A stretch of 64,000 nt of DNA from an uncultured Candidatus Saccharibacteria bacterium. GTDB lineage: Bacteria > Patescibacteriota > Minisyncoccia > UBA6257 > 2-01-FULL-56-20. The stretch is taken from positions 180,579-244,578 of the forward strand of contig CAYIOP010000001.1 of NCBI GenBank assembly GCA_964365185.1, read 5' to 3'. Within the stretch, counting starts at the first letter, position 1, and every line of letters begins with the position of its first letter. The position numbers were made by a program, and so were the translations under genes. A model generated the notes under the pieces. That model was not told where the DNA came from, did not search any database, and was given only the letters and a program-made list of their open reading frames with translations. Shown here piece by piece: positions 1 through 64,000 of the stretch.

Positions 1-40
1 CTTCTATTTTAGTGATTAAATCTTTTAATTTGTCGTCCAT
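1..40 (-). CDS. rplL: Start of ribosomal protein L7/L12 (partial; gene runs off window)
   Basis: Reverse complement of 1-40 reads ATG GAC GAC AAA TTA AAA GAT TTA ATC ACT AAA ATA GAA (MDDKLKDLITKIE). It lies 53 nt downstream of the rplJ stop, the canonical rplJ-rplL order. Confidence 0.4.
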   Translation of the reverse strand, partial: MDDKLKDLITKIE

Positions 41-93
41 TTTAATGGCAAATAGCAAATCGTTTGGCGATTCACACTTTACGATTAGCTTTT

Positions 94-618
94 CTAAGTT
101 GCGACCTTTTTGGATTTCTCTTTCATCAGGTAGAGCAGAGAACTTAGAGGGGCTTGGATCATGCCCAAAAGCTGGGCGAGTAGAACTTCTCTTGGAGGCA
201 GATTACCAATCATCACCACGTGGCCGGATTCGATGAACACTTTGTCGTTTATATGATAGCCGCCCAAAATTTTTTCCGCGGCTTTGATTTCTTCTTTTAA
301 GTCGTTGAAAAATTTTACAACCGGGCCGGCGATTTCTTCGATGTGTTTGTTTGAATAGATGGCGCCGATTGAAAGCTTATGGGCTTTAGGATTAAACTCT
401 ATCCCTTTTTCTTTAAGGAGCAAACCCATGAGACGTTTTTTGATGACCATATAGTCGGCGTCTTGCTCGCGTAAGGCTTTGCGGAGCAGTTTTAATTCAT
501 TCACTTTGATTCGACTAAAGTCGGTCAAAATCAAAGTCCGGCTCTTTTCAAGGAGCTTTTTGGCTTTTTCAAGTTCGGTTTGTTTTTGGGATTTGGATTT
601 CATTGAAATATGTACCAA
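94..618 (-). CDS. rplJ: 50S ribosomal protein L10
   Basis: 174-aa ORF with an L10-like sequence, followed by an rplL start. A long untranslated region lies upstream. Confidence 0.8.
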   Translation of the reverse strand: MVHISMKSKSQKQTELEKAKKLLEKSRTLILTDFSRIKVNELKLLRKALREQDADYMVIKKRLMGLLLKEKGIEFNPKAHKLSIGAIYSNKHIEEIAGPVVKFFNDLKEEIKAAEKILGGYHINDKVFIESGHVVMIGNLPPREVLLAQLLGMIQAPLSSLLYLMKEKSKKVAT

Positions 619-800
619 TATACGAATAATACTGATAATGGTAATCCTTCGACTCCGCTCAGGATGTTTTATTCTCCGAGAGAATAAAACAAAAAACGAC
701 CCTACCTAAGGACCGTTTACGAGGACCACTATTGGCTATTCCCTAGTGGCTAATGGCTTCTGCCATACTCCTCGGCGGGGCTTATTCCTTTTCCTTTGGA
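619..800 (-). promoter_or_regulatory. Long 5' leader of rplJ (possible L10-leader autoregulatory region)
   Basis: ~180 nt with no convincing ORF lies upstream of the rplJ start. Imperfect inverted repeats are present (e.g. TTGGCTATTCCCTAGTGGCTAATGG). Assignment rests on position only. Confidence 0.25.
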
Positions 801-975
801 TGCCCGTTGTCTTAGGATTGGTTTTAGTATAGCAGGTGGAGAGGGGGTGTCAAGAGTTATTTTTTCTTGTAAAAATTCAACAAAACTGGTAGTTTTATGC
901 ATCAGGCTAGGAGTATTTCTGACCTTGAAATGTCTTGCACTTCGACAATTGAATATGAAAGGAGATAGAAATTCC

Positions 976-1713
976 ATGAAAAATGGATTGTTAAATCTTG
1001 CTATTTGCATATCTGGAGGCGGGACAACAATGCGGGAAATCATGCGAGCGTGCAGAGACCACCGCTTGCTCCATGTCAATCCTGCTCTCGTAATTTCAAG
1101 TAGACCAGATGCCGGTGGAATTGAAAAGGCAAAAGGAGAAGGCATTCTAGAAAAAGATATTGTAGTTCTTGTTCGAAAACAGTTTGAGAACTCCGATGCT
1201 TTTAGTGAAGCTATTCTTAAAGAATGTCGATTTCGCGAAGTGGATTTAATCGCTCAATGCGGTTTTCTTCCACTTATGCCTTCAAATGTGATCGCTACAT
1301 ATCGCTCAAAAATTTTTAATCAACACCCAGGACCTCTTGATCAAAATCGTCTTGGTTTCGGCGGTAAAGGTATGTATGGACAGAGAGTTCATCATGCCGT
1401 AGTTTATTTCTCTAAACGAGTTGGTCGTCCATTCCGAACAGAGGCAACTGTCCATAGGGTGACTGATGAGGTGGATGGCGGCGCTATTCTTGGTATTCGA
1501 CCGGTTGAGATAACGGACGGAGATAACGCCCAAAAACTCGCGGCGCGAGTTTTGCCATACGAACATGGTCTTGTTATTGAGACGATATTACAATTCTCGG
1601 AGTTTGGTGGGCCTCACGAAATACACCGTGAGAGTCCGCTTATTAAGGAGGGCGAAGAGTCCTTGCTAAATGAAGCAAAAAAATCTGGAATCGAAACTTT
1701 TCCGAATGGATGA
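976..1713 (+). CDS. purN: Phosphoribosylglycinamide formyltransferase (PurN-like formyltransferase)
   Basis: ISGGGT N-terminus, HPGPLD (the 'HPSLLP'-type motif) and GxTVHxVxxxxDxGxIL are present. An SD AAAGGAGA lies 10 nt upstream of ATG 976. An in-frame ATG at 955 is an alternative start (ORF track 796..1713). Confidence 0.75.
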   Translation: MKNGLLNLAICISGGGTTMREIMRACRDHRLLHVNPALVISSRPDAGGIEKAKGEGILEKDIVVLVRKQFENSDAFSEAILKECRFREVDLIAQCGFLPLMPSNVIATYRSKIFNQHPGPLDQNRLGFGGKGMYGQRVHHAVVYFSKRVGRPFRTEATVHRVTDEVDGGAILGIRPVEITDGDNAQKLAARVLPYEHGLVIETILQFSEFGGPHEIHRESPLIKEGEESLLNEAKKSGIETFPNG

Positions 1714-1743
1714 ATCATGAAAGCGAATCCGCGTTATTTTTTA

Positions 1744-1790
1744 AAAAAATCGGCCCCACATCCTCTATGGATGGGGGCCTTTTTGTTGTT
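1744..1790. terminator. Bidirectional intrinsic terminator between convergent purN and purL
   Basis: Hairpin GGCCCC-a-CATCC/tctat/GGATG-GGGGCC is flanked by an A-run on the 5' side and TTTTTGTTGTT on the 3' side. Confidence 0.65.
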
Positions 1791-1798
1791 GAATTTAA

Positions 1799-4700
1799 CT
1801 AATGTTCCAGGCACCACTTTTTGGCGTTTTGGAACATTCGTAACCAAGGAGAAACAGTGAGATTCTTTCTAAAATCTTCTGGCATCCATGGCCACTGCCA
1901 CAAAAGAAAGCAACGTTCGGGATGAGGCATCATTGCAAGATGGCGACCGTCTGGAGAGCAAAGAGCAGTTAATCCAAGCTGCGAACCATTAGGATTATAT
2001 GGATACTCTTCAGTGGGAACTCCTTCGGGATCGACATACATAAGGGGAGCAAGCGACTCGCGTTTAATTATTTCGACTAGCGAAGGATCTGGAAAGAATA
2101 ATCTCCCCTCGCCGTGAGCAACCCAAATCCCAAGCACTGAACCCTTCATGCCGCTGAAAAATATCGATGGGCTTTCAGTAACTTGTACTTCTGCCCAGCG
2201 AGATTCAAAGCGACACGAAAAATTACGAACGAAACGGGGCTGCTTAATCTCAGAGAGGCCTCGCCACGGTACCCAACCCAAAAGTGCCATCAGTTGACAT
2301 CCATTACAGACGCCGAGTGAAAAAGTGTCTAATCGATTATAAAATCGATCGAACATCTCTTGGAGTTCTGGATTAAACCGAATTACACCACCCCAACCCT
2401 TACCGCTGTCGAAGACATCCATAAATGAGAATCCTCCGGGAAAAACTAGACCCCGAAATTCATCTAGAGTTGATCTTTTAGAAAGAAGATCGCTCATAGT
2501 GATATCCCAGGGCTCAAAACCAGCAGTAAAAAATGCCACCGCCATTTCTCTATCGCCGTTTGTGCCTTCTTCGCGAAGAATCGCCACGCGGGGGCGAATC
2601 GACGAGAAAGAAACATTCGGCGTATCCGTTGATGGATAAAATGATAAATGGTACTTTGGATTTTTGAGTTGGTTGTGCGTTTTAACCTCGGATTCCGTTG
2701 TTGAAGTACTTGTTTGGAGAAGTTCTAGTCGAGAACTGGTTTCTTCCCACCATGATCTAAGCTGTTTGAGTGGTTTTGAGAAAAAGATTCCTTCTTGCGC
2801 TCTCCATCGCACAACGAATGACTGGACAGTCATAGTGGTTCCGAGACACTGAAATGGAACATGGTAAAGACTAAGGATAGCATTTATCACGGCTTCTTTT
2901 TCCGGCAAATATTCAAACACAAAACCAAGTTCTTCAGAGAAGAGTTCGGCAAAGACATCTGAATTTTTGCTAATGGAGATGTTGGCTCCGCAATTAGCGG
3001 CTAAACACATCTCGATTACGCTAGTGATAAGTCCACCATCGCTGCGGTCATGAAGCGCGGTAATATAATTGCCATCAATTAGTTCTTGAACTGCTCTAAA
3101 AGCACTTCCAAGAAAGGAGGGATTGTCCACATCAGGAGATTCATTTCCAACTTGACCGTATGCTTGGGCTAGACTTGAACCACCGAGACGATTCTTACCG
3201 CTACCAAGATCAATGAAACCAATTAAGCTGTCGCCGGCTCGTTTGAAATCCGGGGTCATGACTTTTGTGATATTCGGCACAGGAGCGTACCCCAAAATTA
3301 CAAGTTCGCCAGGAGATTTTACAATCGTTCCATTTACGGTTGCTGCCATAGAAAGGCTGTCTTTTCCTCCATCGGCGGCAATACCGAGCGCGATCATAAA
3401 ATCACGCAGAGCAGTGGCGGCGTCGTAGAGTAAAGCGCCTTCTCCAGATAACTTTGCTGGCCACATCCAGTTCACTCGGCAACGAACATCTTTGAGTTCA
3501 CTAATTTTGGCTGACGCTAAATTAGTAAGCATTTCGCCGACTGCCATACGAGCACCGGCTGCTGGATTTAAAAGCATTTTAATTGGTTGTTCACCAATTG
3601 CCGTTGCTGCTCCGGTTGTGCCGAAATAACCGTCGGCAGTAACTGAAACATCGGCCACTGGTATCTGCGCTGGTCCGCAGCACTGCTGACGAGCAACAAG
3701 ACCAGTAACACTTCGATCAACTTTGTGAACAAGAAATCCCTTTGAGCCAACCTGTGGAAGACGGAATACGTTGCGAAGCGCATCTTCGATTTTCAGATCT
3801 GGTGGTAATGAGAGCGAACTAAATTGTCGTGACTGTCGCTCTAACTCAAAAGTTTTTTGAGGTATCCCTGTTAGGATATCCTCAAGATTAAGGCAGACAG
3901 GAGTTGCTCCGTCTTGTGAGTCGATGACGGTGATGTGTCCGTCGCCAGTGATATCACCTACGACTTCGCAATTCACGCGTTCGCGCTCACAGATTGTTTT
4001 AAACTCTTCAAGCCGTGTTGGTTGAATGAGAAGACCATACCCTTCTTGATATTCAGCGCTCCAAATTTCAAGAACAGACAAAGTTCTGTCGCCAAGGATG
4101 ATTTTGCGAATATCAATCCTTCCACCGGCTGGTTCTAGTAATTCCGTGAGGACATTACTTGGACCTCCGGCGCCTTGATCGTGAATACTTTCAATTGGAT
4201 TTTTATCTCCCCTTTCGATGCATGCTCGGATAACACGGTTAGCTCGATTTTCCATTTCGGCATTGCCTCTTTGAACCGAATTGAAATCAAGATCTGCGGT
4301 GTTTTCGCCTTGCATCATACTTGAAGCACTGCCACCCCCAATTCCAATTCTATAAGCTGGCCCGCCGATACGGATAATAAGCATTCCTGTTTCCGGTCGA
4401 TTCTTTTCAGAATGAATCGCTTGGATGCGACCCACGCCGCCAGTGTAGAGAACTGGTTTACGGAATTCTCGCCGTTCGCCGTTTACAACTTGACCGAAGG
4501 TTCGTGTAAAACCGCCAATGAGCGGTTCGCCGAATCGGTTGCCGTAGTCGGAGATTCCATTACTCCCTTCTATAAGAATCTGGGCTGGTGACGCGTATTG
4601 CTGCGTCTCTTCGCCGCCGATATTCTCACCCGGGATTTGATAATCAGGAAAAAACAGATTACCAACACAGTAACCGGCTAATCCAGCGAATGGCAGAGCA

Positions 4701-5614
4701 CCACGACCTGGAGCAGAATTATCTCTAATTCTTCCTCCAGAACCAGTTTCTGCGCCAGGATAAGGAGCAACTAATGTTGGATGATTGTGCGTTTCAGCTG
4801 TACAGGCGATGTGCCAAAATCCTTTCTGTTGAATAAGTCGGGCGGGATAACCGGGACTTTCCGCTATAAAAGCGGTGATGTTATGTCCACGAATTACTCC
4901 GGCGTTATCGCGAAAGGCAAGTACGCTGTTTGAATCGTTAAGAACTTTAAGAGGTGTTCTAACAATATCAAAAAGCGAGTGCGGCATTTCTGACCCATCG
5001 ATGACAAGTTTGCCTTTGAAAAACCAGTGTCGACTATGTTCGCTGTTGGCATTGCCAATTTGGAAAATCTCAACGTCAGTGGGATTTTTCTTTCGACGAA
5101 GAAAAATGCGGGTGTAGTGATCAATATCCCAGCTATCCATTCCTAAACCAAGATCAATGTTGAGATCTCGAAGCGCATCTGCGCCACGCTCGAGTATTGG
5201 AATGACTCGCATTGATTTAGGTGTAATGGTTTGAGTAAATGTTGAAATTGACTCTAAATAAACAACTTGAGTCATTCGATCTAAGTGAGAAGCAATAATA
5301 ATTTCTTCAGTTATCAAATTTGATAACTGATAGCGCAGCGACCGTTCAATTCTTGTGACCTTGGTAAGTCCCATAGATTGACAGATCGCAACAGCATTAG
5401 ATGAAAAAGGAGTTTCAACACTTAGTCGTGGTCCAATCTCCAGAATGCGGCCTTTCTCAAAGAATGGCTTGAACCTAGTTTTTTCTGGCTCAAATGTTTC
5501 GGCTATCAGCCATCTGATGCGTTCTGTTTCTTGTTCGGTGAGTGGCGCCGAGGTTTCGATATAGAGACATTGCTCGATTGCGCTATCCACCTCTCGGTAG
5601 ATTTTTATAAGCAT
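1799..5614 (-). CDS. purL: Phosphoribosylformylglycinamidine synthase, large single-chain form (FGAM synthetase with a C-terminal glutamine amidotransferase)
   Basis: 1271 aa. The AIR-synthase-related repeat domains and a C-terminal GATase with GVCNGCQ are present. An SD AAGGAAGG lies 6 nt upstream of the ATG. Confidence 0.9.
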   Translation of the reverse strand: MLIKIYREVDSAIEQCLYIETSAPLTEQETERIRWLIAETFEPEKTRFKPFFEKGRILEIGPRLSVETPFSSNAVAICQSMGLTKVTRIERSLRYQLSNLITEEIIIASHLDRMTQVVYLESISTFTQTITPKSMRVIPILERGADALRDLNIDLGLGMDSWDIDHYTRIFLRRKKNPTDVEIFQIGNANSEHSRHWFFKGKLVIDGSEMPHSLFDIVRTPLKVLNDSNSVLAFRDNAGVIRGHNITAFIAESPGYPARLIQQKGFWHIACTAETHNHPTLVAPYPGAETGSGGRIRDNSAPGRGALPFAGLAGYCVGNLFFPDYQIPGENIGGEETQQYASPAQILIEGSNGISDYGNRFGEPLIGGFTRTFGQVVNGERREFRKPVLYTGGVGRIQAIHSEKNRPETGMLIIRIGGPAYRIGIGGGSASSMMQGENTADLDFNSVQRGNAEMENRANRVIRACIERGDKNPIESIHDQGAGGPSNVLTELLEPAGGRIDIRKIILGDRTLSVLEIWSAEYQEGYGLLIQPTRLEEFKTICERERVNCEVVGDITGDGHITVIDSQDGATPVCLNLEDILTGIPQKTFELERQSRQFSSLSLPPDLKIEDALRNVFRLPQVGSKGFLVHKVDRSVTGLVARQQCCGPAQIPVADVSVTADGYFGTTGAATAIGEQPIKMLLNPAAGARMAVGEMLTNLASAKISELKDVRCRVNWMWPAKLSGEGALLYDAATALRDFMIALGIAADGGKDSLSMAATVNGTIVKSPGELVILGYAPVPNITKVMTPDFKRAGDSLIGFIDLGSGKNRLGGSSLAQAYGQVGNESPDVDNPSFLGSAFRAVQELIDGNYITALHDRSDGGLITSVIEMCLAANCGANISISKNSDVFAELFSEELGFVFEYLPEKEAVINAILSLYHVPFQCLGTTMTVQSFVVRWRAQEGIFFSKPLKQLRSWWEETSSRLELLQTSTSTTESEVKTHNQLKNPKYHLSFYPSTDTPNVSFSSIRPRVAILREEGTNGDREMAVAFFTAGFEPWDITMSDLLSKRSTLDEFRGLVFPGGFSFMDVFDSGKGWGGVIRFNPELQEMFDRFYNRLDTFSLGVCNGCQLMALLGWVPWRGLSEIKQPRFVRNFSCRFESRWAEVQVTESPSIFFSGMKGSVLGIWVAHGEGRLFFPDPSLVEIIKRESLAPLMYVDPEGVPTEEYPYNPNGSQLGLTALCSPDGRHLAMMPHPERCFLLWQWPWMPEDFRKNLTVSPWLRMFQNAKKWCLEH

Positions 5615-5796
5615 AACGGCCTTCCTTTCGTCCGTTTATTTATTGTTTTCAAGTTACATAATAACAAAGAGCTAAAGTTCTAGGTGCATCCTATCAATAA
5701 AGGCAGAAGATGTAAAATTAGGGTTCTTGAAGAAAGATTCTTTTTTGATTCGATATAAAAAAACAGAGTGGCACTAATTTTTAGCGCTCACTCTGC

Positions 5797-6321
5797 TTAT
5801 GGGTTGGATAATACGAGAAAGATGGACAGGCATATGGCCGCGTAGACGCCAGCAATGAAATCGTCCAGCAAAACTCCGTGGGCGTTTTTCATTCTATCAA
5901 AGAAACGTGTTGGGGGAATTTTGATAATATCAAAGAAGCGAAACAGAACGAAGATGAGCGGTATAACTTTCCAGTTATAATCTACCTTAAAGATGATTAG
6001 TGGAAGACAGGATACTAGCATGCCCAACACTTCGTCGATGACAATTTGGTTTTGATCTTTTGTTTTGGCTTGACCTCGCCAATCAATTCTTGTCCCTAGT
6101 TCTTTCTCTGTTATTGGTATACTCCAAAGCCCTATAAGGTAGATCAAAATCAGAATGACAAAAAAATAGAGGATGCTGCTGTGGGAGAAAAATAACGCAA
6201 GAAGACAAAACGGAATGCTGAAAAAACTTCCGTAGGTTCCTGCCATGCTTTGTAGTCCAATAGGCCGTATTAAACCAGAGTAAAACCAGGTCGCGATTAA
6301 AACTGCTGTTCTATTTTTCAA
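5797..6321 (-). CDS. pgpA: Phosphatidylglycerophosphatase A
   Basis: PgpA-family motifs match: ATWFYSGLIRP..AGTYGSFFSIPF, IVIDEVLGML, FRFFDIIKIPPTRFFD and HGVLLDDFIAGV. Confidence 0.75.
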   Translation of the reverse strand: MKNRTAVLIATWFYSGLIRPIGLQSMAGTYGSFFSIPFCLLALFFSHSSILYFFVILILIYLIGLWSIPITEKELGTRIDWRGQAKTKDQNQIVIDEVLGMLVSCLPLIIFKVDYNWKVIPLIFVLFRFFDIIKIPPTRFFDRMKNAHGVLLDDFIAGVYAAICLSIFLVLSNP

Positions 6322-6393
6322 AGAGCACCTCCAAAGTTATTAAGAACTGCTAGTAAGGTATCTTAGGAAATTTGAAATGTCAAAGAAGAGGGT

Positions 6394-6469
6394 TGGGCGG
6401 GTCCGGCAGGAGTCGAACCTGCAGTTCTGGTTTTGGAGACCAGTGGTTTGCCATTAACCGACGGACCCG
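6394..6469 (-). tRNA. tRNA-Trp (anticodon CCA)
   Basis: Hand-folded cloverleaf with acceptor CGGGTCC/GGACCCG, anticodon loop CU-CCA-AA, T-loop GGTTCGACTCC and an encoded CCA. Confidence 0.85.
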
Positions 6470-6514
6470 TTTTGGAGACCCGCCATAGGCGGGCAGGCCT
6501 CGCTAATTATCACT

Positions 6515-6546
6515 TTCCTCCGGAGGAGGATCCGCCTTTGGCGGAA
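6515..6546 (+). repeat. Dispersed triple-palindrome repeat, copy A (TCCTCCGGAGGAGGATCCGCCTTTGGCGGAA)
   Basis: One of 5 near-identical copies in this window (see findings). Confidence 0.7.
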
Positions 6547-6609
6547 ACTAAGCTCCCCTATCCATGCGCATGTAACATGTATCACGCAACATGTAACAAG
6601 AGAATTTTA

Positions 6610-6651
6610 CTATTTTCTGCTCTCCTTATGTAGGGTGTGTTTTCTACACCC
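6610..6651 (-). other. Degenerate tandem duplicate of the rpmG 3' end (encodes ...[13 protein letters not shown])
   Basis: Reverse-complement translation matches the last 12 codons of rpmG, with many synonymous differences. It lies ~65 nt downstream of the real stop. Confidence 0.5.
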
Positions 6652-6713
6652 CCTCGACTCATTTCATTCGCTCGGGGCAAGCAATAGTTTACCCAGAGAT
6701 TGAAGTTGTATTT

Positions 6714-6881
6714 CTACTTTTTACTTTCCTTATGTAGGGTATGCTTGCGGCACCAGCTACAATACTTTTTGAGTTCTATTTTTTTCTCAACTTTCTTTTT
6801 GTTTTTATCGGCATAAATAGCCCGTTTGCACGTGGCGCATCTTAAACGTATTAATCTTTCGGCGCGTTTGATTTTGGCCAT
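6714..6881 (-). CDS. rpmG: 50S ribosomal protein L33 (zinc-ribbon form)
   Basis: Hand translation gives [55 protein letters not shown], with CxxC...CxxC. It is missing from the ORF track (55 aa). It sits upstream of tRNA-Trp, as in many bacteria. Confidence 0.8.
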
Positions 6882-6979
6882 GGTAAATCATGAAACATGT
6901 AGCATGTAACATGTAGCCAATATAGTAATCCAAAAATCGAAAGGAGTCAATTTGGGGGTTAAATTCTGTGTTTCTTTAT

Positions 6980-7008
6980 TTGCCTCTGCTGTCTAAATAC
7001 TGTAAATT
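6980..7008 (+). promoter_or_regulatory. Candidate sigma70-type promoter for tRNA-Thr(GGU)
   Basis: TTGCCT-17 nt-TGnTAAATT (extended -10), ~15 nt upstream of the tRNA 5' end. Confidence 0.3.
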
Positions 7009-7023
7009 GAATATTGCCCAAAA

Positions 7024-7095
7024 GCCGTTGTAGTTCAGTGGCAGAACGTTTTCTTGGTAAGAAAAAGGTCGGGAGTTCGATTCTCCCCAACGGCT
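7024..7095 (+). tRNA. tRNA-Thr (anticodon GGU)
   Basis: GCCGTTG acceptor, D-arm AGTTCAGTGGCAGAAC, anticodon loop TT-GGT-AA, T-arm GGTTCGATTCC. CCA is not encoded. Confidence 0.8.
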
Positions 7096-7107
7096 CAAAA
7101 GTGCTTG

Positions 7108-7150
7108 CAAATAAAAACCCCGGCACCTTGGTTGGTGACGGGGGTTGGGG
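7108..7150. terminator. Hairpin between tRNA-Thr and purB (possible bidirectional terminator)
   Basis: CCCCGGCACC/ttggtt/GGTGACGGGGG with flanking A/T runs. Confidence 0.35.
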
Positions 7151-7151
7151 T

Positions 7152-8513
7152 TTAACTGTTTGAATCCGCAGGTTTGGCAGAATTCTTAAAGATATATTCG
7201 ATTCCTTCTTTGATGTAGGTAATGGGATCGAAACATTTTTTTAAGGCATCCGCGCCAAGAATATCGAGGGCAGTTGCGGATTTTGTTTCGGAAATTGATT
7301 CACTGCAAAGTGAGCGGAAGAGATCGCCGTCATTGTTCTCGCTAACTTTAAATGAAAGGCGTTGGAGATAGATGTAGGCATCGTCGTAACTTATTCCGGC
7401 ACCCATCAGGGCGTTACGAACTTTCTGACTAGCCCAGGTGCCGTGAGTGGCTCCCAGGTTTTGTTTCATCCTTTCTGGAAAAACCTCGAGATTCTGAACT
7501 AGCCACTTCATTTTGTTTGCCATGTAGTGGACTAGGCCAGTGGCAGTCGGAAACCCTTCTCTTTCAACGTTGGATTGGGAAATGTCTCGGCATTCTGGAG
7601 TAGCAATGTTTTCGAAGGCAGCACCAGTATGACCTCTTACTTCTATCGCCATACCCATCAGCCGTTCAGTTAAAATAGGATTACGTTTGTGGGCCATAGC
7701 AGAAGAGCCGCGCTGTCTTGGACTTCTGGGCTCTCTGAGTTCGCCGACATCGCTTCTCATCATTTCCCAAAAAGTTCTGGCAATTTGTTCAATACTGGCG
7801 GCAGCAATGGCTAACACGCTCATTAAAGCGGCGTGTCGATCGCGCTGAAGGATCTGGGTTTCGGCGGGAGCTTGTTTAAGTCCAAGGATTGCCAAAGCGT
7901 CATCCCCTATGCGGGGATCCATACCGGCGAAATTACCGACGGCTCCGGAGATTTTAGCTTCGCCTAACTCTTCGATCATGATCCGATCTACTCGATTTAT
8001 ACTCCTTTTAATAGATTCAGAGAAAACAAGCAGGAGATGACCGAAGGTGTCGGGTTCGGCGAACTGGCCGTGGGTGCGAGCAATCATCAAGGTCCATTGA
8101 TGTTCGACGGCTTTTTGTCGCAGAGCTTGATAGAGTTCGAATAAACTCTGACGAATTAAAGCCATAGCTTCGCGGAGCATGAGCACAAGGGCCGGATCTT
8201 CGATATCAAAGGAAGTAAGATATCTATGAAATTCTTCTTTGCAGTGACCCCATCCATTCGCCACTAGATATTCTTGAACCGAAACAACGAAGGCAATGAA
8301 GTCGTGATTATATTCGGCCTCAAGCTCATCGATCCGATCGGGATTGATGACTATGCCGGAACTGATGATATCTTGATAAATACCTCTATCAAGATTGCCG
8401 GCTTTAAAACGCGCTTCGAGATAGGCCTTTTCAACTTCAAGCCAATACTCGAATTTAGTTTTGAGATCCAGCCAGAGCTTTTTCATATCTGGCAGAGTGT
8501 AACGTTTCAGCAT
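7152..8513 (-). CDS. purB: Adenylosuccinate lyase
   Basis: 453 aa with the fumarate-lyase signature GSSAMAHKRNP. Confidence 0.9.
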   Translation of the reverse strand: MLKRYTLPDMKKLWLDLKTKFEYWLEVEKAYLEARFKAGNLDRGIYQDIISSGIVINPDRIDELEAEYNHDFIAFVVSVQEYLVANGWGHCKEEFHRYLTSFDIEDPALVLMLREAMALIRQSLFELYQALRQKAVEHQWTLMIARTHGQFAEPDTFGHLLLVFSESIKRSINRVDRIMIEELGEAKISGAVGNFAGMDPRIGDDALAILGLKQAPAETQILQRDRHAALMSVLAIAAASIEQIARTFWEMMRSDVGELREPRSPRQRGSSAMAHKRNPILTERLMGMAIEVRGHTGAAFENIATPECRDISQSNVEREGFPTATGLVHYMANKMKWLVQNLEVFPERMKQNLGATHGTWASQKVRNALMGAGISYDDAYIYLQRLSFKVSENNDGDLFRSLCSESISETKSATALDILGADALKKCFDPITYIKEGIEYIFKNSAKPADSNS

Positions 8514-8614
8514 AAAATACCTCCTGCTGAAGTTAGGGTTGCATTTCGTTTATGGTTTACAAGTTACCGAGAGATATAGTAATCCTGTGAATAATTTTTG
8601 TCCAGTTTCTAATG

Positions 8615-8686
8615 AGCCAGCGGTCGGATTTGAACCGACGACCTACTGTTTACAAAACAGTTGCTCTGCCACTGAGCTACGCTGGC
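8615..8686 (-). tRNA. tRNA-Thr (anticodon UGU)
   Basis: Reverse complement is GCCAGCGTAGCTCAGTGGCAGAGC...ACTGT-TTTGTAA-ACAGT...GGTTCAAATCC...CGCTGGC. Confidence 0.8.
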
Positions 8687-8790
8687 GATAAACGACTATA
8701 TTAATGAGATTAGCGAAAAAATGTAAATAAATCAAAAGCCCGTCTTATTACGACGAGCTTTGAAAATGTTTTCGGATGACAAGATGACAA

Positions 8791-9168
8791 TTAGTTGAAA
8801 GTAATTTCTGGGCAAATTTTTTTCCAGAATGCGACGATCGCCTTTCCTAGGAATCTGGGGATGTCGGATTTGATGATGCGGCGCATGACAAAAAATAGAA
8901 TAATCCCGAATAGGAGAATTAATAACCACTCTCCCAGGTCATTCCGAACAATATGAACTGCATTATCAGAACCGGGAATGATAATATGTTTAACCAGCCC
9001 ATAAATCAGTAGAGATACCGCAGCAAATATGAGTGCGATAAATAACCCGGTTATGACGATTTCGTGATATCTTTCACTCCAAATTTTGAAAGGCCAGCAA
9101 AATTGCTCTTGGCCAAATCGATCTACCTTCGCAAATTGAAGCGATGGCCGTCCGCCGAAAATAAGCAC
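8791..9168 (-). CDS. Hypothetical small membrane protein (two predicted TM helices)
   Basis: ORF with hydrophobic segments. An overlapping out-of-frame ORF (9074..9400) suggests a possible frameshift or a spurious call. Confidence 0.3.
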   Translation of the reverse strand: MLIFGGRPSLQFAKVDRFGQEQFCWPFKIWSERYHEIVITGLFIALIFAAVSLLIYGLVKHIIIPGSDNAVHIVRNDLGEWLLILLFGIILFFVMRRIIKSDIPRFLGKAIVAFWKKICPEITFN

Positions 9169-9403
9169 CAGCCAACCAAGGATTAGCCAGGCCAGAAATA
9201 TTCCAGGTCAAACAATGAAAAAAGCGAAGATGAATCTTGGCAGCAATCCACAGAGATGGAATTTCTGTTGGTAAAAGGGAAGGTTTGAATAACGAAAGCA
9301 AATTTTCGCAACCCACCCGTCTTTCCTGAGTGTCATAAAACCTCCGATAAATTGTTAAGTTGCTTGGGGTAAAAATAGCAGTTTTAGCTAATAAAATCAA
9401 GGG

Positions 9404-9432
9404 TTTTGAGGCGCTAAAATATAGGTTATAAT
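9404..9432 (+). promoter_or_regulatory. Candidate dnaE promoter (near-leaderless)
   Basis: TATAAT at 9427-9432 lies 12 nt before the ATG. A weak -35 (tTTGAg) is present. No SD is visible. Confidence 0.3.
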
Positions 9433-9443
9433 AGACCTATCTT

Positions 9444-12400
9444 ATGGGAAAATTTGTCCACTTACATACACATTCTCATTATTCCCTGCTCGATGGGCTC
9501 GCGAAAATTGATGACTTGATTTTACGCACTAAGGAATTAGGGATGGATTCTTTGGCGATTACGGACCACGGGGTTTTATACGGCGCAATTGAGTTTTACA
9601 AAAAAGCCAAGAAGGCCGGCATCAAGCCGATTTTAGGAGTGGAGGCGTATATCGCTCAAGGCAGTCGGCATAAAAAAGAGGCGGGAGAGAAATACTATCA
9701 TTTGATTTTACTTTGCGAGAATCTGACTGGTTGGAAAAATCTGGTGAAACTGATATCAATCGCGCATTTAGAGGGTTTTTATTATAAGCCGAGAATTGAT
9801 AAGGAACTTTTAAGAGAATATCACGAGGGGTTGATTGGCCTTTCAGCTTGTTTGACCGGCGAGGTAAATAAATTATTAGTCAATGATAAATTTGAAGAAG
9901 CCAAACAAGCGGCAAAAGAATACGAAGAAATTTTAGGCAAAGAAAATTTCTTTTTAGAAATTGGCGATCACCCGAATATTCCGGAAGCGACAAAACTCCG
10001 AGAACGAGTTATTAAACTTTCGAAGGAAGTGGAAATAGGAATGGTGGGCACGCAAGACATCCATTACGCGAAACCAGAGGATGCGGAATACCACGACATA
10101 CTAGTCGCGGTTCAGACCGGCAGCCGGCTGTCAGACGACGACCGATTAACGCTTAAGGCCGATGATTTTTCTATGACCTCGCCTGAGGTAATGATAGAGA
10201 AATTTAAAGATGTGCCGGAGGCGATTATAAATACCGTAAAAATCGCGGAGCGATGCCAGGTTGAGCTTGAGTTGGGAAAAATTATTCTGCCAAATTTTCC
10301 GAAACCGGACGGCAAAGCCGCGAATGAATATCTAGAAGAACTAATTCAAGAAAGAATTAACAAAAGATTCCCCGGAGAAAAATTAACTCAAGAAATAAGA
10401 GATCGACTTCAAATGGAACTGGGAGTAATCGAGAAAACCGGATTTGCGGATTACTTTTTGATTGTTCAGGACTTTATTCAATGGGCGAAAACGCATGGCA
10501 TTGCCGTTGGTCCGGGCCGGGGTTCGGCCGCCGGCAGTATTGTCTCGTTCATATTGGGCATTACGGATATTGACCCGATTGAATACGGACTGCTATTTGA
10601 AAGATTTTTAAACCCAGACAGAATTCAGATGCCGGATGTGGATGTTGATTTTGCTGACACCGGCCGCGATAGAGTTTTGGCTTATGTTAAAGAAAAATAC
10701 GGAGAAAATCGCGTGGCCCAGATTATTACTTTTGGAACAATGGCGGCCAGAGCCGGAGTGAGAGACGCGGGGCGAGCCATGGGCCTTTCATATAATTTCT
10801 GCGATCAGCTGGCAAAACTGATTCCTTTTAACGCCAAACTAGACGAGGCAATAGAGAAAGTGCCAGAGTTAAAAGAATTTTATGAGACCAATGAAGACGC
10901 CAAACGAGTGCTTGAAGCGGCCAAACACTTAGAAGGCGTGGCGAGGCACGCTTCGGTACATGCTTGCGGAATAGTCATTTCAAAAGAATCGCTAATGGAA
11001 TATTTGCCGCTTCAGCTGGCTCCGCAAGACAAAAACAATATTATTACACAATTTGAGATGCACGCGGTTGAAGACCTGGGACTTTTAAAAATAGATTTTT
11101 TGGGCCTTAAAAATTTAACTATTATCGAGGAAACAACAAAGTTAGTGAAAGAACGACAGGGAATAAATATAAAAATATCGGAGTTACCGCTGAATGACGA
11201 AAAGACATTTAAACTACTAAGAAGAGCGGATACCACGGGAGTTTTTCAATTGGAGGGCGGGGGCATGAGGCGATATTTAAAAGAACTGCAGCCATCGGAA
11301 CTTGAGGATATTATTGCCATGATTTCTCTTTACCGGCCGGGAACGCTCGACGCGGGAATGGTGCCGCATTATATTTCCCGCAAACTGGGCAGAGAGAAAG
11401 TGACCTATCTTCATCCCAAATTGGAGCCAATACTAAAAAAAACATACGGCATTATGGTTTACCAAGAGCAACTAATGGAGGTGGCGAGGGTGCTCGCGGG
11501 ATTTACTTTTTCAGAGGCCGATACCTTAAGAAAAGCGGTGGGGAAAAAAATAAAATCATTACTTAAAGAACAGGAGGAAAAACTTATCTCCGGAATGATT
11601 AAAAACGGAATTGACAATAATAAAGCCAAAGAAATTTGGCAGTGGTTTGAACCCTTTGCCAGGTACGGATTTAATCGCTCACACGCGGCGAGCTATGCGC
11701 TTATCGGATATCAAACAGCGTACTTGAAGGCCAACTTTCCTGAAGAATTTACGGCGAGCTTGTTAAATTCAGAATTAGACGATATTGATCGCATCGCATT
11801 TCTGGTTGATGATGCCAAAAAAGCCAATATCTTAATCTTGCCGCCGGATATTAATAAAAGCTTTGTAAATTTCACGCCGGAAGATGGAAAAATCAGATTT
11901 GGACTTTTAGCCATTAAAAATGTAGGTGAACAAATTGCCAATAATATCATCAAAGAGCGAATCCGGGGTGGCGACTTTCAGGATTTGAAGGATTTTTTGG
12001 GCAGAATTCAGCATAAGGACCTAAACAAAAAATCATTGGAGAGTTTAATTAAGGGAGGGGCGTTAGATAATTTAGGCATTGAAAGAAATCAACTAATTCA
12101 AAATATTGATGAAATTTTAAAATTTAGCGCGGTGACCAAAAGAGGTTTAGTTTCAAATCACAACTCTCTTTTTGGAGAAACGATGGTTGGTTTTAGCGCG
12201 TTGAAATTAAAAGAGGCGCCGCCAGCAACTCCAGAAGAAAGATTAATTTGGGAAAAAGAGCTTTTAGGACTATATCTTTCGAACCATCCACTTAAAAGAT
12301 TCGCGGATAAAATGAAGGCCTCACAAGCCAGGCCAATCAATGAAGTCAAGCTCATTAAAAACGAGAATCAGATTTTTCGAATCGCGGGCTTGCTTTCTAA

Positions 12401-12620
12401 AATACAGAGAGTAATTACGAAGACCGGAAAACCAATGATCTTCGCTAAAGTTGAAGACCTATCACCGCAATCGATTGAAGTGATAGTTTTTAACAACACT
12501 TTAAATAAAACCGTGCCGGTGTGGCAAGAAAATAATATAGTGCTTATTCAGGGCAAAATTTCCTGGCGAGACGGAGACCCGAAAGTAATTTGCGACCAAG
12601 CTAAAATTCTTGAGGTCTAA
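9444..12620 (+). CDS. dnaE: DNA polymerase III alpha subunit
   Basis: N-terminal PHP domain (HLHTHSHYSLLDG) with pol IIIalpha palm and fingers motifs. 1058 aa. Confidence 0.9.
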   Translation: MGKFVHLHTHSHYSLLDGLAKIDDLILRTKELGMDSLAITDHGVLYGAIEFYKKAKKAGIKPILGVEAYIAQGSRHKKEAGEKYYHLILLCENLTGWKNLVKLISIAHLEGFYYKPRIDKELLREYHEGLIGLSACLTGEVNKLLVNDKFEEAKQAAKEYEEILGKENFFLEIGDHPNIPEATKLRERVIKLSKEVEIGMVGTQDIHYAKPEDAEYHDILVAVQTGSRLSDDDRLTLKADDFSMTSPEVMIEKFKDVPEAIINTVKIAERCQVELELGKIILPNFPKPDGKAANEYLEELIQERINKRFPGEKLTQEIRDRLQMELGVIEKTGFADYFLIVQDFIQWAKTHGIAVGPGRGSAAGSIVSFILGITDIDPIEYGLLFERFLNPDRIQMPDVDVDFADTGRDRVLAYVKEKYGENRVAQIITFGTMAARAGVRDAGRAMGLSYNFCDQLAKLIPFNAKLDEAIEKVPELKEFYETNEDAKRVLEAAKHLEGVARHASVHACGIVISKESLMEYLPLQLAPQDKNNIITQFEMHAVEDLGLLKIDFLGLKNLTIIEETTKLVKERQGINIKISELPLNDEKTFKLLRRADTTGVFQLEGGGMRRYLKELQPSELEDIIAMISLYRPGTLDAGMVPHYISRKLGREKVTYLHPKLEPILKKTYGIMVYQEQLMEVARVLAGFTFSEADTLRKAVGKKIKSLLKEQEEKLISGMIKNGIDNNKAKEIWQWFEPFARYGFNRSHAASYALIGYQTAYLKANFPEEFTASLLNSELDDIDRIAFLVDDAKKANILILPPDINKSFVNFTPEDGKIRFGLLAIKNVGEQIANNIIKERIRGGDFQDLKDFLGRIQHKDLNKKSLESLIKGGALDNLGIERNQLIQNIDEILKFSAVTKRGLVSNHNSLFGETMVGFSALKLKEAPPATPEERLIWEKELLGLYLSNHPLKRFADKMKASQARPINEVKLIKNENQIFRIAGLLSKIQRVITKTGKPMIFAKVEDLSPQSIEVIVFNNTLNKTVPVWQENNIVLIQGKISWRDGDPKVICDQAKILEV

Positions 12621-12692
12621 TCCATCACCCTTTAGAAAAGGATGAGGGATAAATTTTGCTAAGACAATGACTAGCGCGGAAATATCTAGTTT

Positions 12693-13106
12693 CTAATTCT
12701 TTATTTTACTAGATTTATAGGTTTCGGGTTTAAAAGCAGGAATTTTTTTGATTTGAGGATGAAAAGATTTTTCGGTCTCAAAATAATCTTTTAAACTGTT
12801 TTCAAGATCTTCTTGGTCATAACCTAGGGCAATAATATCGGGCTTGACGCTTTTGAAAATATTCCAGCTGCCGATTTCGCTATCCCCTTTTATAATTTCG
12901 TCGACAAAATTAAACTCTTTTAATTTTTTAATCCGCCCGGATAAATTATCGATTGGTGATTTATTTTTCAGCTTACGGACGACTTCATCTGGAGTGACCG
13001 CCACAATTAAATAATCACCGAACTTTTTGGCTTCGCGCAAAAAAAATTGGTGGCCGGCATGGAGACCATCGAAGACGCCGAAGACGAGTACCTTTTTTTG
13101 TGTCAT
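12693..13106 (-). CDS. Cytidylyltransferase-family nucleotidyltransferase (TagD/RibL-like)
   Basis: GVFDGLHAGH (the GxFDxxHxGH motif) followed by the LGDYLIVAV pattern typical of glycerol-3-phosphate cytidylyltransferase and FAD-synthetase-like enzymes. Confidence 0.55.
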   Translation of the reverse strand: MTQKKVLVFGVFDGLHAGHQFFLREAKKFGDYLIVAVTPDEVVRKLKNKSPIDNLSGRIKKLKEFNFVDEIIKGDSEIGSWNIFKSVKPDIIALGYDQEDLENSLKDYFETEKSFHPQIKKIPAFKPETYKSSKIKN

Positions 13107-13154
13107 GTATCAGGTGTCAGATACCAAGTAAACTCGCAATACCTGAAATTCAAC

Positions 13155-14609
13155 TTACTTAGTTTTTGGAGCGCGCATGAGGGGGAAAATGACGGTTTCG
13201 CGCACGGGCTTATCCAGAATAACCGCGAAGAGACGTTCAGAGACACCAAAGCCAGAAGCTGGAGGCATGCCGTATTCTAGGGCTTCTAAGAAATCCTCGT
13301 CGAGTTGCTGAGCTTCGGTATCCCCGGCTGCTCGAAGTTTCATCTGCTCCTCGAAGCGCTTTCGCTGATCAATAGGATTGTTTAATTCGGAAAATCCCTT
13401 GCCGAGCTCGGTACCAGCGGCCATCATTTGAAATCTTTCGACAACAGCGGGATTTTTATCATGGCGTTTAGCTAAGGGTTCAACTTCAACCGGCGGATTA
13501 ATTAAAAAGCAGGGCTGAATGAATTTAGGCCGAATAGTTTTTTTATAAATAAGATCTATCAATCGTCCTTTCCCGAAATTCCTATCGGGTTTCAAATCAA
13601 GAGCGATGGCTTTTTGAAATAGTTCTTCGCGGCTGGCGGAAGTTGGATTTAAGTGATTAGCTTTTTCAAATTCTTTGACATAGTCCACTTGAGGCCATTT
13701 TTTGGCCCAATTGATTTTTTGACCTTGATAAGTTGTGGTTAAAGAGCCAACGGTTTTTTTGATGACGGTTTTATAAAGTTTCTCGATGAATTTCATTAAT
13801 TCTTCATAATCGCTGTAGGCCCAATAAAATTCGAGCTGGGTGTAGTCCTGAAGATGTTCGCGATCGATGCCCTCATTTCTGAAAACTCGGCCGATTTCAA
13901 AAACCTTTTCAAAACCGCCAACGAGGAGTTTTTTAAGCGGGAGCTCTAATGAAATTCTTAAATAGAAATCGGCGTCTAATGCATTGTGATGAGTTTTAAA
14001 TGGTTCGGCCTCGGCGCCACCGGGAATTGATTCTAAGACAGGGGTCTCAACTTCAAGAAAACCAGAATTTTTCATTTCATCCCTAAAAGTATCCCAAAAG
14101 ACAGATTTTTGATAGAAAATTTTCTTGGCCTCTGGATTTAACAAAAGATCCAAATAGCGTTTGCGAAGGCGAAGTTCTATGTCTTCCAGTCCAAAATGAT
14201 CACTCGGCAAAGGATGAAGGCCCTTGGAAAGCAACATAGAGGATTTTACTTCTAAACTTTCTTCGCCTTTTTTGGTTTTAAAAGGAATACCGAGAGCCCA
14301 ATAAAAGTCGCCCCGATCAAGAGTACTTTTTATAAAATTAAAATTCTTTAAAATATCTTTCTTAAAGACCAATTGAATTTGAGAATTTTCGTCCTTTAAG
14401 TCGGCGAACAAGACCCCGCCCTGGTCTCTAAAAGAGACGATGCGACCAGAGACAGCAACCCTGACTCGGCGCCTGGCTAAAGCAACAAATTTTTTTCTAA
14501 CTTCACCAATCGAAACTCTTTTTTTGGTCTTGACGGGATAGGGATTTAAGCCAGATTTTTTGATGGCTTCCAGTTTTTTGAAACGTTCCTCAATGAGGTC
14601 GTGAAGCAT
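13155..14609 (-). CDS. lysS: Lysyl-tRNA synthetase (class II)
   Basis: FRNEGIDREHLQDYTQLEFYWAY and class II motifs are present. 484 aa. Confidence 0.9.
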   Translation of the reverse strand: MLHDLIEERFKKLEAIKKSGLNPYPVKTKKRVSIGEVRKKFVALARRRVRVAVSGRIVSFRDQGGVLFADLKDENSQIQLVFKKDILKNFNFIKSTLDRGDFYWALGIPFKTKKGEESLEVKSSMLLSKGLHPLPSDHFGLEDIELRLRKRYLDLLLNPEAKKIFYQKSVFWDTFRDEMKNSGFLEVETPVLESIPGGAEAEPFKTHHNALDADFYLRISLELPLKKLLVGGFEKVFEIGRVFRNEGIDREHLQDYTQLEFYWAYSDYEELMKFIEKLYKTVIKKTVGSLTTTYQGQKINWAKKWPQVDYVKEFEKANHLNPTSASREELFQKAIALDLKPDRNFGKGRLIDLIYKKTIRPKFIQPCFLINPPVEVEPLAKRHDKNPAVVERFQMMAAGTELGKGFSELNNPIDQRKRFEEQMKLRAAGDTEAQQLDEDFLEALEYGMPPASGFGVSERLFAVILDKPVRETVIFPLMRAPKTK

Positions 14610-14618
14610 GAATAACTA

Positions 14619-15077
14619 CTACTCGATCATCGTGATCAAGTAACTTAACTCGCCGTTTGGGGTTTGAACCGAAACTTTATCGCCTATTTTGTGCCCTAGA
14701 ATAGCTTGACCGAGCGGCGACTCGTTAGAAATTCGGCCTTCTTCCGGCTTAGTTTCGTTAGAACCAACAATGGAATATTTTATAGTGGTAGTATTTTTTT
14801 TCAGAGTAACCACGGAGCCAACTCTAACTTTATCAACCGAACCGCTTTTTTCGATGATGACAACTTGTTTTAGAATTCCTTCAAGTTCATTGATGCGAGT
14901 TTCGACTTTAGCTTGTTCTTCTCTGGCTTCGGAATATTCCGAGTTTTCGGAAAGGTCGCCGTATTCTTTGGCGGTTTTTAATCGCTCGGCGATTTCACGT
15001 CTTTTTTCTATTTTTAGCGACTCAAGCTCTTTTTTGAGCTCACTTAGACGTTCTTCAGTGAGATAACTTTTGTTCAT
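14619..15077 (-). CDS. greA: Transcription elongation factor GreA
   Basis: N-terminal coiled-coil plus C-terminal FKBP-like domain. The typical GreA sequence includes YGDLSENSEY. Confidence 0.85.
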   Translation of the reverse strand: MNKSYLTEERLSELKKELESLKIEKRREIAERLKTAKEYGDLSENSEYSEAREEQAKVETRINELEGILKQVVIIEKSGSVDKVRVGSVVTLKKNTTTIKYSIVGSNETKPEEGRISNESPLGQAILGHKIGDKVSVQTPNGELSYLITMIE

Positions 15078-15170
15078 AGTGATGATAAATATTTAGCTTA
15101 AGTTTACATAAAATTCTTCACAAACGCAAACAAAACCTCATTATTTAAAGCAGAAAATGCAGAAACTGAT

Positions 15171-15815
15171 CTAAACCAAATAAGACGGAAAGGTGATAGA
15201 AACCGGAACCTCCTGAATTCTAAGATTGCTTTTTTGGGCTAACTTAATCGTCTCAATTAAAAAATTTCGGTTTTTGGATTTTGATAAGCTAAAAATTTTC
15301 TCGGCGGAATCAGCAGTAAAACCGCGGAAGCTTGAAGTGGGATCTTTGAGTAAATTCTTAAAAAAGGCTTTTCTGAAAAAGAAATTAATTGGCTGAGGAA
15401 GAAACCATTTAAAAAATAAAGCGGGGTTGGTTTTTTGAATTAAATGACGGTGGCCGATAACAATATCCGCTCCGGCTTTAAATAAAGGCAACATGTTTTT
15501 GATATTTTGGGCAGAGATAAAATTATTGGAATCGATAATTAACCTGATCTCTCCGCTTGCAAGAAGCATGCCTTGCCGAATGGCATCACCAATGCCCGAA
15601 TTTTCTGAAGCATTAACGAACTTTAGATTGTTTACGGCTTCAGACATTTTTTTAACAATCTCGCCAACATTATTTTTATTGCCGAAACTAACAACAATCA
15701 ATTCAGTAGGAACTTTAAGATTCTCGAGATGCTGATCGACGTCGCTTATAATTAGTGGCAGATTTTCAATCTCTTTTGAGACCGGAAGGATGGCGGATAG
15801 AAAAGGTTTGGACAT
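15171..15815 (-). CDS. Family 2 glycosyltransferase (dolichyl-phosphate sugar synthase-like)
   Basis: GT2-like N-terminal domain (ILPVSKE..., DxD-type region). Confidence 0.55.
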   Translation of the reverse strand: MSKPFLSAILPVSKEIENLPLIISDVDQHLENLKVPTELIVVSFGNKNNVGEIVKKMSEAVNNLKFVNASENSGIGDAIRQGMLLASGEIRLIIDSNNFISAQNIKNMLPLFKAGADIVIGHRHLIQKTNPALFFKWFLPQPINFFFRKAFFKNLLKDPTSSFRGFTADSAEKIFSLSKSKNRNFLIETIKLAQKSNLRIQEVPVSITFPSYLV

Positions 15816-15950
15816 TTAAATAGAAAGTAGAATTTAGAAAATAGAAAATAGGATTTAGAAAAGAAAAAGTAGAAAATAAAAAATAGGATTTAGAAAATAG
15901 TAAGTAGGAAGTATTGGGTATTGGGTATTAGGATTATTATAGCATTACTT
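15816..15950. repeat. AT-rich low-complexity spacer of TAGAAAATAG/GGATTTAG motifs
   Basis: Tandem, imperfect TAGAAAATAGGATTTAGAAAA units. The same motif family recurs in many intergenic spacers in this window. Confidence 0.5.
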
Positions 15951-16724
15951 TTAGGTTCGGGTTAGAACGCAGGGGCCTTGGGCGGTTAAAGCAATGGTAT
16001 GTTCAAAATGAGCAGAGAGATCGTGATTTTTAGTTATAAAACTGCCGTCGGATAATTCTTTGATTTGACTCCCCTCGGGTGGAGACCCGGATGAAACCAT
16101 GGGCTCAATAGCCAATACGGTGCCAATTTCAAGTTCCTCGCCTGATTTAGGCCGACCAAAATTTAAAACATTAGGATCTTCGTGGAGTTTGCGGCCAATG
16201 CCATGGCCAGTTAACCTCTCGACAATAGAAAAATTCTCTTTAGTCACTCGTTTTTCGATGGCTGAACCAATATCACCTAAAGTATTGCCAACTTTGACTT
16301 CTTTAATAGCCAAATCAAGAGCTTCTTTAGTTGCTAAGATAAGACGCTCCCCAATTTTGGGAATATTGCCAACGCCAACTGTAATCGCCGAATCGAGATA
16401 AAATCCTTGATAGATTAGACCTAAATCTAATTTAACGAGATCGCCATCTTGAATAACGTAACTCGAGGGAAGGCCATGTACAATGGTTTCATTTATGGAA
16501 GCACATAAAGTTTTAGGATAAGGTTTTTGGCCTCTATGAGAACGGTAGCCCAAAAAAGCGGGCTTAGCTCCGTAGTTTTTTATAAGTTTAGAAGCCAGTT
16601 CATCCAAAAAATCAGTAGTTATGCCGGGTAATACTTCTTTTTTTAACGCCTCAATGACAGCGGCTAAAATTTGGCCGCCTTCGGCCATAATCTCAATTTC
16701 TTCGGGATTTTTTAAGATGGCCAT
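15951..16724 (-). CDS. map: Methionine aminopeptidase type I
   Basis: MAP fold motifs are present. The first ATG (16724) overlaps the adk 3' end by 32 nt; an internal ATG at ~16688 is an alternative start. Confidence 0.9.
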   Translation of the reverse strand: MAILKNPEEIEIMAEGGQILAAVIEALKKEVLPGITTDFLDELASKLIKNYGAKPAFLGYRSHRGQKPYPKTLCASINETIVHGLPSSYVIQDGDLVKLDLGLIYQGFYLDSAITVGVGNIPKIGERLILATKEALDLAIKEVKVGNTLGDIGSAIEKRVTKENFSIVERLTGHGIGRKLHEDPNVLNFGRPKSGEELEIGTVLAIEPMVSSGSPPEGSQIKELSDGSFITKNHDLSAHFEHTIALTAQGPCVLTRT

Positions 16725-17379
16725 AAATTTGATTGAAAACTTTGTAGGGCGCCGGTTCGGCGCTAATTTTGTAAATTTTGTACTTTCTGGCGGCCAATAT
16801 TTCTATAATCGGTTCGGTTCTTTTTCGATATTCCCCTAATCGTACTTTGATAGTTTCGACTGTGTCTAAAGTCCGGCGATAAAACGGCCCGGCGCAAACC
16901 GGACAATGTTTTGGATTTCTAGATGGATAGTAGGTGGTTAAAAGTGGAGATTTACAGACCGAACAAAGAATGCGGCGACTGTTTCTTTTTATAGAAAGTT
17001 CTTCGCTCATTTTTAAAACAAGAACATAAATATTTTTTCGGCCATAGAGACGATCCAAAATCGGCAGAACTTTTTCGGATTCATAGATAGTTCTTGGCGA
17101 GCCGCTAAAAACTATGCCGTGGCCGGTTTTAGCTATAGTTCGAATATGTTGGATGATTTCTCGCGCCACAAAACTAGGAGTCATTAGCTTACCGGAATCA
17201 AAAAGTTTTCTTTCTCGAGAAATAACTTTATTTTTTTTGCCCGTTCCGCCATGAACCAGCGACTCCAAAAAGCGGCCGGTGTCAAAATGCATTAAATCAA
17301 GCTTCCCCGCCAAAAGATTGGCTTGAGTGCCTTTACCGCTGCCTGGAGGCCCGTACATAATAACCGCGATTTTAGCCAT
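16693..17379 (-). CDS. adk: Adenylate kinase (with Zn lid CxxC...CxxC)
   Basis: P-loop GPPGSGKGTQ and lid CSVCKSP...CPVCAG. Confidence 0.9.
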   Translation of the reverse strand: MAKIAVIMYGPPGSGKGTQANLLAGKLDLMHFDTGRFLESLVHGGTGKKNKVISRERKLFDSGKLMTPSFVAREIIQHIRTIAKTGHGIVFSGSPRTIYESEKVLPILDRLYGRKNIYVLVLKMSEELSIKRNSRRILCSVCKSPLLTTYYPSRNPKHCPVCAGPFYRRTLDTVETIKVRLGEYRKRTEPIIEILAARKYKIYKISAEPAPYKVFNQIYGHLKKSRRN

Positions 17380-17387
17380 ATTTTTTT

Positions 17388-18659
17388 CTATTCAAGCCCA
17401 TCGTATTCGCGAACCGTGAGTTGAGAGTTGACTTGCCGCATGGTTTCAAGAGCAACAGAGACAACAATTAGAAGAGCGGTGCCACTAATGGTTAAAACGC
17501 CAATACCGGTTAAATTTTGAATAATAATCGGGGAGACGGCAATTAACCCTAAAAAAAGCGCGCCAAAAAGAGTGAGTCGCTTAATGGTGTGGGAGAAATA
17601 TTTCCCAGTGCTCTCTCCGGGACGGATACCGGGCACAAAGCCGCCGCTCCGCTGGAGATTTTTCGACATCTCTTCAGGATTAAAAGTGATGGCAGTGTAA
17701 AAGTAGGTAAAAGCAAAAACTAGGCCAAAATAGAAAATGCCGTAGAAAAGCTGGTTGTTTAAAACACTCGTGACTAAACTATTTAATTTGACAGAGAAAT
17801 CGGGAGAAATAATCGAAGAAATTTGGGCCAGAAATTGAGGGAAGAGTAAAACCGAAATAGCGAAGATAAGAGGAATCATTCCGGCTTGATTGACTTTAAG
17901 GGGCAAATAACTAGAGGAACCGCCGTAAATCTTATTACCCCTTACCCGACGGGCGTAAGCGATAGGCACTTTGCGTTCACCTTCATTTAAATAAACGACG
18001 CCAACAATCAAAAGAAAAGCTATAACAATGAAACCGATAAAAATGGGAAGTTGGCTAGAGGTATAGGAAGCAACAACCAAACGAAGGGTTTGGGGCAAAC
18101 TGGCTAATATACCAGCCACGATGATTAAAGAGATGCCGTTTCCGATTTTCTTTTCACTAATTATTTCTCCTAACCAAAGAGCCAACATGGAGCCACCGGT
18201 AATAACAAAAACATTGGTAATCATATTAATAAAATCTGGCCGGTCAATAACTCCTTGGCTAATTAATAAACTTAAGAAACCATAGGATTGAAGAGCAGCC
18301 AAAGGAACGGTCAAAAGCCGAGAATACTGATTAAATTTAGCCCTACCCTGCTCCCCTTCTTCGTAATAAAGAGCCTTGAACTTGGGAAAAATCATGGTTA
18401 AAAGCTGCATAATAATGGTAGCGGTGATGTAGGGACCAACACCAAGCATGACAACTGAAAGATTGTCTAACCCGCCACCAGAGAAAATATTTAAGAACCC
18501 TAGGAGTTGATTAGAAGAAAAATAAGCGGCCAAACGTTCGGCATCTATGCCAGGAATAGGCACAGCGCCTAAAAGCCGGTAAGCAACCAAAAGACCGGCC
18601 ACAATCAAAATTTTGTTGCGGATGTCTTTAATTTTAAAAATTTGAAGGAAACGGTTCAT
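17388..18659 (-). CDS. secY: Preprotein translocase subunit SecY
   Basis: 423-aa polytopic membrane protein in the conserved position after rplO. Confidence 0.9.
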   Translation of the reverse strand: MNRFLQIFKIKDIRNKILIVAGLLVAYRLLGAVPIPGIDAERLAAYFSSNQLLGFLNIFSGGGLDNLSVVMLGVGPYITATIIMQLLTMIFPKFKALYYEEGEQGRAKFNQYSRLLTVPLAALQSYGFLSLLISQGVIDRPDFINMITNVFVITGGSMLALWLGEIISEKKIGNGISLIIVAGILASLPQTLRLVVASYTSSQLPIFIGFIVIAFLLIVGVVYLNEGERKVPIAYARRVRGNKIYGGSSSYLPLKVNQAGMIPLIFAISVLLFPQFLAQISSIISPDFSVKLNSLVTSVLNNQLFYGIFYFGLVFAFTYFYTAITFNPEEMSKNLQRSGGFVPGIRPGESTGKYFSHTIKRLTLFGALFLGLIAVSPIIIQNLTGIGVLTISGTALLIVVSVALETMRQVNSQLTVREYDGLE

Positions 18660-18714
18660 AAGTTGACTTATAATTAATAACTAATGACTGACGACAATAA
18701 AAGGGAAGGTAGAT

Positions 18715-19158
18715 TTAACTAGTTGAGCCACCGGCTTTCTCAATTTTTATTTTAACACTTTTTGAGAATTTCAAGCCCTTCAAAGCAACGGCAATTTTAA
18801 TGTCATGATTGCCCAAAATTTTGATATCGCCTTTGTACTTTTTAGGAATAAGGCCCGCTTGACTCAAAAGATTTCGGTCGATGATGGCCGGTTTTTCTTT
18901 CTTAGGAATAGGATTGAGCTTGGCGATTACGGTTTTTAGATTCAAGACCAAAGATTTGGGACTGGTTGGCTTATTTTTGAAACCGCGTTTTTTAGGAAGA
19001 CGAATGATAAGATCTCTTTCGGCCTGCCGAATGCGGCGGCCGGCCCGAGATTTTTGGCCTTTAATGCCCCGACCGGAATACGTTCCTCTTTTACCACCAC
19101 GACCGACTCTTTTTTTACTTTTTCTTTTTTCGATTGAAATAAGATTGTGAAGCTGCAT
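18715..19158 (-). CDS. rplO: 50S ribosomal protein L15
   Basis: GRGGKRGTYSGRGIKGQKSRAG motif. Confidence 0.9.
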   Translation of the reverse strand: MQLHNLISIEKRKSKKRVGRGGKRGTYSGRGIKGQKSRAGRRIRQAERDLIIRLPKKRGFKNKPTSPKSLVLNLKTVIAKLNPIPKKEKPAIIDRNLLSQAGLIPKKYKGDIKILGNHDIKIAVALKGLKFSKSVKIKIEKAGGSTS

Positions 19159-19162
19159 AAAT

Positions 19163-19624
19163 TTATTTTTTCAACTTTTGAAGCGCTCGAATAGTCGCCA
19201 TGGCGTTGGTTAATTTATTAGTTGTCCGTCCAAGATTTTTAGCAGAAGCATCTTTGACGCCGGCTAAACTCAAAACAAAGCGCGCGGCGCCACCGGCTTT
19301 TAGGCCGTGTCCGGCTGCGGAGGGTTTAATCAAAATCTTCGCGGCGCTGTATTTTGCCATAACTTCGTGAGTAATAGTCCGACCGTCTTTAAGATTCACA
19401 AACAAAAGGGCTTTTTTGGCTTTTTCCTTAGCTTTACCAACAGCAGATTGAACATCGAGGCCTTTGGCGACACCGATGCCAACCCTGCCTTTTTCATCGC
19501 CGATAGCAACCGTGGCTCTAAACCGAAACCGCTTGCCGCCAGCGACGACCCGAGTGACCCGCCTTAAATCAAGGACTTTTTCTTTAAATTCGCTTTTTAC
19601 CATTTTCGGAATAAAATTACGCAT
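19163..19624 (-). CDS. rpsE: 30S ribosomal protein S5
   Basis: Typical S5 sequence. It is followed directly (4 nt) by rplO, with no L30 gene between. Confidence 0.9.
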   Translation of the reverse strand: MRNFIPKMVKSEFKEKVLDLRRVTRVVAGGKRFRFRATVAIGDEKGRVGIGVAKGLDVQSAVGKAKEKAKKALLFVNLKDGRTITHEVMAKYSAAKILIKPSAAGHGLKAGGAARFVLSLAGVKDASAKNLGRTTNKLTNAMATIRALQKLKK

Positions 19625-19629
19625 AATAT

Positions 19630-19992
19630 TTAGATTTTAATACCGCTTTTTCTAATACCTTCGGCAATGGCCGCGACCCGACCATGGTAGAGGTAGTGGC
19701 GCTTATCAAACACAAATTGACTAAGCCCCAACTCAATCGCTTTTTTGCCCAACATTTCTCCCACTAAATAGGCCTGCTCTTTTTTGGTTTTCTTTAAATC
19801 CGTCGGTTTTAAATTTTTAGATGAAGCCGAAAGAAGAGTGTTTCCTTTTTCGTCGTCAATAACTTGGCAATAAATAAAACGATTACTTCTTGAAACAGCT
19901 AAACGGGGCTTTTTTGGGCTCCCAAAAATTTTAGCTCGAGTTCGATTAACTCTTTTTAGTTTTTTTTGATTTAAGCTTTTTTTAGAATTCAT
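19630..19992 (-). CDS. rplR: 50S ribosomal protein L18
   Basis: L18 family sequence (RLAVSRSNRFIYCQVIDD...). Confidence 0.85.
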   Translation of the reverse strand: MNSKKSLNQKKLKRVNRTRAKIFGSPKKPRLAVSRSNRFIYCQVIDDEKGNTLLSASSKNLKPTDLKKTKKEQAYLVGEMLGKKAIELGLSQFVFDKRHYLYHGRVAAIAEGIRKSGIKI

Positions 19993-20007
19993 GTTGGTTT
20001 TTAAAAA

Positions 20008-20550
20008 TTAAGTCGTTGCGGTAGCTTTTTTGCCGGTTTTGCGGCGAACAACTTCGCCTTGATAACGAATACCTTTGCCTTTATATGGTTCGGGTTTTTT
20101 GAAGGCGCGAATTTTAGCGGCAGCTTGTCCGACTTTTTCTTTATCAATGCCGGTAATTGTAATCTGGTTTTTTTCCACTTTAATATCGATACCTTCGGGA
20201 GTTTCAAAATTTACCGGATGAGAAAAACCGAGCGAAAGGACAAGTTTTTTACCCTCAAGATTAGCTTTAAAGCCAATGCCTTCTATTTCCAGTACTTTTT
20301 TAAATCCGCGACTCACACCTTCCAAGGCATTTCTCACTAAAGACCACGTGGTACCTATATCGGCCCGGGCTTGTTTAGAGCTATTAGTAGTTTGAACACT
20401 GATTAAATTGTCCTGAATTTTAATTTCGACATTGGGGGAAATTTTTAATTTTCTTTCTCCATGAGATCCTTTAATTAAAATAACACCCGCATCAAGGACA
20501 GCAGTATTTCCTTTTTCAATTAAAATTGGTTTTTTAGCTAAGCGGCTCAT
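20008..20550 (-). CDS. rplF: 50S ribosomal protein L6
   Basis: Two-domain L6 sequence. Confidence 0.9.
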   Translation of the reverse strand: MSRLAKKPILIEKGNTAVLDAGVILIKGSHGERKLKISPNVEIKIQDNLISVQTTNSSKQARADIGTTWSLVRNALEGVSRGFKKVLEIEGIGFKANLEGKKLVLSLGFSHPVNFETPEGIDIKVEKNQITITGIDKEKVGQAAAKIRAFKKPEPYKGKGIRYQGEVVRRKTGKKATATT

Positions 20551-20605
20551 AAATTTAGATAGAATTTAGAAAATAGAAAGTAGAAAATGGGTTGGGTTAA
20601 TAAAT

Positions 20606-20986
20606 TTACCAGATTTCAAAAAGATATTCTCCTCCGATTTTATTTTTTCTGGCCTTACGATTATCCATAATGCCCTTGGAGGTAGATAAAATACCCAGGC
20701 CATAACCATTTTTGACTTGTTTTAACTCAAAAGAACTGACGTAGAACCTGCGCCCCGGCCGACTGAAAATTTTAAAACTACCCAGAACAGGTTTATTGTC
20801 ATGAAAAGCCAATTTCATTTCAAGAAAATTCCTGCGATTGATGACTTTTTTTTCAACATCTTTAAGATATCCTGACTTGGTTAGAACCTTGGCAATTTCA
20901 AAATCCATTTTGGAAAGGGGAAAAGTGATTGAAGTTTTTCCAGCTTGGCCGGCGTTTTTAATTTTGGACAATAAATCGTAGTACAT
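20606..20986 (-). CDS. rpsH: 30S ribosomal protein S8
   Basis: S8 family sequence (...GGEYLFEIW C-terminus). Confidence 0.9.
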   Translation of the reverse strand: MYYDLLSKIKNAGQAGKTSITFPLSKMDFEIAKVLTKSGYLKDVEKKVINRRNFLEMKLAFHDNKPVLGSFKIFSRPGRRFYVSSFELKQVKNGYGLGILSTSKGIMDNRKARKNKIGGEYLFEIW

Positions 20987-21036
20987 AAAATTTAGAAGTT
21001 AGAAAGTAGAAAATAGAAAATAAGAATTGATAATGA

Positions 21037-21222
21037 TTACCAGGAAGATTTTCTGACCCCTGGAATTTCGCCCTTTGAAGCCATTTCCCTAAAACAAATA
21101 CGGCAAATCCCGAAAGTCCTCATATAGGCTCTTTTTCGACCACACCTAAAACATCGCCGCACAATGCGAGTGCTGAACTTAGGTTTCTTTTTACTTCTTG
21201 CAACAACTGAGGTTTTAGCCAT
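21037..21222 (-). CDS. rpsN: 30S ribosomal protein S14 type Z (zinc-binding)
   Basis: 61 aa with CFRCGRK...CRIC. Confidence 0.85.
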
Positions 21223-21228
21223 AATTTA

Positions 21229-21747
21229 TTATTTTTTTAAAGGGACGCCGAGTTTACGGTAGGCCTCCAAAGCAAAAGCTCTGTCTTTAATTTTGGGCAC
21301 GATATTTATTCCAAGAGAAAATGAAATCGGAGAATGCTCGGGGTTGACCTCGGGAAAAACCAGTTGTTCTTTTAGGCCGATATTTAAAATCCCATGCTGA
21401 TCGACTGATTTAGGGTCTAAACCGTGAAAATCCCTAACTCTAGGCAAAACTATTTTAATTAAACGCTCAAAAAAATCAAACATTTTTTTTCGGCGCAAAG
21501 TCACCTGAACGCCCACGATTTGACCTTCGCGGGTTTTAAAACTGGCAATTGATTTTTTGGCCGACCTTGGCGCAGGTTTTTGGCCAGTGATGGAACTTAA
21601 GTCCTTATTAATTTGAAGCAAAGTTTTGTCCTCAAAATTTGGTTGAGTGCTTAAGCGGCCGACTCCGGCGTTAACGACAATTTTGTCAAAAACAATCCTG
21701 GGATTTAAAGATTGCTTCTCAATAAAAGAAATGGTTTTTTTATTCAT
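21229..21747 (-). CDS. rplE: 50S ribosomal protein L5
   Basis: L5 family sequence. Confidence 0.9.
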   Translation of the reverse strand: MNKKTISFIEKQSLNPRIVFDKIVVNAGVGRLSTQPNFEDKTLLQINKDLSSITGQKPAPRSAKKSIASFKTREGQIVGVQVTLRRKKMFDFFERLIKIVLPRVRDFHGLDPKSVDQHGILNIGLKEQLVFPEVNPEHSPISFSLGINIVPKIKDRAFALEAYRKLGVPLKK

Positions 21748-21750
21748 GAT

Positions 21751-22077
21751 TTAAGTTGAAATATTGCATTTTTTGCAGAATCGAACTTTATCCTGGCCTT
21801 CATGGCGGTAACCGACTCGAGTCGGTTTTTTGCAGTTTTTACAAATTAACATAACATTTGAAACCGAAAGCGGCCGAGGAACCAAAACAATTTCTCCTTT
21901 TTCGCCTTGTTTTTTGGGCCGACTTCTTTTTTTATACAGATTTAAACCGTCAATGACCACCTTGTCGTCTTTAGGGAAAACCCGAAGAACCACTCCGGTC
22001 TTCAAGCGGTCTTTACCAGAAATTATTTTAATTTGATCACCTTTTTTTATTTTCATAGTTAAAAATAAATTAGACAA
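21751..22077 (-). CDS. rplX: 50S ribosomal protein L24 (with C-terminal CxxC...CxxC zinc-ribbon-like segment)
   Basis: KOW motif KIKKGDQIKIISGKD. The C-terminal CKNCKKPTRVGYRHEGQDKVRFCKKCN aligns to the non-Cys C-terminus of E. coli L24. Confidence 0.85.
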   Translation of the reverse strand: MSNLFLTMKIKKGDQIKIISGKDRLKTGVVLRVFPKDDKVVIDGLNLYKKRSRPKKQGEKGEIVLVPRPLSVSNVMLICKNCKKPTRVGYRHEGQDKVRFCKKCNIST

Positions 22078-22438
22078 CTTCTTCGGCCATACTTATTAAT
22101 TTCTCAAAACCTTTGGCTTTAAGTTCCTTAGGTAGGGGTCCAAAAATTCTGGTGGCAACAGGTTCTTTTTTATTATCAACCACAATAACCGCATTTTCAT
22201 CAAAACGAATATAGGAACCGTCGGAACGCCTTAAGGGTTTGCGCTGTCTCACTATTAAAACTTTAACAATATCTTTCTTTTTGATATTCTTCCGAGGTTC
22301 GGCCACCTGAACAGAGGCAATGATAATATCGCCGACTTGGGCATAACGACGCCGGGTAGCGCCCAAAATTCTAAAACACCGGACTATTTTGGCACCGGAG
22401 TTATCAGCTACTTTTAAAATTGATCTTTCTTGAATCAT
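22070..22438 (-). CDS. rplN: 50S ribosomal protein L14
   Basis: L14 family sequence. Confidence 0.9.
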   Translation of the reverse strand: MIQERSILKVADNSGAKIVRCFRILGATRRRYAQVGDIIIASVQVAEPRKNIKKKDIVKVLIVRQRKPLRRSDGSYIRFDENAVIVVDNKKEPVATRIFGPLPKELKAKGFEKLISMAEEVV

Positions 22439-22450
22439 GAATTTTTAAAA

Positions 22451-22699
22451 TTAAACTTTGGCGACTATTTTCCAATGTTTTTCTTTTGACATTGGGCGAG
22501 TTTCTTCGATGACGACTTTATCTCCGGATTTATATTCGTTGTTTTCGTCGTGAGCCTTAAATTTGGCGGTGACTTTGTAATATCTTAAATATTTCGGATG
22601 TTTTTTAAAACGATAAACAGCCACCACTCTGGTTTTAGTCATTTTGTCGCTTAAAACAACGCCAATGAGTTTTCTTTTTTTATCGGTCTTGGTATTCAT
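22451..22699 (-). CDS. rpsQ: 30S ribosomal protein S17
   Basis: S17 family sequence. Confidence 0.85.
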
Positions 22700-22702
22700 A
22701 AT

Positions 22703-22894
22703 TTATTTTTGGTTGGAAAAAGTAAGAATTCTGGCAATTAATTTTTTAATTTTCCTAAGTTCCGTAACATTTTTAACTTTACCGGCCGCTAAATCGAATT
22801 TTAGACTTCTTAGTTTATCGCGATTTTCTTGAAGAAGTTTAAAAAGTTCGCCTTCGGATTTATTTTTTAATTCTTTAATTTCTGAATTTTTCAT
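22703..22894 (-). CDS. rpmC: 50S ribosomal protein L29
   Basis: 63-aa helical L29-like protein. Confidence 0.8.
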   Translation of the reverse strand: MKNSEIKELKNKSEGELFKLLQENRDKLRSLKFDLAAGKVKNVTELRKIKKLIARILTFSNQK

Positions 22895-22905
22895 AAAACT
22901 ATTTA

Positions 22906-23316
22906 TTATTTTGAGATGACTCGGGTCTTAAAAGGCATTTTATAACCGGCCAATTTTAAGGCCTCGTGGGCTATTTCTCGACTGACGCCATCTAGTTCAA
23001 AAATAATTCGACCGGGCCTAACCGGAAAAACATAGTGGTCAACCGTGCCTTTGCCGCCGCCTAAGGTTGACTCAGGCGGACGCTTAGTAATGGGCTTATC
23101 GGGAAAAACTCTAACCCAAAGCCGACCTTGGCGTTTAATAAAATTAGTAATCACTCGGCGACCAGATTCAATCTGACGCGAATTAAGCCAAGCCGAACCA
23201 AGCGCCTTTAGACCGTACTGACCATAATTTAAAACCAGACCGCGAGTTTCAACCTGGCGCGATTTTGATCTGCCTTTTTGCCATTTTCTATGTTTTACTT
23301 TTTTAGGAATTAACAT
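22906..23316 (-). CDS. rplP: 50S ribosomal protein L16
   Basis: L16 family sequence. Confidence 0.9.
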   Translation of the reverse strand: MLIPKKVKHRKWQKGRSKSRQVETRGLVLNYGQYGLKALGSAWLNSRQIESGRRVITNFIKRQGRLWVRVFPDKPITKRPPESTLGGGKGTVDHYVFPVRPGRIIFELDGVSREIAHEALKLAGYKMPFKTRVISK

Positions 23317-23318
23317 GG

Positions 23319-24020
23319 CTATTTATTTTCTGGGCTATTTATCTTCTTGTTTTTATTCGAGGCCTTTTCATTGAAAATTTCACCTTTATAAATCCAAACC
23401 TTAATGCCAATGGTGCCATAAGTGGTAAAGGCGGTGGCCCCACCATAATCAATATCAGCTCGCAGAGTTTGAAGAGGAAGCATGCCCCTTTTTAACCATT
23501 CCCGTCTGGCGATTTCAGCTCCGCCCAATCGGCCTGAGAGAAGAATTTTTGCGCCTTTCGCATCTCGATTTTGCATTACTTGATCTAAATATTTTTTAAT
23601 AGCCCGGCGGAATGGCAATCTTTTTTCTAAATCCCAACCAACTTGCTGAGCAATATAAACAGCGGAAATTTCACTTCTCTTAAGCTCTTCAACGTTGACG
23701 CTTAAACTAATTCGATTTTTATCTTGGCGAAGTTTAGAAAGAGCCAATTCTATTTCTTTAGTTAAGTCCTCAATCCCCTTTCCTCCTCGGCCGATGACCA
23801 ACCCGGGTCTCGCCGCTTTAATAGTGACACGAAGATTATTGCTGGTTCGCTCTATCTCAATCGCCACGATACCAGCTAAACTAATCTTTTTTTTGATAAT
23901 CCGGCGAATAGTTTCATCCTCTTCTAAGTATTTTTTATAGGCGCTTTTAATAAACCAACGGCTCATCCAGCCTTGAGTTATGCCTAACCTAAATGATTGA
24001 GGATTAATTTTTTGACCCAT
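23319..24020 (-). CDS. rpsC: 30S ribosomal protein S3
   Basis: KH domain and S3 C-terminal domain. Confidence 0.9.
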   Translation of the reverse strand: MGQKINPQSFRLGITQGWMSRWFIKSAYKKYLEEDETIRRIIKKKISLAGIVAIEIERTSNNLRVTIKAARPGLVIGRGGKGIEDLTKEIELALSKLRQDKNRISLSVNVEELKRSEISAVYIAQQVGWDLEKRLPFRRAIKKYLDQVMQNRDAKGAKILLSGRLGGAEIARREWLKRGMLPLQTLRADIDYGGATAFTTYGTIGIKVWIYKGEIFNEKASNKNKKINSPENK

Positions 24021-24028
24021 ATTATTTC

Positions 24029-24553
24029 TTATTGACCGGGATTAGCTTTACGCCGGAAAATTCTTTGAAGGACGCTTGATTTTTTATGAGGCGCGACTTT
24101 TTTGGTTTCAACAACTTCCTTTTCTTTGGATTTTGTTTTTTGTGGTTTCTTGGTGCCGCCCTCGGGAAGTTTAATTTTCTTTTTGACTTCGATTTTGAAA
24201 CGGGGCAACCTAATTTTTTCGCTCTCGGAAAGAATCAGAGTGATATGACTCATCTTTTTTTGAATTGGGGTGGCCATGCCTCTGGCTCTGGGTAGATATC
24301 GCTTTAACATCGGACCCTGATCAACTCGAATTTCTTTAATGACCAGCTTGTCGGGATTTAAATGTTTGTTATTTTTAGCATTGGCTACACCTGAATGCAA
24401 TAGTTTTAAAATAGCTCGAGCCGCGCGACGCCTTTCAACTAAAAGCTGGGCAATGGCATCGTTGACCGATAGATTCTTAATAAGACCGGCAATTAACCGA
24501 ACCTTTCGGGGCGCTATTTTTAAATAATTTAATTTTGTGATTTGGTCGGCCAT
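24029..24553 (-). CDS. rplV: 50S ribosomal protein L22 (with a Lys-rich C-terminal extension)
   Basis: L22 family core followed by a ~60-aa basic tail. Confidence 0.85.
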   Translation of the reverse strand: MADQITKLNYLKIAPRKVRLIAGLIKNLSVNDAIAQLLVERRRAARAILKLLHSGVANAKNNKHLNPDKLVIKEIRVDQGPMLKRYLPRARGMATPIQKKMSHITLILSESEKIRLPRFKIEVKKKIKLPEGGTKKPQKTKSKEKEVVETKKVAPHKKSSVLQRIFRRKANPGQ

Positions 24554-24565
24554 AAATTTATATTT

Positions 24566-24898
24566 TTATTTTTTAGCTTTAGTCGAAGCATTAGGAGCGG
24601 GCTTCGCCGGAGTGGTGGATTTTTGTTCCAGTTCTTTTTGTATTTTACCGCCATGCCTCAAAAATTTTTTCGTGGGCGAAAATTCGCCTAAACGATGACC
24701 AACCATATCTTCGCTAATTTTTACAGAAATAAAAGTTTTTCCGTTGTGCACAGCAAAAGTATAACCCACCATTTCCGGCGATATTTCAGATGACCGAGAC
24801 CAAGTTTTAATAACCGCATCGGCTTCCGGTTTTATTTTAGAAATTTTCTTTAAAAGATTTGGATCCACAAAAGGACCTTTTTTAATTGAGCGGCTCAT
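24566..24898 (-). CDS. rpsS: 30S ribosomal protein S19
   Basis: S19 family sequence with a short basic C-terminal extension. Confidence 0.9.
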
Positions 24899-24943
24899 AT
24901 TTAAATAGAATTTAGGATTTAGGATATAAAATCGATTTGGGAA

Positions 24944-25780
24944 TTATTTTCGGGTTTTCTTGGGTCTACGGGAAAGAATTAATTTATTCGACCATTTTTT
25001 CGGATTCCTGGTTTTATGGCCACCAGTTATCTTACCCCATAAAGTTTTGGGTCGCCGTAATCCTCGCTTGCTCCTGCCTTCACCGCCGCCATAGGGATGA
25101 TCAACAGGATTCATAGCTGAACCGCGAACAGTGGGACGAATACCGAGCCAGCGAGAACGTCCGGCTTTACCGATAGTAATCAAATTATATTCGGGATTAG
25201 AAACCTGGCCTAAAGAAGCATACCCTTCCCAAGGAACACGGCGAACCTCTCCAGAAGATAGTTTTAAATCGGTATAGCCGCCAGATTGAGCAAGAATTTC
25301 AACAGAAGAACCAGCGGAACGGGCCAATTTAGCTCCGCTTTGGGGTTTTAGCTCAACGTTAAAAATCTGATAGCCAACAGGAATATTCTTAAGCTTAAGA
25401 CGGTTACCTTTTTTTAATGGAGCTTGCTCAGCAGAAATTAAAGTGTCCCCAATTTTAATTCCATCCCAAGCTAAAACATAAGATTCTTTTCCATCTTGAT
25501 AAGTTATAAGGGCAATAAAAGCGGTTCGGTAGGGATCATATTCAAGAGTTTTGACCGTGGCCGGAACATCTAAGTGTGTTTGTTTAAAGTCAATTAGGCG
25601 ATAAAGTTTTTTGTGCCCTCCGCCTTGATGCCGAACAGTAATCCGACCTTGAGAATTTCTGCCGGCGTGGCTTTTAAGGCGCACCAAAAGCGACTTCTTA
25701 GGCTCAACTTTAGAAAGATGAGAGTAGGTTACAGAAGTCATATGCCTTCTTGATGGTGTTGTGGGATTATATTTTTTCAT
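24944..25780 (-). CDS. rplB: 50S ribosomal protein L2
   Basis: L2 family sequence. Confidence 0.9.
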   Translation of the reverse strand: MKKYNPTTPSRRHMTSVTYSHLSKVEPKKSLLVRLKSHAGRNSQGRITVRHQGGGHKKLYRLIDFKQTHLDVPATVKTLEYDPYRTAFIALITYQDGKESYVLAWDGIKIGDTLISAEQAPLKKGNRLKLKNIPVGYQIFNVELKPQSGAKLARSAGSSVEILAQSGGYTDLKLSSGEVRRVPWEGYASLGQVSNPEYNLITIGKAGRSRWLGIRPTVRGSAMNPVDHPYGGGEGRSKRGLRRPKTLWGKITGGHKTRNPKKWSNKLILSRRPKKTRK

Positions 25781-25781
25781 A

Positions 25782-26057
25782 TTACTTAACTAAATCAATT
25801 TTCTGACCCTTTTTTACCGTGACGATGGCTTTTTTAAAACCAGAACTCTCGCTTTTTATATTTCGGAATTTCTTGGGTTTAGAACTTTGATTGATAATAT
25901 TAACTTGGACCGCATCAACTTTATAGAGAGCTTTAATAGCTTTTTTAACTTCGTTTTTAGTTGAATTTTTATCAACCATAAAAACATACTTTCCGCTTTC
26001 AGAAAGAATTCCTGATTTTTCAGTGAAAAAAGGTTTTTTAATTAAATCTGAATTCAT
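25782..26057 (-). CDS. rplW: 50S ribosomal protein L23
   Basis: L23 family sequence. Confidence 0.85.
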   Translation of the reverse strand: MNSDLIKKPFFTEKSGILSESGKYVFMVDKNSTKNEVKKAIKALYKVDAVQVNIINQSSKPKKFRNIKSESSGFKKAIVTVKKGQKIDLVK

Positions 26058-26701
26058 GATTTTTGATACTGGCGAGTAATAATTTCCACAGCAGGTTGTT
26101 CAATAAAAATTTGATGATAATTTAAAAGGTCGTAGGTATTTAAAGAATTGGATCCTAAAACTTTAATTTTGGGCAGATTACGCGCAATTCGGCCTAAATT
26201 TTTATTTTCTGGAGATGGGATAATAAGCAGATCAAATTTTTTGGAATTTTTGTTTAGACCTAAAATGAATTTTAGTGTTTGAGCGACGATTTTAGTTTTT
26301 TTGGGTTCAAAATCAAAATTATTAAATATTTTTATTTGGTTATCTTTTAATTTTTTGGAAAGAACGGTTTTGACCGCTAAGCTTTTCATTTTCTTGTTAA
26401 CTTTCTGCTCATAATTTCTTTCTTTACTTGGGCCATGAGCTTTGCCGCCGCCAATCCAAATTGGAGAACGAATAGAGCCGTGTCTGGCCCTACCAGTGCC
26501 TTTTTGACGCCACGGCTTGCGGCCACCACCTCTCACTTCACCTCTGCCTTTAGCGTGGGCAATCGGCGTGCGACGGTTGGCAAGTTGAGCAACTAAAATC
26601 TGGTGAATTAAACTGGCATTCCACTTAACTTTAAAAATGGAATCGTTAAGTTCAATGGATTGAACTTTTTCGTTTTTTAAATTATAGACATCAGCGTTCA
26701 T
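26054..26701 (-). CDS. rplD: 50S ribosomal protein L4
   Basis: L4 family sequence. It overlaps rplW by 4 nt. Confidence 0.85.
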   Translation of the reverse strand: MNADVYNLKNEKVQSIELNDSIFKVKWNASLIHQILVAQLANRRTPIAHAKGRGEVRGGGRKPWRQKGTGRARHGSIRSPIWIGGGKAHGPSKERNYEQKVNKKMKSLAVKTVLSKKLKDNQIKIFNNFDFEPKKTKIVAQTLKFILGLNKNSKKFDLLIIPSPENKNLGRIARNLPKIKVLGSNSLNTYDLLNYHQIFIEQPAVEIITRQYQKS

Positions 26702-26748
26702 GTTTTTAGGATATAGAATAGAGGATTTAGAATATAGGATTATTAGAT

Positions 26749-27303
26749 TTAGGATTTTTTCATTTTGGAAATTTCGAGCAAGTTGCCTTTTGAGCCAGGA
26801 ACAGCGCCTCTTACGAAAAGAAGATTATTTTCTTTATCAATTTTAGCCACTTTTAAATTAATCACCGTAACCCGATCGGTTCCCATGTGGCCGGCCATTT
26901 TTCTTCCGGGAACAACTCTTTGGAAAGCAGTGCTACCAATAGAGCCGGGGGCGCGATGACGATTTTTCTGGCCATGAGTTTTAGGCCCGCCTCCAAAACC
27001 GTGACGCTTCACGACTCCTTGAAATCCCCTGCCTTTTGATATGCCGCTCACTCTTACTAAATCGCCTTCGGAAAAAGCGGAAACATTGATTGAATCCTGA
27101 AATTTTAAGTCCAAATTCATCCTTTCAGTTCTGAATTCTTTTTTGTTTTTGCCCAAAGACAACTGAACGGCTTCGTAATTATGTTTATCTTTGGTTTTAA
27201 TTATGGAGACAAGATTGGGCTCGGCTTTAATAACCGTAACCGGAGTCACTTTGTCGCCTTCCCAGATTTGATCCATTTTTATTTTTTTGCCGAGAATAAA
27301 CAT
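26749..27303 (-). CDS. rplC: 50S ribosomal protein L3
   Basis: L3 family sequence. Repeat copy B lies 20 nt upstream of its ATG. Confidence 0.9.
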   Translation of the reverse strand: MFILGKKIKMDQIWEGDKVTPVTVIKAEPNLVSIIKTKDKHNYEAVQLSLGKNKKEFRTERMNLDLKFQDSINVSAFSEGDLVRVSGISKGRGFQGVVKRHGFGGGPKTHGQKNRHRAPGSIGSTAFQRVVPGRKMAGHMGTDRVTVINLKVAKIDKENNLLFVRGAVPGSKGNLLEISKMKKS

Positions 27304-27321
27304 ATTGATAAAATTTCAATT

Positions 27322-27355
27322 ATTCCGCCGGAGGCGGATCCGCTTTTGGCGGACA
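27322..27355 (+). repeat. Dispersed triple-palindrome repeat, copy B
   Basis: ATTCCGCCGGAGGCGGATCCGCTTTTGGCGGACA. Confidence 0.7.
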
Positions 27356-27371
27356 ATTTAGGAATTGCGAT

Positions 27372-27401
27372 TTAAAAAAACCGAGGTTAAATCTGGCCTC
27401 G
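27372..27401 (-). terminator. Intrinsic terminator in the rpsJ-rplC spacer
   Basis: On the minus strand, CCGAGGCCAGATTTAACCTCGG is followed by TTTTTTT. Confidence 0.55.
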
Positions 27402-27589
27402 GCAATTTACCTTATTTGAGAAATCAAAATGGAATCAGATTGGCCGGGTGAAATTTTTTTTGAGTTGCTTCATAAAAAAATAAGGCCCTCCCTAATCAAC
27501 ATTCCCCCTAAGGTAAATCGCAAAACCTATGGGGGTTATTCTACATTATAGAAATAAGGTTGTCCAGAGGAGAAAGGGAGATTTAGATG

Positions 27590-27634
27590 CCACTAAAAAA
27601 CCCAGATTTTACGGGGTTTTTTAGTGGTTTTAAG
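27590..27634 (-). terminator. Terminator-like hairpin immediately after the rpsJ stop
   Basis: On the minus strand, CCACTAAAAAACCC-cgtaaaatct-GGGTTTTTTAGTGG forms a 14-bp A/U-rich stem. Confidence 0.45.
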
Positions 27635-27644
27635 TCTACCGACT

Positions 27645-27977
27645 TTACATCATTTTAATTTCAATGTCCACGCCGGCTGGCAGATTTAAATTACTTAACG
27701 ATTCAATGATTTTTTGGCTGGGATTCAAGATATCAATCATCCGCTTGTGAATCCGAAGCTCAAACTGCTCTCTTGAGTCCTTATGGACAAAAGTTGAGCG
27801 ATTGACGGTATATTTCTTGATTTCTGTTGGCAAGGGAATAGGACCGATCATCTTGGCATCTTGGCGAGAAGCGGTGTCGATAATTTGTTTTAAGGAATTA
27901 TCGACTAATTTATGATCATAGCCGCGGATCCTGAGCCGCAGCTTCTGAGCTATTTCGATTTCTTTCTTTTTGGCCAT
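27645..27977 (-). CDS. rpsJ: 30S ribosomal protein S10
   Basis: S10 family sequence. Confidence 0.9.
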   Translation of the reverse strand: MAKKKEIEIAQKLRLRIRGYDHKLVDNSLKQIIDTASRQDAKMIGPIPLPTEIKKYTVNRSTFVHKDSREQFELRIHKRMIDILNPSQKIIESLSNLNLPAGVDIEIKMM

Positions 27978-28077
27978 TGGGATTAGGTTTTAGGTTATAG
28001 ATGTTAAGTTATAGAGAAATGAATCTAAAAATAGAATTTAAAAGAACCAATCACTTCTAAAACCTGAAACCTATCTC

Positions 28078-29274
28078 CTATTTCAAGATTTTGGTCACCA
28101 CGCCAGCTCCAACTGTTTTACCTCCCTCTCTAATTGCAAATCGCTGCTTTTCCTCAAGAGCAACTGGAGCAATAAGTTTAACGACTAACTTGATAGTGTC
28201 TCCAGGCATCACCATTTCAGTGCCTTCGGGCAAAGTGACTTCTCCGGTGACATCAGTGGTGCGAATATAAAACTGGGGCTTATATCCTTTAAAGAAAGGA
28301 GTGTGACGCCCACCTTCTTCTTTGCTTAAAATGTAAACTTCGGCATCAAATTCAGTATGAGGATTGACGGCTCCAGGTTTAGTAATAACCTGACCTCTCT
28401 CTACATCTTCTTTCTTTAATCCCCTAAGCAGAATACCGACGTTGTCACCAGCTAAACCTTCGTCAAGAAGTTTATTGAACATTTCAATGCCCGTAACCAC
28501 GGTTTTTTGAGTAGGCCTTAAACCAACAATTTCAATTTCTTCATTGACTTTAACCCGACCTCTTTCAGCTCGGCCCGTAACTACCGTGCCTCTTCCCTCA
28601 ATCGAGAAAATATCTTCAATCGGCATCAAAAATGGCTTATCTAATTCTCGGACTGGTTCTGGAATGTATTCATCAAGAGCTTTGATAAGCTCCACGATTG
28701 GTTTGGCAGCCTCATCATCAGCAGACGTAGCTTCCAAGGCCTTAAGAGCTGAACCGCGAATAATCGGGGTGGTGTCGCCAGGAAATTCATACTTTTTCAA
28801 AAGCTCCCTAATTTCTGATTCGACAAGATCAATTAATTCTGGGTCATCAACCTGATCGATTTTATTAATAAAAACAACGATCGCCGGAACACCCACCTGT
28901 CTGGCTAAAAGAATGTGTTCCCTAGTTTGAGGCATAGGGCCGTCGGTCGCGGCAACCACCAGAATCGCGCCGTCCATCTGAGCAGCGCCAGTAATCATAT
29001 TTTTAATATAGTCAGCATGCCCCGGAGCATCAATGTGGGCGTAGTGTCTTTTTTCGGATTCATATTCCGAATGATGAAGAGCAATCGTAATTCCACGAGC
29101 TTTTTCTTCTGGGGCGTTATCAATTTGATCGACTGTTTCAACTCGGCTTTTAAAACCCTTAAGGTTTAAAACTTTGGTGATAGCGGCAGTTAAAGTGGTT
29201 TTGCCGTGGTCAACGTGACCAATAGTGCCGACATTGACGTGGGGTTTAGAACGCTCAAAAACTTCTTTAGCCAT
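28078..29274 (-). CDS. tuf: Elongation factor Tu
   Basis: GHVDHGKTT and the other G-motifs. 398 aa. Confidence 0.95.
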
Positions 29275-29281
29275 TTAATTA

Positions 29282-29316
29282 GGTGTTAGGTTATAGGTGT
29301 TAGGTTATAGGATGAT
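29282..29316. repeat. Tandem 14-mer AGGTGTTAGGTTAT x ~2.3
   Basis: AGGTGTTAGGTTATAGGTGTTAGGTTATAGG immediately upstream of the tuf start. Confidence 0.6.
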
Positions 29317-29414
29317 TTGTCGATTTTGCTAATTAATTTTCTAAAAACTATAAACTATTACCTGCAACCTGTTTTTCTTTTTCGACTATTTTTTTAATAA
29401 TTTTATAACAAGAT

Positions 29415-29442
29415 TAAGTATAGCTGGACTTAAATAATTGTC
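29415..29442 (-). promoter_or_regulatory. Candidate sigma70 promoter for tuf
   Basis: On the minus strand: TTGACA-16 nt-TATACT, ~140 nt upstream of the tuf ATG. Confidence 0.4.
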
Positions 29443-29460
29443 AACTAGCGATAGTATTTT

Positions 29461-29509
29461 TCTAAAAATACAGATAGAAACTACATTAAAATGTTGTTTC
29501 TATCTGTAT
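29461..29509 (-). terminator. Intrinsic terminator after the small Cys-rich ORF
   Basis: Perfect 14-bp stem ATACAGATAGAAAC/GTTTCTATCTGTAT with a 14-nt loop, followed on the minus strand by TTTTTAGA. Confidence 0.6.
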
Positions 29510-29526
29510 GCCGCAAAGAAAAATGT

Positions 29527-29691
29527 TAAGTGTATTCTTTGACGTATATAACACAATCATCTTTGCAGTTATCTCCACAGCAAGGAAGAGTGTAAGTTTC
29601 TCTTCTCCCTGCTCTTGAGATATGGATTGTTGTTGTCTTCGATGTTTTACGCCAACAACCTAAACATTTTTGAGAACGTTTTTTGGACATC
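29527..29691 (-). CDS. Small basic Cys-rich protein (54 aa), unknown function
   Basis: Hand translation gives MSKKRSQKCLGCWRKTSKTTTIHISRAGRRETYTLPCCGDNCKDDCVIYVKEYT*. A strong SD GGAGGT lies 5 nt upstream. It has its own terminator. It was not in the ORF track. Confidence 0.5.
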
Positions 29692-29816
29692 GAACCTCCA
29701 CTAATTTCCTAAATCAATTATTATCGAAGCAGAAATTTATTGCAAGTCCACTTTTATTTCTTTTTGCCTTCGACCCTTCAAATATTTCAGGGTCTATGGG
29801 AAAGTTTATTATTATT

Positions 29817-31922
29817 CTATTTGCGCTTCCCTTCGACAATTAATTGCTCAATGTTTTTAGGAACTGACTCATAATGGTCGAATTCCATAGTGAAAGAGCC
29901 GCGGCCTTGAGTCATGGAACGAAGTTCGGTGGCATAGCCAAACATCTCAGAGAGAGGCACTTGAGCGTCAATAACCTTAACAGTGGCCCGATCACCCAAA
30001 CTTTCAACTTTACCTCGGCGAGCGTTTAAGTTGCCGGTAACATCACCCAAAAATTGGGCTGGCACCAAAACTTGGGTTTTCATAATCGGCTCTAAAATAA
30101 CCGGCTTGGCTAATTTGGCGCCTTCTTGAAAAGCAATTGAGCCAGCAATTTTGAAAGCCGCTTCAGAAGAATCAACATCATGGAATGAGCCGTCAAAAAG
30201 AGTAACTTCGACATCAATCATTGGATAATGAGCTACCACGCCTTTATCAACAGCTTCTTTAACGCCCTTTTCAACCGCTGGGATAAATTCTTTGGGAATA
30301 TCACCGCCTTTAATCGCGTCAACAAAAACAAAACCTTCGCCTCTCAAAAGGGGTTTTAACGTAAGCCAAACATGGCCATATTGACCCCGACCGCCGGACT
30401 GACGAATATATTTGCCTTCGGCTTCGGATTCGGCGGTGATGGTTTCTTTATAAGCTACCTGCGGCCGGCCGACATTGGCCTCAACGCTAAATTCTCTTTT
30501 CATTCGATCAACAATGATTTCAAGGTGAAGCTCTCCCATACCAGAGATAATAGTCTCGCCGGTTTCAAGATCGCCGCTCACTCTAAAAGTCGGGTCTTCT
30601 TCCGCCAGACGCCTTAAAGCCATGCCCATTTTTTCTTGGTCGATTTTGGTCTTCGGATCAATCCGAATGCCAATAACCGGTTCGGGGAAAATTATGCGTT
30701 CCAGAATTAAAGGATTGTCCGGAGAACAAAGGGTGTCTCCAGTAGTGGTATTTTTGAGCCCAACAATCGCGGCGATTTCACCGGCGTAGACCTCGTCCAC
30801 TTCTTCTCTTTGGTTAGCATGCATTCTTACAATCCGACCGACTCTTTCTTGTTCGCCTTTATTGGCGTTTAAAATATAACTGCCTCGTTTAATAGTGCCG
30901 GAATAATTTCTAAAATAAGTTAGGGTCCCCACGTAAGGATCAGCGGCTACTTTAAAAGCCAAAGCAGATAACGGCTCTTCATCTTTAGGATAACGCAGGA
31001 CTTCTTCCGAGGTCTTAGGGTGAAGGCCTTTGGTTGCGGACAGGTCTAAAGGAGACGGCAGATAATCAATAACCGCATCTAGAACGAACTGGACGCCTTT
31101 ATTTTTAAGAGCTGAGCCGCAAAAAACCGGCACTAACTTATTTTCAATTGTAGCTTTCCGAAGAATTCTTTTTAAATCCTCGGTTTTAATTTCTTTGCCC
31201 TCAAGATATTCGCTCATTAACGCGTCGTCGTTTTCGACAATTTTTTCAATCAGGTGATGCCTAGCTTTTTTAACGGCGTCTTCAAGATTTTGAGGAATCG
31301 GAATTTCAACAATTTTTTCTCCGTGATCGCCTTGAAATTCAAAGGCCTGATTTTTCAGAAGATCGATGACGCCACTAAAATTAGCTTCACTGCCGATTGG
31401 AAGTTCAAGCGGCACAGCATTCGGAGTTAACCGCTCGTGAATAGAGAGCAAACTTTTTTCGAAATTCGCGCCCATCCGGTCGAGTTTATTGATAAAACAA
31501 ATTCTAGGCACCTTGTATTCATCGGCGTAGTGCCAGTTTGTTTCTGATTGCGGCTCAACGCCAGCCACGCCATCAAAAACAACCACCGCGCCATCTAGAA
31601 CTCGAAGAGAACGCTTAACTTCAACAGTAAAATCAATATGGCCGGGGGTATCAATAATATTTATTCGGTGTTCAAAATTTTTATCGCCTTTTTGATAAGT
31701 CGGTGTCCAAAAAGCGGTGGTAGCGGCTGAAGTAATAGTAATACCACGCTCGCGTTCCTGTTCCATCCAATCCATCACAGTGGTGCCTTCGTGAACTTCG
31801 CCAATTTTGTGAGAAATACCGGTATAAAAAAGGACCCTCTCAGTAACGGTGGTTTTGCCGGCATCAATGTGGGCAATAATGCCAATATTTCTTATTTTTT
31901 CGATGGGGTAGGTACGAGGCAC
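29817..31922 (-). CDS. fusA: Elongation factor G
   Basis: [10 protein letters not shown]-domain and EF-G domains II-V. 701 aa. Confidence 0.95.
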
Positions 31923-32012
31923 GTTAAAAATTTAAAATTTAAATATCAAAATTGAAAATGACAATGAAAAATTCAAAATAGCGAATGAATTAGACCACAT
32001 TCTAGTAACTCG

Positions 32013-32492
32013 TTATCTATTGGGACGATTGGCGAAGTGAGCAAAAGCGCGGTTGGCTTCGGCCATTCTGTGCGTGTCGAGTTTTTTCTTAATGGCCGCC
32101 CCTTCGTTTTTAGAGGCCGCAATAATTTCATTGGCTAGTTTATCTATCATGGAGATGCCTTTTTTAGACCTAGCGGACTGAATCAACCAGCGGCAAGCCA
32201 GAATAAATTTTCTCTCTGGAGCCACTTCTTGAGGAACTTGATAATTGGCGCCTCCCACTCTTTTTGAAACTACCTCTAGTAAGGGCGAAGTGTTAGCGAG
32301 GGCTTTTTCAAAAATCGTAAGCGGATCTACTTTGGTTTCTTTTTCTATTTTTTCTAAAGCCGAGTAAAAAACTTTGGCAGCGGTGCTTTTTTTGCCGTTC
32401 CAAGTTAAATAATTAATAAATCTTCCCAAATCAACGCGGTGGTATTTGAAATCGGGTTTATAGTGTTTTTTGTAAATTCTTTTTTTACGCAT
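32013..32492 (-). CDS. rpsG: 30S ribosomal protein S7
   Basis: S7 family sequence. Confidence 0.9.
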   Translation of the reverse strand: MRKKRIYKKHYKPDFKYHRVDLGRFINYLTWNGKKSTAAKVFYSALEKIEKETKVDPLTIFEKALANTSPLLEVVSKRVGGANYQVPQEVAPERKFILACRWLIQSARSKKGISMIDKLANEIIAASKNEGAAIKKKLDTHRMAEANRAFAHFANRPNR

Positions 32493-32581
32493 GTTCAGTA
32501 TTAAGTATCAAATATCATGTATCATGTATCATGTATCAAATTAGTTTTTAATTCTTGACACCTGATACCTGACACGTGACA

Positions 32582-32998
32582 CTATTTGGCTTTGGGGCGC
32601 TTAGCTCCGTACTTAGATCGTTGTTGTTTCCGGCCTTCGACACCACCGGTATCTAAAATTCCTCGCACAACGTGGTAACGCACACCTGGCAAGTCCTTAA
32701 CTCTGCCGCCTCGAATTAAAACCATCGAATGTTCTTGAAGATTGTGGCCTTCGCCGGGGATGTAAGCGGTTACTTCTGAACCGTTAGTTAAACGAATCCG
32801 GCAAACTTTTCTTAAAGCCGAATTTGGTTTTTTAGGAGTCGTGGTAAAAACCTTAAGACAAACTCCCCTTTTAAATGGAGAGGAGGAATCAAGGGGTCGA
32901 TTTTTTAAGGTATTAAAATAGAAAGACAAAGCCGGCGATTTGCTTTTAAACTTAATGGATTTTCTTCCTTTTTTAATTAATTGGTGAGTGGTGGGCAT
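32582..32998 (-). CDS. rpsL: 30S ribosomal protein S12
   Basis: S12 family sequence ([11 protein letters not shown]...). Repeat copy C lies 14 nt upstream of its ATG. Confidence 0.95.
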
Positions 32999-33011
32999 AC
33001 GAATTAGGTTT

Positions 33012-33045
33012 ATCCGCCGGAGGCGGATCCGCCTTTGGTGGAAGG
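33012..33045 (+). repeat. Dispersed triple-palindrome repeat, copy C
   Basis: ATCCGCCGGAGGCGGATCCGCCTTTGGTGGAAGG. Confidence 0.7.
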
Positions 33046-33399
33046 CGTAAGGTTGTAAAATGAAACAGAAGCCTGAATGTTAAAAAAATGAACTGCCCCG
33101 TGACAGTTCAAAAAGATAAGCTTTTTTACTGTTTAGGACATTGAAGATATGTTAGGAAAAATATGGATAAGTGTCAACTGGCGCTCGTATTTTCCTCTTG
33201 GAGAGCCGGCCTCGATTTTTTTCCAGCGAAAAATCGGGCCTGCATCTCGTCCCTATGGGTCCCGCCAGGGCGGGACACCAAGCCCATCTGGGACTCCGAT
33301 AGCCTCTCCAAAAGGAAAATATTCGCGCTGGTTTATTGATTATAAAAAATGCCGCGGTTCTATTTCTAGAATCACGGCAGAAAGTTATTTTTTTAAAAT

Positions 33400-33846
33400 T
33401 TACTGGCCAATATCCTCTACGAAAGCTTTGATGTGACCGTCAAAATCAAGCACCCACCCATCTCTAAATAGACCGTCCTCTGGTTTCGGATAAGCTAAGA
33501 TTGCATAAGCTCGATAACTCGTTTCATTTCCTTCGATGGAATATTGATACTTGGCGTCCGGCGGAATCAAGACGCCAATTTTAAGGAAAGCGCCAATGTT
33601 CTTTTTATCAGCGATTCTATCTTCGCTCTCAGGAATCCAGTAAGCGCCGGCAGGATTATTCTTCTTGAATTCTTCCTCAGCTAAGTATACTTGAGTTAGA
33701 ATTTTTTTGGCCTCCGCCTGGATTGTACGCTTCGGGTTATTAACAACCCTAGGAATTACCAGGGCCGCGAGAATACCAATAATGATTATAAAAATCAATA
33801 CATTGGAAACGTAAGGAGCCCTATGAATTTCGATTTCTGAAGACAC
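33400..33846 (-). CDS. Pilin/pseudopilin-like small secreted protein (GTG start)
   Basis: The N-terminal hydrophobic helix IFIIIIGILAALVIP is followed by a pilin-like segment (AEAKKILTQVYLAEEEF). An SD AGGAGG precedes the GTG. There is no canonical G|FTLIE cleavage motif. Confidence 0.4.
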   Translation of the reverse strand: MSSEIEIHRAPYVSNVLIFIIIIGILAALVIPRVVNNPKRTIQAEAKKILTQVYLAEEEFKKNNPAGAYWIPESEDRIADKKNIGAFLKIGVLIPPDAKYQYSIEGNETSYRAYAILAYPKPEDGLFRDGWVLDFDGHIKAFVEDIGQ

Positions 33847-33980
33847 ATTTCCTCCTTCTCGTGTCTGGCGAGAAAAAAATGGTTAGAGATGGCTGATTTT
33901 TTTTCAATTTTCAAGGTCGGTATTCTTTCCCGACTGTCCTTTTTTAATTTATCATATACAGAAACTTGTGTCAAATATTT

Positions 33981-34628
33981 TTAGCCACTAAAAAAGTTGG
34001 CCATGGTTAAGAAAACTTCGGGGCCGGAAATGAAAATAAAAAGATAAGTGGCGATTTTCCAGATTATTCCGGAGAAAAGAAAGAGAAATAGAAAAACTAA
34101 GAGAATTCCGAACATACCCAGTTTTTCTATATGCACGCCGACCTTAGGAAAAATAAGCGGCAAGATTTTTGAACCGTCTAATGGCGGAATCGGCACCAAA
34201 TTAAAAATAGCCAAGATGGCGTTTAGATAAGCGATAAAGCCAAAAAGAGCGATTAAATTAGGACTTAAAAAAGCAAAGCCAAATCGAGCGATGAGACCTA
34301 AAATTAGAAGGATAAGAAGATTAGAAATGGGTCCGGCGAGCGCAACTTTTAGGGGGCCGTATTTAAAATCCTTGTGCAGGTTATAAGGGTTATAAGGAAC
34401 GGGTTTGGCCCAACCTAAAACAACCGGTGAGTGAGTGATAAATAAAATAAGAGGTAGTAAAATCGAGCCGAAGGGGTCGATGTGTTTTAAAGGATTTAAA
34501 GTTAACCGGCCTGCCATTCTGGCAGTAGAGTCACCTAATTTTTCCGCAACAAAGCCGTGCGAGATTTCGTGAATCATGACTGAAAAAATCAAAACGACAA
34601 ATTGAAAAATAATGAGGGGTAAGTCCAT
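33981..34628 (-). CDS. Site-2 protease family (peptidase M50) intramembrane metalloprotease
   Basis: HEISHG (HExxH) lies in a TM segment of a polytopic membrane protein. Confidence 0.6.
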   Translation of the reverse strand: MDLPLIIFQFVVLIFSVMIHEISHGFVAEKLGDSTARMAGRLTLNPLKHIDPFGSILLPLILFITHSPVVLGWAKPVPYNPYNLHKDFKYGPLKVALAGPISNLLILLILGLIARFGFAFLSPNLIALFGFIAYLNAILAIFNLVPIPPLDGSKILPLIFPKVGVHIEKLGMFGILLVFLFLFLFSGIIWKIATYLFIFISGPEVFLTMANFFSG

Positions 34629-34711
34629 TAGCTCAATTTTAACCCATAGAACATTTTTTGGAAAAAAACGAGGAAATGTTGTAATGTTGTAATGTTCTAA
34701 AGACTATTTTT

Positions 34712-34785
34712 GCGCCCATAGCTCAATTGGATAGAGTATCTGCCTTCGAAGCAGAGGGTTCCAGGTTCGAGTCCTGGTGGGCGCA
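34712..34785 (+). tRNA. tRNA-Arg (anticodon UCG)
   Basis: GCGCCCA acceptor, anticodon loop CT-TCG-AA, T-arm GGTTCGAGTCC. Confidence 0.8.
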
Positions 34786-34839
34786 CAAATGAAAATCTTT
34801 CCGCCATAAAGCTATAGATAGTATGTTATAATTAGTTTT

Positions 34840-35679
34840 ATGCTCAAAAAGATTCTCATTATATTTGGAATAGTAATAGTAATTTTTATAATTCGTTTCT
34901 TGATTTGGCAAAGCGGCCTGCTTATTAAAATAGCACCGACATCCGACATGGCTTCTGATGTTTCCGGATATTCTTCAAAAGTAAATACAGAAAATGTCAT
35001 ACAACAATTTTTTACCCTTAATGATGGCAGTTTTTTAATAACAAGATACGTGCATCAATATAAAATGGCAGAGGGTTTTCGAGCCTTTCCAGATGGTGGA
35101 ATTCCTTATGAACTTTTAAAAATGCACGATTTAATTAGAGTCTCAAATAAAGGAGAAATCTTGTGGCAGAAATTATTTATAGAAAATGAAGCTCCTAATT
35201 ATGACTATTCAGCTTTTTTAATAAAAAATTCTAAAAAAAGCAGAGAGGGATTTCCGAGCATTTTGAGCCTTCCGTACGCCAGCATTAATACAATTAGAGA
35301 ATGCTCACCTTCTATTATTCAACTCTCAAGAAGAAAAGAGCAAAAGATTCCGGGGCAGAGTGGATATTACGAAAAAGATTATGTATTTCTTGAATCCTTT
35401 GAACCTCAGAATGGAATTAATTTAAATATAGAAAATGGAGATATAAATTCAATTACAGATCCAAAAGATCTTTGCATAAAAGACATTCGAGAAGAAATAA
35501 CAGCTTTGAAAAGTTGTAGCCCAGAATTTAGTGACCTTAATGGAATTTCTTCTAGAAAATTTGGACTTTCCATCGCTGGTTATGACTTTAGAAGATATGG
35601 ACAATATTTGAATGAGTGTATATCCCCATTACTTAATGAAGTATCTTCACCTAGGAATATTACCTTTAGAGGAAAGTAA
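34840..35679 (+). CDS. Hypothetical membrane-anchored protein
   Basis: N-terminal TM helix. No recognisable domains. AT-rich. Confidence 0.4.
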   Translation: MLKKILIIFGIVIVIFIIRFLIWQSGLLIKIAPTSDMASDVSGYSSKVNTENVIQQFFTLNDGSFLITRYVHQYKMAEGFRAFPDGGIPYELLKMHDLIRVSNKGEILWQKLFIENEAPNYDYSAFLIKNSKKSREGFPSILSLPYASINTIRECSPSIIQLSRRKEQKIPGQSGYYEKDYVFLESFEPQNGINLNIENGDINSITDPKDLCIKDIREEITALKSCSPEFSDLNGISSRKFGLSIAGYDFRRYGQYLNECISPLLNEVSSPRNITFRGK

Positions 35680-35791
35680 TAAATTGATTTTACAGAGATC
35701 AAAAATAATCCTAATTCTCATATCTTCTAAGAAGTGCGGAATGGCTGAAATTCTTTCTGATTGAGTTCTCTAAAAAAGACCTAATAAGAAA

Positions 35792-37723
35792 CTACTTTAA
35801 AAAAATATTGACGAATGGATTTAGAATAATTCCTAAAAGAGAGGGGCTATCCAGACCGCCTTCGGTAGACGGGGGCAGAGGTATAGTTTGGAATTGGCCG
35901 TCATTGGGATAAGGAATTCCTTGTGGAGGCATGGGAAAACTGTTGGGGTCGAAATTATTTCTGTCGAAACCTGGCGGAGGAACAGATTTTTCTCCTGAAT
36001 TTTGAAGATGGGGCATTCCAGAAAATTCAGTAAAACATTTTCGAATAATTTCTTGGATTGGACCAGAGGGCTGATCACCACGGAGAAGTTTTTGAACCTC
36101 TTCTTCTTTTAAATTGCTCTTGAGACAAGCGGCCACTGGCTCGGGAAATATTCCAGTTCGGAGCATTGGCATATTTCTGCCCTGATTAGTCGGCGAATTT
36201 TGGAACATCTTTTCTTTTCTTTCTGGAGGCATAAAACCAGGACTAGATTCTCCGTAATTTCCACCTTCGTGGGGTCGAGGAGTAAACGATTCAAAACATG
36301 GCCTAATTTTGGATTCTATATCTAGTCCAGGCATCAATTCTCCGGACTTAATTTTTTCAAAATCAGCGCCTAAGTTATTACTGAAACATTCTTTAACTTC
36401 AGCCGGGGCGGTTTTAAGAAAGTCGCCAAAACCGGGGGGTGGACCGTCGAAATTCCTCTCGGAATTGTTTTGCCCTTGCCCGCCAAATTGAAAACGCGAG
36501 GCCTCAAAACAAACTCGGAAAGTATCACCCATCTCAGGTGTAAATTCTCCTGTTCCGGATTTGATTTTTTCAACATCAATCCCTTTTTCAGTTAGGCATG
36601 ACAAAACTTCCAGTGGCGCATCTTTAAACATTTCATGGGGTCTAAAACCGACACCGGATTTTTCAAAACAGGTCTTCACTTTCTCCCCTATTTCCTGGCC
36701 AGGAACGAGATTACCGCTTTCAATATTTTGAATGATATTAGAACCTAAATTTTCTTTAAGACAGGCGCGCACTTCTTCAGGCGCGTTCTTGAGGCCGGCG
36801 CGCATTCTTGAAAAACCCTCCTTGGTTTTTTGGATTTCTTCGGGTTTAATTAATCCATTTTCTTCGGCAAATTTAAAACAAGCTTGCTGATTAGCTGGAT
36901 TATTACAGTAGGTCTCGCAGGCCTGTTTACCAATACAACCGCCGGGGCCTTTGCCGCCGGTTTTTTTAATCCGGGTGGCTTCTTCTTGATTCATAAAACC
37001 AGCTTCTTCTGCAAAGGCAAGGCACGCTTCAAAATTATTTTGGTCACCGCAGAAAACATCACATTCTTTTTTTGACTTACAGCCGCCGGGGGTCTTGCCA
37101 GCTTTCATTAATTCCAGAACTTTTTTAGGCGGCACGCCATCTTTTTCACCCTTTATATCCAAACCGGCTTTTTCGGCAAAAGCGATGCATTCTTCGGCGT
37201 GATCAAAATTACCGCAGTAATTTTCACACGATTCTTTAGAGATACAGCCGCCAGGCATTTGGCCACCGGAACGAATAAACGTCTGAATTTTTTTGGCTTC
37301 TTTAAAATGGCTGTCGGTAATTTGGTTTTGTTCAGCCCAAGTGAGACAAACTTCCAAATTTTCCACCGAACTGCAAAACACTTTACAACTCTTCGGATCC
37401 GTGCAGCCGCCGGGACCGGCTTGAGTTTTCAAACTTTTGGAAAAGCGCCCGGCCCGAGCGGCCTCTGCTTCGTCCATTAAGCCGTTCTTTTTAGCAAAGA
37501 CAATGCAGGCCTCGATATTTTCTTTTTTATCACAAAAGTTTTTACACTCGGTTTTACTCGCGCAATTACCGAGCTCGGGAATTGGAAAAGTAATTTTACT
37601 TAAAATCGCCGATTCATTAATTGCATTAATATTATCTTCGGTTTGAGCTAAAGCAGAATAAAAAACAGAAAAGCCAATCAAGATAATTGAGATTGACAAC
37701 GAAACCCAGATAATTTTTTTCAT
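35792..37723 (-). CDS. Secreted Cys-rich modular repeat protein (5 x 4-Cys modules + 4 x 2-Cys modules)
   Basis: Signal peptide, then repeated PGGCxxxxxCxxFCxxxxNxExCxxFAxxxG units, then repeated APxEVxxC(L/F)...CFE units. 643 aa. Confidence 0.6.
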   Translation of the reverse strand: MKKIIWVSLSISIILIGFSVFYSALAQTEDNINAINESAILSKITFPIPELGNCASKTECKNFCDKKENIEACIVFAKKNGLMDEAEAARAGRFSKSLKTQAGPGGCTDPKSCKVFCSSVENLEVCLTWAEQNQITDSHFKEAKKIQTFIRSGGQMPGGCISKESCENYCGNFDHAEECIAFAEKAGLDIKGEKDGVPPKKVLELMKAGKTPGGCKSKKECDVFCGDQNNFEACLAFAEEAGFMNQEEATRIKKTGGKGPGGCIGKQACETYCNNPANQQACFKFAEENGLIKPEEIQKTKEGFSRMRAGLKNAPEEVRACLKENLGSNIIQNIESGNLVPGQEIGEKVKTCFEKSGVGFRPHEMFKDAPLEVLSCLTEKGIDVEKIKSGTGEFTPEMGDTFRVCFEASRFQFGGQGQNNSERNFDGPPPGFGDFLKTAPAEVKECFSNNLGADFEKIKSGELMPGLDIESKIRPCFESFTPRPHEGGNYGESSPGFMPPERKEKMFQNSPTNQGRNMPMLRTGIFPEPVAACLKSNLKEEEVQKLLRGDQPSGPIQEIIRKCFTEFSGMPHLQNSGEKSVPPPGFDRNNFDPNSFPMPPQGIPYPNDGQFQTIPLPPSTEGGLDSPSLLGIILNPFVNIFLK

Positions 37724-37734
37724 ATAATAAATAA

Positions 37735-37995
37735 TTAATCTTGGAAGGGATTTTGATAAGCGCCTTCCAGAGGATTTACGCTAGCCATATTGCCGGTTGC
37801 GGGAAGGTTTTCTCCTAAAGGGTTTTGGATTTTGGCCGAGATTTCACTGCCCAACCCGCCGGGTTGATTTGAGTTTTCAGTTTGGGCTTGAATTGGTTTT
37901 TCGGTGGTTATATTTTTATTGGAAATAAACCACCACAAAAAAATAGCGATTAAAGCGACCAGAAAAATAGAGACGACAATAACTGGTTTGTTCAT
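37735..37995 (-). CDS. Small membrane-anchored/secreted protein, co-oriented upstream partner of the Cys-rich protein
   Basis: 86 aa with an N-terminal TM helix. It lies 12 nt upstream of the 643-aa ORF. Confidence 0.4.
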   Translation of the reverse strand: MNKPVIVVSIFLVALIAIFLWWFISNKNITTEKPIQAQTENSNQPGGLGSEISAKIQNPLGENLPATGNMASVNPLEGAYQNPFQD

Positions 37996-38093
37996 AGTTT
38001 TTATTAATTTAATTTTACAGGATTTAAAAATCTAAGCATAAACTAAATTATCCCCAATTTAGAATTATCGCTTTATGGTATATAATATTTGGT

Positions 38094-38816
38094 ATGATTA
38101 AATATACTATGAAAAAGAAGATGGAAGCTAAAGAACTAAGGAAGCGGGGTATGAGCTATCGCGAGATTTCGAGTTATTTGGATATAGCTAAAAGCACAGC
38201 TAAACTCTGGTGTAAAGATGTAGAGTTGAATCAAGAGCAAAGAAAAATTTTATACAAAAAGCAAATAGAGCTAATGGCGAGAGGGCCGAATAGTAGTCGC
38301 GCAAGACGAAACAGGGAGATTGAAAAAATTCTTTCCAGCGCAGAAAAAGAGCTTAAATTACCGATTGATTCTGAAACTTACCGACTACTCGGAGCAATGA
38401 TATATTGGGGAGAAGGAGATAAAACACAGCATTTCGGTATTGCTAACTCAGATCCTTTTTTAATAAAATTCATGATTAAATGGTTAGAAGATATATTGGG
38501 TATTATGCCAAACCGCATAAAAGCTTATTTGAATATTCATTCTCAGCAGAATGATATAGAAATTAAAAAATTTTGGTCAGAATTAACTGAAATTCCCATT
38601 CAAAATTTTGGAAAGACTTTTATAAAACCGACAAATAAAAATTTTAAGAAAAATAATCTTTATTATGGAACGATTCGTATAATAATTTCGAAAGGAACTG
38701 ATTTACGCTATCGTGTTATGGGTTGGATTTCAGCTCTTCTCGCTAGTCAAAATCTTGAGGTTGAAAAAATTCAAAACAAGTGGCATAAATTAAGGGAAGA
38801 ATATAGCCGCCCATAG
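38094..38816 (+). CDS. HTH-domain protein with a LAGLIDADG-like motif (possible homing-endonuclease-like or DNA-binding mobile-element protein)
   Basis: N-terminal HTH (SYREISSYLDIAKSTAKLW). LLGAMIYWGEGDKT resembles a LAGLIDADG motif. A TATAAT lies 8 nt upstream of the ATG (leaderless). The stop codon lies inside tRNA-Lys. Confidence 0.4.
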   Translation: MIKYTMKKKMEAKELRKRGMSYREISSYLDIAKSTAKLWCKDVELNQEQRKILYKKQIELMARGPNSSRARRNREIEKILSSAEKELKLPIDSETYRLLGAMIYWGEGDKTQHFGIANSDPFLIKFMIKWLEDILGIMPNRIKAYLNIHSQQNDIEIKKFWSELTEIPIQNFGKTFIKPTNKNFKKNNLYYGTIRIIISKGTDLRYRVMGWISALLASQNLEVEKIQNKWHKLREEYSRP

Positions 38817-38880
38817 CTCAGTCTGGTAGAGCTGCTCGCTCTTAACGAGAAGGTCCCAGGTTCAAATCCTGGTGGGCGGA
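38807..38880 (+). tRNA. tRNA-Lys (anticodon CUU)
   Basis: CCGCCCA/TGGGCGG acceptor, GCTCAGTCTGGTAGAGC D-arm, anticodon loop CT-CTT-AA, T-arm GGTTCAAATCC. Confidence 0.75.
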
Positions 38881-39043
38881 CGATTAAAAAATCTTTGCTC
38901 CGTACTCGAGCTTAGATTTTTTTACCTGCCTTGCCAAAGATTCATCGAAGGCAGGAGTCCCGAGCGAGGTCGCCTTAGCGACTGACGAGGGGCTACCTAA
39001 TTATTCTGATTTCAAAAAATACCCATAAAGGTATAATTAGGGC

Positions 39044-40027
39044 ATGGATGTAAGTTGGATGTATGCCAAGCGAAGGGCGGCTCCCGAGGCGCCCAAAAAA
39101 TCTAAAACTTATCTTTATGTTTTGGTGGGCGTGATTTCCGTGTTTTTGGTCGGAGGAATAGGCGGGTATTTATTTTACGAATCAAAATCGCAAACAGCCC
39201 AAGAAATTGAAGACCCTAACAAAGAGTGCGAACGAATTTTAATGGCGGTTAAAAAAGATCAAACCAGCATCAGCATCTGCGTTAAAAGTGATGGCAGCTT
39301 GAGATTGCTCTGGGAAAAATTGCCAGTCGGAGCTAATAAAATTGATATTTATTTTAAGGATGATAACGGAGATCGAAAATTATGGACCACGGTTTTTGTA
39401 ACTTCGGAATCAGGATACCTAGATTTATCTAAAACCGACCAAGGCGGCGCGGGTTATGAATTTGAAATTTATGATGGTTCGGGAAAGATTTTAATGAAAA
39501 GCGAGGGGTCGAGTCCGGCCCCAAGCGCCAGTCCCCCACCCAATACCGGCTCTCCGCAAAATCCGCCGCCCTCAAATCAACCAAACGAAAATCCGCCGGC
39601 GCCGACTCCGCCAAACCAACCCCAGCCAAATCTGCCGCCAGATAGCGGAACTCCGCCTGCCAACCCAACGCCAACTTCTTCGCCTTCGACCGACACTTCA
39701 ACTCAAACATATTACACGCCAACCGGCGAGGTTTCGGGAACCAGCACTGTGCCCACGGAAAATTTTTGGGTTTTACATGTACACAACAAAATTGAAATCG
39801 GCTGGCAAAATATTCCTTCAAGCACCAACCAAATTATTATTTATCGCTCGAAAACCGAAACCGGCGGTTATCAAAAACTTTTAGAACAACAGAATCCCAA
39901 AACAACTTATGACTTTCTAAGAATTGACGACCATACGCTTCCCGAGGCCTATTACTACAAAATGGAAACCAAGATGAATTCGACGATTCTAGAAACCTAC
40001 GGACCGGAATTTCTTCCGAGTTTATAA
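39044..40027 (+). CDS. Membrane-anchored protein with Pro/Thr/Ser-rich linker (surface or secreted)
   Basis: N-terminal TM. A ~70-aa low-complexity P/N/T/S-rich tract is followed by a C-terminal globular domain. TATAAT lies 8 nt upstream (leaderless). Confidence 0.5.
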   Translation: MDVSWMYAKRRAAPEAPKKSKTYLYVLVGVISVFLVGGIGGYLFYESKSQTAQEIEDPNKECERILMAVKKDQTSISICVKSDGSLRLLWEKLPVGANKIDIYFKDDNGDRKLWTTVFVTSESGYLDLSKTDQGGAGYEFEIYDGSGKILMKSEGSSPAPSASPPPNTGSPQNPPPSNQPNENPPAPTPPNQPQPNLPPDSGTPPANPTPTSSPSTDTSTQTYYTPTGEVSGTSTVPTENFWVLHVHNKIEIGWQNIPSSTNQIIIYRSKTETGGYQKLLEQQNPKTTYDFLRIDDHTLPEAYYYKMETKMNSTILETYGPEFLPSL

Positions 40028-40117
40028 GTTTGGAGGATTTAAAATTTCATTCGCAATTTGTTGATTCGCCCGCCTGACTTCGAGTTTGACGAAGTCAAAG
40101 TCGGGCAGACATAAAAT

Positions 40118-40146
40118 TTGTAGATTAGCATCATAATTTGTATAAT
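40118..40146 (+). promoter_or_regulatory. Candidate recG promoter (extended -10, leaderless GTG start)
   Basis: TTGTAG-17 nt-TGtTATAAT. The GTG lies 8 nt downstream. Confidence 0.35.
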
Positions 40147-40153
40147 GTAGGCG

Positions 40154-42313
40154 GTGATCAGGACTCAAACTCCGCTTTCTAAATTAACTCACATTAGTCC
40201 TAAATTTTTAAAGGGATTAGAAAGGTTGGGACTTAAAACAGTTGCCGATTTAATCTGGCACTTTCCCAGCCGTTATGAAGATTTTTCTCAAATTTATAAA
40301 ATCTCGGATTTAGAGCCGGGCCAGCAAGCCACTATCCAAGGCCTCATTAAAAAAATAGATACCCGAAGAAGCTTTAGGCGGCGAATGACGATTGTGGAAG
40401 CGCTCATACAAGATGAAACCGGCTCAATCCGCGCGGTTTGGTTTAACCAGCCCTATCTTAAAAATACCCTTCATCCTCAGAGATTAATGAATTTCTCGGG
40501 AAAAGTATCGATTTCCGAAAATGATCTCTATTTATCTCATCCTGATTATGAACTTTCAAATAGTGCCCAGGGGCAAGATACGCGACACACCGGAAGATTA
40601 GTGCCGATTTATCCGGAGACCAAAGGGCTCACTTCGCGGGCTCTACGTTTTATCATTCAACCCGTGCTTCGAGATTTGGAAAAAATGCCGGAGTTTATGC
40701 CGGAGGAAATACTCAATCGGGAAAATTTTCCGGAGATAAATCAAGCCATTCAAAAAATTCATTTTCCGGAAACAACCGAAGAATCGGAAAAAAATAAAGA
40801 ACGTTTCTCTTTTCAAAATTTATTCTTGCTTCAACTTTTTAATTTGGAGCAAAAACTAAAATTAGCCGGCCAAAGAGCGCCATCAATTATCTCCCAGATT
40901 CCATATATCAAAGAAATTATAGAAACCCTGCCTTTTGAGCTTACGGACTCTCAAAAAAAATCTCTGTGGGAAATTATTCAGGATATGGAACGTTCCTCTC
41001 CAATGAACCGCCTGCTTCAGGGTGATGTGGGCTCGGGAAAAACCGTGGTGGCGGCGATCGCGGCGCTTACCGCGGCTAAAGCCGGTTTTCAGGCGGTTTT
41101 TTTGGCGCCGACCGAGGTTCTCGCTTCTCAGCATTTTAAGACGATGAAAAGCTTATTTAACGGAATCAAACAGAAAAATAAAAATGAGACGCTTCCAACT
41201 TTAGGAATTTTAACATCCTCTCAATCAAAAATTTTCTGGCCGGATCTGGAAAATGAAAGTGAATGGAAAAAAACAGAATTTCGGAAAAAAATTTCAACCG
41301 CTGAGATAAAAATTATCATTGGCACTCACGCCTTAATTCAAAAAATAGTCAAATTTAAAAATTTAGGACTCACGATTGTCGATGAACAGCACCGCTTTGG
41401 CGTCAGGCAAAGAGCTCTACTTGCTCACGGACAGACGCAAGCAATAAGGCAGGCGGTACCGCATTTTTTAAGCATGTCGGCCACTCCAATTCCGCGAACA
41501 CTGATGCTCACGGTTTTTGGGGACTTAGATTTGTCGATTATTGACGAATTACCGAGTGGCCGAAAAAATATCATCACCAAAGTGGTGGCACCAGAAAATC
41601 GTCTCAAGGCCTATGGCTTTATTCGCGAACAAGTTAGAAGAGGTCGGCAAGCGTTTGTTATTTGTCCACGCATTGAACCCTCGACTAACGACCAAAAACT
41701 AACTAGCCGCGAAAAGAAATTATGGGAGGTAAAGTCGGTTAAAGAAGAGTATGAAAAACTATCCAAGAAAATTTTTACTGAATTTAAAGTAGAAATGCTC
41801 CACGGACAAATTAAGTCTAAAGAAAAGGAGAAAATAATGAGCGATTTTAAAGACAACAAAATTCAGATTCTGGTTTCCACTTCCGTGGTTGAAGTTGGAG
41901 TAGACGTGCCGAACGCGGTTATCATGATGATTGAAGGCAGTGACCGATTTGGCCTCTCTCAACTCTACCAATTTCGCGGGCGAGTGGGGCGAGGCGAACA
42001 CCAATCATTTTGTTTTTTATTTACCGAATCACAGAGCAGAACCACTGAGGCGCGGCTAAACGCCTTAATTAAGGCCAAAAACGGCTTTGAGCTGGCGGAG
42101 TTGGATTTGAAATTCCGCGGCCCGGGAGAGTTTTTGGGGGCTGGCCAGAGCGGAATACCGGATATTGCCATGAGGGGACTGCAAGATATGAATTTGGTTA
42201 AAACCAGTCGTGAGGCGGCGCTAAAAATTATGGGGGCTTCCCAAGGACTTAAAAAATATCCCCTGCTTAAGGAGAAACTAGATGAGTTTGAAAGACGGTT
42301 GCATAAGGAGTGA
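40154..42313 (+). CDS. recG: ATP-dependent DNA helicase RecG
   Basis: Wedge domain, SF2 helicase motifs (GDVGSGKT, DEQHRFG) and RecG N-terminal pattern HFPSRYEDF. Confidence 0.9.
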   Translation: MIRTQTPLSKLTHISPKFLKGLERLGLKTVADLIWHFPSRYEDFSQIYKISDLEPGQQATIQGLIKKIDTRRSFRRRMTIVEALIQDETGSIRAVWFNQPYLKNTLHPQRLMNFSGKVSISENDLYLSHPDYELSNSAQGQDTRHTGRLVPIYPETKGLTSRALRFIIQPVLRDLEKMPEFMPEEILNRENFPEINQAIQKIHFPETTEESEKNKERFSFQNLFLLQLFNLEQKLKLAGQRAPSIISQIPYIKEIIETLPFELTDSQKKSLWEIIQDMERSSPMNRLLQGDVGSGKTVVAAIAALTAAKAGFQAVFLAPTEVLASQHFKTMKSLFNGIKQKNKNETLPTLGILTSSQSKIFWPDLENESEWKKTEFRKKISTAEIKIIIGTHALIQKIVKFKNLGLTIVDEQHRFGVRQRALLAHGQTQAIRQAVPHFLSMSATPIPRTLMLTVFGDLDLSIIDELPSGRKNIITKVVAPENRLKAYGFIREQVRRGRQAFVICPRIEPSTNDQKLTSREKKLWEVKSVKEEYEKLSKKIFTEFKVEMLHGQIKSKEKEKIMSDFKDNKIQILVSTSVVEVGVDVPNAVIMMIEGSDRFGLSQLYQFRGRVGRGEHQSFCFLFTESQSRTTEARLNALIKAKNGFELAELDLKFRGPGEFLGAGQSGIPDIAMRGLQDMNLVKTSREAALKIMGASQGLKKYPLLKEKLDEFERRLHKE

Positions 42314-42339
42314 AAGATTAAATTATAGGTGTTAGGTTT

Positions 42340-42373
42340 TTCCTCCGGAAGAGGATCCTCCTTTGGCGGAAGG
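42340..42373 (+). repeat. Dispersed triple-palindrome repeat, copy D
   Basis: TTCCTCCGGAAGAGGATCCTCCTTTGGCGGAAGG. Confidence 0.7.
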
Positions 42374-42432
42374 TGAGAGGTGATAGAAGAGAGAAGATAG
42401 AATATTGAGATACTAATGAAATTAAAAAAATA

Positions 42433-43911
42433 TTACCATTTAGCTAGACACAAAAACCTAATACCCGCCGACCCACTAGCGCCGCAACCAACGTTACCTC
42501 CTGCTGAATTAAGACCGTATAAACAAATCGCAGTAACTCCGATAGCATTAGTACAAGATGTTGCACCACTCGATGGGGCGTTCGCTACAACAGAATAAAG
42601 ATAAAGTCCACCGCTTAAACCACTAGAACTTCTAAGTAGCGTCGCGGAGACACCGGATGCGGGAGCGATATCTAATTTTGCTCCTGGCGAGGCGACTCCA
42701 ACTCCCACGTTTGTTCCATCATCATAAATAACACTGTTTGTTAAAGTGGCTCCGCCTGCAGCCCATTTCGATATATAATTTTGTGAGCCGCTGCCGGGAT
42801 TGGCGGCGGTGGTTTGGCGAGTGCCGTCTGGGAAAACAATAGCCGTACCGGATTGTGATAACCTAATATCATTTTGATGAGTGGACGTTGCGGTAAATCT
42901 AGAAGTGCCGGAAACATCAAGTTTATAAGTCGGATTACTTTGGCCAATGCCGACATTGCCTTTGACTGCGGCGAGGGTAGTGGTGGCAGAAGTGTAGAAA
43001 GTGACATCAGGTAATCCGGCGCTACCGACTGAAAGAGAGCCGGTGAAAAAAGAATTTAAACCGACCTCAAATGACGCTAACTGGGATGGATTTAGCACTC
43101 CAATTCCTATTGCTCCGTTATTTTTGAGAATCAAGTTATATTTGCTTGGTATAGCACCGTTATTAAAAATTAGATCGCCGTTCGCCATTTTAACTGAAAA
43201 TTGAGAAGTTCCGGTTGAGCTTTTAAAATCAATTAAATCAAATCCGGTTGCTCCTCCTTGAAGAATAGTAAGAGGATGGGTTAATGGAGTAGAAGTAGCG
43301 TTGACGCCTAATTTACCTGGAAAATAATAGTTGCCGTTGCCAGTTAAAGAACCAAAAGTACCAGCGGAAACATTGCCGGCATTAATAGTAATGGAAGCGC
43401 CATTCGCAACAATAGTGCCAGAGGCATAGATGTTTTGGGCTCGAATGGTATTAGCTAAAAGACGGCCGCGAACATAAATTCGGGGGGTGTCTTGATCGAT
43501 TCCAGAATCATAAAAACCTGTTAAATCCGTCACATCATCTGGATGAAGAAGACTGCCAATACTGATACCTACGCGATCACCGAATGGAGGAGTAGCAGTA
43601 CTATTACGGATAGCAACAAAAGTATTATAAGAAGTTGGTAAACTTGCGCCAAAACGACCATCAGTGATTTTAAAAAGATAATTCTCGCCACCAAAAAGAG
43701 GAGTAGTAATAGTAAATTTGGTATCAGAAGGAACGGTTGAAGAACCGATAATTAAATTACTGCCGTTGGTATTTAAGATACCACTTCCGCCGGGCGGAGG
43801 ATCTGTTGGCCCGACAAAGGCCCGCGCTACCCAAATCCCGAGCGGCATTACCAAAACAACCACGAAAACAGTAATAAAGATTTTGATAAGGTTGATATTT
43901 TTAGCTTTCAT
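42433..43911 (-). CDS. Secreted Gly/Ser/Thr/Asn-rich repeat protein (predicted beta-rich surface protein)
   Basis: N-terminal hydrophobic anchor, 492 aa, compositionally biased (G, S, T, N, A). It is the last gene of a 5-gene minus-strand cluster. Confidence 0.45.
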   Translation of the reverse strand: MKAKNINLIKIFITVFVVVLVMPLGIWVARAFVGPTDPPPGGSGILNTNGSNLIIGSSTVPSDTKFTITTPLFGGENYLFKITDGRFGASLPTSYNTFVAIRNSTATPPFGDRVGISIGSLLHPDDVTDLTGFYDSGIDQDTPRIYVRGRLLANTIRAQNIYASGTIVANGASITINAGNVSAGTFGSLTGNGNYYFPGKLGVNATSTPLTHPLTILQGGATGFDLIDFKSSTGTSQFSVKMANGDLIFNNGAIPSKYNLILKNNGAIGIGVLNPSQLASFEVGLNSFFTGSLSVGSAGLPDVTFYTSATTTLAAVKGNVGIGQSNPTYKLDVSGTSRFTATSTHQNDIRLSQSGTAIVFPDGTRQTTAANPGSGSQNYISKWAAGGATLTNSVIYDDGTNVGVGVASPGAKLDIAPASGVSATLLRSSSGLSGGLYLYSVVANAPSSGATSCTNAIGVTAICLYGLNSAGGNVGCGASGSAGIRFLCLAKW

Positions 43912-43918
43912 TTTTTTG

Positions 43919-44365
43919 TTAATTAGGATTTTGGTTTTGGGCGCCGGAGCCAGAAAGGTCTGGAATTTGATTTAGAGATTCAAGAGTGGGGTTTTTAAGC
44001 TGGTCATCGATTAATCTGGCCACTTGACTGTCCCCTTTTAGCTTGGTCCAAAAAATTATTTCTTTGGAATTTAAACGAATTTCGTTTTTTGGGCCCCAAA
44101 AAATATCCTGGAAGGTCTGCAAACTGAATTCAAAATTGCTGCCGGTCTCGTTTCTTTGGATAAAGAAAACATTTTTTAGTTTGGGGTATGGAAACCAGCT
44201 TAGCTTGCCAAAATAAACTTCGCCGTTTGAGAGGTAAACTGCGGAATAGGGCGAGTCCTTGACGCCAGAGCTTCCTTGATTGGTTTTGGTAATAAGCCAG
44301 ATAATTGCGCCTAAAAGCACGGCTAAAATAACGATTAAGATAGTGATGATAATTTTGGTCTTCAT
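43919..44365 (-). CDS. Hypothetical membrane-anchored protein
   Basis: N-terminal TM helix. 8-nt gap to the neighbouring genes. Confidence 0.4.
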   Translation of the reverse strand: MKTKIIITILIVILAVLLGAIIWLITKTNQGSSGVKDSPYSAVYLSNGEVYFGKLSWFPYPKLKNVFFIQRNETGSNFEFSLQTFQDIFWGPKNEIRLNSKEIIFWTKLKGDSQVARLIDDQLKNPTLESLNQIPDLSGSGAQNQNPN

Positions 44366-44373
44366 TTAAATTT

Positions 44374-44913
44374 TTATTTGATAACTAAATATCCAACTGG
44401 GCCTTTATCTGGCCCACCGCAGGAGGGACAGAAAAATTTAAACTTACCAGAGGCGGAGGCCTGAAGAGAAATTAATCCCGAGCCGCCTTTTTTAATGGAT
44501 TTAGAAAAACCGAAATCCGGCTGGGAAATATCGTAATTTTTGTCAATAGCCGAAAATTGTAGATTAAGAACGTCGCCGGAGTTTACAATCACTGTGTCGG
44601 GAATAAATTTATTTTTATCAATCTTGATTTCAAATATTCTTAATTTAGAATCAGAGCCGGGCGCGGCGGGAACGACATTTTCCGGTCGAGCAACATTAGC
44701 CGGAAGGTTTTTTGAATCTTGGTTAGGGACAATAATATTATTAACAGAGGCATCTAAGGGAATGCGGGTGGTACTAGGCGGTGTTTCGTTTTGAGAGTTA
44801 TTAGCTGATTTCGAATCTGAATTCCCTACTCCTGATTTATTAGAAAATCCATAAATTATCATGCCGACCCCAAGCACAACTACCGCGGAGATAATGATAG
44901 TATTTTTATTCAT
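44374..44913 (-). CDS. Membrane-anchored beta-rich protein with C-terminal FCPSCGG motif (possible metal-binding, cupredoxin-like)
   Basis: N-terminal TM helix. The C-terminal ...KFKFFCPSCGGPDKGPVGYLVIK pattern is reminiscent of cupredoxin/CuA-type C-termini but lacks His and Met. Confidence 0.35.
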   Translation of the reverse strand: MNKNTIIISAVVVLGVGMIIYGFSNKSGVGNSDSKSANNSQNETPPSTTRIPLDASVNNIIVPNQDSKNLPANVARPENVVPAAPGSDSKLRIFEIKIDKNKFIPDTVIVNSGDVLNLQFSAIDKNYDISQPDFGFSKSIKKGGSGLISLQASASGKFKFFCPSCGGPDKGPVGYLVIK

Positions 44914-44921
44914 GGAAATTA

Positions 44922-45989
44922 CTAATAAGGAGCTGAAGTGGTAGCCATTAAATTATACCACGTAAAGATGCCGCCCACCTTAACACAGATTTGAAAAAGG
45001 TCATCTCCTCCTGATTTTTCAAACCAAATACTACCGCGGGTGCTATCGTCGCAAGTGTCTTTTGCGAAGCCGCCAGCAGGAATCAAGCGCATGCCACCCA
45101 CAATAGTCAATTCTTGGTCAGTCGAAGTGGCGGTGGTGGTGCCGATGCCTAACCGAACCAATCCTCCTCCGCCAGCTACCACATAAACCGGACTGGTTAA
45201 ACGAGAAGGAGCACTCAGAACGTCAAAGCCATATGAAGAGTCGGGCGCGGCGCCAATGCCAACATTACTATTACCAAAATAAATAACTCCATTAACTGAC
45301 CCCCATTTTCTACCGGGTACGCCAAGTTGAAGAGCTGAAGGATTAGCGGTGGAGCTAGGAACGATATCAGAATCAAAAGTAGCGGCGTTAATTCTGGCAA
45401 CACCAGTTTGAATAAGTTGAGAAAATCTTTTTTGGATGTTGGTAGCATTGTAGTGAATACCGATCGTAACATCGACAGAATCTAAAGCATCGGGATAAAT
45501 TCTTTTCACAAACTCCAATCTATCAATCACCACGCGATCTGAAGTTAGGGCTTGAGGAATGCCGTTCTCTCCTTCTTTTAAATAGGCCTTGCCTTGGTCT
45601 AGGTAGATGTAGTTTTTGGCCACGGGCAAAAACTGTTCGGGCGGACCAGCAATGTAGTCAGTGCTTGAAGTCACTCGAAAAGTAAGAGTGCTAGTGGGAA
45701 CAGCCACTAGCCGGCCACCAACATCAGTTACTTCATTTTCGGTTTCGATTAAACTTGATTCTTCAACAAAACGCTGAATGACATTTAATAAAAATTGGCT
45801 CTGCCGATTAACTTCGGCTCTGGATGACTCTCTATTTTGAACTTGAAGAACTGTTAGAAGAATGGAAACAAAAGCAATGGAAATAACGCTAAAGATAGCG
45901 ATAAAAACTAGAATCTCGATAAGAGTCAGGCCTTGCTTTTTTCGCGTGAGATAAATAAATTTTTTAAGCAGGTTTATCATTAATTTCAT
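44922..45989 (-). CDS. Type IV pilin/pseudopilin-like protein (prepilin-type N-terminal cleavage/methylation motif)
   Basis: KKQG|LTLIEILVFIAIFSVI has Gly(-1), Glu(+5) and a hydrophobic helix. 355 aa. Confidence 0.6.
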   Translation of the reverse strand: MKLMINLLKKFIYLTRKKQGLTLIEILVFIAIFSVISIAFVSILLTVLQVQNRESSRAEVNRQSQFLLNVIQRFVEESSLIETENEVTDVGGRLVAVPTSTLTFRVTSSTDYIAGPPEQFLPVAKNYIYLDQGKAYLKEGENGIPQALTSDRVVIDRLEFVKRIYPDALDSVDVTIGIHYNATNIQKRFSQLIQTGVARINAATFDSDIVPSSTANPSALQLGVPGRKWGSVNGVIYFGNSNVGIGAAPDSSYGFDVLSAPSRLTSPVYVVAGGGGLVRLGIGTTTATSTDQELTIVGGMRLIPAGGFAKDTCDDSTRGSIWFEKSGGDDLFQICVKVGGIFTWYNLMATTSAPY

Positions 45990-46014
45990 TAATCATCTTG
46001 CTTGCTAGAATTTT

Positions 46015-46422
46015 TTACAATAAACCAAACCAACTAAAAAGATTAAAAATATTAATATCAGTTTCAACAGTTAGAGCCACTAAAGCCGCGCCCAAAATTA
46101 GAAGATCAAATTCAAAACCATTGACTAGAGGTTTTTTGGTCGCGATTTTCCAGATATTTATTATTAAAAATTGAATAATAAGTAGGATGGAAATCGGCTG
46201 AACTAAAATTCCAACAATTAAAAGCAGACCGCCCACAAATTCGACAATCGCCACAACAGGCGCCCAAAAATTCCCGGGTTTAAAACCAACGCTCGATAAC
46301 CATTCGGCGGTGCTTTTTAGATTTTTTAATTTCGGCCAACCGTGAGCAACTAAAATCACGCCCAAGATAATTCTTAAAAAGAAGATGGCCCAATTGCTAA
46401 ATATCCAAAAGAAAGGAAACAT
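46015..46422 (-). CDS. DoxX-family membrane protein
   Basis: Four-TM small membrane protein with a DoxX-like pattern (LRIILGVILVAHGWPKL...). Confidence 0.6.
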   Translation of the reverse strand: MFPFFWIFSNWAIFFLRIILGVILVAHGWPKLKNLKSTAEWLSSVGFKPGNFWAPVVAIVEFVGGLLLIVGILVQPISILLIIQFLIINIWKIATKKPLVNGFEFDLLILGAALVALTVETDINIFNLFSWFGLL

Positions 46423-46506
46423 TAATATTTATTATAACATATTCAAAATAGCAAGATATAATTAACTTGATAACTTATGGCTTATAATTTATAAATTAAA
46501 GGTAAT

Positions 46507-46578
46507 GGCCCTATCGTCTAATGGTTAGGACATCGGCTTTTCAAGCCGGTAACCGGGGTTCGACTCCCCGTAGGGCTG
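46507..46578 (+). tRNA. tRNA-Glu (anticodon UUC)
   Basis: GGCCCTA acceptor with G1-U72, anticodon loop TT-TTC-AA, T-arm GGTTCGACTCC. Confidence 0.75.
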
Positions 46579-46596
46579 CGAATTAAATTTTTAAGA

Positions 46597-47784
46597 ATGG
46601 AAATCCTGGCCATCGAGACGAGTTGCGATGAAACAGCCTTGGCTTTAGTTCAGGCCGAAGGCGGCATTGCAAATCCGCGTTTTGAGGTTTTGAAAAGCGT
46701 GGTGGCTTCGCAGATTGCCGTACACCGGCCATTTGGGGGAGTTGTGCCTAACCTAGCTAAAAGAGAACACCTTAAAAATTTGCCAATATTGTTCGAGCAA
46801 ATTTTTAAAAATTATCAATTACCAATTTCCGATTTTTCAAAGAAATCTCAAAAAGATAAAAAGATGCGTGCTGTAGGATACGGGTTACAGGATGTAGATT
46901 TGATTGCGGTTACAGTGGGACCAGGGCTTGAGCCGGCGCTTTGGACGGGAATTAATTTTGCCAAAGAAATTGGCAAAGTTGGCAAATCGCCCTCCTTCGC
47001 CAAGGCTGCGGCGGGCAAGCAAATGGTAAATCGCAAAATTGTTGGAGCTAACCATCTGGAGGGCCACCTATATTCCTTTCTTTTGCCGAATCGATCTATA
47101 ACCTATAACCTAAAACCTAAAACCTTATTTCCGGCTGTTGCTTTGATTGTGAGTGGTGGACATACGGTTTTGTTGAAAATGGATAGTTTAGTGAAATGGG
47201 AAAAAATCGGAGAAACAAGAGATGACGCAGTGGGCGAGGCATTTGATAAGGTAGCGCGGCTTTTAGGACTCCCCTATCCGGGCGGACCGGAGATTGAAAA
47301 AATTGCCCAAAAAGGAAGCTCGACGTCTATAAATTTTCCAAGACCGATGATTTATGAGAAAAATTTTGATTTCAGTTTTTCGGGCCTGAAGACGGCGGTG
47401 CTTTATCACTTGCGTGATTTAGGATATAGCCATCAGCCACTAGCCACTGGGGTAAAAAAATTACTAAACCCTATACCCAAAACCCTAGTGGCTAATATAG
47501 CGGCGTCTTTTCAGGCGGCGGCAATTGAAGTTTTGGTTAAAAAAACAATGCGGGCGGCGCAAGAATTTGGCGCTAGGTCGGTTTTGCTCTCCGGTGGAGT
47601 GGCGGCCAACGCTTTTTTGCGAAATAGTTTAAAAAAATCGGCGAGTAAGGCCGGAGTTCAATTTTTAGTGGCGGATAAAAAATATAATACTGACAATGCG
47701 GTGATGATCGCGGCCGCCGGGTATATGACGTATTTACGCAAGAAAAAATACCCGTTTAAAGCAAACGGCAACCTTGAAATTTAA
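46597..47784 (+). CDS. tsaD: tRNA N6-adenosine threonylcarbamoyltransferase TsaD (Kae1/Gcp family)
   Basis: N-terminal ILAIETSCDETALAL and an ASKHA-fold sequence. Confidence 0.9.
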   Translation: MEILAIETSCDETALALVQAEGGIANPRFEVLKSVVASQIAVHRPFGGVVPNLAKREHLKNLPILFEQIFKNYQLPISDFSKKSQKDKKMRAVGYGLQDVDLIAVTVGPGLEPALWTGINFAKEIGKVGKSPSFAKAAAGKQMVNRKIVGANHLEGHLYSFLLPNRSITYNLKPKTLFPAVALIVSGGHTVLLKMDSLVKWEKIGETRDDAVGEAFDKVARLLGLPYPGGPEIEKIAQKGSSTSINFPRPMIYEKNFDFSFSGLKTAVLYHLRDLGYSHQPLATGVKKLLNPIPKTLVANIAASFQAAAIEVLVKKTMRAAQEFGARSVLLSGGVAANAFLRNSLKKSASKAGVQFLVADKKYNTDNAVMIAAAGYMTYLRKKKYPFKANGNLEI

Positions 47785-48264
47785 TCATTCCACTATAGAA
47801 GAATATTCATTTATAATGGAATAGAAAAAAGGTATGCTTTGGGCGAATGGGAATCTTTCTATTTAGAATTAAGAATTAGGAATAATGAATTAGGAGATAA
47901 TCTTATTGAAATTTCTGACTGGATTTTGTAGAATAATTTTGAAATCTTTCACTAGATTTCTCTGACTCCGTAGTGAGCGAAGTGCTACTTGCCTCTGTTC
48001 ATCTTACCCAGTTCCAAGTAGGTGTCTTACCAAATAATCCACCACTTTGCCATGACCTACGGGGTCTTTTTTTATTTCGATTAAATAGGTTGATTTTTAA
48101 AGATTGTTTCCTATAATGATTATGCTCCTTCTATGACAATAGTGGGAGTAAATTGTTTCTAGCACCCGGTGGGATGAAGTACAGATAGTCAACACTTCAT
48201 AACACCGGTGCTTTTTTATTTGATTGATTGGAAAACTTAAGAAAATTAAGTAAAATCATTAGAT

Positions 48265-51041
48265 ATGAGTGAACTTGGACCGAGATACGATCACAAAGAA
48301 ATTGAAGATAAGATTTATAAACTCTGGGAGAAATCCGGGTATTTCTCCGCCGAAGGCGGATCCGCCTCTGGCGGAAATCCTGATAAGCGCAAACCCTATT
48401 CAATAATTATGCCGCCGAATAATGCGAACGGCTCGCTGCATTTGGGGCACGCGGTAGGACTGACTTTGCAGGATATTTTAATTCGATACTGGCGGATGCA
48501 AGGTCGAAAAACGCTTTGGCTGCCGGGGGCGGATCACGCGGGATTTGAAACCCAGGTGGTGTATGACAAAAAACTGGATAAGGAAGGACGGAATAGATTT
48601 ACCATTCCCCGCGAGGAACTTTGGAGAGAAATTTGGGATTTTACACAGACCAACAAAAAATTGATGCAGGAGCAGACCAAGAAACTCGGAGCTTCTTGTG
48701 ATTGGTCGCGCGAGCGATTTACGCTGGACCCGGAAATTATAAAAGTCGTTTATGAGACCTTTGAACAGTTATATAAAGACGGCTTGGCTTACCGCGATTT
48801 AAAAGTGGTGAACTGGTGCCCTAAACATCGCACCGCGCTTTCGGATTTGGAAGTAAAATTTGTGGAGCAAGAAGACCCGCTTTATTTTATAAAATACGGA
48901 CCGCTTACGGTGGCGACAGTGCGTCCAGAGACGAAATTTGGCGACACAGGGCTCGCGGTTAATCCTAAAGACGCGCGATATAAAAAATATATAGGTAAGG
49001 AAATAGAGGCAACCGGAGTTTTGGGACCGCTTAAATTTAAAGTGATTGCGGATGAGGCGGTGGACCTAAAATTTGGCACGGGAGTGGTTAAAGTGACACC
49101 AGCACATGACCAGACGGACTTTGAAATTTGGCAAAGGCATAAAGATGAAATCCCGGGACCAAAGCAGATTATTGATGAGTTGGGGCGACTGATGACTAGT
49201 AGCGGACTCGGCGAGTACGGAGGGTTGAAAGTTATGGAAGCGCGGGAAAAGGTGGTGGAAGCAATGAAGCAAATTGGAATTTTAGAAAAAGTAGACCCGA
49301 ACTATAAACACCAAATCGCGACTTGTTATAAGTGTGGCAACACGCTTGAGCCATTGCCTAAGATGCAGTGGTTTATTCGTATGACTACTCAAGCTAAAAG
49401 CGAAAAGCTAAAAGCGAAAAGTAATGGAAAGTCGCTTAGGGATTTGGCGGTGGAGGCGGTTAAAAGCGGAAGGGTAAAATTTACGCCGAAGCGGGCGGAG
49501 AAAGTTTTCATGCACTGGATGAAAAATATTCGGGATTGGAACATATCGCGGCAGATTGTTTGGGGAATTCGGATTCCGGCGTGGTTTTGCGTTAGTTGTG
49601 GGAAAGAGAAAATTAATCCTCTTATAAAATCCAAGTGGTTTTTGGTGCGACACGGAGAAACGGATTGGAATGTTGAGGGAAGGGCAAATGGTCATACGGA
49701 TATACCGCTGAATAAAATAGGATTTCAACAAGCTAATATGGCCGCTGAAAAATTAAAAGGTGAAAATATTGATTTGGTTCTATGCTCAGATCTTAAACGA
49801 GCTTCTCAAACCGCAGAGATTATAGCTAAAAGATTAGGTGTTGAATTAATAATAGATAAAGATCTGAGAGAAAGAAACATGGGCGTTGTTGAAGGAATGT
49901 TAAGAGAGGAATGGAAACAAAAACATCCAAATATGTCAGAAAGTTTAGAAAGTAGGCCGCTAGACGGAGAAAGCTTAGGTGAATTACAAGATAGAATATT
50001 TAAAACTTTTAATAAGCACAAATCACAGCATAAACATAAAAATATTGTCCTAGTAACTCATGGCGGCTCAATTAGATCATTGTTAGGCAAACTCAGAAAT
50101 ATGAAATTTGAGGATTGGGCTCATTTACAGTCAAAAAATACCGAAATTTTTAAATTTGATATTAGCGAAGATTGTGGAAAATGTGGTTTAGATTTATACG
50201 AGCAAGACCCGGATGTTTTTGATACTTGGTTTTCGTCGGGGCAGTGGCCGTTCGCGACTCTAATGAGTCGTGAAAGTTCAAAGTTAAAAGCGAAAAGCGA
50301 AAAGTTGGGAAAGGACGATTTCAAAAATTTCTATCCGACGGATGTGATGGAAACGGGCTATGACATTTTGTTTTTCTGGGTGGCGAGGATGATTATGCTG
50401 GGGATTTACCGAACCGGCAAAGTGCCTTTTAAAAACGTCTACTTGCACGGACTAGTGCGCGACAAAGACCGGCAGAAGATGTCTAATCCAAAGGCAATGT
50501 GATTGACCCGCTGGGCGTAGCCGAGACCTACGGCACGGACGCGGTTAGAATGGCGCTCGTTGTTGGCAATACGCCCGGCAATGACATTGTGATTTCAGAG
50601 GACAAAATCCGCGGGTATCGAAATTTCGCCACGAAAATTTGGAACGTAGCCAGATTTGTGATGATGAACTCGCCCTCCAAAATTTTGCGGAGCAAAACTT
50701 GGGAGGGTAAACCTTCTTTCACTACGCAAGATAAAAAAGATTTAGCGGCGCTTAAGAAAATAAAAACACAAGTGGCTAACCATATTGAAAAATTCGAATT
50801 TCATTTGGCGAGTGAAAAAGCGTACCACTATTTCTGGCATACTTTGGCTGATAAAATAATCGAAGAGACCAAGCCTAGATTGAACAGGAAGGATTCGAAA
50901 GATGCGGCAGTGGCTTATTTTAAACTCGAGACCGTTTTGCTTGAGTCGTTAAAGATACTGCACCCTTTTATGCCGTATGTGACTGAAGAGATTTGGCAGA
51001 AATTTAGGCCGGGAACAATATTGATGATAGAAAAATACTAA
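48265..51041 (+). CDS. valS: Valyl-tRNA synthetase carrying a nested histidine-phosphatase domain and a -1 frameshift in the KMSKS codons
   Basis: Colinear with E. coli ValS: PPNNANGSLHLGHA, TLWLPGADHAGFETQVV, CP1 TVRPETKFGDTGLAVNP / GTGVVKVTPAHDQTDFEIWQRH, VFDTWFSSGQWPF, QKMSNP|KGNVIDPL, GYRNFATKIWNVARFVMMN. Reading frame 1 ends at 50502; the frame continues as 50488..51041. Confidence 0.85.
48344..48377 (+). repeat. Dispersed triple-palindrome repeat, copy E (in-frame inside valS, encoding AEGGSASGGN)
   Basis: TCTCCGCCGAAGGCGGATCCGCCTCTGGCGGAAAT. Confidence 0.65.
49642..50169 (+). other. Histidine phosphatase (phosphoglycerate-mutase-like, RHG motif) domain inserted in the ValS zinc knuckle
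   Basis: LVRHGETDWN...LVLCSDLKRASQTAEII...LVTHGGSIRSLL, ~176 aa. It is flanked by CVSCG (upstream) and CGKCG (downstream). Confidence 0.7.
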
Positions 51042-51048
51042 AAATACT

Positions 51049-51780
51049 ATGCTTATTTTAGCAATTATTTTAGGACTACTACCGGGATTTGCTTGGCTCA
51101 TTTTTTATTTTAAGGAAGATTTGCATCCAGAGCCCAAAAAATTAGTGGCGTTGGTTTTTATCGCGGGCGCGGGAATAACTTTATTGGCCTATATCTTTCA
51201 ATGCATTTCGTTTAAGGGATTTTTCCCAAGCGAGGGTTGCGGGCTGGGACTGGATGCGGCCATAGCCAACTCCCCTGTTTTAAAAGGGATACTTTTGATT
51301 CTTGTTCTTGCAGTAATTGAAGAAGTTTTGAAATTCGGAGCCGCATATTTAGTGGTCAATAAAAGCGCTAATTTTGACGAACCAGTGGACGCAATGATTT
51401 ATCCGGTGGTGGCGGCCTTGGGTTTTGCCACAGTCGAGAATTTCGCGGTAGCTTATCAACTATTACATACTGGAGGTTTAAATGGAGAAATAACATCGAT
51501 AGTTGGCGCGTTTAGAGCAATTTCTCTTAGATTTACCGGAGCTACCCTACTACATGCTTTAACTTCAGGAATAGTGGGTTATTTTTGGGCTAAATCCATA
51601 AGAAATTTTGAGAAAAAACGGATGATTTTTACCGGGTTAATACTGGCCACCGTGTTGCACGCGATTTTTAATTACCTTATAATTGAATTTGACGATCGAA
51701 TTTATACAGCTTTATTTCTGATTATTATTGGATTTTTTGTTATAGCTGATTTTGAAAAATTAAAGCGGCGAAAAATATAA
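51049..51780 (+). CDS. PrsW-family intramembrane protease-like protein
   Basis: Polytopic membrane protein with EEVLKFGAAY, FATVENF and LHAxxN-type motifs characteristic of the PrsW/CPBP-like family. Confidence 0.55.
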   Translation: MLILAIILGLLPGFAWLIFYFKEDLHPEPKKLVALVFIAGAGITLLAYIFQCISFKGFFPSEGCGLGLDAAIANSPVLKGILLILVLAVIEEVLKFGAAYLVVNKSANFDEPVDAMIYPVVAALGFATVENFAVAYQLLHTGGLNGEITSIVGAFRAISLRFTGATLLHALTSGIVGYFWAKSIRNFEKKRMIFTGLILATVLHAIFNYLIIEFDDRIYTALFLIIIGFFVIADFEKLKRRKI

Positions 51781-51781
51781 A

Positions 51782-52252
51782 ATGAATAACTCCGAAGAAA
51801 AATTTTTTGAGGAATATGCGGAACACAACGCCAACGAAGGAGAGGCGGAATTAGTGGGCGCCAATACCCTAAATAGCAAAATGAAAGTGAATTCTAAAAA
51901 AGCCGAATTAGAAATCGATTCCGAACCAGAAGGCCAGCTCACAATTGACGTCTATCAAACGCCAACGGAAATAGTGGTTGAGTCGGCGGTGGCTGGAGTG
52001 AGCCCTGATGACTTAGACATTAATGTGACCGCGGATTCGGTATCGATTGTGGGCCGAAGAAAAAGAGAAAAACAAGTGAGCGAAGAAAATTATATTTACC
52101 AAGAATGTTACTGGGGCAAATTTTCGCGATCAATAATTCTCCCCCAGGAAGTTGATCCGGATGAAGCATCGGTTGATTTTAAAAATGGAATTCTTTCTAT
52201 CCACTTGCCAAAACTTAACCGTAAAAAAGCTAAGAAATTAAAGGTAGGGTAA
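51782..52252 (+). CDS. Hsp20/alpha-crystallin family small heat-shock protein
   Basis: Alpha-crystallin domain (…GILSIHLPK) ~90 aa from the C-terminus. Confidence 0.85.
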   Translation: MNNSEEKFFEEYAEHNANEGEAELVGANTLNSKMKVNSKKAELEIDSEPEGQLTIDVYQTPTEIVVESAVAGVSPDDLDINVTADSVSIVGRRKREKQVSEENYIYQECYWGKFSRSIILPQEVDPDEASVDFKNGILSIHLPKLNRKKAKKLKVG

Positions 52253-52298
52253 ACTTAGAAGTTAGAAATTAGGAGTTAGAATGATTAGAAATGAGTTG

Positions 52299-52337
52299 AC
52301 CCCTGTACTAATTTTATTAGTTCAGGGGTTGATTTTT
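52299..52337 (+). terminator. Intrinsic terminator after hsp20
   Basis: ACCCCTG-17 nt loop-CAGGGGT followed by TGATTTTT. Confidence 0.5.
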
Positions 52338-52364
52338 ACTCTGTAATAAGATAAGATTAGCCCC

Positions 52365-52553
52365 ATGCGAAAGTGTGAAATTTGCGGCCGGGGTTCAGTG
52401 ATGCAAGGCAAGAGAAAACTGCTTCGTGGCCACTATAATCCAGTCAATTATTTAAGAAAATATCCCAATCTCCAAAAAACTAAACTTCCGGACGGAAAGG
52501 GGGTTTTGGCGTGTACGCGATGTATGAGGACGCTTCAAAAAACTCCTAGATAA
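52365..52553 (+). CDS. rpmB: 50S ribosomal protein L28 (zinc-ribbon form)
   Basis: MRKCEICGRG...NLQKTKL..ACTRCMR. The L28 pattern includes CxxC...CxxC. Confidence 0.7.
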   Translation: MRKCEICGRGSVMQGKRKLLRGHYNPVNYLRKYPNLQKTKLPDGKGVLACTRCMRTLQKTPR

Positions 52554-52591
52554 GGTAGGTTTTTTAAATTTTTTCGGTAGTTAAATTTCTA

Positions 52592-52662
52592 CGGGCTGTA
52601 GTATAACGGCAGTATACACCCTTGGGGTGGGTGCGACCCGGGTTCAATTCCCGGCAGCCCGA
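52592..52662 (+). tRNA. tRNA-Pro (anticodon GGG)
   Basis: CGGGCTG/CAGCCCG acceptor, anticodon arm CACCC-TTGGGGT-GGGTG, T-arm CCGGGTTCAATTCCCGG. Confidence 0.7.
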
Positions 52663-52744
52663 CACTAGATTTTGTTGACGAACTTAAGAGTTTACAAAAT
52701 CTTGTGTCCCGTCTTAGGCGGGGCAACAATAAATTCAAGAAAAA

Positions 52745-53401
52745 ATGTTCGATCTTACAGCGTTAATTCAGGCGGTTGGCTATGTGGGGATATTTGGAAT
52801 TGTTTTTGCTGAATCAGGTATTTTCTTGGGTCTTTTTTTGCCGGGCGATTCCTTGCTTTTTACCAGCGGTCTTTTGGTTTATAAAGGAATTCTTAACTTC
52901 GAAATACTCGCAATCGTAACTTTTTTAGCGGCGATTTTGGGTGATAGTTTTGGATATGCTTTTGGCCGGCGAGTGGGCCCGGCAATATTTAAGAAAGAGG
53001 ATTCGATTTTATTTCATAAAGACCATCTGGAAAGAGCTAAGAAATTTTATGAAAAGCACGGCGGCAAAGCTATTATTTTGGCCCGCTTTATGCCGATTAT
53101 AAGAACTTTTGCTCCAATTTTGGCTGGAGTCGGCGGAATGAAATACTCAAGATTTATTTTTTTTAACGTTGTCGGCGCTTTCTTGTGGAGTTTAGGACTT
53201 ATCACTCTAGGTTACTATCTAGGAGCTTTAATACCTAATATCGAATATTTTATATTACCGATTATAGCGTTAATTATTTTGGCATCGATTTCACCGACTA
53301 TAATTGCCTTAATCAAAAATGAAAATTATCGAAGAGAGGGATGGAAACAAATCAAAGATTTTTATTTAAAAGTAAGAAATCGCAAAAAAAACAACCAATA
53401 G
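52745..53401 (+). CDS. DedA-family (SNARE-associated) membrane protein
   Basis: The typical DedA sequence includes GDSLLFTSG and IIRTFAPILAG. Confidence 0.7.
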   Translation: MFDLTALIQAVGYVGIFGIVFAESGIFLGLFLPGDSLLFTSGLLVYKGILNFEILAIVTFLAAILGDSFGYAFGRRVGPAIFKKEDSILFHKDHLERAKKFYEKHGGKAIILARFMPIIRTFAPILAGVGGMKYSRFIFFNVVGAFLWSLGLITLGYYLGALIPNIEYFILPIIALIILASISPTIIALIKNENYRREGWKQIKDFYLKVRNRKKNNQ

Positions 53402-53653
53402 AAATCCCGCCCAGATATCCGGCCTTTCGCCAGTCCTAAATTAAAAACTTAGGTTGGGAACTCACTTTTAGCGAGCTGGATAACCAACAAGCCAGAAGTC
53501 AAGTTATCCCCTAATTAATTATTTGATCCGGAATCTTAGGCGGGATTCCTAATTCTATTATAGCACTAATTTTTTAAAAATTTGGAAAACTCTGTGGAAA
53601 AAAAACCGAGCAACTAGCTTTAATTTAAGGAGGGGGTTCTTATCCTCTCTGGC

Positions 53654-54085
53654 CTAACTAACTGATTTTGAATCAAGCTTACGCTTCAAGTAAATTAAAC
53701 CTAAAGAAGCTGCGGTGACGCTGCCTAAAAGATCTAAGAAAAGATCGAAAAGAGTATCAGGAAGAACCAGTGGGTTTGGCGCGAAATTTAGGGGGTGTCT
53801 TTTTAATAGATAGACATCGGCTAAATATTCGTAGAATTCCCAAAGCACGCCCACTAAAGCAACGAACCCTAAAATAATAATCAATTTTGTGAAAAAATGG
53901 GTGTTGTCTCCAAAAATATGATTTTTAACAAAGGCAAAGTAAATAAAAAAAAGAGCTACCCAAACACCCCCCGAAAAATGCAGGAGATCGTCGAGATACC
54001 AGATAGAATCATACCAATCGAAATATCCGGCAATAATATGAACAACTGCTATTACAAAGAACAAGATCAAAATCAGTCGTTTCAT
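53654..54085 (-). CDS. Hypothetical polytopic membrane protein
   Basis: 143 aa with 4 hydrophobic helices. No recognisable motif. Confidence 0.4.
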   Translation of the reverse strand: MKRLILILFFVIAVVHIIAGYFDWYDSIWYLDDLLHFSGGVWVALFFIYFAFVKNHIFGDNTHFFTKLIIILGFVALVGVLWEFYEYLADVYLLKRHPLNFAPNPLVLPDTLFDLFLDLLGSVTAASLGLIYLKRKLDSKSVS

Positions 54086-54107
54086 GAGTAAATTGTGGAG
54101 AAAAAAA

Positions 54108-54192
54108 CTACCGCTTCTTCCATTGTGGGTCGTCCGCTAGGACTCCTTCAAAACCCTCGGTTTTGAATAATTTCCTACTCGGGAAACCGACG
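54108..54192 (-). other. Degenerate tandem duplicate of the rpsI 3' end (encodes ...VGFPSRKLFKTEGFEGVLADDPQWKKR*)
   Basis: Aligns with the rpsI C-terminus SGFPSGRKKKYGLKKARRAPQWKKR* at ~60-65% nucleotide identity. It lies ~30 nt downstream of the real stop. Confidence 0.5.
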
Positions 54193-54226
54193 TTTTCCCG
54201 ACCCCTTTCCTCCGCAATGCGAAAAA

Positions 54227-54703
54227 CTAACGTTTTTTCCATTGCGGTGCCCGCCTGGCCTTTTTCAAACCGTATTTTTTTCTTTCTACCGCTCGGGAAT
54301 CCCGAGTAAGAAATCCTAGCCCTCGTAATCTTTTTTTGAAATCAGAATTTAAATTTACCAGAGCTCGAGAGAGACCGTGACGAACAGCTTCAGCTTGAGC
54401 CTTAAGGCCACCTCCATGAATATTCACGGTGATATGAAATTTTTCTTCAAGTTTAAGATTAGCAATGGGAGACAACGCCATTTCCTGTAATTCTCCCGGC
54501 TTGAAGTATTCAGAAATCTTTTTGTCGTTAATGCGGGCATCACCGCGACCGCTCATGATTCTTACTCGAGCGATAGCTGTTTTACGCCGGCCAACCCCTT
54601 CAAAATATCGTCCATCAGAAGAACTGGTTGGTTCTTTTTTTTCGGCTTTATTCTGATCTTCATCAGCAGAAATTTTGCTTTTTCTAATCATATTATTCTT
54701 CAA
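54227..54703 (-). CDS. rpsI: 30S ribosomal protein S9 (with ~35-aa N-terminal extension)
   Basis: C-terminal GRRKTAIARV ... KARRAPQWKKR. Confidence 0.85.
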   Translation of the reverse strand: MKNNMIRKSKISADEDQNKAEKKEPTSSSDGRYFEGVGRRKTAIARVRIMSGRGDARINDKKISEYFKPGELQEMALSPIANLKLEEKFHITVNIHGGGLKAQAEAVRHGLSRALVNLNSDFKKRLRGLGFLTRDSRAVERKKYGLKKARRAPQWKKR

Positions 54704-55034
54704 AAATTAAATGGTGAAGACGCTTTTGGTTTAACAAATTTTTAGGCAACATTCGGCGCACGGTTTCCTGAATGACTTTCTTAGGATTTTTAGTAAAGGC
54801 CTGATCGAAAGTTAACGACTTTAAATGACCGACATAACCGGTATGGCGATGATACACTTTTTCCTTGAATTTACGGCCGGTTAAAACAATATTTTTATAG
54901 TTTTTTAAAATAACCCTGTCAGAACCAATTAAACGAGGATCATAAGCAGGGCTTTGCTTGCCCTGAAGAATAACGGCGATTTCCGAAGCCAGACGGCCAA
55001 GTTTTTTATTTTTAGCATCAATGTGAAAATCCAT
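54693..55034 (-). CDS. rplM: 50S ribosomal protein L13 (short, 113 aa)
   Basis: N-terminal L13 pattern (IDAKNKKLGRLASEIAVILQGK...). The ORF ends ~25 aa before the usual L13 C-terminus and overlaps the rpsI start by 11 nt. Confidence 0.8.
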   Translation of the reverse strand: MDFHIDAKNKKLGRLASEIAVILQGKQSPAYDPRLIGSDRVILKNYKNIVLTGRKFKEKVYHRHTGYVGHLKSLTFDQAFTKNPKKVIQETVRRMLPKNLLNQKRLHHLIFEE

Positions 55035-55039
55035 AATAA

Positions 55040-55399
55040 TTATTCTTGAATAAATTCAATAGTGGCCAAAGGAGCGCCATCTCTTTTTCGGGATTTTCCA
55101 ACTTTAACAATTCTTAAATAGCCACCGGGCCGATTTTGATATCGCGGAGCGATAATATCAAGAAGTTTTTTTACGGTTTTTGGATTTTGAAGTCGGGAAG
55201 AAATGAGTCGGCGACTGGCGAGATTTTGCTTTCTGGCTAAGGTAACCATTTTTTCAACCATTGGTCGGATGGCTTTGGCGCGGGTTTCGGTTGTTTCAAT
55301 TTTGCCTCGTGTAATCAGATTATTAGCCAAATTCCTCAGAAAAGATTTTCGGCGACCTGAAAGTCGCCCGAATTTTTTACCTTTTTTTAAGTGACGCAT
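55040..55399 (-). CDS. rplQ: 50S ribosomal protein L17
   Basis: L17 family sequence. Confidence 0.85.
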   Translation of the reverse strand: MRHLKKGKKFGRLSGRRKSFLRNLANNLITRGKIETTETRAKAIRPMVEKMVTLARKQNLASRRLISSRLQNPKTVKKLLDIIAPRYQNRPGGYLRIVKVGKSRKRDGAPLATIEFIQE

Positions 55400-55407
55400 A
55401 TCGGAAA

Positions 55408-56205
55408 TTATTCAGATTTTTTGCCGGAAGCTTTCTTTTTGGATTTGGTTTTTTCCTCTTTTTCGGCTTTGGTTCCAACTTTAGGAAAACTCAGAAGTTC
55501 AAATTCCTGAACAGCGACTTCGGAAATGGTTTTGAAATGATCGTTTAAAATATTCGATGCTTTCCTTAGCGCCGAAGATGGGCTAATAGTGCCATCGGTT
55601 TCGATTTCTAGTCGCAGACGGTTATAGTTGGTTCTGTCGCCAACGCGCATATCTTCGATTGAATAACTGACATTAGAGACGGGCGAGAAAAAGGCGTCGA
55701 TAGCAATGGTGCCAATCGCCAATTTTTCTTCTTCTTTTCTTGATTCAACAGCTGAATAACCTAATCCCCTTTCAACTTTTATTTCGATATCCAATTCAGC
55801 GTGTTTATCGGTGATGGTAGCGATAGTTTCGCTGGGATTTAAAATGATGATATTGGAATTAATTTTAATATCGGAAGCGGTAACGTCTTTAATCCCTTTC
55901 ACTTTTAAAAGCAAGGTTTGGGGTTCATCAACATTCATATGGAACCTGATTTTTTTGAAGTTCAAGCTTAATTCAACCATATCCTCTTTAATGCCGGGGA
56001 GGGTTGAAAATTCGTGGGAAACTCCTTTAATTTTAATTTGAGTGATAGCCGCGCCAGGCAAAGAAGACAAAAGAACTCTTCTTAAAGTATTGGCGATGGT
56101 TAGGCCATAACCGGCAAAAAGACCCTCAATTTCAAAAACGCCAGATTTCTGATTCTCAGAAACAGTTTTAATAGAAACAGATTTACTTAAATAACTCCAG
56201 TACAT
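55408..56205 (-). CDS. rpoA: DNA-directed RNA polymerase alpha subunit (N-terminal domain only; no alpha-CTD)
   Basis: The alpha-NTD pattern is conserved. It ends after a Lys/Glu-rich tail at 265 aa. Confidence 0.8.
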   Translation of the reverse strand: MYWSYLSKSVSIKTVSENQKSGVFEIEGLFAGYGLTIANTLRRVLLSSLPGAAITQIKIKGVSHEFSTLPGIKEDMVELSLNFKKIRFHMNVDEPQTLLLKVKGIKDVTASDIKINSNIIILNPSETIATITDKHAELDIEIKVERGLGYSAVESRKEEEKLAIGTIAIDAFFSPVSNVSYSIEDMRVGDRTNYNRLRLEIETDGTISPSSALRKASNILNDHFKTISEVAVQEFELLSFPKVGTKAEKEEKTKSKKKASGKKSE

Positions 56206-56211
56206 TTTTTA

Positions 56212-56832
56212 TTATTTAGAAAATGATTCGACTAAAAGATTGATTTCTAGGTGGGGAGAGGCCTCTTCGGGGAATTTAATTATTGTACCTTCTACTTTTT
56301 CTTTATCCAGAGATAACCAAGCGGCTGGTTCATATTTTTTGATGCGGTCCTTCATTTCGTTAAACCACTTTAATTTTTTTGAATCTTCTCTGAAACCGAT
56401 AATATCATGGATTTTGACTTGGTAACCCGGAGACCTTACTCGATGACCATTTATGGTGACGTGGCCGTGAATAATCATTTGTCTTGAGGTGGCACGAGAA
56501 GAAAAAAATCCCAAGCTAAAAATAACATTATCTAACCGACGTTCTAGAAGCTCCATAATTTTGGCGGTGGTAGAACCGGTTTCTTTTTCAGCTTGTTTAA
56601 ACAATCTTAAAAGATTTTTCTCGTTTAAGCCATAGGTTAATTTAAATTTTTGTTTTTCGGCGAGTTGCCGGCCAAATTCAGAAAGAGCGCGGCGCCTTTT
56701 ACTTACTGGACCGTGCATGCCAGGCGGATACGGCTTTCTAACAGCCGCGCATTTAGGAGAATTGCAGCGCTCCCCTTTTAGACCAAGGCGAACTCCTAGG
56801 GCACGTTCTCTTTTTTCTTTTACTTTAGGCAT
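56212..56832 (-). CDS. rpsD: 30S ribosomal protein S4
   Basis: S4 N-terminal Zn-like CNSPKC and an S4 RNA-binding domain. Confidence 0.9.
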   Translation of the reverse strand: MPKVKEKRERALGVRLGLKGERCNSPKCAAVRKPYPPGMHGPVSKRRRALSEFGRQLAEKQKFKLTYGLNEKNLLRLFKQAEKETGSTTAKIMELLERRLDNVIFSLGFFSSRATSRQMIIHGHVTINGHRVRSPGYQVKIHDIIGFREDSKKLKWFNEMKDRIKKYEPAAWLSLDKEKVEGTIIKFPEEASPHLEINLLVESFSK

Positions 56833-56877
56833 AAAAATAGGTTAGAGGTTTTAGGTGATAGGTTAATAGTTAATTGA

Positions 56878-57330
56878 TTAGACGCGTCTAGGTTTAGCCG
56901 GACGGGGGCCATTGTGAGGAATTGGAGTCACGTCTCTGATTGAAGTGACATTAAAGCCGTGATTTACCAAAGAACGAATAGCGGAGTCGCGGCCGCCGCC
57001 AACGCCTCTTACTATAACATCGACATCAGTGGGCCCTGTTATTTTAAGTTTTTCACTTAAAGCCGCAATAATTTTTGACGACGCAAAAGGAGTGGCTTTT
57101 TTAGGACCAGAAAAACCCAAGGATCCAGCCGAAACCCAAGTGATAACATTTCCCGCAGTGTCAGTCACGGTAATCAAAGTATTATTAAATGAGGTTTTGA
57201 TATAGACTCGGCCGTGAGTTATTTTCTTGGTTTTTTTGGAAGCAACAGTTTTGGCCATAGCGGCTTCCCTAACGGCTTTTTCTTTTAAAACCTCTTCTGA
57301 TGTTTGTTTGATGACTTTTTTCTTGCCCAT
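56878..57330 (-). CDS. rpsK: 30S ribosomal protein S11
   Basis: S11 family sequence. Confidence 0.9.
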   Translation of the reverse strand: MGKKKVIKQTSEEVLKEKAVREAAMAKTVASKKTKKITHGRVYIKTSFNNTLITVTDTAGNVITWVSAGSLGFSGPKKATPFASSKIIAALSEKLKITGPTDVDVIVRGVGGGRDSAIRSLVNHGFNVTSIRDVTPIPHNGPRPAKPRRV

Positions 57331-57334
57331 AGTT

Positions 57335-57718
57335 TTATTTCAGATCAACTTTTCTTTTGCCGCTGCCAGCGGTTTTTCGAACATTACCGCGGACGGTTCG
57401 AGAATTAGTTTTGGTGCGTTGACCTCGAGCGGGCAACCTTTTTAAATGCCGCGTACCCCGATAAGCTTGAATATCTTTTAACCGCTGGATATTGCGTTTG
57501 ATAATTTGTTTTAATTCTCCTTCAACTGAATAATTTTTTTCGATAAGACTTTGAATCCGGTTAATTTCTTCGCTGGTTAAATCTTTGGTTCTTTTGGTTA
57601 AATCGATTTTGGCATCGGTTAAAATGCGACGACTGGCGGTTCGCCCAACGCCATAAATATAAGTCAAGGCCACTTCGACAACTTTATTATCAGGAATGTT
57701 GATACCTAAAATACGCAT
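57335..57718 (-). CDS. rpsM: 30S ribosomal protein S13
   Basis: S13 family sequence. Confidence 0.9.
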   Translation of the reverse strand: MRILGINIPDNKVVEVALTYIYGVGRTASRRILTDAKIDLTKRTKDLTSEEINRIQSLIEKNYSVEGELKQIIKRNIQRLKDIQAYRGTRHLKRLPARGQRTKTNSRTVRGNVRKTAGSGKRKVDLK

Positions 57719-57742
57719 GAAAAAAATTTAAAAATAAAGCTC

Positions 57743-57856
57743 TTAGCCTTGTCTTTGTTTGTGCTTGGGATTGTTGCAAATAATGTAAATTCTCCTTTTC
57801 CTTCTTACGACCTTACAATTTTTACAGATTTTTTTAACTGATGTTCTTACTTTCAT
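57743..57856 (-). CDS. rpmJ: 50S ribosomal protein L36
   Basis: Hand translation gives [37 protein letters not shown]. It was missing from the ORF track. Confidence 0.8.
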
Positions 57857-57862
57857 ATTGGT

Positions 57863-58081
57863 TTAAAGCCGCCTTACAATCCGGCCACGACGCCCATCTG
57901 GCCCAACTTCAACTAAAACCTTATCTCCTGGAAGAACACGAATGTGGTGAATTTTAAGCCTACCCGAAAGATAGGCTAAAACTTCTTGATTATCATCAAG
58001 TAAGACCTTAAAAGCTAACGCTGGCAAGGCCTCTTTGACTAAACCCGTGCGGCGATTATCTCGAGAATCAGAAGGAGTCAT
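57863..58081 (-). CDS. infA: Translation initiation factor IF-1
   Basis: S1-like OB fold in a 72-aa protein in the conserved position before rpmJ. Confidence 0.85.
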   Translation of the reverse strand: MTPSDSRDNRRTGLVKEALPALAFKVLLDDNQEVLAYLSGRLKIHHIRVLPGDKVLVEVGPDGRRGRIVRRL

Positions 58082-58149
58082 TGCTAATACTAAAACGGTT
58101 CAAGAATTATAAAGCAAGTGATTTATTTGTCAACCAATTTTTTCGCTAG

Positions 58150-59754
58150 TTAATTAACCTCTATTTTAATACGTTTAGAGCTGTTTGGCAATTTCTTAAA
58201 CAAAGACGGCCAAACCGATACTTTAGCATCCGAAAGCCCTGGAAGCTTCTTAATTATAGAATTAACTTCGTCAACATTATGTCCAATAATTTCTAATTTA
58301 AACTTTTCAATATCAAAATCTTGAGTGAGAGTGCCGTTAGAATTTAATTCAAAATTCAAAAGGCCTTTCTCAAAATTAACCGTTGAAACTTTATACTCCA
58401 GGCCTAAATTTTTAAAAATCGTATTGGGGTTATCTTTGTGGGCTAACTCAAGCAAAACGGATTTCAAGTCAGTTTCCCTGAAACCAACAGCTTCAAAAAG
58501 AGCCTCTCCAAAAACGCTGAAATTCCCCTTGTCGTCGGTCTGAGTATTAACCGAAGTACGCACAATTTTAACTTGGGAAGATTTTTCTAAGAGTTTAAAT
58601 TCGGGCGGCAAAACACTGCCCAAATCTTTATTGAATGATGATTTTAAAACCTCGCCTATTTTTTCTTTGGCTAATTTAATATCTTTGTCACTCGGAAAAG
58701 CTCTCTCGCCAATAAAGCCACCGCTAGCTTTAACTAAAGAACCGTAAAATTTTTCATATTTTGGAGAACCCTTAAAACCAGGAATGGAAAGATGTTCAAT
58801 TGGGCCAGAATTATAATTAACGCCGGCTTTGTCAGCAGTAACATCCGCTTCAATCGCGACGGCAATAATTTGGCCATCTTTAATTTCTGCCCCTGGGACA
58901 ATAATATTTTTGTCTAAACGATAAATTCTTCCGTCAGCGGTTAAAAACCGAGTGGTGGCGACAAGCGCCTGGGGATCGGAACTGTAAGTATTGTAAATTT
59001 TAATCTTGCCGGTGGCTTTTTCGGAAACAGATTTGCGACTAGAGGCGGGATAAAGTTCAGTAAGATTTTTTTCTTGAGTAAAGGTTTCAGCCGGAATTAA
59101 ATTTTTAGAAATGTCGGCTTCTTTAATATTGATGTTGGCTGAAAAATTTCCCTGATATTCAAAGGGAATGGCTTTAAAATTGATAGCAACCGTGGCTTTT
59201 TTAGAAATATTAAGAAATATAAAAATTCCCGCGATGATAACAATAGGAACGGCAATCCAAATAATTTTTTTAAAGGAAAAAGGCGGGCGCGTAGTTTTAG
59301 AGATTTGGTAAGGAGATATAACGTTTCTTAACGGTCTTTGAACTCCTTCATTTTCTTTAGTTTCTTCATCGTCGGATTCAGAGATCAATTCAACTTCTTC
59401 TTCTATTTCTTCTTCGACCTTAGGTTGGCTTTTGTTGCTGCCCTTTAAAACAATATCAGAGGTAGATGAGCTTTTTTTTCTGAAAAGCGGGTGGACAGCA
59501 TCAATGTGGCTGGATTTAGCCAAAGATAAAACCGCTTCATCAACGGACTCGATTATAATTTTTTTACCTGCGGCATCGGCTTCTCTTTTAATTAGACGAA
59601 AATCGCTTAAAGAGTCGCTTAAAATAGTTTCTCGGGGAATTACTAAAATAATTTCTGATTCTGGCTCCGAGATGATTTTTTCAACTACTTCGGCAACGCT
59701 ATCGTTTTTACTGATAAAAACTTTTTTCATATTTGGATCATTGTATTTTAACAT
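58150..59754 (-). CDS. Hypothetical bitopic membrane protein (cytoplasmic N-domain, one TM, large external domain)
   Basis: 534 aa with a TM helix near residue 170. No recognised motifs. Confidence 0.4.
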   Translation of the reverse strand: MLKYNDPNMKKVFISKNDSVAEVVEKIISEPESEIILVIPRETILSDSLSDFRLIKREADAAGKKIIIESVDEAVLSLAKSSHIDAVHPLFRKKSSSTSDIVLKGSNKSQPKVEEEIEEEVELISESDDEETKENEGVQRPLRNVISPYQISKTTRPPFSFKKIIWIAVPIVIIAGIFIFLNISKKATVAINFKAIPFEYQGNFSANINIKEADISKNLIPAETFTQEKNLTELYPASSRKSVSEKATGKIKIYNTYSSDPQALVATTRFLTADGRIYRLDKNIIVPGAEIKDGQIIAVAIEADVTADKAGVNYNSGPIEHLSIPGFKGSPKYEKFYGSLVKASGGFIGERAFPSDKDIKLAKEKIGEVLKSSFNKDLGSVLPPEFKLLEKSSQVKIVRTSVNTQTDDKGNFSVFGEALFEAVGFRETDLKSVLLELAHKDNPNTIFKNLGLEYKVSTVNFEKGLLNFELNSNGTLTQDFDIEKFKLEIIGHNVDEVNSIIKKLPGLSDAKVSVWPSLFKKLPNSSKRIKIEVN

Positions 59755-59770
59755 ACCCCGTAGGAAATAA

Positions 59771-60925
59771 CTATTTTTGAGAACCTAACCAGTGCAGCCG
59801 TCTTCTTAACCAATGATTTATTTCAATATCTTCCTTATTATAATAAAATTCGAAAAATGGGGCTAGGTGTTTTAAGGCCTCTTCATCTTTCCACGGCAAA
59901 TGGCTTCTGATTTTAAATCCTAATTTATTGACCAAATCCTTGAAGGGAAGGGGGTTAAAACTGACTTGGTTGCGCCGCCTAGGGAAAGATAAAGGCAGGG
60001 GCAAAAAAGTATCAATGTAGAGTCCACCTTTGATTTTGAATCGATCGAGCTGTTTTAAAAATTGGTTCAATTCGATTTTAAAAAGAGAGGTAAAATAACG
60101 GGACATTTTAGAGGAAACGGACCCGGCAAGATACAGTGAATATAATTTTCTCGCGACTTTAGGGCTCACGCCCAAACTGGATTCTATTTTTTCCAAGAAA
60201 ATGCCGGGGGACCAATTAATTTTCTTCCGAAAAATGACTTCCCCAATAACAACTTTCTCGAGTTTAAAAATATAGGAAGGAAAATAGGAATTTAGGACTA
60301 AAAGGTGAATGGGAAGAGATTTAGCTTTTTTTAGGGCGAAAAGCTCGGCTTTGGCTGATTCGGTAAAAAAGAAATTCTTGGTTTTGCCGATATTGAAAAA
60401 ATTCTTCCAGTGTTCAAAAATAATCCGGTTAGTTAGTGTAATTTCCAAAATAGCTTCTATTTTTTTGGCCTTAAAATCGACTGGATTTAAAACATGGTGG
60501 CCGTCAACTTTAAAATTAACGACGCGATTGTCTATTAGAATGGCGTCCAGCTCATCAATATTAAGTTCCAAGCTGGCTTCTTCGCGACACTTAGTAAAAA
60601 CCTTGGCAATGGTCTGAGCCAGTAAATTTTCAAGCTCAATGCCCGAAAGCGGAGATTTAACCAGATCGGCATCTCGCTCAAGCTTAATGGGTAAAATTTG
60701 AGTTAACGCTAAAGAGGAATCGGCGGCAACAATAACTTTCCATTTTTCAAGATGACGCCTAAAGCGTCGAGAAATTTGGAACCAATCAAAATCCGGCCAG
60801 ATTTTTTCGACGAAGAGATGTTTTTCAGAATCTAAGCTTAAAAGGAAACCAGTTGTTTTTTCCTTAAAAACTTCTAGAACCAAAAATTTTTCTTTTTTTC
60901 TCCAATGATAAAAATCAATCACCAA
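59771..60925 (-). CDS. Hypothetical protein
   Basis: 384-aa ORF with no recognised motifs. Confidence 0.35.
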   Translation of the reverse strand: MVIDFYHWRKKEKFLVLEVFKEKTTGFLLSLDSEKHLFVEKIWPDFDWFQISRRFRRHLEKWKVIVAADSSLALTQILPIKLERDADLVKSPLSGIELENLLAQTIAKVFTKCREEASLELNIDELDAILIDNRVVNFKVDGHHVLNPVDFKAKKIEAILEITLTNRIIFEHWKNFFNIGKTKNFFFTESAKAELFALKKAKSLPIHLLVLNSYFPSYIFKLEKVVIGEVIFRKKINWSPGIFLEKIESSLGVSPKVARKLYSLYLAGSVSSKMSRYFTSLFKIELNQFLKQLDRFKIKGGLYIDTFLPLPLSFPRRRNQVSFNPLPFKDLVNKLGFKIRSHLPWKDEEALKHLAPFFEFYYNKEDIEINHWLRRRLHWLGSQK

Positions 60926-60956
60926 TTATTATTCTAACACACTATGCTTAAAGTTA

Positions 60957-63188
60957 TTAGACAGATTCAAGCCGAAGAGAAACAATCTTAGAGGTTCCGT
61001 CCGCGTTTAAGGTAACGCCGTAGAGAATATTAGCCACCTCCATAGTGGCGCGATTATGGGTAATGATAATGAATTGGGTTTTTTTGGAGAAATCTTTAAG
61101 CATCGCGGAGAAGCGTCGAGCGTTTCTTTCATCTAGCGCGGCGTCAATTTCATCTAGAACTAAAAATGGAGGGGGGCTCACCGAAATCATCGAAAAAAGC
61201 GCGGCAATGCCAACTAAGCTTCTTTCTCCGCCGGATAAAATTTCCAACGAAGAAAGCCGTTTCTTGGGCAAGCTCAGGTCAATCTCGAGTCCTGGTTCTT
61301 CTTCTTCGGGTTCTATTTCAATTGAATTTTCGTTCGAATCATTTGATTCAATTTCTATTAATTCGGAGGACTCTGATTTTTGACGCTTCAAATTTGCCCT
61401 CGAAGAAGACGATTTTGAAGTTAATTTTAGCTTGGCGTGGCCACCACTGAACATCGACCGGAAAAAATTATTGAATTCCTTATTAATATCATGGAGGGCA
61501 ATGTTAAATTCGGTTTTAATTTTACTCGATAATTCACTGATTAAATCCTTTAGGTCTTCCTTGGCTTTTTCGGTATCAACTAGTTCGGTTTTAAGAAATT
61601 CGTATCGACTTTCTGTTTCTTGCGCCTCTTTAAGAATGGCATGGTCGATTTCGCCAATAACGGCTAAATCACCCCTTAATTTAAAAAGTCTCTGCTCCCA
61701 TTCCCGGAGTTCTGGGCTTTCCAGACCTTGTTTTAACTCTTTTAAAGTGCCAGAATTGATATTATCACCAAATTCCCTCGGATTGCGGCCAATTTGAATG
61801 ATTTGCCTTTTTAAATCCTCTAATCTAATTTCTAGCCGCTCTTTTTCAAAAGCAATTTTTTGATTTTTAAGATCCCACTCCTCGATTTTACTTTTGATAT
61901 TTTCTACAGAAAGCACAGCGGCTTTAAAGGATTCATAAAATTCGCCTTGGCTTTTTTCAAGAGTTTTTTCTTTATCTCTTAGATTTTCGATTTGGGTTTT
62001 AATTTCTTTTAAATCACTCTCAACTTTCGTAAATTGCGATTTTAAATTCGGCGAGAATGAGTTGCTGGACGATGAATCAGGAGCGGCAGAGTATGAATCA
62101 ATTTCTTTAATCAATTCCGAAACGATGACACGCGCATCATCCAGATTATTTTTTAAAATATTTTCAAGGCGAACTCTAATTTTTTTTATGAAGTTAAAGA
62201 GATTTGAGGCAGCCGGCAAAGACGGTTCCATTTTTCTTTCGGTCATCTCGAGCTGGGCTTCAAAACGGCTGATATCTTTCTCAAATTTGATTTGGGTTTG
62301 CAAAAGCTCGTCAATCTGAATTTTTATTTTTTTAAGCTCGGCTCTTTCTTTGGGCTCACCAGCTTCGATTTCTTTTTGGTTTCTTTCAAGTTCAATTTTT
62401 TTGGCTTCGAGAGTTTTATATTCCGTATGGTGAGCGCTGATTTCTTCGGCAACGGTTTTAATTTTGCTTTCAAGCCAGTTAGTTTGGGTGCCAAAGAAAA
62501 GATTCTCCACTTCTCTAAGTTCTGCCTCAAGAATCTCCCGTTTCTCCCAACGACCAGTTTGACGCCGCAGCGAACGCAGATGGGGCAAAATTTCTTCGAT
62601 TAAGGCCCTAACTTTTTCTAAATTAATTTGAGTGTTTTTTAACTGGTTTTCAGCTCGAGTTTTTTTAATTTGAAACTCCCTGAGCCCCAACATCTCCTCA
62701 ATCATCTCCCGCCTTTCTTTGGGCGTGGCCCGAATAAAAACATCACTATTACCTTGACTCACGATCGTTAAGCCCTTAGTGCCAAGTTTGGCTTTGGCAA
62801 AAAAATCAATTAAATCCTTGAGGCGAACCTCGGATTTATTGATAAAATATTGGCTGGTTCCATCTCTAGCGACTTGGCGCAAAATATTAATCTCGGCAGC
62901 GTCAATCGGGAAAAAATCGTTTTTATTTTCAAAGCTTAAGCTGGCTTGAGCTAAACTCATCTTGGGTTTCTCGGGAGTGCCGGCAAAAATAAGGTCTTCG
63001 GCCTTGCTGCCTCTTAAGTTTTTAGCTTCTCTTTCTCCGAGAAGCCAACGGATGGCATCCACAACATTAGATTTGCCAGATCCATTTGGGCCGACAATAG
63101 CAGTAATGCCTTCTGGAAAATCCAAGACCACTTTTTGGGCAAAGGATTTAAAACCGTTTAATTCTAGATTTTTTAGGAGGTGGGGCAT
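60957..63188 (-). CDS. smc: SMC-family chromosome-partition ATPase (short, 743 aa)
   Basis: N-terminal Walker A GPNGSGKSN. C-terminal ABC signature LSGGERSLV and Walker B LVLDEIDAALD. Coiled-coil-like middle region. It lies adjacent to rnc, as in many bacteria. Confidence 0.7.
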   Translation of the reverse strand: MPHLLKNLELNGFKSFAQKVVLDFPEGITAIVGPNGSGKSNVVDAIRWLLGEREAKNLRGSKAEDLIFAGTPEKPKMSLAQASLSFENKNDFFPIDAAEINILRQVARDGTSQYFINKSEVRLKDLIDFFAKAKLGTKGLTIVSQGNSDVFIRATPKERREMIEEMLGLREFQIKKTRAENQLKNTQINLEKVRALIEEILPHLRSLRRQTGRWEKREILEAELREVENLFFGTQTNWLESKIKTVAEEISAHHTEYKTLEAKKIELERNQKEIEAGEPKERAELKKIKIQIDELLQTQIKFEKDISRFEAQLEMTERKMEPSLPAASNLFNFIKKIRVRLENILKNNLDDARVIVSELIKEIDSYSAAPDSSSSNSFSPNLKSQFTKVESDLKEIKTQIENLRDKEKTLEKSQGEFYESFKAAVLSVENIKSKIEEWDLKNQKIAFEKERLEIRLEDLKRQIIQIGRNPREFGDNINSGTLKELKQGLESPELREWEQRLFKLRGDLAVIGEIDHAILKEAQETESRYEFLKTELVDTEKAKEDLKDLISELSSKIKTEFNIALHDINKEFNNFFRSMFSGGHAKLKLTSKSSSSRANLKRQKSESSELIEIESNDSNENSIEIEPEEEEPGLEIDLSLPKKRLSSLEILSGGERSLVGIAALFSMISVSPPPFLVLDEIDAALDERNARRFSAMLKDFSKKTQFIIITHNRATMEVANILYGVTLNADGTSKIVSLRLESV

Positions 63189-63199
63189 TGAAGGGGGCA

Positions 63200-63245
63200 G
63201 GTTATAGGTTATAGGTTATAGGTTATAGGTTATAGGTTATAGGTT
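63200..63245. repeat. Heptanucleotide tandem repeat (GGTTATA) x 6-7
   Basis: AGGTTATAGGTTATAGGTTATAGGTTATAGGTTATAGGTTATAGGTTTC lies between the rnc stop and the smc start. Confidence 0.85.
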
Positions 63246-63944
63246 TCATGATTTAGGGCGGGGCTTCATTTGTTTTAAGGCTTTTTTGGCGGCTTCAACT
63301 TCGGCCTCCTGCTTTGAATGGCCTAAACCATCGGCGATTAAATCATTCCCAAAATAAACCCCGACTCGAAAGGTTTTTTGGTGCGCGGGGCCATCTTCTT
63401 CCAAGACCTGATAAGTGGGCGTGAGTTTTAATTTTTCTTGAATAATTTCCTGAAGCGTGCTTTTAGAGTCCTTATAGCTTTTAGTTTTAATAATCACGTC
63501 GAGGCCATGAAGAATAAATTTATCAATAAAAGACGCCACGGGATTTAATCCTTGGTCAAGATAAATGGCGCCGATTAAGGCCTCAATGGCGTTGGCTAAA
63601 ATCACCTCTCGGGCCTTGCCTTCATCTTTGGCTTCGCCTTTAGAAAGATAAATAAATTTCTCGAGTTTTAATTCAAGCGCCACTTGAGCCATGTTTTGAT
63701 AGTTAACCAAAGCGGCCCGAAGCACGGTGAGCTGGCCTTCGGGATAACTCGGAAATTTTTTATAAAGCGCTTCGGTTGTAACCAGTTCCAAAACAGCATC
63801 GCCTAAATATTCCAACCTTTCGTTATGAGGAAAAGGCCACTTAGGTTTTTCGTTCAAGTAAGAACGGTGAGTGAGGGCTTCATTTAAAATAGCTTGGTCT
63901 TTAAAATGGAAACCAATTTTAGTTTCAAGTTCTTTTAGGTTCAT
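63246..63944 (-). CDS. rnc: Ribonuclease III
   Basis: ERLEYLGDAVLE signature and a C-terminal dsRBD. Confidence 0.9.
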   Translation of the reverse strand: MNLKELETKIGFHFKDQAILNEALTHRSYLNEKPKWPFPHNERLEYLGDAVLELVTTEALYKKFPSYPEGQLTVLRAALVNYQNMAQVALELKLEKFIYLSKGEAKDEGKAREVILANAIEALIGAIYLDQGLNPVASFIDKFILHGLDVIIKTKSYKDSKSTLQEIIQEKLKLTPTYQVLEEDGPAHQKTFRVGVYFGNDLIADGLGHSKQEAEVEAAKKALKQMKPRPKS

Positions 63945-64000
63945 GAGGATAAAAAACGTAAATAACTATTTTTTAGTTTGGCTACTACTCTTCTCTTGGA

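What the first reader, a model, noticed from the sequence alone, without database searches (positions are those of the whole stretch)
34712..38880. tRNA-Arg to tRNA-Lys interval looks like an integrated accessory island: Cys-rich modular secreted proteins plus an HTH/LAGLIDADG-like ORF ending inside tRNA-Lys
Between two tRNAs lie four genes. The first is a hypothetical membrane protein (+). The second is a minus-strand pair of an 86-aa anchored protein and a 643-aa secreted protein. The 643-aa protein is built from two families of internal repeats: five copies of PGGC-x5-C-x2-FC-x4-N-x-E-x-C-x2-FA and four copies of AP-x-EV-x2-C ... CFE. The fourth gene is a 240-aa ORF with an N-terminal HTH and an LLGAMIYWGEGDKT (LAGLIDADG-like) motif. 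Its TATAAT sits 8 nt upstream (leaderless) and its stop codon lies 10 nt inside tRNA-Lys. A mobile-element-like gene abutting a tRNA, alongside novel extracellular Cys-repeat proteins, suggests horizontally acquired surface or host-interaction cargo.
Basis: partly seen in the sequence, partly recalled or inferred. Interest (0 to 1): 0.6.

Follow-up and report, generated by a model that had tools for sequence, protein, structure and literature searches.

The report
Homing-endonuclease-like gene beside tRNA-Lys
The tRNA-Arg to tRNA-Lys interval is not an acquired island, but its last gene belongs to a large, unannotated family of helix-turn-helix plus LAGLIDADG-fold proteins that sit directly in front of tRNA genes in ultra-small (CPR) bacteria and inside tRNA arrays of large phages, most likely as a selfish homing-endonuclease-type element.

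Summary
The "integrated island with horizontally acquired cargo" reading fails. Composition is ordinary. There is no integrase and no att repeat in the window. The 643-aa Cys-repeat protein belongs to a conserved Patescibacteria family (at least 785 homologues). A tRNA-Arg(TCG) close to tRNA-Lys(CTT) is a common layout in this phylum.

In 73 of 80 related genome loci the ORF ends within -78 to +27 nt of a same-strand tRNA-Lys(CTT). Distant relatives lie inside tRNA arrays on viral contigs. Occupancy is patchy: 9 of 43 loci that were selected only by their tRNA-Lys sequence. A paralogue shows a clean presence/absence difference in front of tRNA-Arg(TCG). Eight loci carry a partial 5' tRNA-Lys copy upstream of the gene.

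Best reading: a free-standing homing-endonuclease-like selfish gene of tRNA spacers, leaderless and co-transcribed with the tRNA. Nuclease activity and its target are inferred, not shown.

The parts
34712..34786 (+). tRNA-Arg(TCG). It is the usual upstream partner of the unit in relatives and the left edge of the interval.
   Evidence: ARAGORN; Rfam RF00005, 71 bits. tRNA-Arg(tcg) is present in 51 of 80 related loci, mostly on the same strand upstream of the D gene. In D-less loci it directly abuts tRNA-Lys(ctt).
34840..35679 (+). 279-aa ORF with an N-terminal hydrophobic segment. It is an ORFan and not part of the D unit.
   Evidence: ORF list. No Pfam, NCBIfam or PHROG family. The only hit among 5.8 billion proteins is itself.
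35792..37723 (-). 643-aa secreted all-alpha protein: signal peptide, five 4-Cys modules, four 2-Cys modules and a Pro-rich tail. It belongs to a conserved Patescibacteria family of unknown function. It is lineage-resident, not island cargo.
   Evidence: Repeats. At least 785 homologues of 560-1050 aa. 27 of 28 Cys invariant. AF2 mean pLDDT 76.8 with helical modules above 90. No PDB fold match. Homologues next to the D gene in only 3 of 80 loci.
37735..37995 (-). 86-aa ORF with an N-terminal transmembrane helix, just upstream of the 643-aa gene on the same strand.
   Evidence: ORF list. Only weak, sub-threshold family hits. No tblastn match in the 80 related loci.
38058..38086 (+). Promoter of the D gene: TTTAGA, 17 nt, TATAAT. 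The -10 element ends 7 nt before the ATG, which implies a leaderless or nearly leaderless mRNA.
   Evidence: Promoter scan and sequence. A -10-like hexamer ends 6-9 nt before the predicted ATG in 43 of 76 related loci, often as TGnTATAAT with a TTGAGT-like -35 element.
38094..38816 (+). D gene, 240 aa. It has an N-terminal three-helix HTH (about residues 6-40, nt 38109-38213), two long helices (47-86), and one LAGLIDADG-fold domain (about residues 93-218, nt 38370-38747). E107-G108 lie at the end of the first helix of that domain. The stop codon lies inside tRNA-Lys.
38807..38881 (+). tRNA-Lys(CTT). It is the constant partner of the D gene. Its positions U8-A9-G10 supply the TAG stop codon of D.
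   Evidence: ARAGORN and Rfam. A same-strand tRNA-Lys(ctt) begins within -78 to +27 nt of the D stop in 73 of 80 loci. In relatives the ORF stops at tRNA positions 8-10 or 36-38 when it reads into the tRNA.

Best explanation
The 240-aa gene (here called D) is a free-standing, homing-endonuclease-like selfish gene. It lives in the spacer immediately 5' of tRNA-Lys(CTT), within what is otherwise a simple tRNA-Arg(TCG)-tRNA-Lys(CTT) pair.

**Shown**
- D has an N-terminal HTH and a single LAGLIDADG-fold domain, with an invariant acidic residue (E107) where these enzymes carry their catalytic acid.
- Its family is large and unannotated.
- Family members sit between tRNA genes, or directly in front of one, in Patescibacteria and on large viral contigs.
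- The gene is present in only about a fifth to a quarter of lineages that carry the same tRNA-Lys allele.
- It carries its own promoter placed for a leaderless mRNA.
- It leaves essentially no spacer before the tRNA.

**Inferred**
- The protein dimerises, as single-domain LAGLIDADG enzymes do. It binds and cuts DNA in or next to a tRNA-Lys(CTT) gene that lacks the insert.
- Repair from a D-bearing copy then copies D into the spacer. The conserved tRNA genes on either side would serve as homology arms.
- The tRNA is transcribed from D's promoter or by read-through, and RNase P cleavage defines the 3' end of the mRNA. Where the stop codon lies in the tRNA, as in this window, processing and full-length translation compete. 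This would keep expression low.

**The rest of the interval**
The other three genes (279-aa ORFan, 643-aa Cys-repeat protein, 86-aa ORF) are ordinary lineage-specific or phylum-conserved genes that happen to lie between tRNA-Arg and D in this genome.
For: **Fold**
- AF2 pLDDT 88, with alpha-beta-beta-alpha-beta-(insert)-beta-alpha topology from residue 93.
- The motif G-x3-YW-x-EG-x-K is invariant in 45 homologues that were found without using it as a seed.

**Position**
- In 73 of 80 genome loci the ORF ends within -78 to +27 nt of a same-strand tRNA-Lys(ctt). Two more have the tRNA within 140 nt. Three have it divergent about 110 nt upstream.
- The upstream neighbour varies: Arg-tcg, Arg-tct, Arg-ccg, Leu-taa, Met-cat, Lys-ttt and Ser-tga.

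**Family-wide tRNA association**
- 16 relatives at 24-36% identity on IMG/VR contigs nearly all lie next to tRNA genes, mostly inside tRNA arrays. In L081, L083, L087, L093 and L094 the ORF ends within -15 to +13 nt of the next tRNA.

**Optional and mobile behaviour**
- In L004 a paralogue with its own promoter fills the His-Arg(tcg) spacer. That spacer is about 34 nt and empty in L002 and L003.
- Of 43 metagenome loci chosen only by a 29-nt tRNA-Lys pattern, 9 have D (8 of 33 non-redundant loci). In many of the rest tRNA-Arg(tcg) or tRNA-Leu(taa) directly abuts tRNA-Lys. Identical tRNA alleles occur with and without D.
- Truncated or frameshifted copies exist: L066, L073, L065 and L103/L141.
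- Pairwise identity of D is uncorrelated with that of the neighbouring RecG (rho = 0.12).
- A divergent subfamily occupies the same site in bins labelled Omnitrophota.

**Footprints**
- Eight loci carry an acceptor-specific partial copy of tRNA-Lys (starting at positions 1-10 and ending at positions 15-30) just upstream of D, z = 4-8.

**Precedent**
- T4 SegB is a free-standing endonuclease gene between tRNA genes. It recognises a tRNA T-arm motif and drives its own inheritance (PMC2330249).
Against: - No nuclease activity, target site or transfer event has been observed.
- tRNA-Lys alleles with and without D are identical, so it is unexplained how a D-bearing genome would escape cleavage of its own tRNA gene.
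- Pairs of loci with and without D that share a tRNA allele share no other flanking similarity. Patchiness could therefore reflect ancient insertion followed by many losses rather than ongoing homing.
- D clusters partly follow host taxonomy.
- Invariance of LYWAEGxK in the 96 fetched loci is partly circular, because that peptide was one of the search seeds.
- MAG binning errors could account for the non-CPR occurrences.
Confidence: 0.6

Rival explanations
1. D is a domesticated LAGLIDADG-fold DNA-binding protein, analogous to WhiA. It would act as a transcription factor, for example autoregulating the promoter that also drives tRNA-Lys(CTT), and would have been inherited vertically from an early Patescibacteria ancestor and lost many times. 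The tight linkage would persist because the tRNA has come to depend on D's promoter.
For: - D is strongly conserved, with 40 invariant columns at about 50% identity.
- D clusters partly follow taxonomy.
- There is no room for a separate tRNA promoter, and a conserved strong promoter lies in front of D.
- In the Berkelbacteria-like loci, D and the tRNA diverge from a spacer of about 110 nt, as expected for a shared regulatory region.
Against: - D is dispensable in about three quarters of lineages with the same tRNA allele.
- WhiA lacks the catalytic acidic residues (established knowledge of that family), whereas E107 is invariant here.
- The same family sits among many different tRNAs in viral contig tRNA arrays and in front of tRNA-Arg as a presence/absence polymorphism. 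A dedicated tRNA-Lys regulator would not explain this.
- Degenerate copies exist.
Confidence: 0.2
2. D acts on RNA. It would be a maturase-like or processing or stability factor for the precursor transcript of the adjacent tRNA, as some LAGLIDADG proteins assist RNA folding. Its mRNA is physically fused to its substrate.
For: - The ORF and tRNA must be co-transcribed, and in 25 of 75 loci the ORF reads into the tRNA.
- The family is always next to tRNA genes.
- A conserved, very basic loop is present (K174, K178, K185, K186, N187).
Against: - tRNA-Lys alleles are identical with and without D, so the tRNA does not need it.
- No intron or unusual structure is present in the tRNA.
- The HTH and the saddle-type fold are typical DNA binders.
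- The adjacent tRNA can be on the opposite strand, as in L059-L062, L085, L091 and L095.
Confidence: 0.08
3. The whole tRNA-Arg to tRNA-Lys interval would be a horizontally acquired island that integrated at a tRNA gene and brought the Cys-rich secreted proteins as host-interaction cargo.
For: - The interval is bounded by two tRNAs that share 13-nt 5' and 13-nt 3' ends.
- GC is slightly below the window mean (0.372 against 0.405).
- The 279-aa ORF is an ORFan.
Against: - Composition is within the normal spread; 12.5% of windows are as distant.
- There is no integrase or recombinase.
- The shared ends are simply the two tRNAs' own acceptor stems.
- The 643-aa protein is a widely conserved Patescibacteria family with invariant cysteines.
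- The flanking genes and the Arg/Lys tRNA pair are syntenic in relatives.
Confidence: 0.04

Closest known systems
Phage T4 SegB (free-standing GIY-YIG homing endonuclease in the T4 tRNA gene cluster; PMC2330249)
   Same: [quoted passage not shown] SegB recognises a conserved tRNA-gene motif and drives inheritance of itself and of neighbouring tRNA genes. This is the working model proposed here for D.
   Different: - The catalytic fold differs: GIY-YIG for SegB, LAGLIDADG-like for D.
- SegB is a phage gene. D is chromosomal in Patescibacteria, tied to one tRNA species (Lys-CTT), placed at zero distance 5' of it, and leaderless.
- Activity has been shown for SegB and not for D.
Single-motif (homodimeric) LAGLIDADG homing endonucleases such as I-CreI, I-CeuI, I-MsoI and I-Vdi141I
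   Different: - There is no detectable sequence-profile similarity.
- D is not encoded in an intron or intein.
- D has an extra N-terminal HTH plus two long helices.
- D has an inserted helix and a long basic loop between strands 3 and 4.
- The motif reads YWAEG rather than LAGLIDADG.
WhiA (DUF199), a domesticated LAGLIDADG transcription factor of Gram-positive bacteria
   Different: - WhiA has two degenerate LAGLIDADG domains and a C-terminal HTH. D has one domain and an N-terminal HTH.
- D gets no hit to the WhiA Pfam models.
- WhiA is near-universal in its lineages, whereas D is patchy.
- WhiA lacks the catalytic acids, whereas D keeps E107.
LAGLIDADG endonuclease genes in rRNA insertion sequences and group I introns of CPR bacteria (PMC11270868; PMC13011429)
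   Same: Both occur in the same host phylum, involve the same broad enzyme class, and are associated with highly conserved RNA genes.
   Different: Those genes are intron- or insertion-encoded, lie inside rRNA or tRNA genes, and match Pfam LAGLIDADG models. D is outside the tRNA, intron-free, and unrecognised by those models. The tRNA-intron survey does not mention tRNA-Lys or this family.

Membership tests
LAGLIDADG homing endonucleases | alpha-beta-beta-alpha-beta-beta-alpha core fold | tested here: met
LAGLIDADG homing endonucleases | Signature helix ending in a conserved acidic residue plus Gly (the metal-binding catalytic acid) | tested here: met
   G100-x3-Y104-W105-x-E107-G108-x-K110 is invariant in 45 homologues. 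E107-G108 close helix 93-107 in the model. Only the position was tested, not the chemistry.
LAGLIDADG homing endonucleases | Match to a curated sequence model (Pfam LAGLIDADG_1, _2, _3 or _WhiA) or to solved members by profile | tested here: not met
   There is no such Pfam or NCBIfam hit at E <= 1 for D or at E <= 0.01 for 10 distant relatives. The profile against PDB sequences matched only the HTH. hhalign against I-CreI gave probability 0.2%.
LAGLIDADG homing endonucleases | Site-specific double-strand cleavage of a long DNA target | not testable with these tools
   This needs purified protein and substrates carrying D-less tRNA-Arg/tRNA-Lys loci.
Homing (selfish) endonuclease genes in general | Presence/absence polymorphism at one defined site among related genomes, with degenerate copies | tested here: met
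   A paralogue is present in L004 and absent from L002 and L003. D is present in 9 of 43 loci matched on tRNA-Lys, and the same tRNA alleles occur with and without it. Truncated or frameshifted copies are L066, L073, L065 and L103/L141. The pairs compared are not close relatives, so loss-only histories are not excluded.
WhiA family | Two tandem degenerate LAGLIDADG domains followed by a C-terminal HTH | tested here: not met
   D has one domain and an N-terminal HTH and gets no WhiA Pfam hit.
tRNA-integrated genomic island | Integrase or recombinase gene next to the tRNA | tested here: not met
   None of the four ORFs matches a recombinase. Only weak HTH similarity to transposase N-termini was seen.
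tRNA-integrated genomic island | Direct repeat of part of the tRNA (att) at the far end of the island | tested here: not met
   In the window the only 11-mers or longer that are shared are the two tRNAs' own ends. The region upstream of D has no tRNA-Lys remnant (z = -0.9). In 8 relatives a 5' tRNA-Lys fragment brackets D alone.
tRNA-integrated genomic island | Composition different from the flanks | tested here: not met
   The tetranucleotide distance is 0.202 against 0.171 +/- 0.033, and 12.5% of windows are as far. GC is 0.372 against 0.405.
SegB-type (GIY-YIG) tRNA-cluster endonucleases | GIY-YIG catalytic domain | tested here: not met
   No GIY-YIG hit in Pfam or PHROGs. The fold is LAGLIDADG-like. 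Only the genomic niche is shared.

The most novel reading that the evidence does not exclude
D-family proteins could be a tRNA-gene-specific homing system that has persisted across Patescibacteria and spread to other phyla and to large phages. Each lineage would recognise the DNA of one particular tRNA gene, whose stem-loops are natural pseudo-palindromes suited to a homodimeric enzyme. The flanking conserved tRNA genes would act as portable homology arms, which would allow transfer between genomes that share almost no other sequence. Insertion would then also rewire tRNA expression, with the tRNA driven by the element's leaderless promoter and the mRNA 3' end made by RNase P. That would give a selfish element that shapes tRNA operon architecture, and a reservoir of thousands of uncharacterised meganuclease specificities.
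Probability: 0.25. Interest if true: 0.8.

Novelty: new variant of a known kind. Interest (0 to 1): 0.6.

Why it matters
- **An unannotated family gets a fold and a context.** The family has at least 3,241 clusters at 50% identity with E <= 1e-10, and no Pfam, NCBIfam or PHROG model covers its core domain. It is currently labelled "hypothetical" or "helix-turn-helix transcriptional regulator".
- **A selfish element in very small genomes.** If the proteins are active endonucleases, CPR bacteria, whose genomes are among the smallest known, carry a selfish element in their tRNA operons.
- **tRNA gene neighbourhoods.** It would explain part of the variability around tRNA genes in CPR bacteria and inside phage tRNA arrays.
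- **New enzymes.** It would offer many new long-target nucleases with tRNA-gene specificities.
- **Annotation.** The ORF truly runs into the tRNA, and its start is M1 with a leaderless promoter, not the database's M10.
- **The 643-aa protein.** The negative result matters too. This protein should be studied as a conserved Patescibacteria envelope or secreted family, not as strain-specific cargo.

Tried and rejected
- **Sequence-level links to LAGLIDADG proteins** all came back negative: phmmer and profile searches against PDB sequences, hhalign against I-CreI, and Pfam, NCBIfam and PHROGs on D and on 10 distant relatives.
- **An intron or other structured RNA around the tRNAs**: Rfam found only the two tRNAs.
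- **Partial tRNA repeats in the window**: none beyond the two tRNAs' own shared ends.
- **Partial tRNA copies upstream of the viral relatives and of the L004 paralogue**: none that are not annotated tRNAs.
- **Precise insertion boundaries** from tRNA-identical pairs with and without D (L117 against L102 and L115): the flanks are too diverged, and only the tRNAs align.
- **RecG against D pairwise identity** as a test of vertical descent: no correlation, but the identity range is narrow and the pairs are not independent, so the result is weak.
- **Structure search for the 643-aa protein**: no PDB match.
- **Literature searches** for this family or for LAGLIDADG genes in tRNA arrays found nothing specific. 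One search failed on a term that was too short.
- **Functional link between D and the Cys-rich protein**: rejected, because homologues of the latter are near D in only 3 of 80 loci.

Full report

Yes. ARAGORN finds tRNA-Arg(tcg) at 34712-34786 and tRNA-Lys(ctt) at 38807-38881, both on the + strand. Rfam confirms both and finds no other RNA family in 33.5-40.5 kb.

The four ORFs are exactly as described.
- **643-aa protein.** It has five C-x5-C-x3-C-x8-C modules and three strict plus one degenerate AP-x-EV...C...CFE modules.
- **240-aa ORF, here called D.** It ends with a TAG that is tRNA positions 8-10, a 10-nt overlap. A TTTAGA-17-TATAAT promoter ends 7 nt before its ATG.

**2. Is the interval an island?**

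No.
- **Composition.** GC is 0.372 against 0.405 for the window. The tetranucleotide distance is 0.202 against 0.171 +/- 0.033 for all 4.1-kb windows, and 12.5% of windows are at least as distant.
- **Recombinase and repeats.** There is no recombinase. The only tRNA-derived repeats are the acceptor ends that the two tRNAs share.
- **The 643-aa protein.** It has at least 785 homologues of similar length, and all that carry a name are from Patescibacteria. 27 of its 28 cysteines are invariant in 36 homologues. Its model is a string of small, confidently predicted helical modules with no PDB counterpart. It is a conserved secreted or envelope family of unknown function, not strain cargo. Homologues sit near D in only 3 of 80 loci.
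- **The 279-aa ORF.** It is an ORFan.
- **Synteny.** RecG (downstream in the window) and the M50 peptidase (upstream) recur near the D-tRNA-Lys unit in relatives.
- **Source.** The window comes from a Hainich groundwater Patescibacteria assembly.

**3. What is D?**

- **Homologues.** D has more than 200 homologues at 48-69% identity and about 240 aa, from many Patescibacteria classes. They carry only N-terminal HTH Pfam hits. Forty columns are invariant, including G100, Y104, W105, E107, G108, K110 and N118-S119-D120.
- **Model.** AlphaFold2 gives pLDDT 88. The model has a three-helix HTH (6-40), two long helices, then alpha-beta-beta-alpha-beta-(helix plus basic loop)-beta-alpha.
- **Catalytic position.** E107-G108 close the first helix, where LAGLIDADG enzymes carry their catalytic acid.
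- **No sequence-level link.** Sequence methods do not see the relationship, and Foldseek missed it. The assignment is therefore at the level of fold plus motif.
- **Family size.** A full HMMER scan of 1.84 billion cluster representatives finds 5,967, 3,241 and 400 clusters at E <= 1e-3, 1e-10 and 1e-30. Most are 220-240 aa and match over the full length. Some carry extra HTH modules.

**4. The association with tRNA genes**

- **Genome loci.** Among 80 loci fetched by protein similarity, the ORF ends within -78 to +27 nt of a same-strand tRNA-Lys(CTT) in 73. Two more have the tRNA within 140 nt. In three Berkelbacteria-like loci the tRNA is divergent about 110 nt upstream.
- **Stops supplied by the tRNA.** When the ORF lacks its own stop it uses U8-A9-G10 (TAG) or U36-A37-A38 (TAA) of the tRNA. 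This explains the recurrent -10 and -38 overlaps.
- **Neighbours.** The upstream neighbour varies, but tRNA-Arg(TCG) is nearby in 51 loci.
- **Viral contigs.** Sixteen relatives at 24-36% identity lie on IMG/VR contigs, many of 150-500 kb. Nearly all lie next to tRNA genes, mostly inside tRNA arrays, and several again abut the next tRNA.
- **A paralogue.** In L004 a paralogue sits 5 nt in front of tRNA-Arg(TCG).

**5. Is D optional?**

I scanned metagenome contigs for a 29-nt stretch of the tRNA-Lys itself, which is independent of D.
- D is directly upstream in 9 of 43 loci, or 8 of 33 after removing duplicates.
- In many of the others tRNA-Arg(TCG) or tRNA-Leu(TAA) directly abuts tRNA-Lys. 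In some, ordinary genes lie between.
- Identical tRNA alleles occur with and without D. However, those pairs share no other flank similarity.
- L004 against L002 and L003 shows a clean insertion/absence of the paralogue with its own promoter in a roughly 34-nt His-Arg spacer.
- Truncated or frameshifted copies exist.
- D identity does not track RecG identity (weak evidence). D clusters only partly follow taxonomy: Yanofskybacteria fall in three clusters and Liptonbacteria in two.
- A divergent subfamily occupies the same site in bins labelled Omnitrophota. Related copies sit by tRNA-Lys or tRNA-Arg in a Saganbacteria bin and a deltaproteobacterial bin. Binning error is a caveat here.

**6. Footprints and expression**

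- **Footprints.** In eight loci an unannotated fragment matches the cognate tRNA-Lys. It starts at positions 1-10, ends at positions 15-30, and includes its lineage-specific acceptor strand. It lies just upstream of D's start or promoter (z = 4-8), and three more loci show weaker traces. D alone is thus bracketed by a direct repeat of the 5' part of the tRNA.
- **Expression.** A -10-like hexamer, often TGnTATAAT with a TTGAGT-like -35 element, ends 6-9 nt before the predicted ATG in 43 of 76 loci. This supports a leaderless mRNA and M1 as the start in the window.

**7. Mechanism**

Shown:
- the fold and the motif;
- the genomic niche;
- patchy occupancy;
- the gene's own promoter;
- zero spacer before the tRNA;
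- the footprints.

Inferred:
- D is a homodimeric endonuclease that cuts DNA in or next to tRNA-Lys(CTT) genes lacking the insert.
- D is then copied in by repair, with the conserved tRNA genes serving as homology.
- The tRNA is co-transcribed, and RNase P sets the mRNA 3' end. Where the stop codon lies in the tRNA, processing and translation compete.

The closest functional precedent is T4 SegB, a GIY-YIG endonuclease gene between tRNA genes that recognises a T-arm motif.

Unexplained:
- how D-bearing genomes would spare their own, identical tRNA gene;
- which event creates the 5' tRNA duplication.

**8. Rivals**

- **An RNA-directed role, 0.08.** This is disfavoured because the tRNA is identical without D and can lie on the opposite strand.
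- **The island model, 0.04.** This is contradicted by the evidence in section 2.

**9. Verdict**

- The notable result is a large unannotated family of HTH plus LAGLIDADG-fold proteins resident in tRNA spacers.
- I class it as a new variant of a known kind (free-standing homing endonuclease genes in tRNA clusters).
- Interest is 0.6.

Noticed in passing
window 34712-34786 and 38807-38881: The window's tRNA-Arg(TCG) and tRNA-Lys(CTT) share identical 13-nt 5' ends (CGCCCATAGCTCA) and 13-nt 3' ends (TCCTGGTGGGCG). They therefore have the same acceptor stem, with a C1-G72 first pair. This is not general in relatives; in L117, for example, the stems differ.
   Followed up: partly
window 34840-35679: The 279-aa ORF (GC about 0.34, N-terminal hydrophobic segment) has no homologue in 5.8 billion proteins except its own copies from the same organism. 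It is either a fast-evolving lineage-specific gene or not a real gene.
   Followed up: partly
L121 about 1379-1560 and L132 about 12053-12230 (tRNA-oriented strand used): A complete tRNA-Lys(ctt) is followed immediately by a second copy whose 3' two-thirds is a perfect tRNA-Lys but whose 5' part is replaced by unrelated sequence (ATAAAAGGTACGGGGTGAATACCGC...). It may be a partial tandem duplication or an unusual or interrupted tRNA gene.
   Followed up: no
L124, L136 and L139, about 40-70 nt upstream of tRNA-Lys (tRNA-oriented strand): In these D-less loci a hairpin, ccgcccatatgttcatatgggcgg, contains the first 9 nt of the downstream tRNA-Lys (CCGCCCATA) and its complement. It could be a terminator of the upstream gene or a footprint of a past event at the tRNA 5' end.
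   Followed up: no
family-wide, for example window 38814-38816, L035 2839-2841 and L034 5635-5637: tRNA-Lys(CTT) supplies stop codons in two of the three frames (U8-A9-G10 gives TAG, U36-A37-A38 gives TAA). About a third of D genes have lost their own stop and use these. In the third frame the ORF runs through the whole tRNA (L034, 78-nt overlap).
   Followed up: yes
P0272 (532 aa), P0280 (560 aa), P0294 (576 aa), P0351 (380 aa): Some distant family members are about twice as long, with two or three matched stretches and several tandem HTH modules. They may be fused or tandem forms, reminiscent of the homodimer-to-monomer transition of LAGLIDADG enzymes. The domain layout was not examined.
   Followed up: partly
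window 38094-38120: The public gene call for this protein (P0001, 231 aa) starts at M10. The conserved promoter position and the N-terminal alignment with homologues favour M1 (240 aa).
   Followed up: yes
window 39044-40027: The next gene downstream of tRNA-Lys encodes a 327-aa protein with an N-terminal transmembrane segment and a long Pro/Thr/Ser/Asn-rich low-complexity stretch (about residues 155-230). It matches no family. It is another probable surface protein.
   Followed up: no
window 33400-33846: A 148-aa ORF on the - strand has an N-terminal hydrophobic helix resembling a type IV pilin or pseudopilin leader region (VLIFIIIIGILAALVIPRV). It has no Pfam hit.
   Followed up: no
L005, L007, L008 and L016, upstream of the D start: In this clade the partial tRNA-Lys copy runs up to about position 30-39 and ends only about 10-20 nt before the ATG. 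No TATAAT-type promoter is seen, so D may be transcribed there from further upstream, through the tRNA fragment.
   Followed up: partly

What the first reader, a model, noticed from the sequence alone, without database searches (positions are those of the whole stretch)
42433..46422. Five-gene minus-strand operon: DoxX - type IV prepilin-like - CxxCGG beta-protein - anchored unknown - large Gly/Asn-rich secreted protein (candidate pilus-tip or adhesin module)
The genes are separated by only 8-25 nt. The 355-aa protein has a canonical prepilin leader (KKQG|LTLIE, Glu+5). The three downstream proteins each begin with a single hydrophobic helix, in the way minor pilins and pseudopilins do. They include a 492-aa G/S/T/N-rich repeat protein typical of fibre or adhesin domains. 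No PilB/PilC/PilD machinery genes are in the window, so this may be a cargo (minor-pilin/adhesin) operon used by a pilus encoded elsewhere. The DoxX partner and the FCPSCGG C-terminus hint at redox or metal chemistry at the cell surface.
Basis: inference. Interest (0 to 1): 0.55.

Follow-up and report, generated by a model that had tools for sequence, protein, structure and literature searches.

The report
Pilus-tip fibre adhesin module, groundwater CPR
This operon from an ultrasmall groundwater bacterium (Patescibacteria/CPR) most likely builds the sticky tip of a type IV pilus: a tip pilin, a phage-tail-fibre-like adhesin and two unstudied membrane helper proteins, a plausible host-recognition device rather than a redox system.

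Summary
The five minus-strand genes are real, at the stated coordinates, with gaps of 25/8/8/7 nt. Comparison of 42 species-level relatives shows what belongs together.

**Conserved core**
- A GspJ/PilW-class minor pilin (355 aa). It has a canonical prepilin signal and a C-terminal stalk like the Bdellovibrio MAT ("mosaic adhesive trimer") fibres, ending in a two-cysteine knob.
- A membrane-anchored cupredoxin-fold protein (179 aa). It has lost three of the four copper ligands and carries an invariant CxxC.
- A small anchored protein (148 aa) of a large unannotated family.
- Usually, a secreted MAT/tail-fibre-like protein (492 aa here) with a conserved N-terminal domain and highly variable tips.

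**Link to pili**
- In 6 of 42 genomes this module lies inside a type IV pilus operon (PilB, PilC, pilins, module, PilM/N-like gene).
- In other relatives the same tip domains are fused directly to the pilin, and the partner genes are then absent.

- The three downstream proteins are not pilin-like.
- DoxX is a loosely linked syntenic neighbour (7/42), has no cysteine, and tracks a glycosyltransferase rather than the cupredoxin.

**Verdict:** a new variant of the known modular-pilin/tip-adhesin theme. The roles of the two accessory proteins are unknown.

The parts
46015..46422 (-). DoxX-family small membrane protein (135 aa, no Cys). First gene of the likely transcript, but a variable syntenic neighbour rather than a core member.
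   Evidence: Pfam DoxX 4.2e-19, MauE 1.1e-7. A homolog lies upstream in only 7 of 42 cupredoxin loci. DoxX-GT2-pilin also occurs in L055 and L057, which have no cupredoxin. Zero Cys.
44922..45989 (-). Modular minor pilin (355 aa): class III signal peptide, GspJ/PilW-class pilin module, MAT-fibre-like stalk and a C-terminal two-Cys knob.
45915..45932 (-). Prepilin peptidase site G|LTLIE (G20 at -1, E25 at +5).
   Evidence: Translation. It is the only such motif in the 64-kb window.
44925..45395 (-). C-terminal module of the pilin (residues 199-355): linker, 'NVGIG...' MAT-like repeats and a knob with Cys313 and Cys335.
   Evidence: The family profile matches Bdellovibrio MAT fibre Bd2133 (8ond, 1.1e-6) and other MAT chains. 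All 37 pilin ORFs lying next to a cupredoxin gene have exactly two Cys in their last 75 residues. Sequence.
44374..44913 (-). Membrane-anchored cupredoxin-fold protein (179 aa) without a canonical copper site.
   Evidence: Pfam Cupredoxin_1 3.3e-8. Profile against PDB: nitrosocyanin 5.8e-7, nitrite reductase N-domain 8.6e-6, NosZ CuA domain, CupA 1.1e-3. AF2 pLDDT about 97 in the domain. Foldseek top hits: B. anthracis Cupredoxin_1, CupA, CuA domains. No His in the protein. Three of four Cu ligands are replaced relative to canonical paralogs.
44419..44430 (-). Invariant CxxC (C162-P-S-C165) in the loop between the last two beta-strands, which is the ligand loop of cupredoxins.
   Evidence: Translation. 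Invariant in 40 of 40 aligned homologs, together with G166, G171, P172 and G174. The loop is followed by a short helix at 167-170 in the model.
43919..44365 (-). Small N-terminally anchored protein (148 aa) of a large unannotated family. Third member of the conserved core.
   Evidence: No Pfam, NCBIfam, PHROG or PDB relative. 1622 cluster representatives at E<=1e-3; the 150 best listed are about 100-275 aa, nearly all stand-alone-sized. A homolog lies just downstream of the cupredoxin in 26 of 34 loci with enough sequence. Conserved SPYSAVYLS.G.(I/V)YFGKL.WFP motif.
42433..43911 (-). Secreted or anchored MAT/tail-fibre-like adhesin (492 aa): hydrophobic leader with ARA|F, conserved N-terminal domain, 'NVGIG..P..KL.V' fibre repeats, and a 4-Cys tip.
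   Evidence: The family N-terminal profile matches MAT fibres 8ond (3e-5), 8ojn (3.7e-5) and 8oml (1.5e-3). Its weak relatives often carry Peptidase_S74. Orthologs at the same position range from 346 to at least 1840 aa, with several unrelated tip types. 3 of 10 orthologs tested end in Peptidase_S74. The window's tip type is shared with L003 and L016.

Best explanation
The locus encodes a detachable tip-adhesin module for a type IV pilus in a Parcubacteria/Paceibacteria-like CPR bacterium from Hainich groundwater.

**Shown**
- The 355-aa protein is a prepilin-type minor pilin of the GspJ/PilW class. This class forms the priming and tip complex of type IV filaments (established knowledge).
- It carries a short C-terminal stalk of MAT/tail-fibre-type repeats that ends in a two-cysteine knob.
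- The 492-aa protein is a Sec-exported fibre protein related to MAT fibres. It has a family-conserved N-terminal domain and a swappable C-terminal tip.
- The pilin, the CxxC cupredoxin-fold protein and the small anchored protein form a conserved core. This core sits inside type IV pilus operons in some genomes.
- The same tip domains occur either on the separate fibre or fused directly to the pilin.

**Inferred**
- The pilin is processed by a prepilin peptidase and built into the tip of a pilus whose machinery is encoded elsewhere.
- The separate fibre, probably a trimer, is attached to the pilin's knob. It would then play a role like that of the non-pilin adhesin PilY1.
- The two membrane-anchored proteins act at the outer face of the membrane as assembly or coupling factors for this split arrangement.
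- The role of the CxxC is unresolved. My split is roughly 0.35 for thiol-disulfide exchange with the knob cysteines, 0.3 for a purely structural disulfide that replaces the lost copper site, and 0.2 for Cu(I) or other metal binding as in CupA.
- DoxX is most likely a co-transcribed neighbour with no specific role in the module.
For: - **Pilin identity:**
- **MAT-like repeats in the pilin C-terminus and the 492-aa family:**. Background on MAT fibres comes from PMC10769870.
- **Conserved order pilin-cupredoxin-small(-fibre):** seen in loci found through the pilin. Seen also in 42 species-representative genomes found through the cupredoxin. The pilin lies upstream in 35 of 39 loci, and the small protein downstream in 26 of 34.
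- **Embedding in pilus operons:** the module is inside PilB (T2SSE 7e-118) - PilC (T2SSF 2e-50) - pilin - pseudopilin ... PilM/N-like operons in L022, L025, L035, L038, L040 and L050.
- **Fusion ('Rosetta stone') evidence:** the long Cys-free pilins P0117, P0113, P0104 and P0114 have no cupredoxin, small or fibre gene beside them. The tip of P0113 is 56% identical over 145 aa (2e-47) to the tip of the separate fibre in L029, and it matches six further fibre tips. The S74 tip of P0117 matches the fibre tips in L024, L012 and L009, which are confirmed as Peptidase_S74.
- **Cysteine pattern:** 37 of 37 pilins with a cupredoxin neighbour have one Cys pair in the knob. Among pilin-retrieved loci, 4 of 5 Cys-containing pilins have the cupredoxin against 0 of 4 Cys-free ones. 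My one-sided Fisher test on that table gives about 0.04.
- **Literature:** type IV pili are near-universal in CPR (PMC6744442). Minor pilins with accessory domains act as host-binding tip adhesins in Saccharibacteria (PMC11623550).
Against: - No pilus machinery lies within the 64-kb window or in the roughly 4 kb recovered beyond its right-hand end. The rest of the genome could not be read.
- No experiment or complex model shows that the fibre binds the pilin.
- A trimeric fibre on a single tip pilin raises a stoichiometry problem that I did not resolve.
- L058 has a Cys-rich pilin with the small and fibre genes but no cupredoxin. The cupredoxin is therefore not universally required.
- The Cys/cupredoxin correlation is confounded, because Cys-free pilins lack all three partner genes.
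- No thiol oxidoreductase with a cupredoxin fold is known to me.
- The 492-aa protein on its own finds no PDB relative. The MAT link rests on family profiles with E-values of 1e-5 to 1e-6 over repeat-rich sequence.
Confidence: 0.6

Rival explanations
1. The module is a pilus-independent cell-surface fibre system. The pilin-like protein would act as a short pseudopilus or membrane stalk, as in type II secretion, that exports or anchors the fibre through the cell envelope. It would not sit at the tip of an extended pilus.
For: The closest structural relatives include type II secretion pseudopilins GspJ, XcpW and EpsJ. In most genomes (36 of 42), and in the window, the module is not next to pilus machinery.
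Against: GspJ-class proteins also form the tip complex of true type IV pili (established knowledge; PMC7541494 is listed). Where machinery is adjacent, it comes with a candidate major pilin and a PilM/N-like gene. CPR pili are well documented.
Confidence: 0.12
2. The cupredoxin-fold protein, with DoxX, is a surface copper or redox module with a function of its own. Examples would be Cu(I) handling like CupA, or electron transfer. On this reading it lies beside the pilin only through inherited synteny.
For: It has the same architecture as the membrane-anchored Cu(I) chaperone CupA, which is among the best structural matches. CxxC is a classic Cu(I)-binding motif (established knowledge). Canonical copper-site paralogs occur in the same genomes. 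DoxX is related to quinone-interacting proteins.
Against: The pilin-cupredoxin adjacency holds in 35 of 39 loci across very different flanking contexts, including inside pilus operons. No copA or cop genes were seen in any locus. DoxX accompanies only 7 of 42 loci and also appears without the cupredoxin. The protein has no His and no Met outside the membrane helix.
Confidence: 0.12
3. The module is a competence-pilus DNA receptor, analogous to Thermus thermophilus PilA2/ComZ. It would serve DNA uptake rather than host adhesion.
For: The best structural match, TTHA1219, is a Thermus type IV-like pilin. Neighbouring hits, TTHA1218, TTHA1222 and TT_C0855, are described as Thermus competence pilins. 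CPR are thought to depend on DNA uptake through pili.
Against: The fibre repeats, the S74 chaperone ends and the mosaic tips are hallmarks of glycan- or receptor-binding fibres. No DNA-binding domain was detected.
Confidence: 0.07
4. The cluster is a prophage or tail-fibre remnant.
For: Weak relatives of the 492-aa protein carry the phage-type Peptidase_S74 domain.
Against: None of the four downstream proteins matches a PHROG family. The flanks are housekeeping genes (TsaD, tRNA-Glu, RecG). GC content is typical of the window. The arrangement is stably syntenic across species.
Confidence: 0.02

Closest known systems
Modular minor pilins that act as tip adhesins: S. sanguinis PilB and PilC, and Saccharibacteria TM7x PilX1/PilX2
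   Different: Here the extra module is a MAT/tail-fibre-type stalk with a disulfide knob, not a vWA, lectin or beta-propeller domain. The pilin also comes with three dedicated partner genes that are not described for those systems.
GspJ/PilW-class core minor pilins plus the non-pilin tip adhesin PilY1 (Pseudomonas, Myxococcus)
   Same: The pilin module has the GspJ/XcpW/EpsJ fold. A large Sec-exported non-pilin adhesin is encoded among minor pilin genes.
   Different: The adhesin is a fibre protein with no detected similarity to PilY1. The module is usually detached from the machinery. PilY1 systems have no cupredoxin-like or 148-aa-type partners.
Bdellovibrio bacteriovorus MAT (mosaic adhesive trimer) fibre superfamily (PMC10769870)
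   Same: Both have a signal peptide, a family-conserved N-terminal domain, 'GNVGIGT..P..KL.V'-type fibre repeats (profile E 1e-6 to 4e-5), and mosaic C-terminal tips with or without Peptidase_S74.
   Different: The organism is a monoderm CPR bacterium. The fibres are shorter (346 to at least 1840 aa, 492 here). They are genetically tied to a pilin, and the repeats and tips can be fused to that pilin. Homology of the N-terminal domains and the trimeric state were not tested.
Membrane-anchored cupredoxin-fold copper proteins: S. pneumoniae CupA and the Pfam Cupredoxin_1 family (B. anthracis 4hcf)
   Same: An N-terminal membrane helix is followed by a cupredoxin beta-sandwich, and the Cys of the ligand loop is retained.
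   Different: The His, His and Met ligands are replaced, and a second Cys gives CxxC. The gene context is a pilin, not a copper exporter.

Membership tests
Type IV pilin / pseudopilin (355-aa protein) | Class III signal peptide: short basic leader, Gly at -1, Glu at +5, then a hydrophobic stretch | tested here: met
   KKQG|LTLIE followed by ILVFIAIFSVISIAF. Pfam N_methyl 25.3 bits against a cut-off of 21.2.
Type IV pilin / pseudopilin (355-aa protein) | Long N-terminal alpha1 helix packed against a beta-sheet globular domain | tested here: met
Type IV pilin / pseudopilin (355-aa protein) | Genetic association with PilB/PilC/PilD-type machinery | tested here: inconclusive
   Absent from the window. 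Orthologs lie inside PilB-PilC-pilin...PilM/N operons in 6 of 42 genomes. The rest of this genome could not be read, and no prepilin peptidase gene was examined.
Type IV pilin / pseudopilin (355-aa protein) | Cleavage and N-methylation by prepilin peptidase, and incorporation into a filament | not testable with these tools
   Needs proteomics or genetics.
GspJ/PilW class of core minor pilins | Fold similarity to GspJ/XcpW/EpsJ/PilW in preference to major pilins | tested here: met
   The six-frame motif scan finds only the 355-aa protein. No N_methyl hit. The 148-aa family shows no relation to the pilin family (hhalign probability 0.7%).
Cupredoxin fold (179-aa protein) | Greek-key beta-sandwich homologous to cupredoxins | tested here: met
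   Pfam Cupredoxin_1 33.9 bits against a cut-off of 27. PDB profile hits. Foldseek probability 1.0 and target-normalised TM 0.8-0.87 to 4hcf, 4hcg and 4hci.
Blue-copper / CuA copper proteins (179-aa protein) | Copper ligand set His...Cys...His...Met (or the CuA Cys-x3-Cys-His-Met set) | tested here: not met
   The protein has no His. Against canonical paralogs, His1 falls in a gap or at Tyr, His2 aligns with Gly167, and Met aligns with Leu176. Only Cys162 is kept, plus a new Cys165.
MAT (mosaic adhesive trimer) fibre superfamily (492-aa protein and the pilin C-terminus) | Fibre repeats homologous to the MAT beta-helix/beta-prism region | tested here: met
   Family profiles hit 8ond, 8ojn, 8oml and 8ol4 at 1e-6 to 1e-2. 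The single window sequence alone finds nothing.
MAT (mosaic adhesive trimer) fibre superfamily (492-aa protein and the pilin C-terminus) | Invariant N-terminal domain after the signal peptide, with mosaic C-terminal tips, some bearing Peptidase_S74 | tested here: inconclusive
   A conserved N-terminal domain and several tip types, including S74, are present. Homology of this N-terminal domain to the Bdellovibrio one could not be tested, because no solved structure or sequence was available here.
MAT (mosaic adhesive trimer) fibre superfamily (492-aa protein and the pilin C-terminus) | Homotrimeric fibre | not tested
   There was no multimer prediction tool. The monomer model of the pilin stalk has low confidence (pLDDT 50-63). 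S74 chaperone domains in orthologs imply trimers only indirectly.
DoxX (135-aa protein) | Match to Pfam PF07681 above the gathering score | tested here: met
   69.4 bits against a cut-off of 23.6.
   The first Cys is at residue 162 in the 179-aa protein and at residue 453 in the 492-aa protein. The 148-aa protein has none.

The most novel reading that the evidence does not exclude
Parcubacteria-type CPR bacteria mount phage-tail-fibre-like (MAT-type) receptor-binding fibres with swappable tips on the end of a type IV pilus. On this reading the fibre is attached to a GspJ-like pilin knob with the help of two dedicated membrane proteins. One is a cupredoxin that has traded its copper site for a reactive CxxC; the other is an uncharacterised 148-aa protein. 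That would be a previously undescribed pilus-tip assembly system and a candidate determinant of host range in uncultivated episymbionts.
Probability: 0.3. Interest if true: 0.75.

Novelty: new variant of a known kind. Interest (0 to 1): 0.55.

Why it matters
How the very diverse, mostly uncultivated Patescibacteria find and hold their hosts is largely unknown outside oral Saccharibacteria.

- **A target for host-specificity studies.** The module gives Parcubacteria/Paceibacteria a concrete candidate host-recognition device with mosaic, exchangeable tips. Tip types could be compared with host range in metagenomes.
- **A link between two fields.** It connects Bdellovibrio-type predatory fibres with type IV pili, a connection the MAT paper itself raised as an open question.
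- **Two families to characterise.** It assigns a testable context to two unannotated protein families. One is a copper-less CxxC cupredoxin. The other is a small-protein family with about 1600 cluster representatives.

Tried and rejected
- **Finding the genome's own pilus machinery.** Look-ups with window-end genes reached only 4 kb beyond one end and found nothing at the other. The 248-kb contig recorded for these proteins could not be retrieved.
- **Direct PDB search with the 492-aa protein.** Nothing found. Only family profiles revealed the MAT link.
- **The 148-aa protein.** It has no Pfam, NCBIfam, PHROG or PDB relative, and no domain fusions among the best 150 of 1622 representatives.
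- **DoxX as redox partner of the CxxC protein.** Rejected as the main reading. It co-occurs in 7 of 42 loci, has no Cys, and persists beside pilins that lack the cupredoxin.
- **Strict 'cupredoxin makes the knob disulfide' model.** Weakened by L058, which has a Cys-rich pilin with the small and fibre genes but no cupredoxin.
- **Diversity-generating retroelement acting on the tips.** 23S-IVP/Avd-like genes interrupt the module in several loci, but no reverse transcriptase lies beside them. L055 does have bAvd plus RT, but no template/variable repeat was found.
- **Prophage origin.** Rejected.
- **Promoter and terminator scans.** Uninformative: 12 against 9.3 and 8 against 5.5 expected.
- **Literature.** No paper in the held library contains 'type IV pili', 'Patescibacteria' and 'cupredoxin' together. 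None of the top ten minor-pilin papers mentions cupredoxin.

Full report
**1. The observation**

All five ORFs are on the minus strand at the coordinates given. They are 135, 355, 179, 148 and 492 aa long, with gaps of 25, 8, 8 and 7 nt. They lie between tRNA-Glu/TsaD on one side and a convergent RecG on the other.

Identical copies occur on contigs from Hainich aquifer well H43, 0.1-µm filter fraction. All homologs that carry a source-given name are labelled Patescibacteria, mostly Parcubacteria, Paceibacterota or Liptonbacteria. GC content is unremarkable.

No PilB, PilC or PilM/N homolog is present in the window, and only one prepilin motif occurs in it.

**2. The individual proteins**

- **DoxX (135 aa).** A clear Pfam DoxX match at 4e-19. 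It has no cysteine.
- **The 355-aa protein.**
  - It has a canonical class III signal, KKQG|LTLIE (N_methyl).
  - With a 70-sequence alignment, AF2 gives a 55-residue alpha1 helix and a largely confident beta-sheet domain at residues 80-198. A low-confidence stretch (200-310) and a better-defined C-terminal knob follow.
  - Foldseek and NCBIfam point the same way.
  - The family profile of the C-terminal region matches the Bdellovibrio MAT fibre Bd2133 (8ond, 1.1e-6) and four other MAT chains.
- **The 179-aa protein.**
  - It is a membrane-anchored cupredoxin-fold protein.
  - It has no histidine.
  - Canonical copper-site paralogs exist in related genomes, once in tandem with the CxxC form. 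Against them, His1, His2 and Met are replaced, only the ligand Cys162 is kept, and a new Cys165 creates an invariant CxxC.
  - In the profile alignment, invariant Tyr127 falls at the position of the nitrosocyanin ligand Glu60 (my count).
- **The 148-aa protein.** It matches no described family or solved structure. It nevertheless belongs to a large family: 1622 cluster representatives, the 150 best listed being about 100-275 aa, nearly all stand-alone-sized.
- **The 492-aa protein.**
  - It has a hydrophobic leader ending in ARA|F. This is followed by a family-conserved N-terminus, AF(T/V)GP...G.G.I...N.(S/I).G(T/S)S...TKF, then fibre repeats and a 4-Cys tip.
  - The family profile matches MAT fibres 8ond and 8ojn at about 3e-5.
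  - Its weak relatives often carry Peptidase_S74.
- **Lipoproteins excluded.** None of the three downstream proteins can be a lipoprotein. None has a prepilin signal.

**3. What belongs together**

- **Loci found through the pilin.** Three independent sets show pilin-cupredoxin-small in the same order, in different surroundings.
- **Loci found through the cupredoxin.**
  - A scan of one genome per species returned 42 loci, all Patescibacteria apart from evident mislabels.
  - A pilin homolog lies within 1.5 kb upstream on the same strand in 35 of 39 loci with enough sequence.
  - The small protein lies downstream in 26 of 34 loci, and both are present in 24.
  - A MAT-like protein usually follows. 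Its length ranges from 346 to at least 1840 aa, and it has at least four unrelated tip types. Three of ten tested end in Peptidase_S74.
- **GT2.** A GT2 glycosyltransferase (PF13632) precedes the pilin in about 20 of 46 loci. It has no homolog in this window.
- **DoxX.**
  - It precedes the cluster in only 7 of 42 loci.
  - It is also found as DoxX-GT2-pilin where the cupredoxin is absent.
  - It therefore follows local synteny with GT2 and the pilin, not with the cupredoxin.

**4. The link to pili**

In L022, L025, L035, L038, L040 and L050 the four-gene module is embedded in a type IV pilus operon. The order is:

- PilB (T2SSE 7e-118)
- PilC (T2SSF 2e-50)
- a 156-aa pilin
- a 205-aa pseudopilin
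- a variable protein
- the module: pilin, cupredoxin, small protein, fibre
- a 141-aa protein with a pilin-like N-terminus that lacks Glu5
- a PilM/N-like protein

In the remaining loci, as in the window, the module is detached from the machinery.

**5. Split and fused forms**

Four longer, cysteine-free members of the pilin family stand alone, with no cupredoxin, small or fibre gene beside them. They are P0117, P0113, P0104 and P0114.

Their C-terminal tips are the same modules that cap the separate fibres elsewhere:

- The tip of P0113 is 56% identical over 145 residues (2e-47) to the fibre tip in L029, and it matches six further fibre tips.
- The S74 tip of P0117 matches the fibre tips of L024, L012 and L009.

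Fusion in some genomes and separation in others is the classic sign that two proteins work together. It suggests that the separate fibre sits where the fused tip does, at the C-terminal end of the tip pilin. The cupredoxin and the small protein were found only with split forms, which points to a role in joining or assembling the two parts.

**6. The cysteines**

- Every pilin next to a cupredoxin has exactly two cysteines in its knob (37 of 37). There are two knob types.
- Among loci retrieved through the pilin, 4 of 5 Cys-containing pilins have the cupredoxin, against 0 of 4 Cys-free ones. My one-sided Fisher test gives about 0.04.
- This is suggestive of a thiol-disulfide relationship between the CxxC and the knob.
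- It is confounded with the split/fused distinction. It is also contradicted once, by L058, where a Cys-rich pilin has the small and fibre genes but no cupredoxin.
- I therefore leave the chemistry of the CxxC open. The options are disulfide exchange, a structural disulfide replacing the lost metal site, or CupA-like Cu(I) binding.

**7. Comparison with known systems**

- Modular minor pilins as adhesins are established in S. sanguinis and proposed in Saccharibacteria.
- GspJ/PilW-class pilins together with a non-pilin adhesin, PilY1, form priming and tip complexes (PMC7541494, listed).
- MAT fibres are surface adhesins of Bdellovibrio. Their anchoring partner is unknown, and their authors raised a possible interplay with type IV pili.
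- Méheust et al. reported type IV pili and a CxxC oxidoreductase as CPR-enriched, and suggested the oxidoreductase helps pilin folding.
- No paper in the held library contains 'type IV pili', 'Patescibacteria' and 'cupredoxin' together, and none of the top ten minor-pilin papers mentions cupredoxin.

This locus combines these themes in a new arrangement with two uncharacterised partners. It is a new variant of a known kind, not a new category.

**8. Verdict**

The pilus-tip/adhesin idea is right, and is now backed by structure, profiles, operon context and fusion evidence.
- The 'pilin-like' reading of the three downstream proteins is wrong.
- The DoxX partnership is not supported.
- Confidence in the pilus-tip fibre module is about 0.6. 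Confidence in any specific role for the cupredoxin or the small protein is much lower.
- Interest is moderate (0.55).

Noticed in passing
window 48265-51041 (+): The valyl-tRNA synthetase carries an inserted histidine-phosphatase (His_Phos_1) domain, which is also present in the intact 881-aa ortholog of L003/L004. In the window the gene is split into 745-aa and 180-aa ORFs. The cause appears to be a 1-nt deletion inside the KMSKS motif, near 50478: the sequence reads ...AAGATGTCTAATCCAAAGGCAATGTGA, and one extra A would restore KMSKSKGNVIDP. Given roughly 4-6x coverage of the contigs, an assembly error is likely.
   Followed up: partly
L005:8007-9530, L055:8446-9945, L057:689-2212 and about 20 of 46 loci: A roughly 500-600-aa GT2 glycosyltransferase (PF13632) sits directly upstream of the pilin in many relatives, often preceded by DoxX. 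It has no homolog in this window. It may glycosylate the pilin or fibre, or make a surface polysaccharide.
   Followed up: partly
L005:9610-9990, L018, L030, L042, L043, L044: Small 23S-rRNA-IVP/Avd-like four-helix-bundle genes are inserted between genes of the module in several genomes (e.g. L030, L042, L044) or directly upstream of the pilin in others (L005, L018, L043). GIY-YIG and coiled-coil ORFs occur there too. No reverse transcriptase lies beside them. They look like small mobile or selfish genes that use this locus as a landing site.
   Followed up: partly
L055:15515-17025: A bAvd plus reverse transcriptase pair, the signature of a diversity-generating retroelement, lies 4 kb downstream of a fused pilin-fibre gene. 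No template/variable repeat pair was found within 11 kb.
   Followed up: partly
L015:4171-6571, L030:10290-12382, L039:5263-5892, L038:10016-12442: Canonical copper-site paralogs of the cupredoxin (TH...C.(V/I)PGH...M) are membrane-anchored with a similar linker. In L015 and L030 they are followed by a conserved 410-590-aa anchored protein of unknown function. In L038 that protein occurs without a detected canonical paralog and is followed by another MAT-like protein.
   Followed up: no
L022, L025, L035, L040 (3' end of the pilus operon); L055:11485-12150: A signal peptidase I gene lies at the end of the pilus operon, separated from it by an oppositely oriented gene that looks by sequence like peptidyl-tRNA hydrolase. 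In L055 a signal peptidase I gene lies directly after the fused pilin. This may relate to cleavage at the conserved A-x-A|F site of the fibre proteins, or it may only be synteny.
   Followed up: no
window 39044-40027 (+) and 35792-37723 (-): Two further ORFs have no Pfam match. One is a 327-aa membrane-anchored protein with a long Pro-rich linker next to RecG. The RecG-flanking ORFs of L001, L003 and L016 fall in one similarity cluster (c21), and L001 is this same contig. The other is a 643-aa ORF. They may be additional surface proteins.
   Followed up: no

Follow-up and report, generated by a model that had tools for sequence, protein, structure and literature searches.

We found that the valyl-tRNA synthetase (ValRS) gene in the window (the whole 64,000-nt stretch of DNA that was analysed) encodes a synthetase with a histidine phosphatase domain nested between the two cysteine pairs of its CP3 zinc knuckle, and that knuckle and domain together form one cassette that close relatives carry, replace or lack. 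In the reading that we favour, and to which we give a probability of roughly 55%, this is an accessory, exchanged and catalytically active phosphatase cassette. Few known enzymes are as strongly conserved as aminoacyl-tRNA synthetases, and any additional domains in them tend to be old and stably kept. Unusually for an essential synthetase, this one has a whole further enzyme within a zinc-binding surface loop, and the loop acts as a cassette slot: near-identical ValRS differ in the domain found there, domains pass from lineage to lineage, and one now exists as an independent gene after escape. Should the phosphatase work on tRNA termini or on nucleotides of the synthetase, it would provide a new coupling of tRNA quality control to charging in CPR bacteria, which are reduced and depend on hosts. 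Should it have nothing to do with charging, the protein would be a natural example of domain insertion and exchange in an essential protein with function kept, and the locus would mark a permissive site for class Ia synthetase engineering.

The full valS gene lies at 48265..51041 on the plus strand and comprises 925 codons after one base is restored. Its first frame (48265..50502, +) encodes a class Ia synthetase (Pfam PF00133, E=2.8e-104), and a frame-shifted continuation (50499..51041, +) encodes the remainder of the catalytic domain together with the anticodon-binding domain (PF08264, E=1.8e-23). The reference for colinearity was Thermus ValRS (1gax) and not E. coli ValRS. When searched against the PDB with phmmer, residues 4-447 aligned with residues 3-422 of T. 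thermophilus 1gax and residues 635-743 with its residues 436-533, a gap that corresponds to ~174 extra residues in place of a 13-residue stretch. The product contains a HIGH-type motif (NANGSLHLGHA) and, within the region aligned to 1gax, the CP1 editing motif GTGVVKVTPAHD; its CP1 editing and anticodon-binding domains are both present and colinear with this solved ValRS, which was also the best Foldseek match of the predicted structure (TM 0.71/0.76). An intact protein, P0241, which is 2 aa off the repaired window protein (~99.8-99.9% identical), scores above the NCBIfam valS equivalog cutoffs (NF004349, 803.3 bits vs a cutoff of 704; TIGR00422, 772 vs 612.1). The gene is identified as the ValRS gene of a Parcubacteria/Paceibacteria (CPR) bacterium, and its body is complete once the 1-nt lesion is mended. 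The C-terminal coiled-coil model PF10458 (Pfam) had no match in Paceibacteria ValRS, and Rfam and tRNA scans of the window returned nothing relevant adjoining valS. At NCBI, such ValRS proteins are labelled only 'class I tRNA ligase family protein', so valS may seem to be missing from these genomes.

The lesion, which the earlier note does not mention, is a 1-nt deletion in the KMSKS motif (50476..50502, +), located at 50485-50487 ('TCT-AATCC'), which makes the motif read KMSNPKAM followed by a stop and ends the reading frame at 50502; putting one A back yields KMSKSKGNVIDP in its place. An independent assembly, contig L009 (ENA ERZ1292626), is 99.88% identical to the window over 3427 nt spanning both junctions of the insert. 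This contig reads TCTAAATCCAAGGGC where the window reads TCT-AATCCAAAGGC, and its KMSKS motif is intact as KMSKSKGNVIDP. The two sequences are separated by 3 mismatches and 1 gap in these 3427 nt, and one mismatch lies 8 nt from the gap, suggesting a local sequence error, which the deletion probably is. A programmed frameshift at KMSKS was ruled out by the plain in-frame sequence of L009 and by this second difference 8 nt away. Apparently split ValRS genes in contigs L002 and L003 were set aside as belonging to indel-rich long-read contigs, a judgement made from contig naming and multiple breaks only. The frameshift within KMSKS, together with a composition break between the cassette and its flanks, could be taken as the mark of a mis-assembly or of a decaying valS pseudogene, in which case the insert would be biologically meaningless. 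This is very improbable, because the nearly identical L009 has the same junctions and an intact motif, because the architecture is common to many independent assemblies, and because the lesion is single, with no other stop or frameshift in the 925 codons. A chimera, a risk raised in the earlier note, is contradicted already by L009 and by dozens of independent assemblies, all of which share both junctions.

The insert had been assigned to the histidine phosphatase superfamily from the motifs LVRHGETDW, SDLKRASQTA and VTHGGSIR. All three are present in the valS product, and the assignment is borne out by Pfam, where positions 49642-50169 alone match with E=4.8e-54. On the full product, the His_Phos_1 domain covers aa 459-637 (49639..50175, +; PF00300, E=2.3e-54), with 184.4 bits vs a gathering cutoff of 21.7 and a match to profile positions 2-185 of 194. 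That the insert forms a folded domain, as was also proposed, agrees with the AlphaFold2 model, in which predicted confidence is high over the insert (pLDDT 94-98) and over the full protein (pLDDT 91.1, pTM 0.89), and in which short strands (439-442, 448-450 and 644-647) flank the phosphatase domain. The closest solved relatives of the insert (phmmer against the PDB) are PhoE, CobC, PspA and PGM-family phosphatases. None of the NCBIfam equivalog cutoffs was reached by the domain: the best-scoring model, CobC alpha-ribazole phosphatase (TIGR03162), gave 131.3 bits (cutoff 162.9), dPGM (TIGR01258) gave 65.9 bits (cutoff 81.7) over residues 1-97 only, and the other dPGM equivalogs were far under cutoff. 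As classified by sequence, the insert is a branch-1 histidine phosphatase of the short PhoE/CobC/GpmB/PspA type.

The catalytic RHG triplet predicted by homology and alignment consists of R462, the putative nucleophile H463 and G464 (49648..49656, +), and the rest of the predicted catalytic core of R512 (49798-49800, +), E536 (49870-49872, +) and H599 (50059-50061, +). In our cassette alignment (A3), R22, H23, G24, R72, E96 and H159 are invariant. Across 79 aligned ValRS-embedded homologues, the successive R, H, R, E and H are conserved in 78, 79, 79, 74 and 79 sequences, respectively. Catalytic losses are confined to a few homologues: P0255 reads RYG, P0345 reads HHG, and Gly replaces the catalytic Glu in 5/79. 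We consider the embedded phosphatase likely to be catalytically active.

The two CxxC pairs of the ValRS zinc knuckle do flank the insert, as the earlier note had it, with C442/C445 (49588..49599, +) before and C637/C640 (50173..50184, +) after it. Both are found at the knuckle positions of Thermus ValRS, the second pair aligning with the second Thermus pair; in A3, C5, C197 and C200 are invariant and C2 is at least 90% conserved. Zinc binding itself is predicted, and this putative four-cysteine knuckle clamps both ends of the phosphatase. The replaceable CP3 cassette extends from C442 to E646 (205 residues; 49588..50202, +) and is laid out as an N-terminal CxxC, the histidine phosphatase and a C-terminal CxxCG-x-D-x-Y-E. 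Three closely related ValRS pairs share its boundaries, directly after PAWF and directly before QDPDV, and these boundaries also hold at the DNA level. The proposal that a domain had been spliced into a pre-existing knuckle thus survives in part: the nesting is in-frame and intein-free, but the knuckle is not a fixed element of the host, because the cysteines travel with the domain as one cassette. What is new here is the unit, a swappable cassette of zinc knuckle plus domain with fixed boundaries.

The earlier note knew of no ValRS with this architecture, a view that the survey overturns: PF00300 is present in 86 of the 120 closest ValRS clusters (~70%), and ~59 of the best 80 GTDB loci (species representatives; Parcubacteria/Paceibacteria, CPR) have the ValRS-embedded cassette. 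A literature search found no paper on a ValRS with a His_Phos insert, the nearest being one sentence on an SR1 IleRS (PMC3812714).

One and the same site in CP3 has at least six interchangeable occupants: His_Phos; an ASCH fold; ASCH plus His_Phos; two unassigned domains, X1 and X2; plain Cys knuckles; and an 18-residue loop without cysteines. The ASCH/PUA-like beta-barrel fold was found in the alternative or companion cassette of relatives, outside the window. ValRS bodies that are 85-94% identical hold differing occupants. Body identities (N-/C-terminal) are 92/90% between P0250 (histidine phosphatase, HP) and P0289 (28-aa knuckle), 94/90% between P0243 (HP) and P0286 (X1), 89/99% between P0254 (HP) and P0334 (X1), and 89/92% between P0335 and P0356 (ASCH). 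Syntenic DNA is 85-98% identical between relatives, with the exception of the cassette, and close relatives have the same locus (TsaD-valS-PrsW-HSP20) with a phosphatase-free ValRS, indicating that the cassette is accessory and stands outside the aminoacylation machinery. That it is a real, expressed accessory cassette we regard as almost certain.

Body and cassette identities are correlated with an r of only 0.18, and bodies that are 90-92% identical carry cassettes that are 49-69% identical. When the most similar host (at least 80% identical) is taken for each ValRS, its cassette is also the most similar one in only 16% of cases, at a median rank of 8 of 77. P0302 and P0310, for instance, have bodies 87% identical and cassettes 42% identical, and the cassette most like that of P0302 (66%) is housed in a body with just 64% identity. 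A fast-evolving insert under simple vertical inheritance is not enough to explain this, since cassettes are often closest to those in distant hosts; as far as sequence comparison can tell, cassette phylogeny is decoupled from host phylogeny. Composition differs as well: third-position GC is 0.25 in the cassette vs 0.50 in the host gene, and four other loci show the same direction. In trees built by neighbour-joining on BLOSUM distances, which carry no support values, the ValRS-embedded phosphatases and a free-standing 'knuckle + phosphatase' clade cluster together and separately from ordinary histidine phosphatases, suggesting that a single founding insertion later diversified, was exchanged and escaped at least once. 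The free-standing genes coincide exactly with the cassette unit (knuckle plus phosphatase); the unit is preceded by IIMPNYFC, which resembles the IRIPAWFC of ValRS, and ends in CGGDLYE. Homologous recombination within the flanks, which hardly vary (ISRQIVWGIRIPAWF on the upstream and QDPDVFDTWFSS on the downstream side), would be the route of cassette exchange, a mechanism that we infer from mosaic identity and composition.

Other types of mobile element were considered. An intein or self-splicing element was rejected, as the full ORF had no Hint or intein match in Pfam and no terminal splicing residues (GLDLYE runs directly into QDPD). A search of 49400-50400 for repeats, looking for transposon-like terminal repeats or a target duplication, returned only short matches at the junctions. 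The one repeat of note, a heptamer array, lies clear of the cassette edges, ~170-200 nt ahead of the cassette and 80 nt past it.

CP3 could also be a permissive loop in which domains delivered by illegitimate recombination are tolerated as passengers of an essential, well-expressed gene and turn over neutrally, with no ValRS-dependent benefit. Several features speak for this: occupants are many and unrelated, and none at all is among the states found; solved IleRS structures already differ from one another in CP3 topology (PMC7191050); the cassettes change far more rapidly than the body and have AT-rich third positions, as under weak constraint; and catalytic residues are lost now and then. 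Set against this, the catalytic R, H, R and H persist in 78-79/79 despite a mean pairwise identity of 45% among embedded phosphatases, the same clade recurs at several ValRS and IleRS sites with up to 4 copies per protein, which random passengers would not do, and ~70% of the closest ValRS clusters have the cassette. Neutral tolerance is, in our view, rather unlikely.

In the accessory-phosphatase reading that we prefer, the ValRS body would charge tRNA-Val as usual, and the tethered domain would be an autonomous phosphomonoesterase that uses a phospho-histidine mechanism via R462-H463/R512/E536/H599. Its substrate would most likely be a nucleotide-derived or RNA-terminal phosphate and not a glycolytic intermediate. 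Two associations point in this direction: the phosphatase clade was inserted repeatedly in ValRS and IleRS (up to 4 copies), exclusively in class Ia synthetases among the multidomain hosts tested, and the inserts that replace or accompany it have folds directed at nucleosides or nucleotides (ASCH here, Nudix in the SR1 IleRS). Judged purely from such domain associations, a nucleotide- or tRNA-related substrate has about even odds, and the tRNA 3' end in particular is an improbable candidate. The net charge of embedded phosphatases is ~6 units above that of the free-standing clade (pI 7.6 vs 5.9), which weakly supports the preferred reading. The existence of free-standing copies and of cassette-free ValRS indicates that neither needs the other, and a substrate unrelated to aminoacylation fits equally well. 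The domain may be a moonlighting or regulatory phosphatase, as the earlier note suggested.

A more specific possibility is that the cassettes form a conflict or repair module which, tethered by the acceptor-end side, acts on damaged or toxin-modified tRNA or synthetase. Such a module might remove 3'-phosphate or pyrophosphate from the CCA end after attack by tRNases or toxSAS, or undo phosphorylation of the synthetase by kinase toxins, and the turnover of cassettes would then be an arms race. This would account for the very fast turnover and lateral exchange at one site of an essential gene and for the recurrent insertion in class Ia synthetases; it is also consistent with the ASCH fold of the alternative cassette, which is reported to bind RNA or nucleosides, and with the more positive charge of the embedded copies. 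The histidine phosphatase superfamily includes protein phosphatases, such as PGAM5 and Sts-1, and SixA is a weak NCBIfam match of the domain. However, the PADLOC defence models matched neither the embedded nor the free-standing cassette, no toxin genes adjoin valS in the loci examined, free-standing copies work without a tRNA-binding scaffold, and we know of no histidine phosphatase that acts on RNA ends. On balance, we hold a conflict or repair role to be possible but not likely. Somewhat more doubtful is a general form of the idea, in which CP3 of Paceibacteria ValRS and the equivalent sites of CPR IleRS would be a dedicated docking slot for horizontally exchanged cassettes (His_Phos, ASCH, Nudix and others) whose targets would be the acceptor end of tRNA or nucleotides bound by the synthetase, as a modular, fast-evolving layer of tRNA repair or counter-defence within an essential translation enzyme; cassettes of this kind would, for example, strip toxin-installed or damage-derived terminal phosphates ahead of charging.

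Finally, the phosphatase fold might serve as an allosteric sensor that binds a phospho-metabolite (a nucleotide, for example, or a sugar phosphate), whether or not it turns the ligand over, its occupancy being relayed through a rigid zinc knuckle to the second Rossmann half so that ValRS is tuned to the metabolic state. In favour of this, the pTM of 0.89 in the predicted model suggests a defined rather than floppy domain arrangement. Nevertheless, close relatives have no cassette or unrelated domains at the same point, the full catalytic set is kept where binding residues alone would do, and free-standing versions exist, all of which makes a sensor quite improbable.

Among the closest known systems, with the CP3 zinc-binding subdomain of T. 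thermophilus IleRS, is Thermus ValRS (1GAX/1IVS), which has the same domain order and its CxxC pairs at the same place, between 'WG.RIP.W' and 'D.(F/L)DTWFSS'; only ~13-17 residues separate its cysteine pairs, vs 191 here, a complete enzyme domain. A precedent is the SR1 IleRS, of which Kantor 2013 (mBio) states in one sentence that PGM domains interrupt it, without analysis of function, distribution or turnover (PMC3812714). It is likewise a class Ia synthetase of a CPR bacterium with in-frame His_Phos (PGM-family) insertions, and it differs in being an IleRS type 2 with DUF5915, in its lineage, in its extra insertion sites and in its Nudix partner (PMC3812714). Our profile search recovered IleRS with two His_Phos domains, one of them at the start of CP3 or within the CP3 CxxC knuckle, and in an exhaustive profile search all 8 long top matches were class Ia synthetases with 2-4 His_Phos domains, 5 of them IleRS with DUF5915.

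Among short histidine phosphatases, PhoE/YhfR (1EBB, 1H2E), CobC (TIGR03162; 6E4B, 2ENW), PspA (4IJ5) and GpmB are the best structure or NCBIfam sequence matches. They share the R-H-G, R, E and H set and a length of ~175-210 aa; the domain described here is instead embedded, has Cys4-clamped termini, and its C-terminal hairpin is cut to one strand running into the CxxC. The Mycobacterium Rv2228c-type RNase H/CobC-like proteins (NF005567, the third-best NCBIfam match of the phosphatase at 103 bits, far under the cutoff of 326) have a phosphatase of the same subfamily fused to a nucleic-acid enzyme, but the fusion is end-to-end, as opposed to a nested insertion, and the partner is unrelated. Inteins and other mobile in-frame insertions resemble the cassette in that they occupy a fixed and conserved position in an essential protein, are present or absent between close relatives, have a host-decoupled phylogeny and differ in composition. 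In contrast to inteins, the cassette lacks a Hint or homing-endonuclease domain, ends in DLYE before Q where an intein would have His-Asn ahead of Cys/Ser/Thr, and is predicted to persist as a folded enzyme once the protein is mature. Nested domains are known to be hosted by the connective-polypeptide region of class I synthetases (PMC13114784). Extra enzyme domains of synthetases include that of the NF040702 IleRS (N-acetyltransferase domain-containing) and, as the classical nested insert, the CP1 editing domain; such inserts are fixed within a lineage, whereas the cassettes described here are alternatives that are swapped between near-identical hosts.

The valS frame of the window (48265..50502, plus strand, 745 aa) encodes a class Ia aminoacyl-tRNA synthetase (PF00133, E=2.8e-104) that contains a histidine phosphatase domain (His_Phos_1, PF00300; aa 459-637, plus strand; E=2.3e-54, 184 bits vs a cutoff of 21.7), and its continuation in another frame (50499..51041, plus strand) carries the anticodon-binding domain (PF08264, E=1.8e-23). 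In a search of PDB sequences, residues 3-422 of Thermus thermophilus ValRS (1gax) aligned with window aa 4-447 and residues 436-533 with aa 635-743, leaving ~174 extra residues vs 13 in Thermus between the two CxxC pairs (C442-x-x-C445 and C637-x-x-C640, plus strand). An earlier note had placed a histidine phosphatase inside the ValS knuckle at 49642-50169, and the observation holds at those coordinates, far above chance: this segment alone matched PF00300 (E=4.8e-54). AlphaFold2 (103-sequence alignment; mean pLDDT 91.1, pTM 0.89) folded the insert confidently (pLDDT 94-98), with short strands on either side (439-442, 448-450 and 644-647). The best structural match of the model was 1gax.

The frame terminates at 50502 because one base is absent within the KMSKS codons (…AAG ATG TCT AA- TCC…, window 50476-50502), a break that the earlier note had overlooked; an artefact or a pseudogene is one rival reading of the locus. 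Restoring a single A yields a 925-aa ValRS, and a search with this repaired protein retrieved P0241, a homologue of 925 aa that differs by 2 residues and scores above both NCBIfam valS equivalog cutoffs. The contig encoding P0241 (L009), which comes from a separate assembly (ENA ERZ1292626), is 99.88% identical over 3427 nt, covers both junctions and has TCTAAATCCAAGGGC in place of the window TCT-AATCCAAAGGC; a second difference (G/A) lies 8 nt downstream of the deletion. Since L009 is nearly identical and its KMSKS undamaged, valS exists in intact form, and the simplest reading of the window lesion is a local sequence error rather than a pseudogene; the lesion may also be a very recent mutation. 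In two further loci (L002 and L003, ENA ERZ25039512), valS is spread over several ORFs, probably through indel errors of long-read assembly, and broken copies of this kind swell the database count of "partial" synthetase proteins.

The window protein and its 120 nearest relatives were aligned, and the stretch between "…RIPAWF" and "QDPDVFDTWFSS…" was compared. The content of the site falls into discrete forms: a histidine phosphatase only (84 proteins, the window protein included), a phosphatase after a second ~105-aa, ASCH-fold domain (2 proteins), the ~105-aa ASCH-fold domain alone (4 proteins), a related variant of it (1 protein), an insert termed X1 (2 proteins), another termed X2 (1 protein), and short forms (27 proteins) that are either an 18-aa loop without Cys or Cys knuckles of 28, 29, 35 or 39 aa. 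X1 (P0286 and P0334; L008 3868-4158, L011 4273-4562) and X2 (P0355) are ~100 aa each, with no Pfam match and no cysteines. Different occupants are found in nearly identical hosts, as seen from the N-/C-terminal body identities of P0243 (phosphatase) and P0286 (X1; 94%/90%), P0250 (phosphatase) and P0289 (28-aa knuckle; 92%/90%), P0254 (phosphatase) and P0334 (X1; 89%/99%), and P0335 (29-aa knuckle) and P0356 (ASCH; 89%/92%). Residue by residue, identity in the first three pairs ends exactly after PAWF and returns exactly at QDPDV, and the knuckle cysteines are therefore part of the exchanged unit. At the DNA level, two pairs of syntenic TsaD-valS-PrsW-HSP20 loci share 81-98% identity except in the cassette, where there is no similarity; in one pair, identity is 81% upstream of the cassette and steps up to 97.7% on its downstream side, a recombination signature at or near the site. 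Altogether, the data show CP3 to be a hotspot whose occupants are interchangeable and are exchanged laterally. The TsaD - valS - PrsW-like protease - HSP20 order is kept regardless of the cassette (window 46597-52252; L001, L003, L007, L008, L010 and L011), with a TsaD product that is 395 aa long in the window and ranges over 342-463 aa.

To compare cassette and host histories, 79 embedded phosphatases were re-aligned separately. Phosphatase and ValRS body identities were poorly correlated (r=0.18), and bodies 90-92% identical carried phosphatases only 49-69% identical. The nearest host (at least 80% identical) also held the nearest phosphatase in only 16% of cases, with a median rank of 8 of 77. 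For example, body identity between P0302 and P0310 is 87% and cassette identity 42%, and the closest cassette to that of P0302 (66%) resides in P0274, whose body identity is 64%. Fast evolution alone as the cause of this decoupling is ruled out, because it cannot place the closest cassettes in distant hosts, and cassettes must thus be exchanged. Composition agrees: third-position GC is 0.249 in the window cassette vs 0.505 in the rest of valS, and the contrast has the same direction in four other loci, for phosphatase and X1 cassettes alike. The other 37 window genes average 0.368 (sd 0.045, maximum 0.449). The valS body (48265-51041) exceeds them all, reaching 0.58-0.67 in codons 661-810, so the host gene itself looks compositionally foreign or mosaic beyond the cassette. 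A repeat search over 49400-50400 gave only short matches at the cassette junctions, with neither terminal repeats nor target duplications; exchange would proceed by homologous recombination in the flanks, which are nearly invariant.

The heptamer AAAAGC(G/T) forms short arrays at 49390-49421 and 50280-50304 and nowhere else in the 64 kb (5 matches vs 0.44 expected). Both lie within valS, one ~170-200 nt upstream of the cassette and the other ~80 nt downstream of it. The arrays encode the K/S-rich loops AKSEKLKAKS and KLKAKSEKL; the second loop varies in length in homologues and corresponds in position to a second His_Phos insertion in the IleRS-like P0386. Upstream of valS, a 480-nt ORF-free gap (47785-48264) contains no tRNA and no Rfam family at the gathering threshold.

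In a neighbour-joining tree, computed without support values, eight free-standing proteins of 211-218 aa (P0046, P0053, P0061, P0080 and P0121-P0124) group with the ValRS-embedded phosphatases, separately from ordinary histidine phosphatases, and form a single clade nested among the embedded copies. Mean identity is 0.45 within this joint group and 0.31-0.36 to ordinary histidine phosphatases. The free-standing proteins are the exact cassette (CxxCG, phosphatase, CxxCGGDLYE), encoded away from valS (L004 8001-8636, L005 4762-5397, L006 4204-4845, L033 and L064). The frame upstream of one of these genes reads IIMPNYFC, an echo of the ValRS flank IRIPAWFC and the only ValRS remnant found near them; their neighbourhoods are unrelated to valS. 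We read this as a single founding insertion that then diversified and, at least once, escaped to become a separate gene. The gene directly downstream of the free-standing cassette in L004 and L005 is annotated as AcrVA2-like (PF26125).

The embedded domain has the superfamily catalytic set, R462, H463, R512, E536 and H599, kept in 78, 79, 79, 74 and 79 of the 79 embedded homologues, respectively, despite a mean pairwise identity of ~45%. The exceptions are P0255 (RYG) and P0345 (HHG), whose cassettes may be inactive, and five with Gly replacing Glu; the cassettes of P0257 and P0333 belong to another His_Phos-like type (FVHGTTTDNE), which lacks the RHG arginine and has no cysteines. From this conservation we infer an active, autonomous accessory enzyme, the rival readings being a neutral passenger, which the few altered active sites would fit, and an allosteric sensor. 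Its closest relatives of known structure are short phosphatases rather than mutases (PGM-family 9mmh, PspA 4ij5, PhoE 1ebb/1h2e and CobC). Every NCBIfam equivalog threshold was missed (CobC 131 vs 163, dPGM TIGR01258 66 vs 82), and the domain is therefore filed as a branch-1 histidine phosphatase without equivalog.

An exhaustive search of the cassette profile against 1.84 billion representatives gave 2937 matches at E<=1e-30. Eight long proteins among the top matches were examined, and every one is a class Ia synthetase that carries two to four His_Phos domains: five are type-2 IleRS (DUF5915; P0371, P0375, P0379, P0381 and P0464) with two copies each, and one ValRS-like protein has four. P0361 and P0386 also belong to this multi-copy class. 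Insertion sites include the CP3 start, a CP3 CxxC knuckle, the loop that follows DCWFESG…YPF, and CP2. By association, the repeated independent pairing of this phosphatase clade with ValRS and IleRS, together with the ASCH and Nudix (SR1) inserts, favours a substrate that would be nucleotide- or tRNA-related. Relative to their free-standing sister clade (pI 5.9), embedded phosphatases (pI 7.6) are also more positive by about six charges, which weakly supports such a substrate. A tRNA-repair or counter-toxin module is a rival reading; PADLOC defence models matched neither the embedded nor the free-standing cassette.

The cassette, seated in the zinc knuckle of CP3 in an otherwise complete ValRS, is real, widespread and folded, with intact active-site residues. 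A phosphatase occupies this site in 86 of the 120 closest clusters of ValRS proteins; their NCBI names are Candidatus Liptonbacteria, Wolfebacteria, Paceibacterota or Parcubacteria, and their annotation reads simply "class I tRNA ligase family protein". When one genome per GTDB species was scanned, ~59 of the best 80 loci were knuckle-bearing copies embedded in ValRS; the genomes concerned go by the names Liptonbacteria, Sungbacteria, Moranbacteria, Kaiserbacteria, Colwellbacteria and Portnoybacteria, among others. With these numbers the architecture is well represented publicly, whereas the earlier note knew of no such ValS. The searchable literature yielded nothing on a ValRS with a nested phosphatase, and the case, plentiful in databases, is apparently undescribed. 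The nearest published statement is one sentence on PGM-family interruptions of the IleRS of a CPR lineage, SR1, where a Nudix insert is also reported (Kantor et al., 2013, PMC3812714); the multi-copy synthetases are probably the proteins behind that remark. That class I synthetases host nested domains in their connective polypeptide is already known (PMC13114784). What is new, as far as we can tell, is the behaviour of the cassette (fixed boundaries, alternative occupants in near-identical hosts, a decoupled phylogeny and an escaped gene), together with the ASCH domain as an alternative occupant and the IleRS and ValRS relatives that hold several copies.
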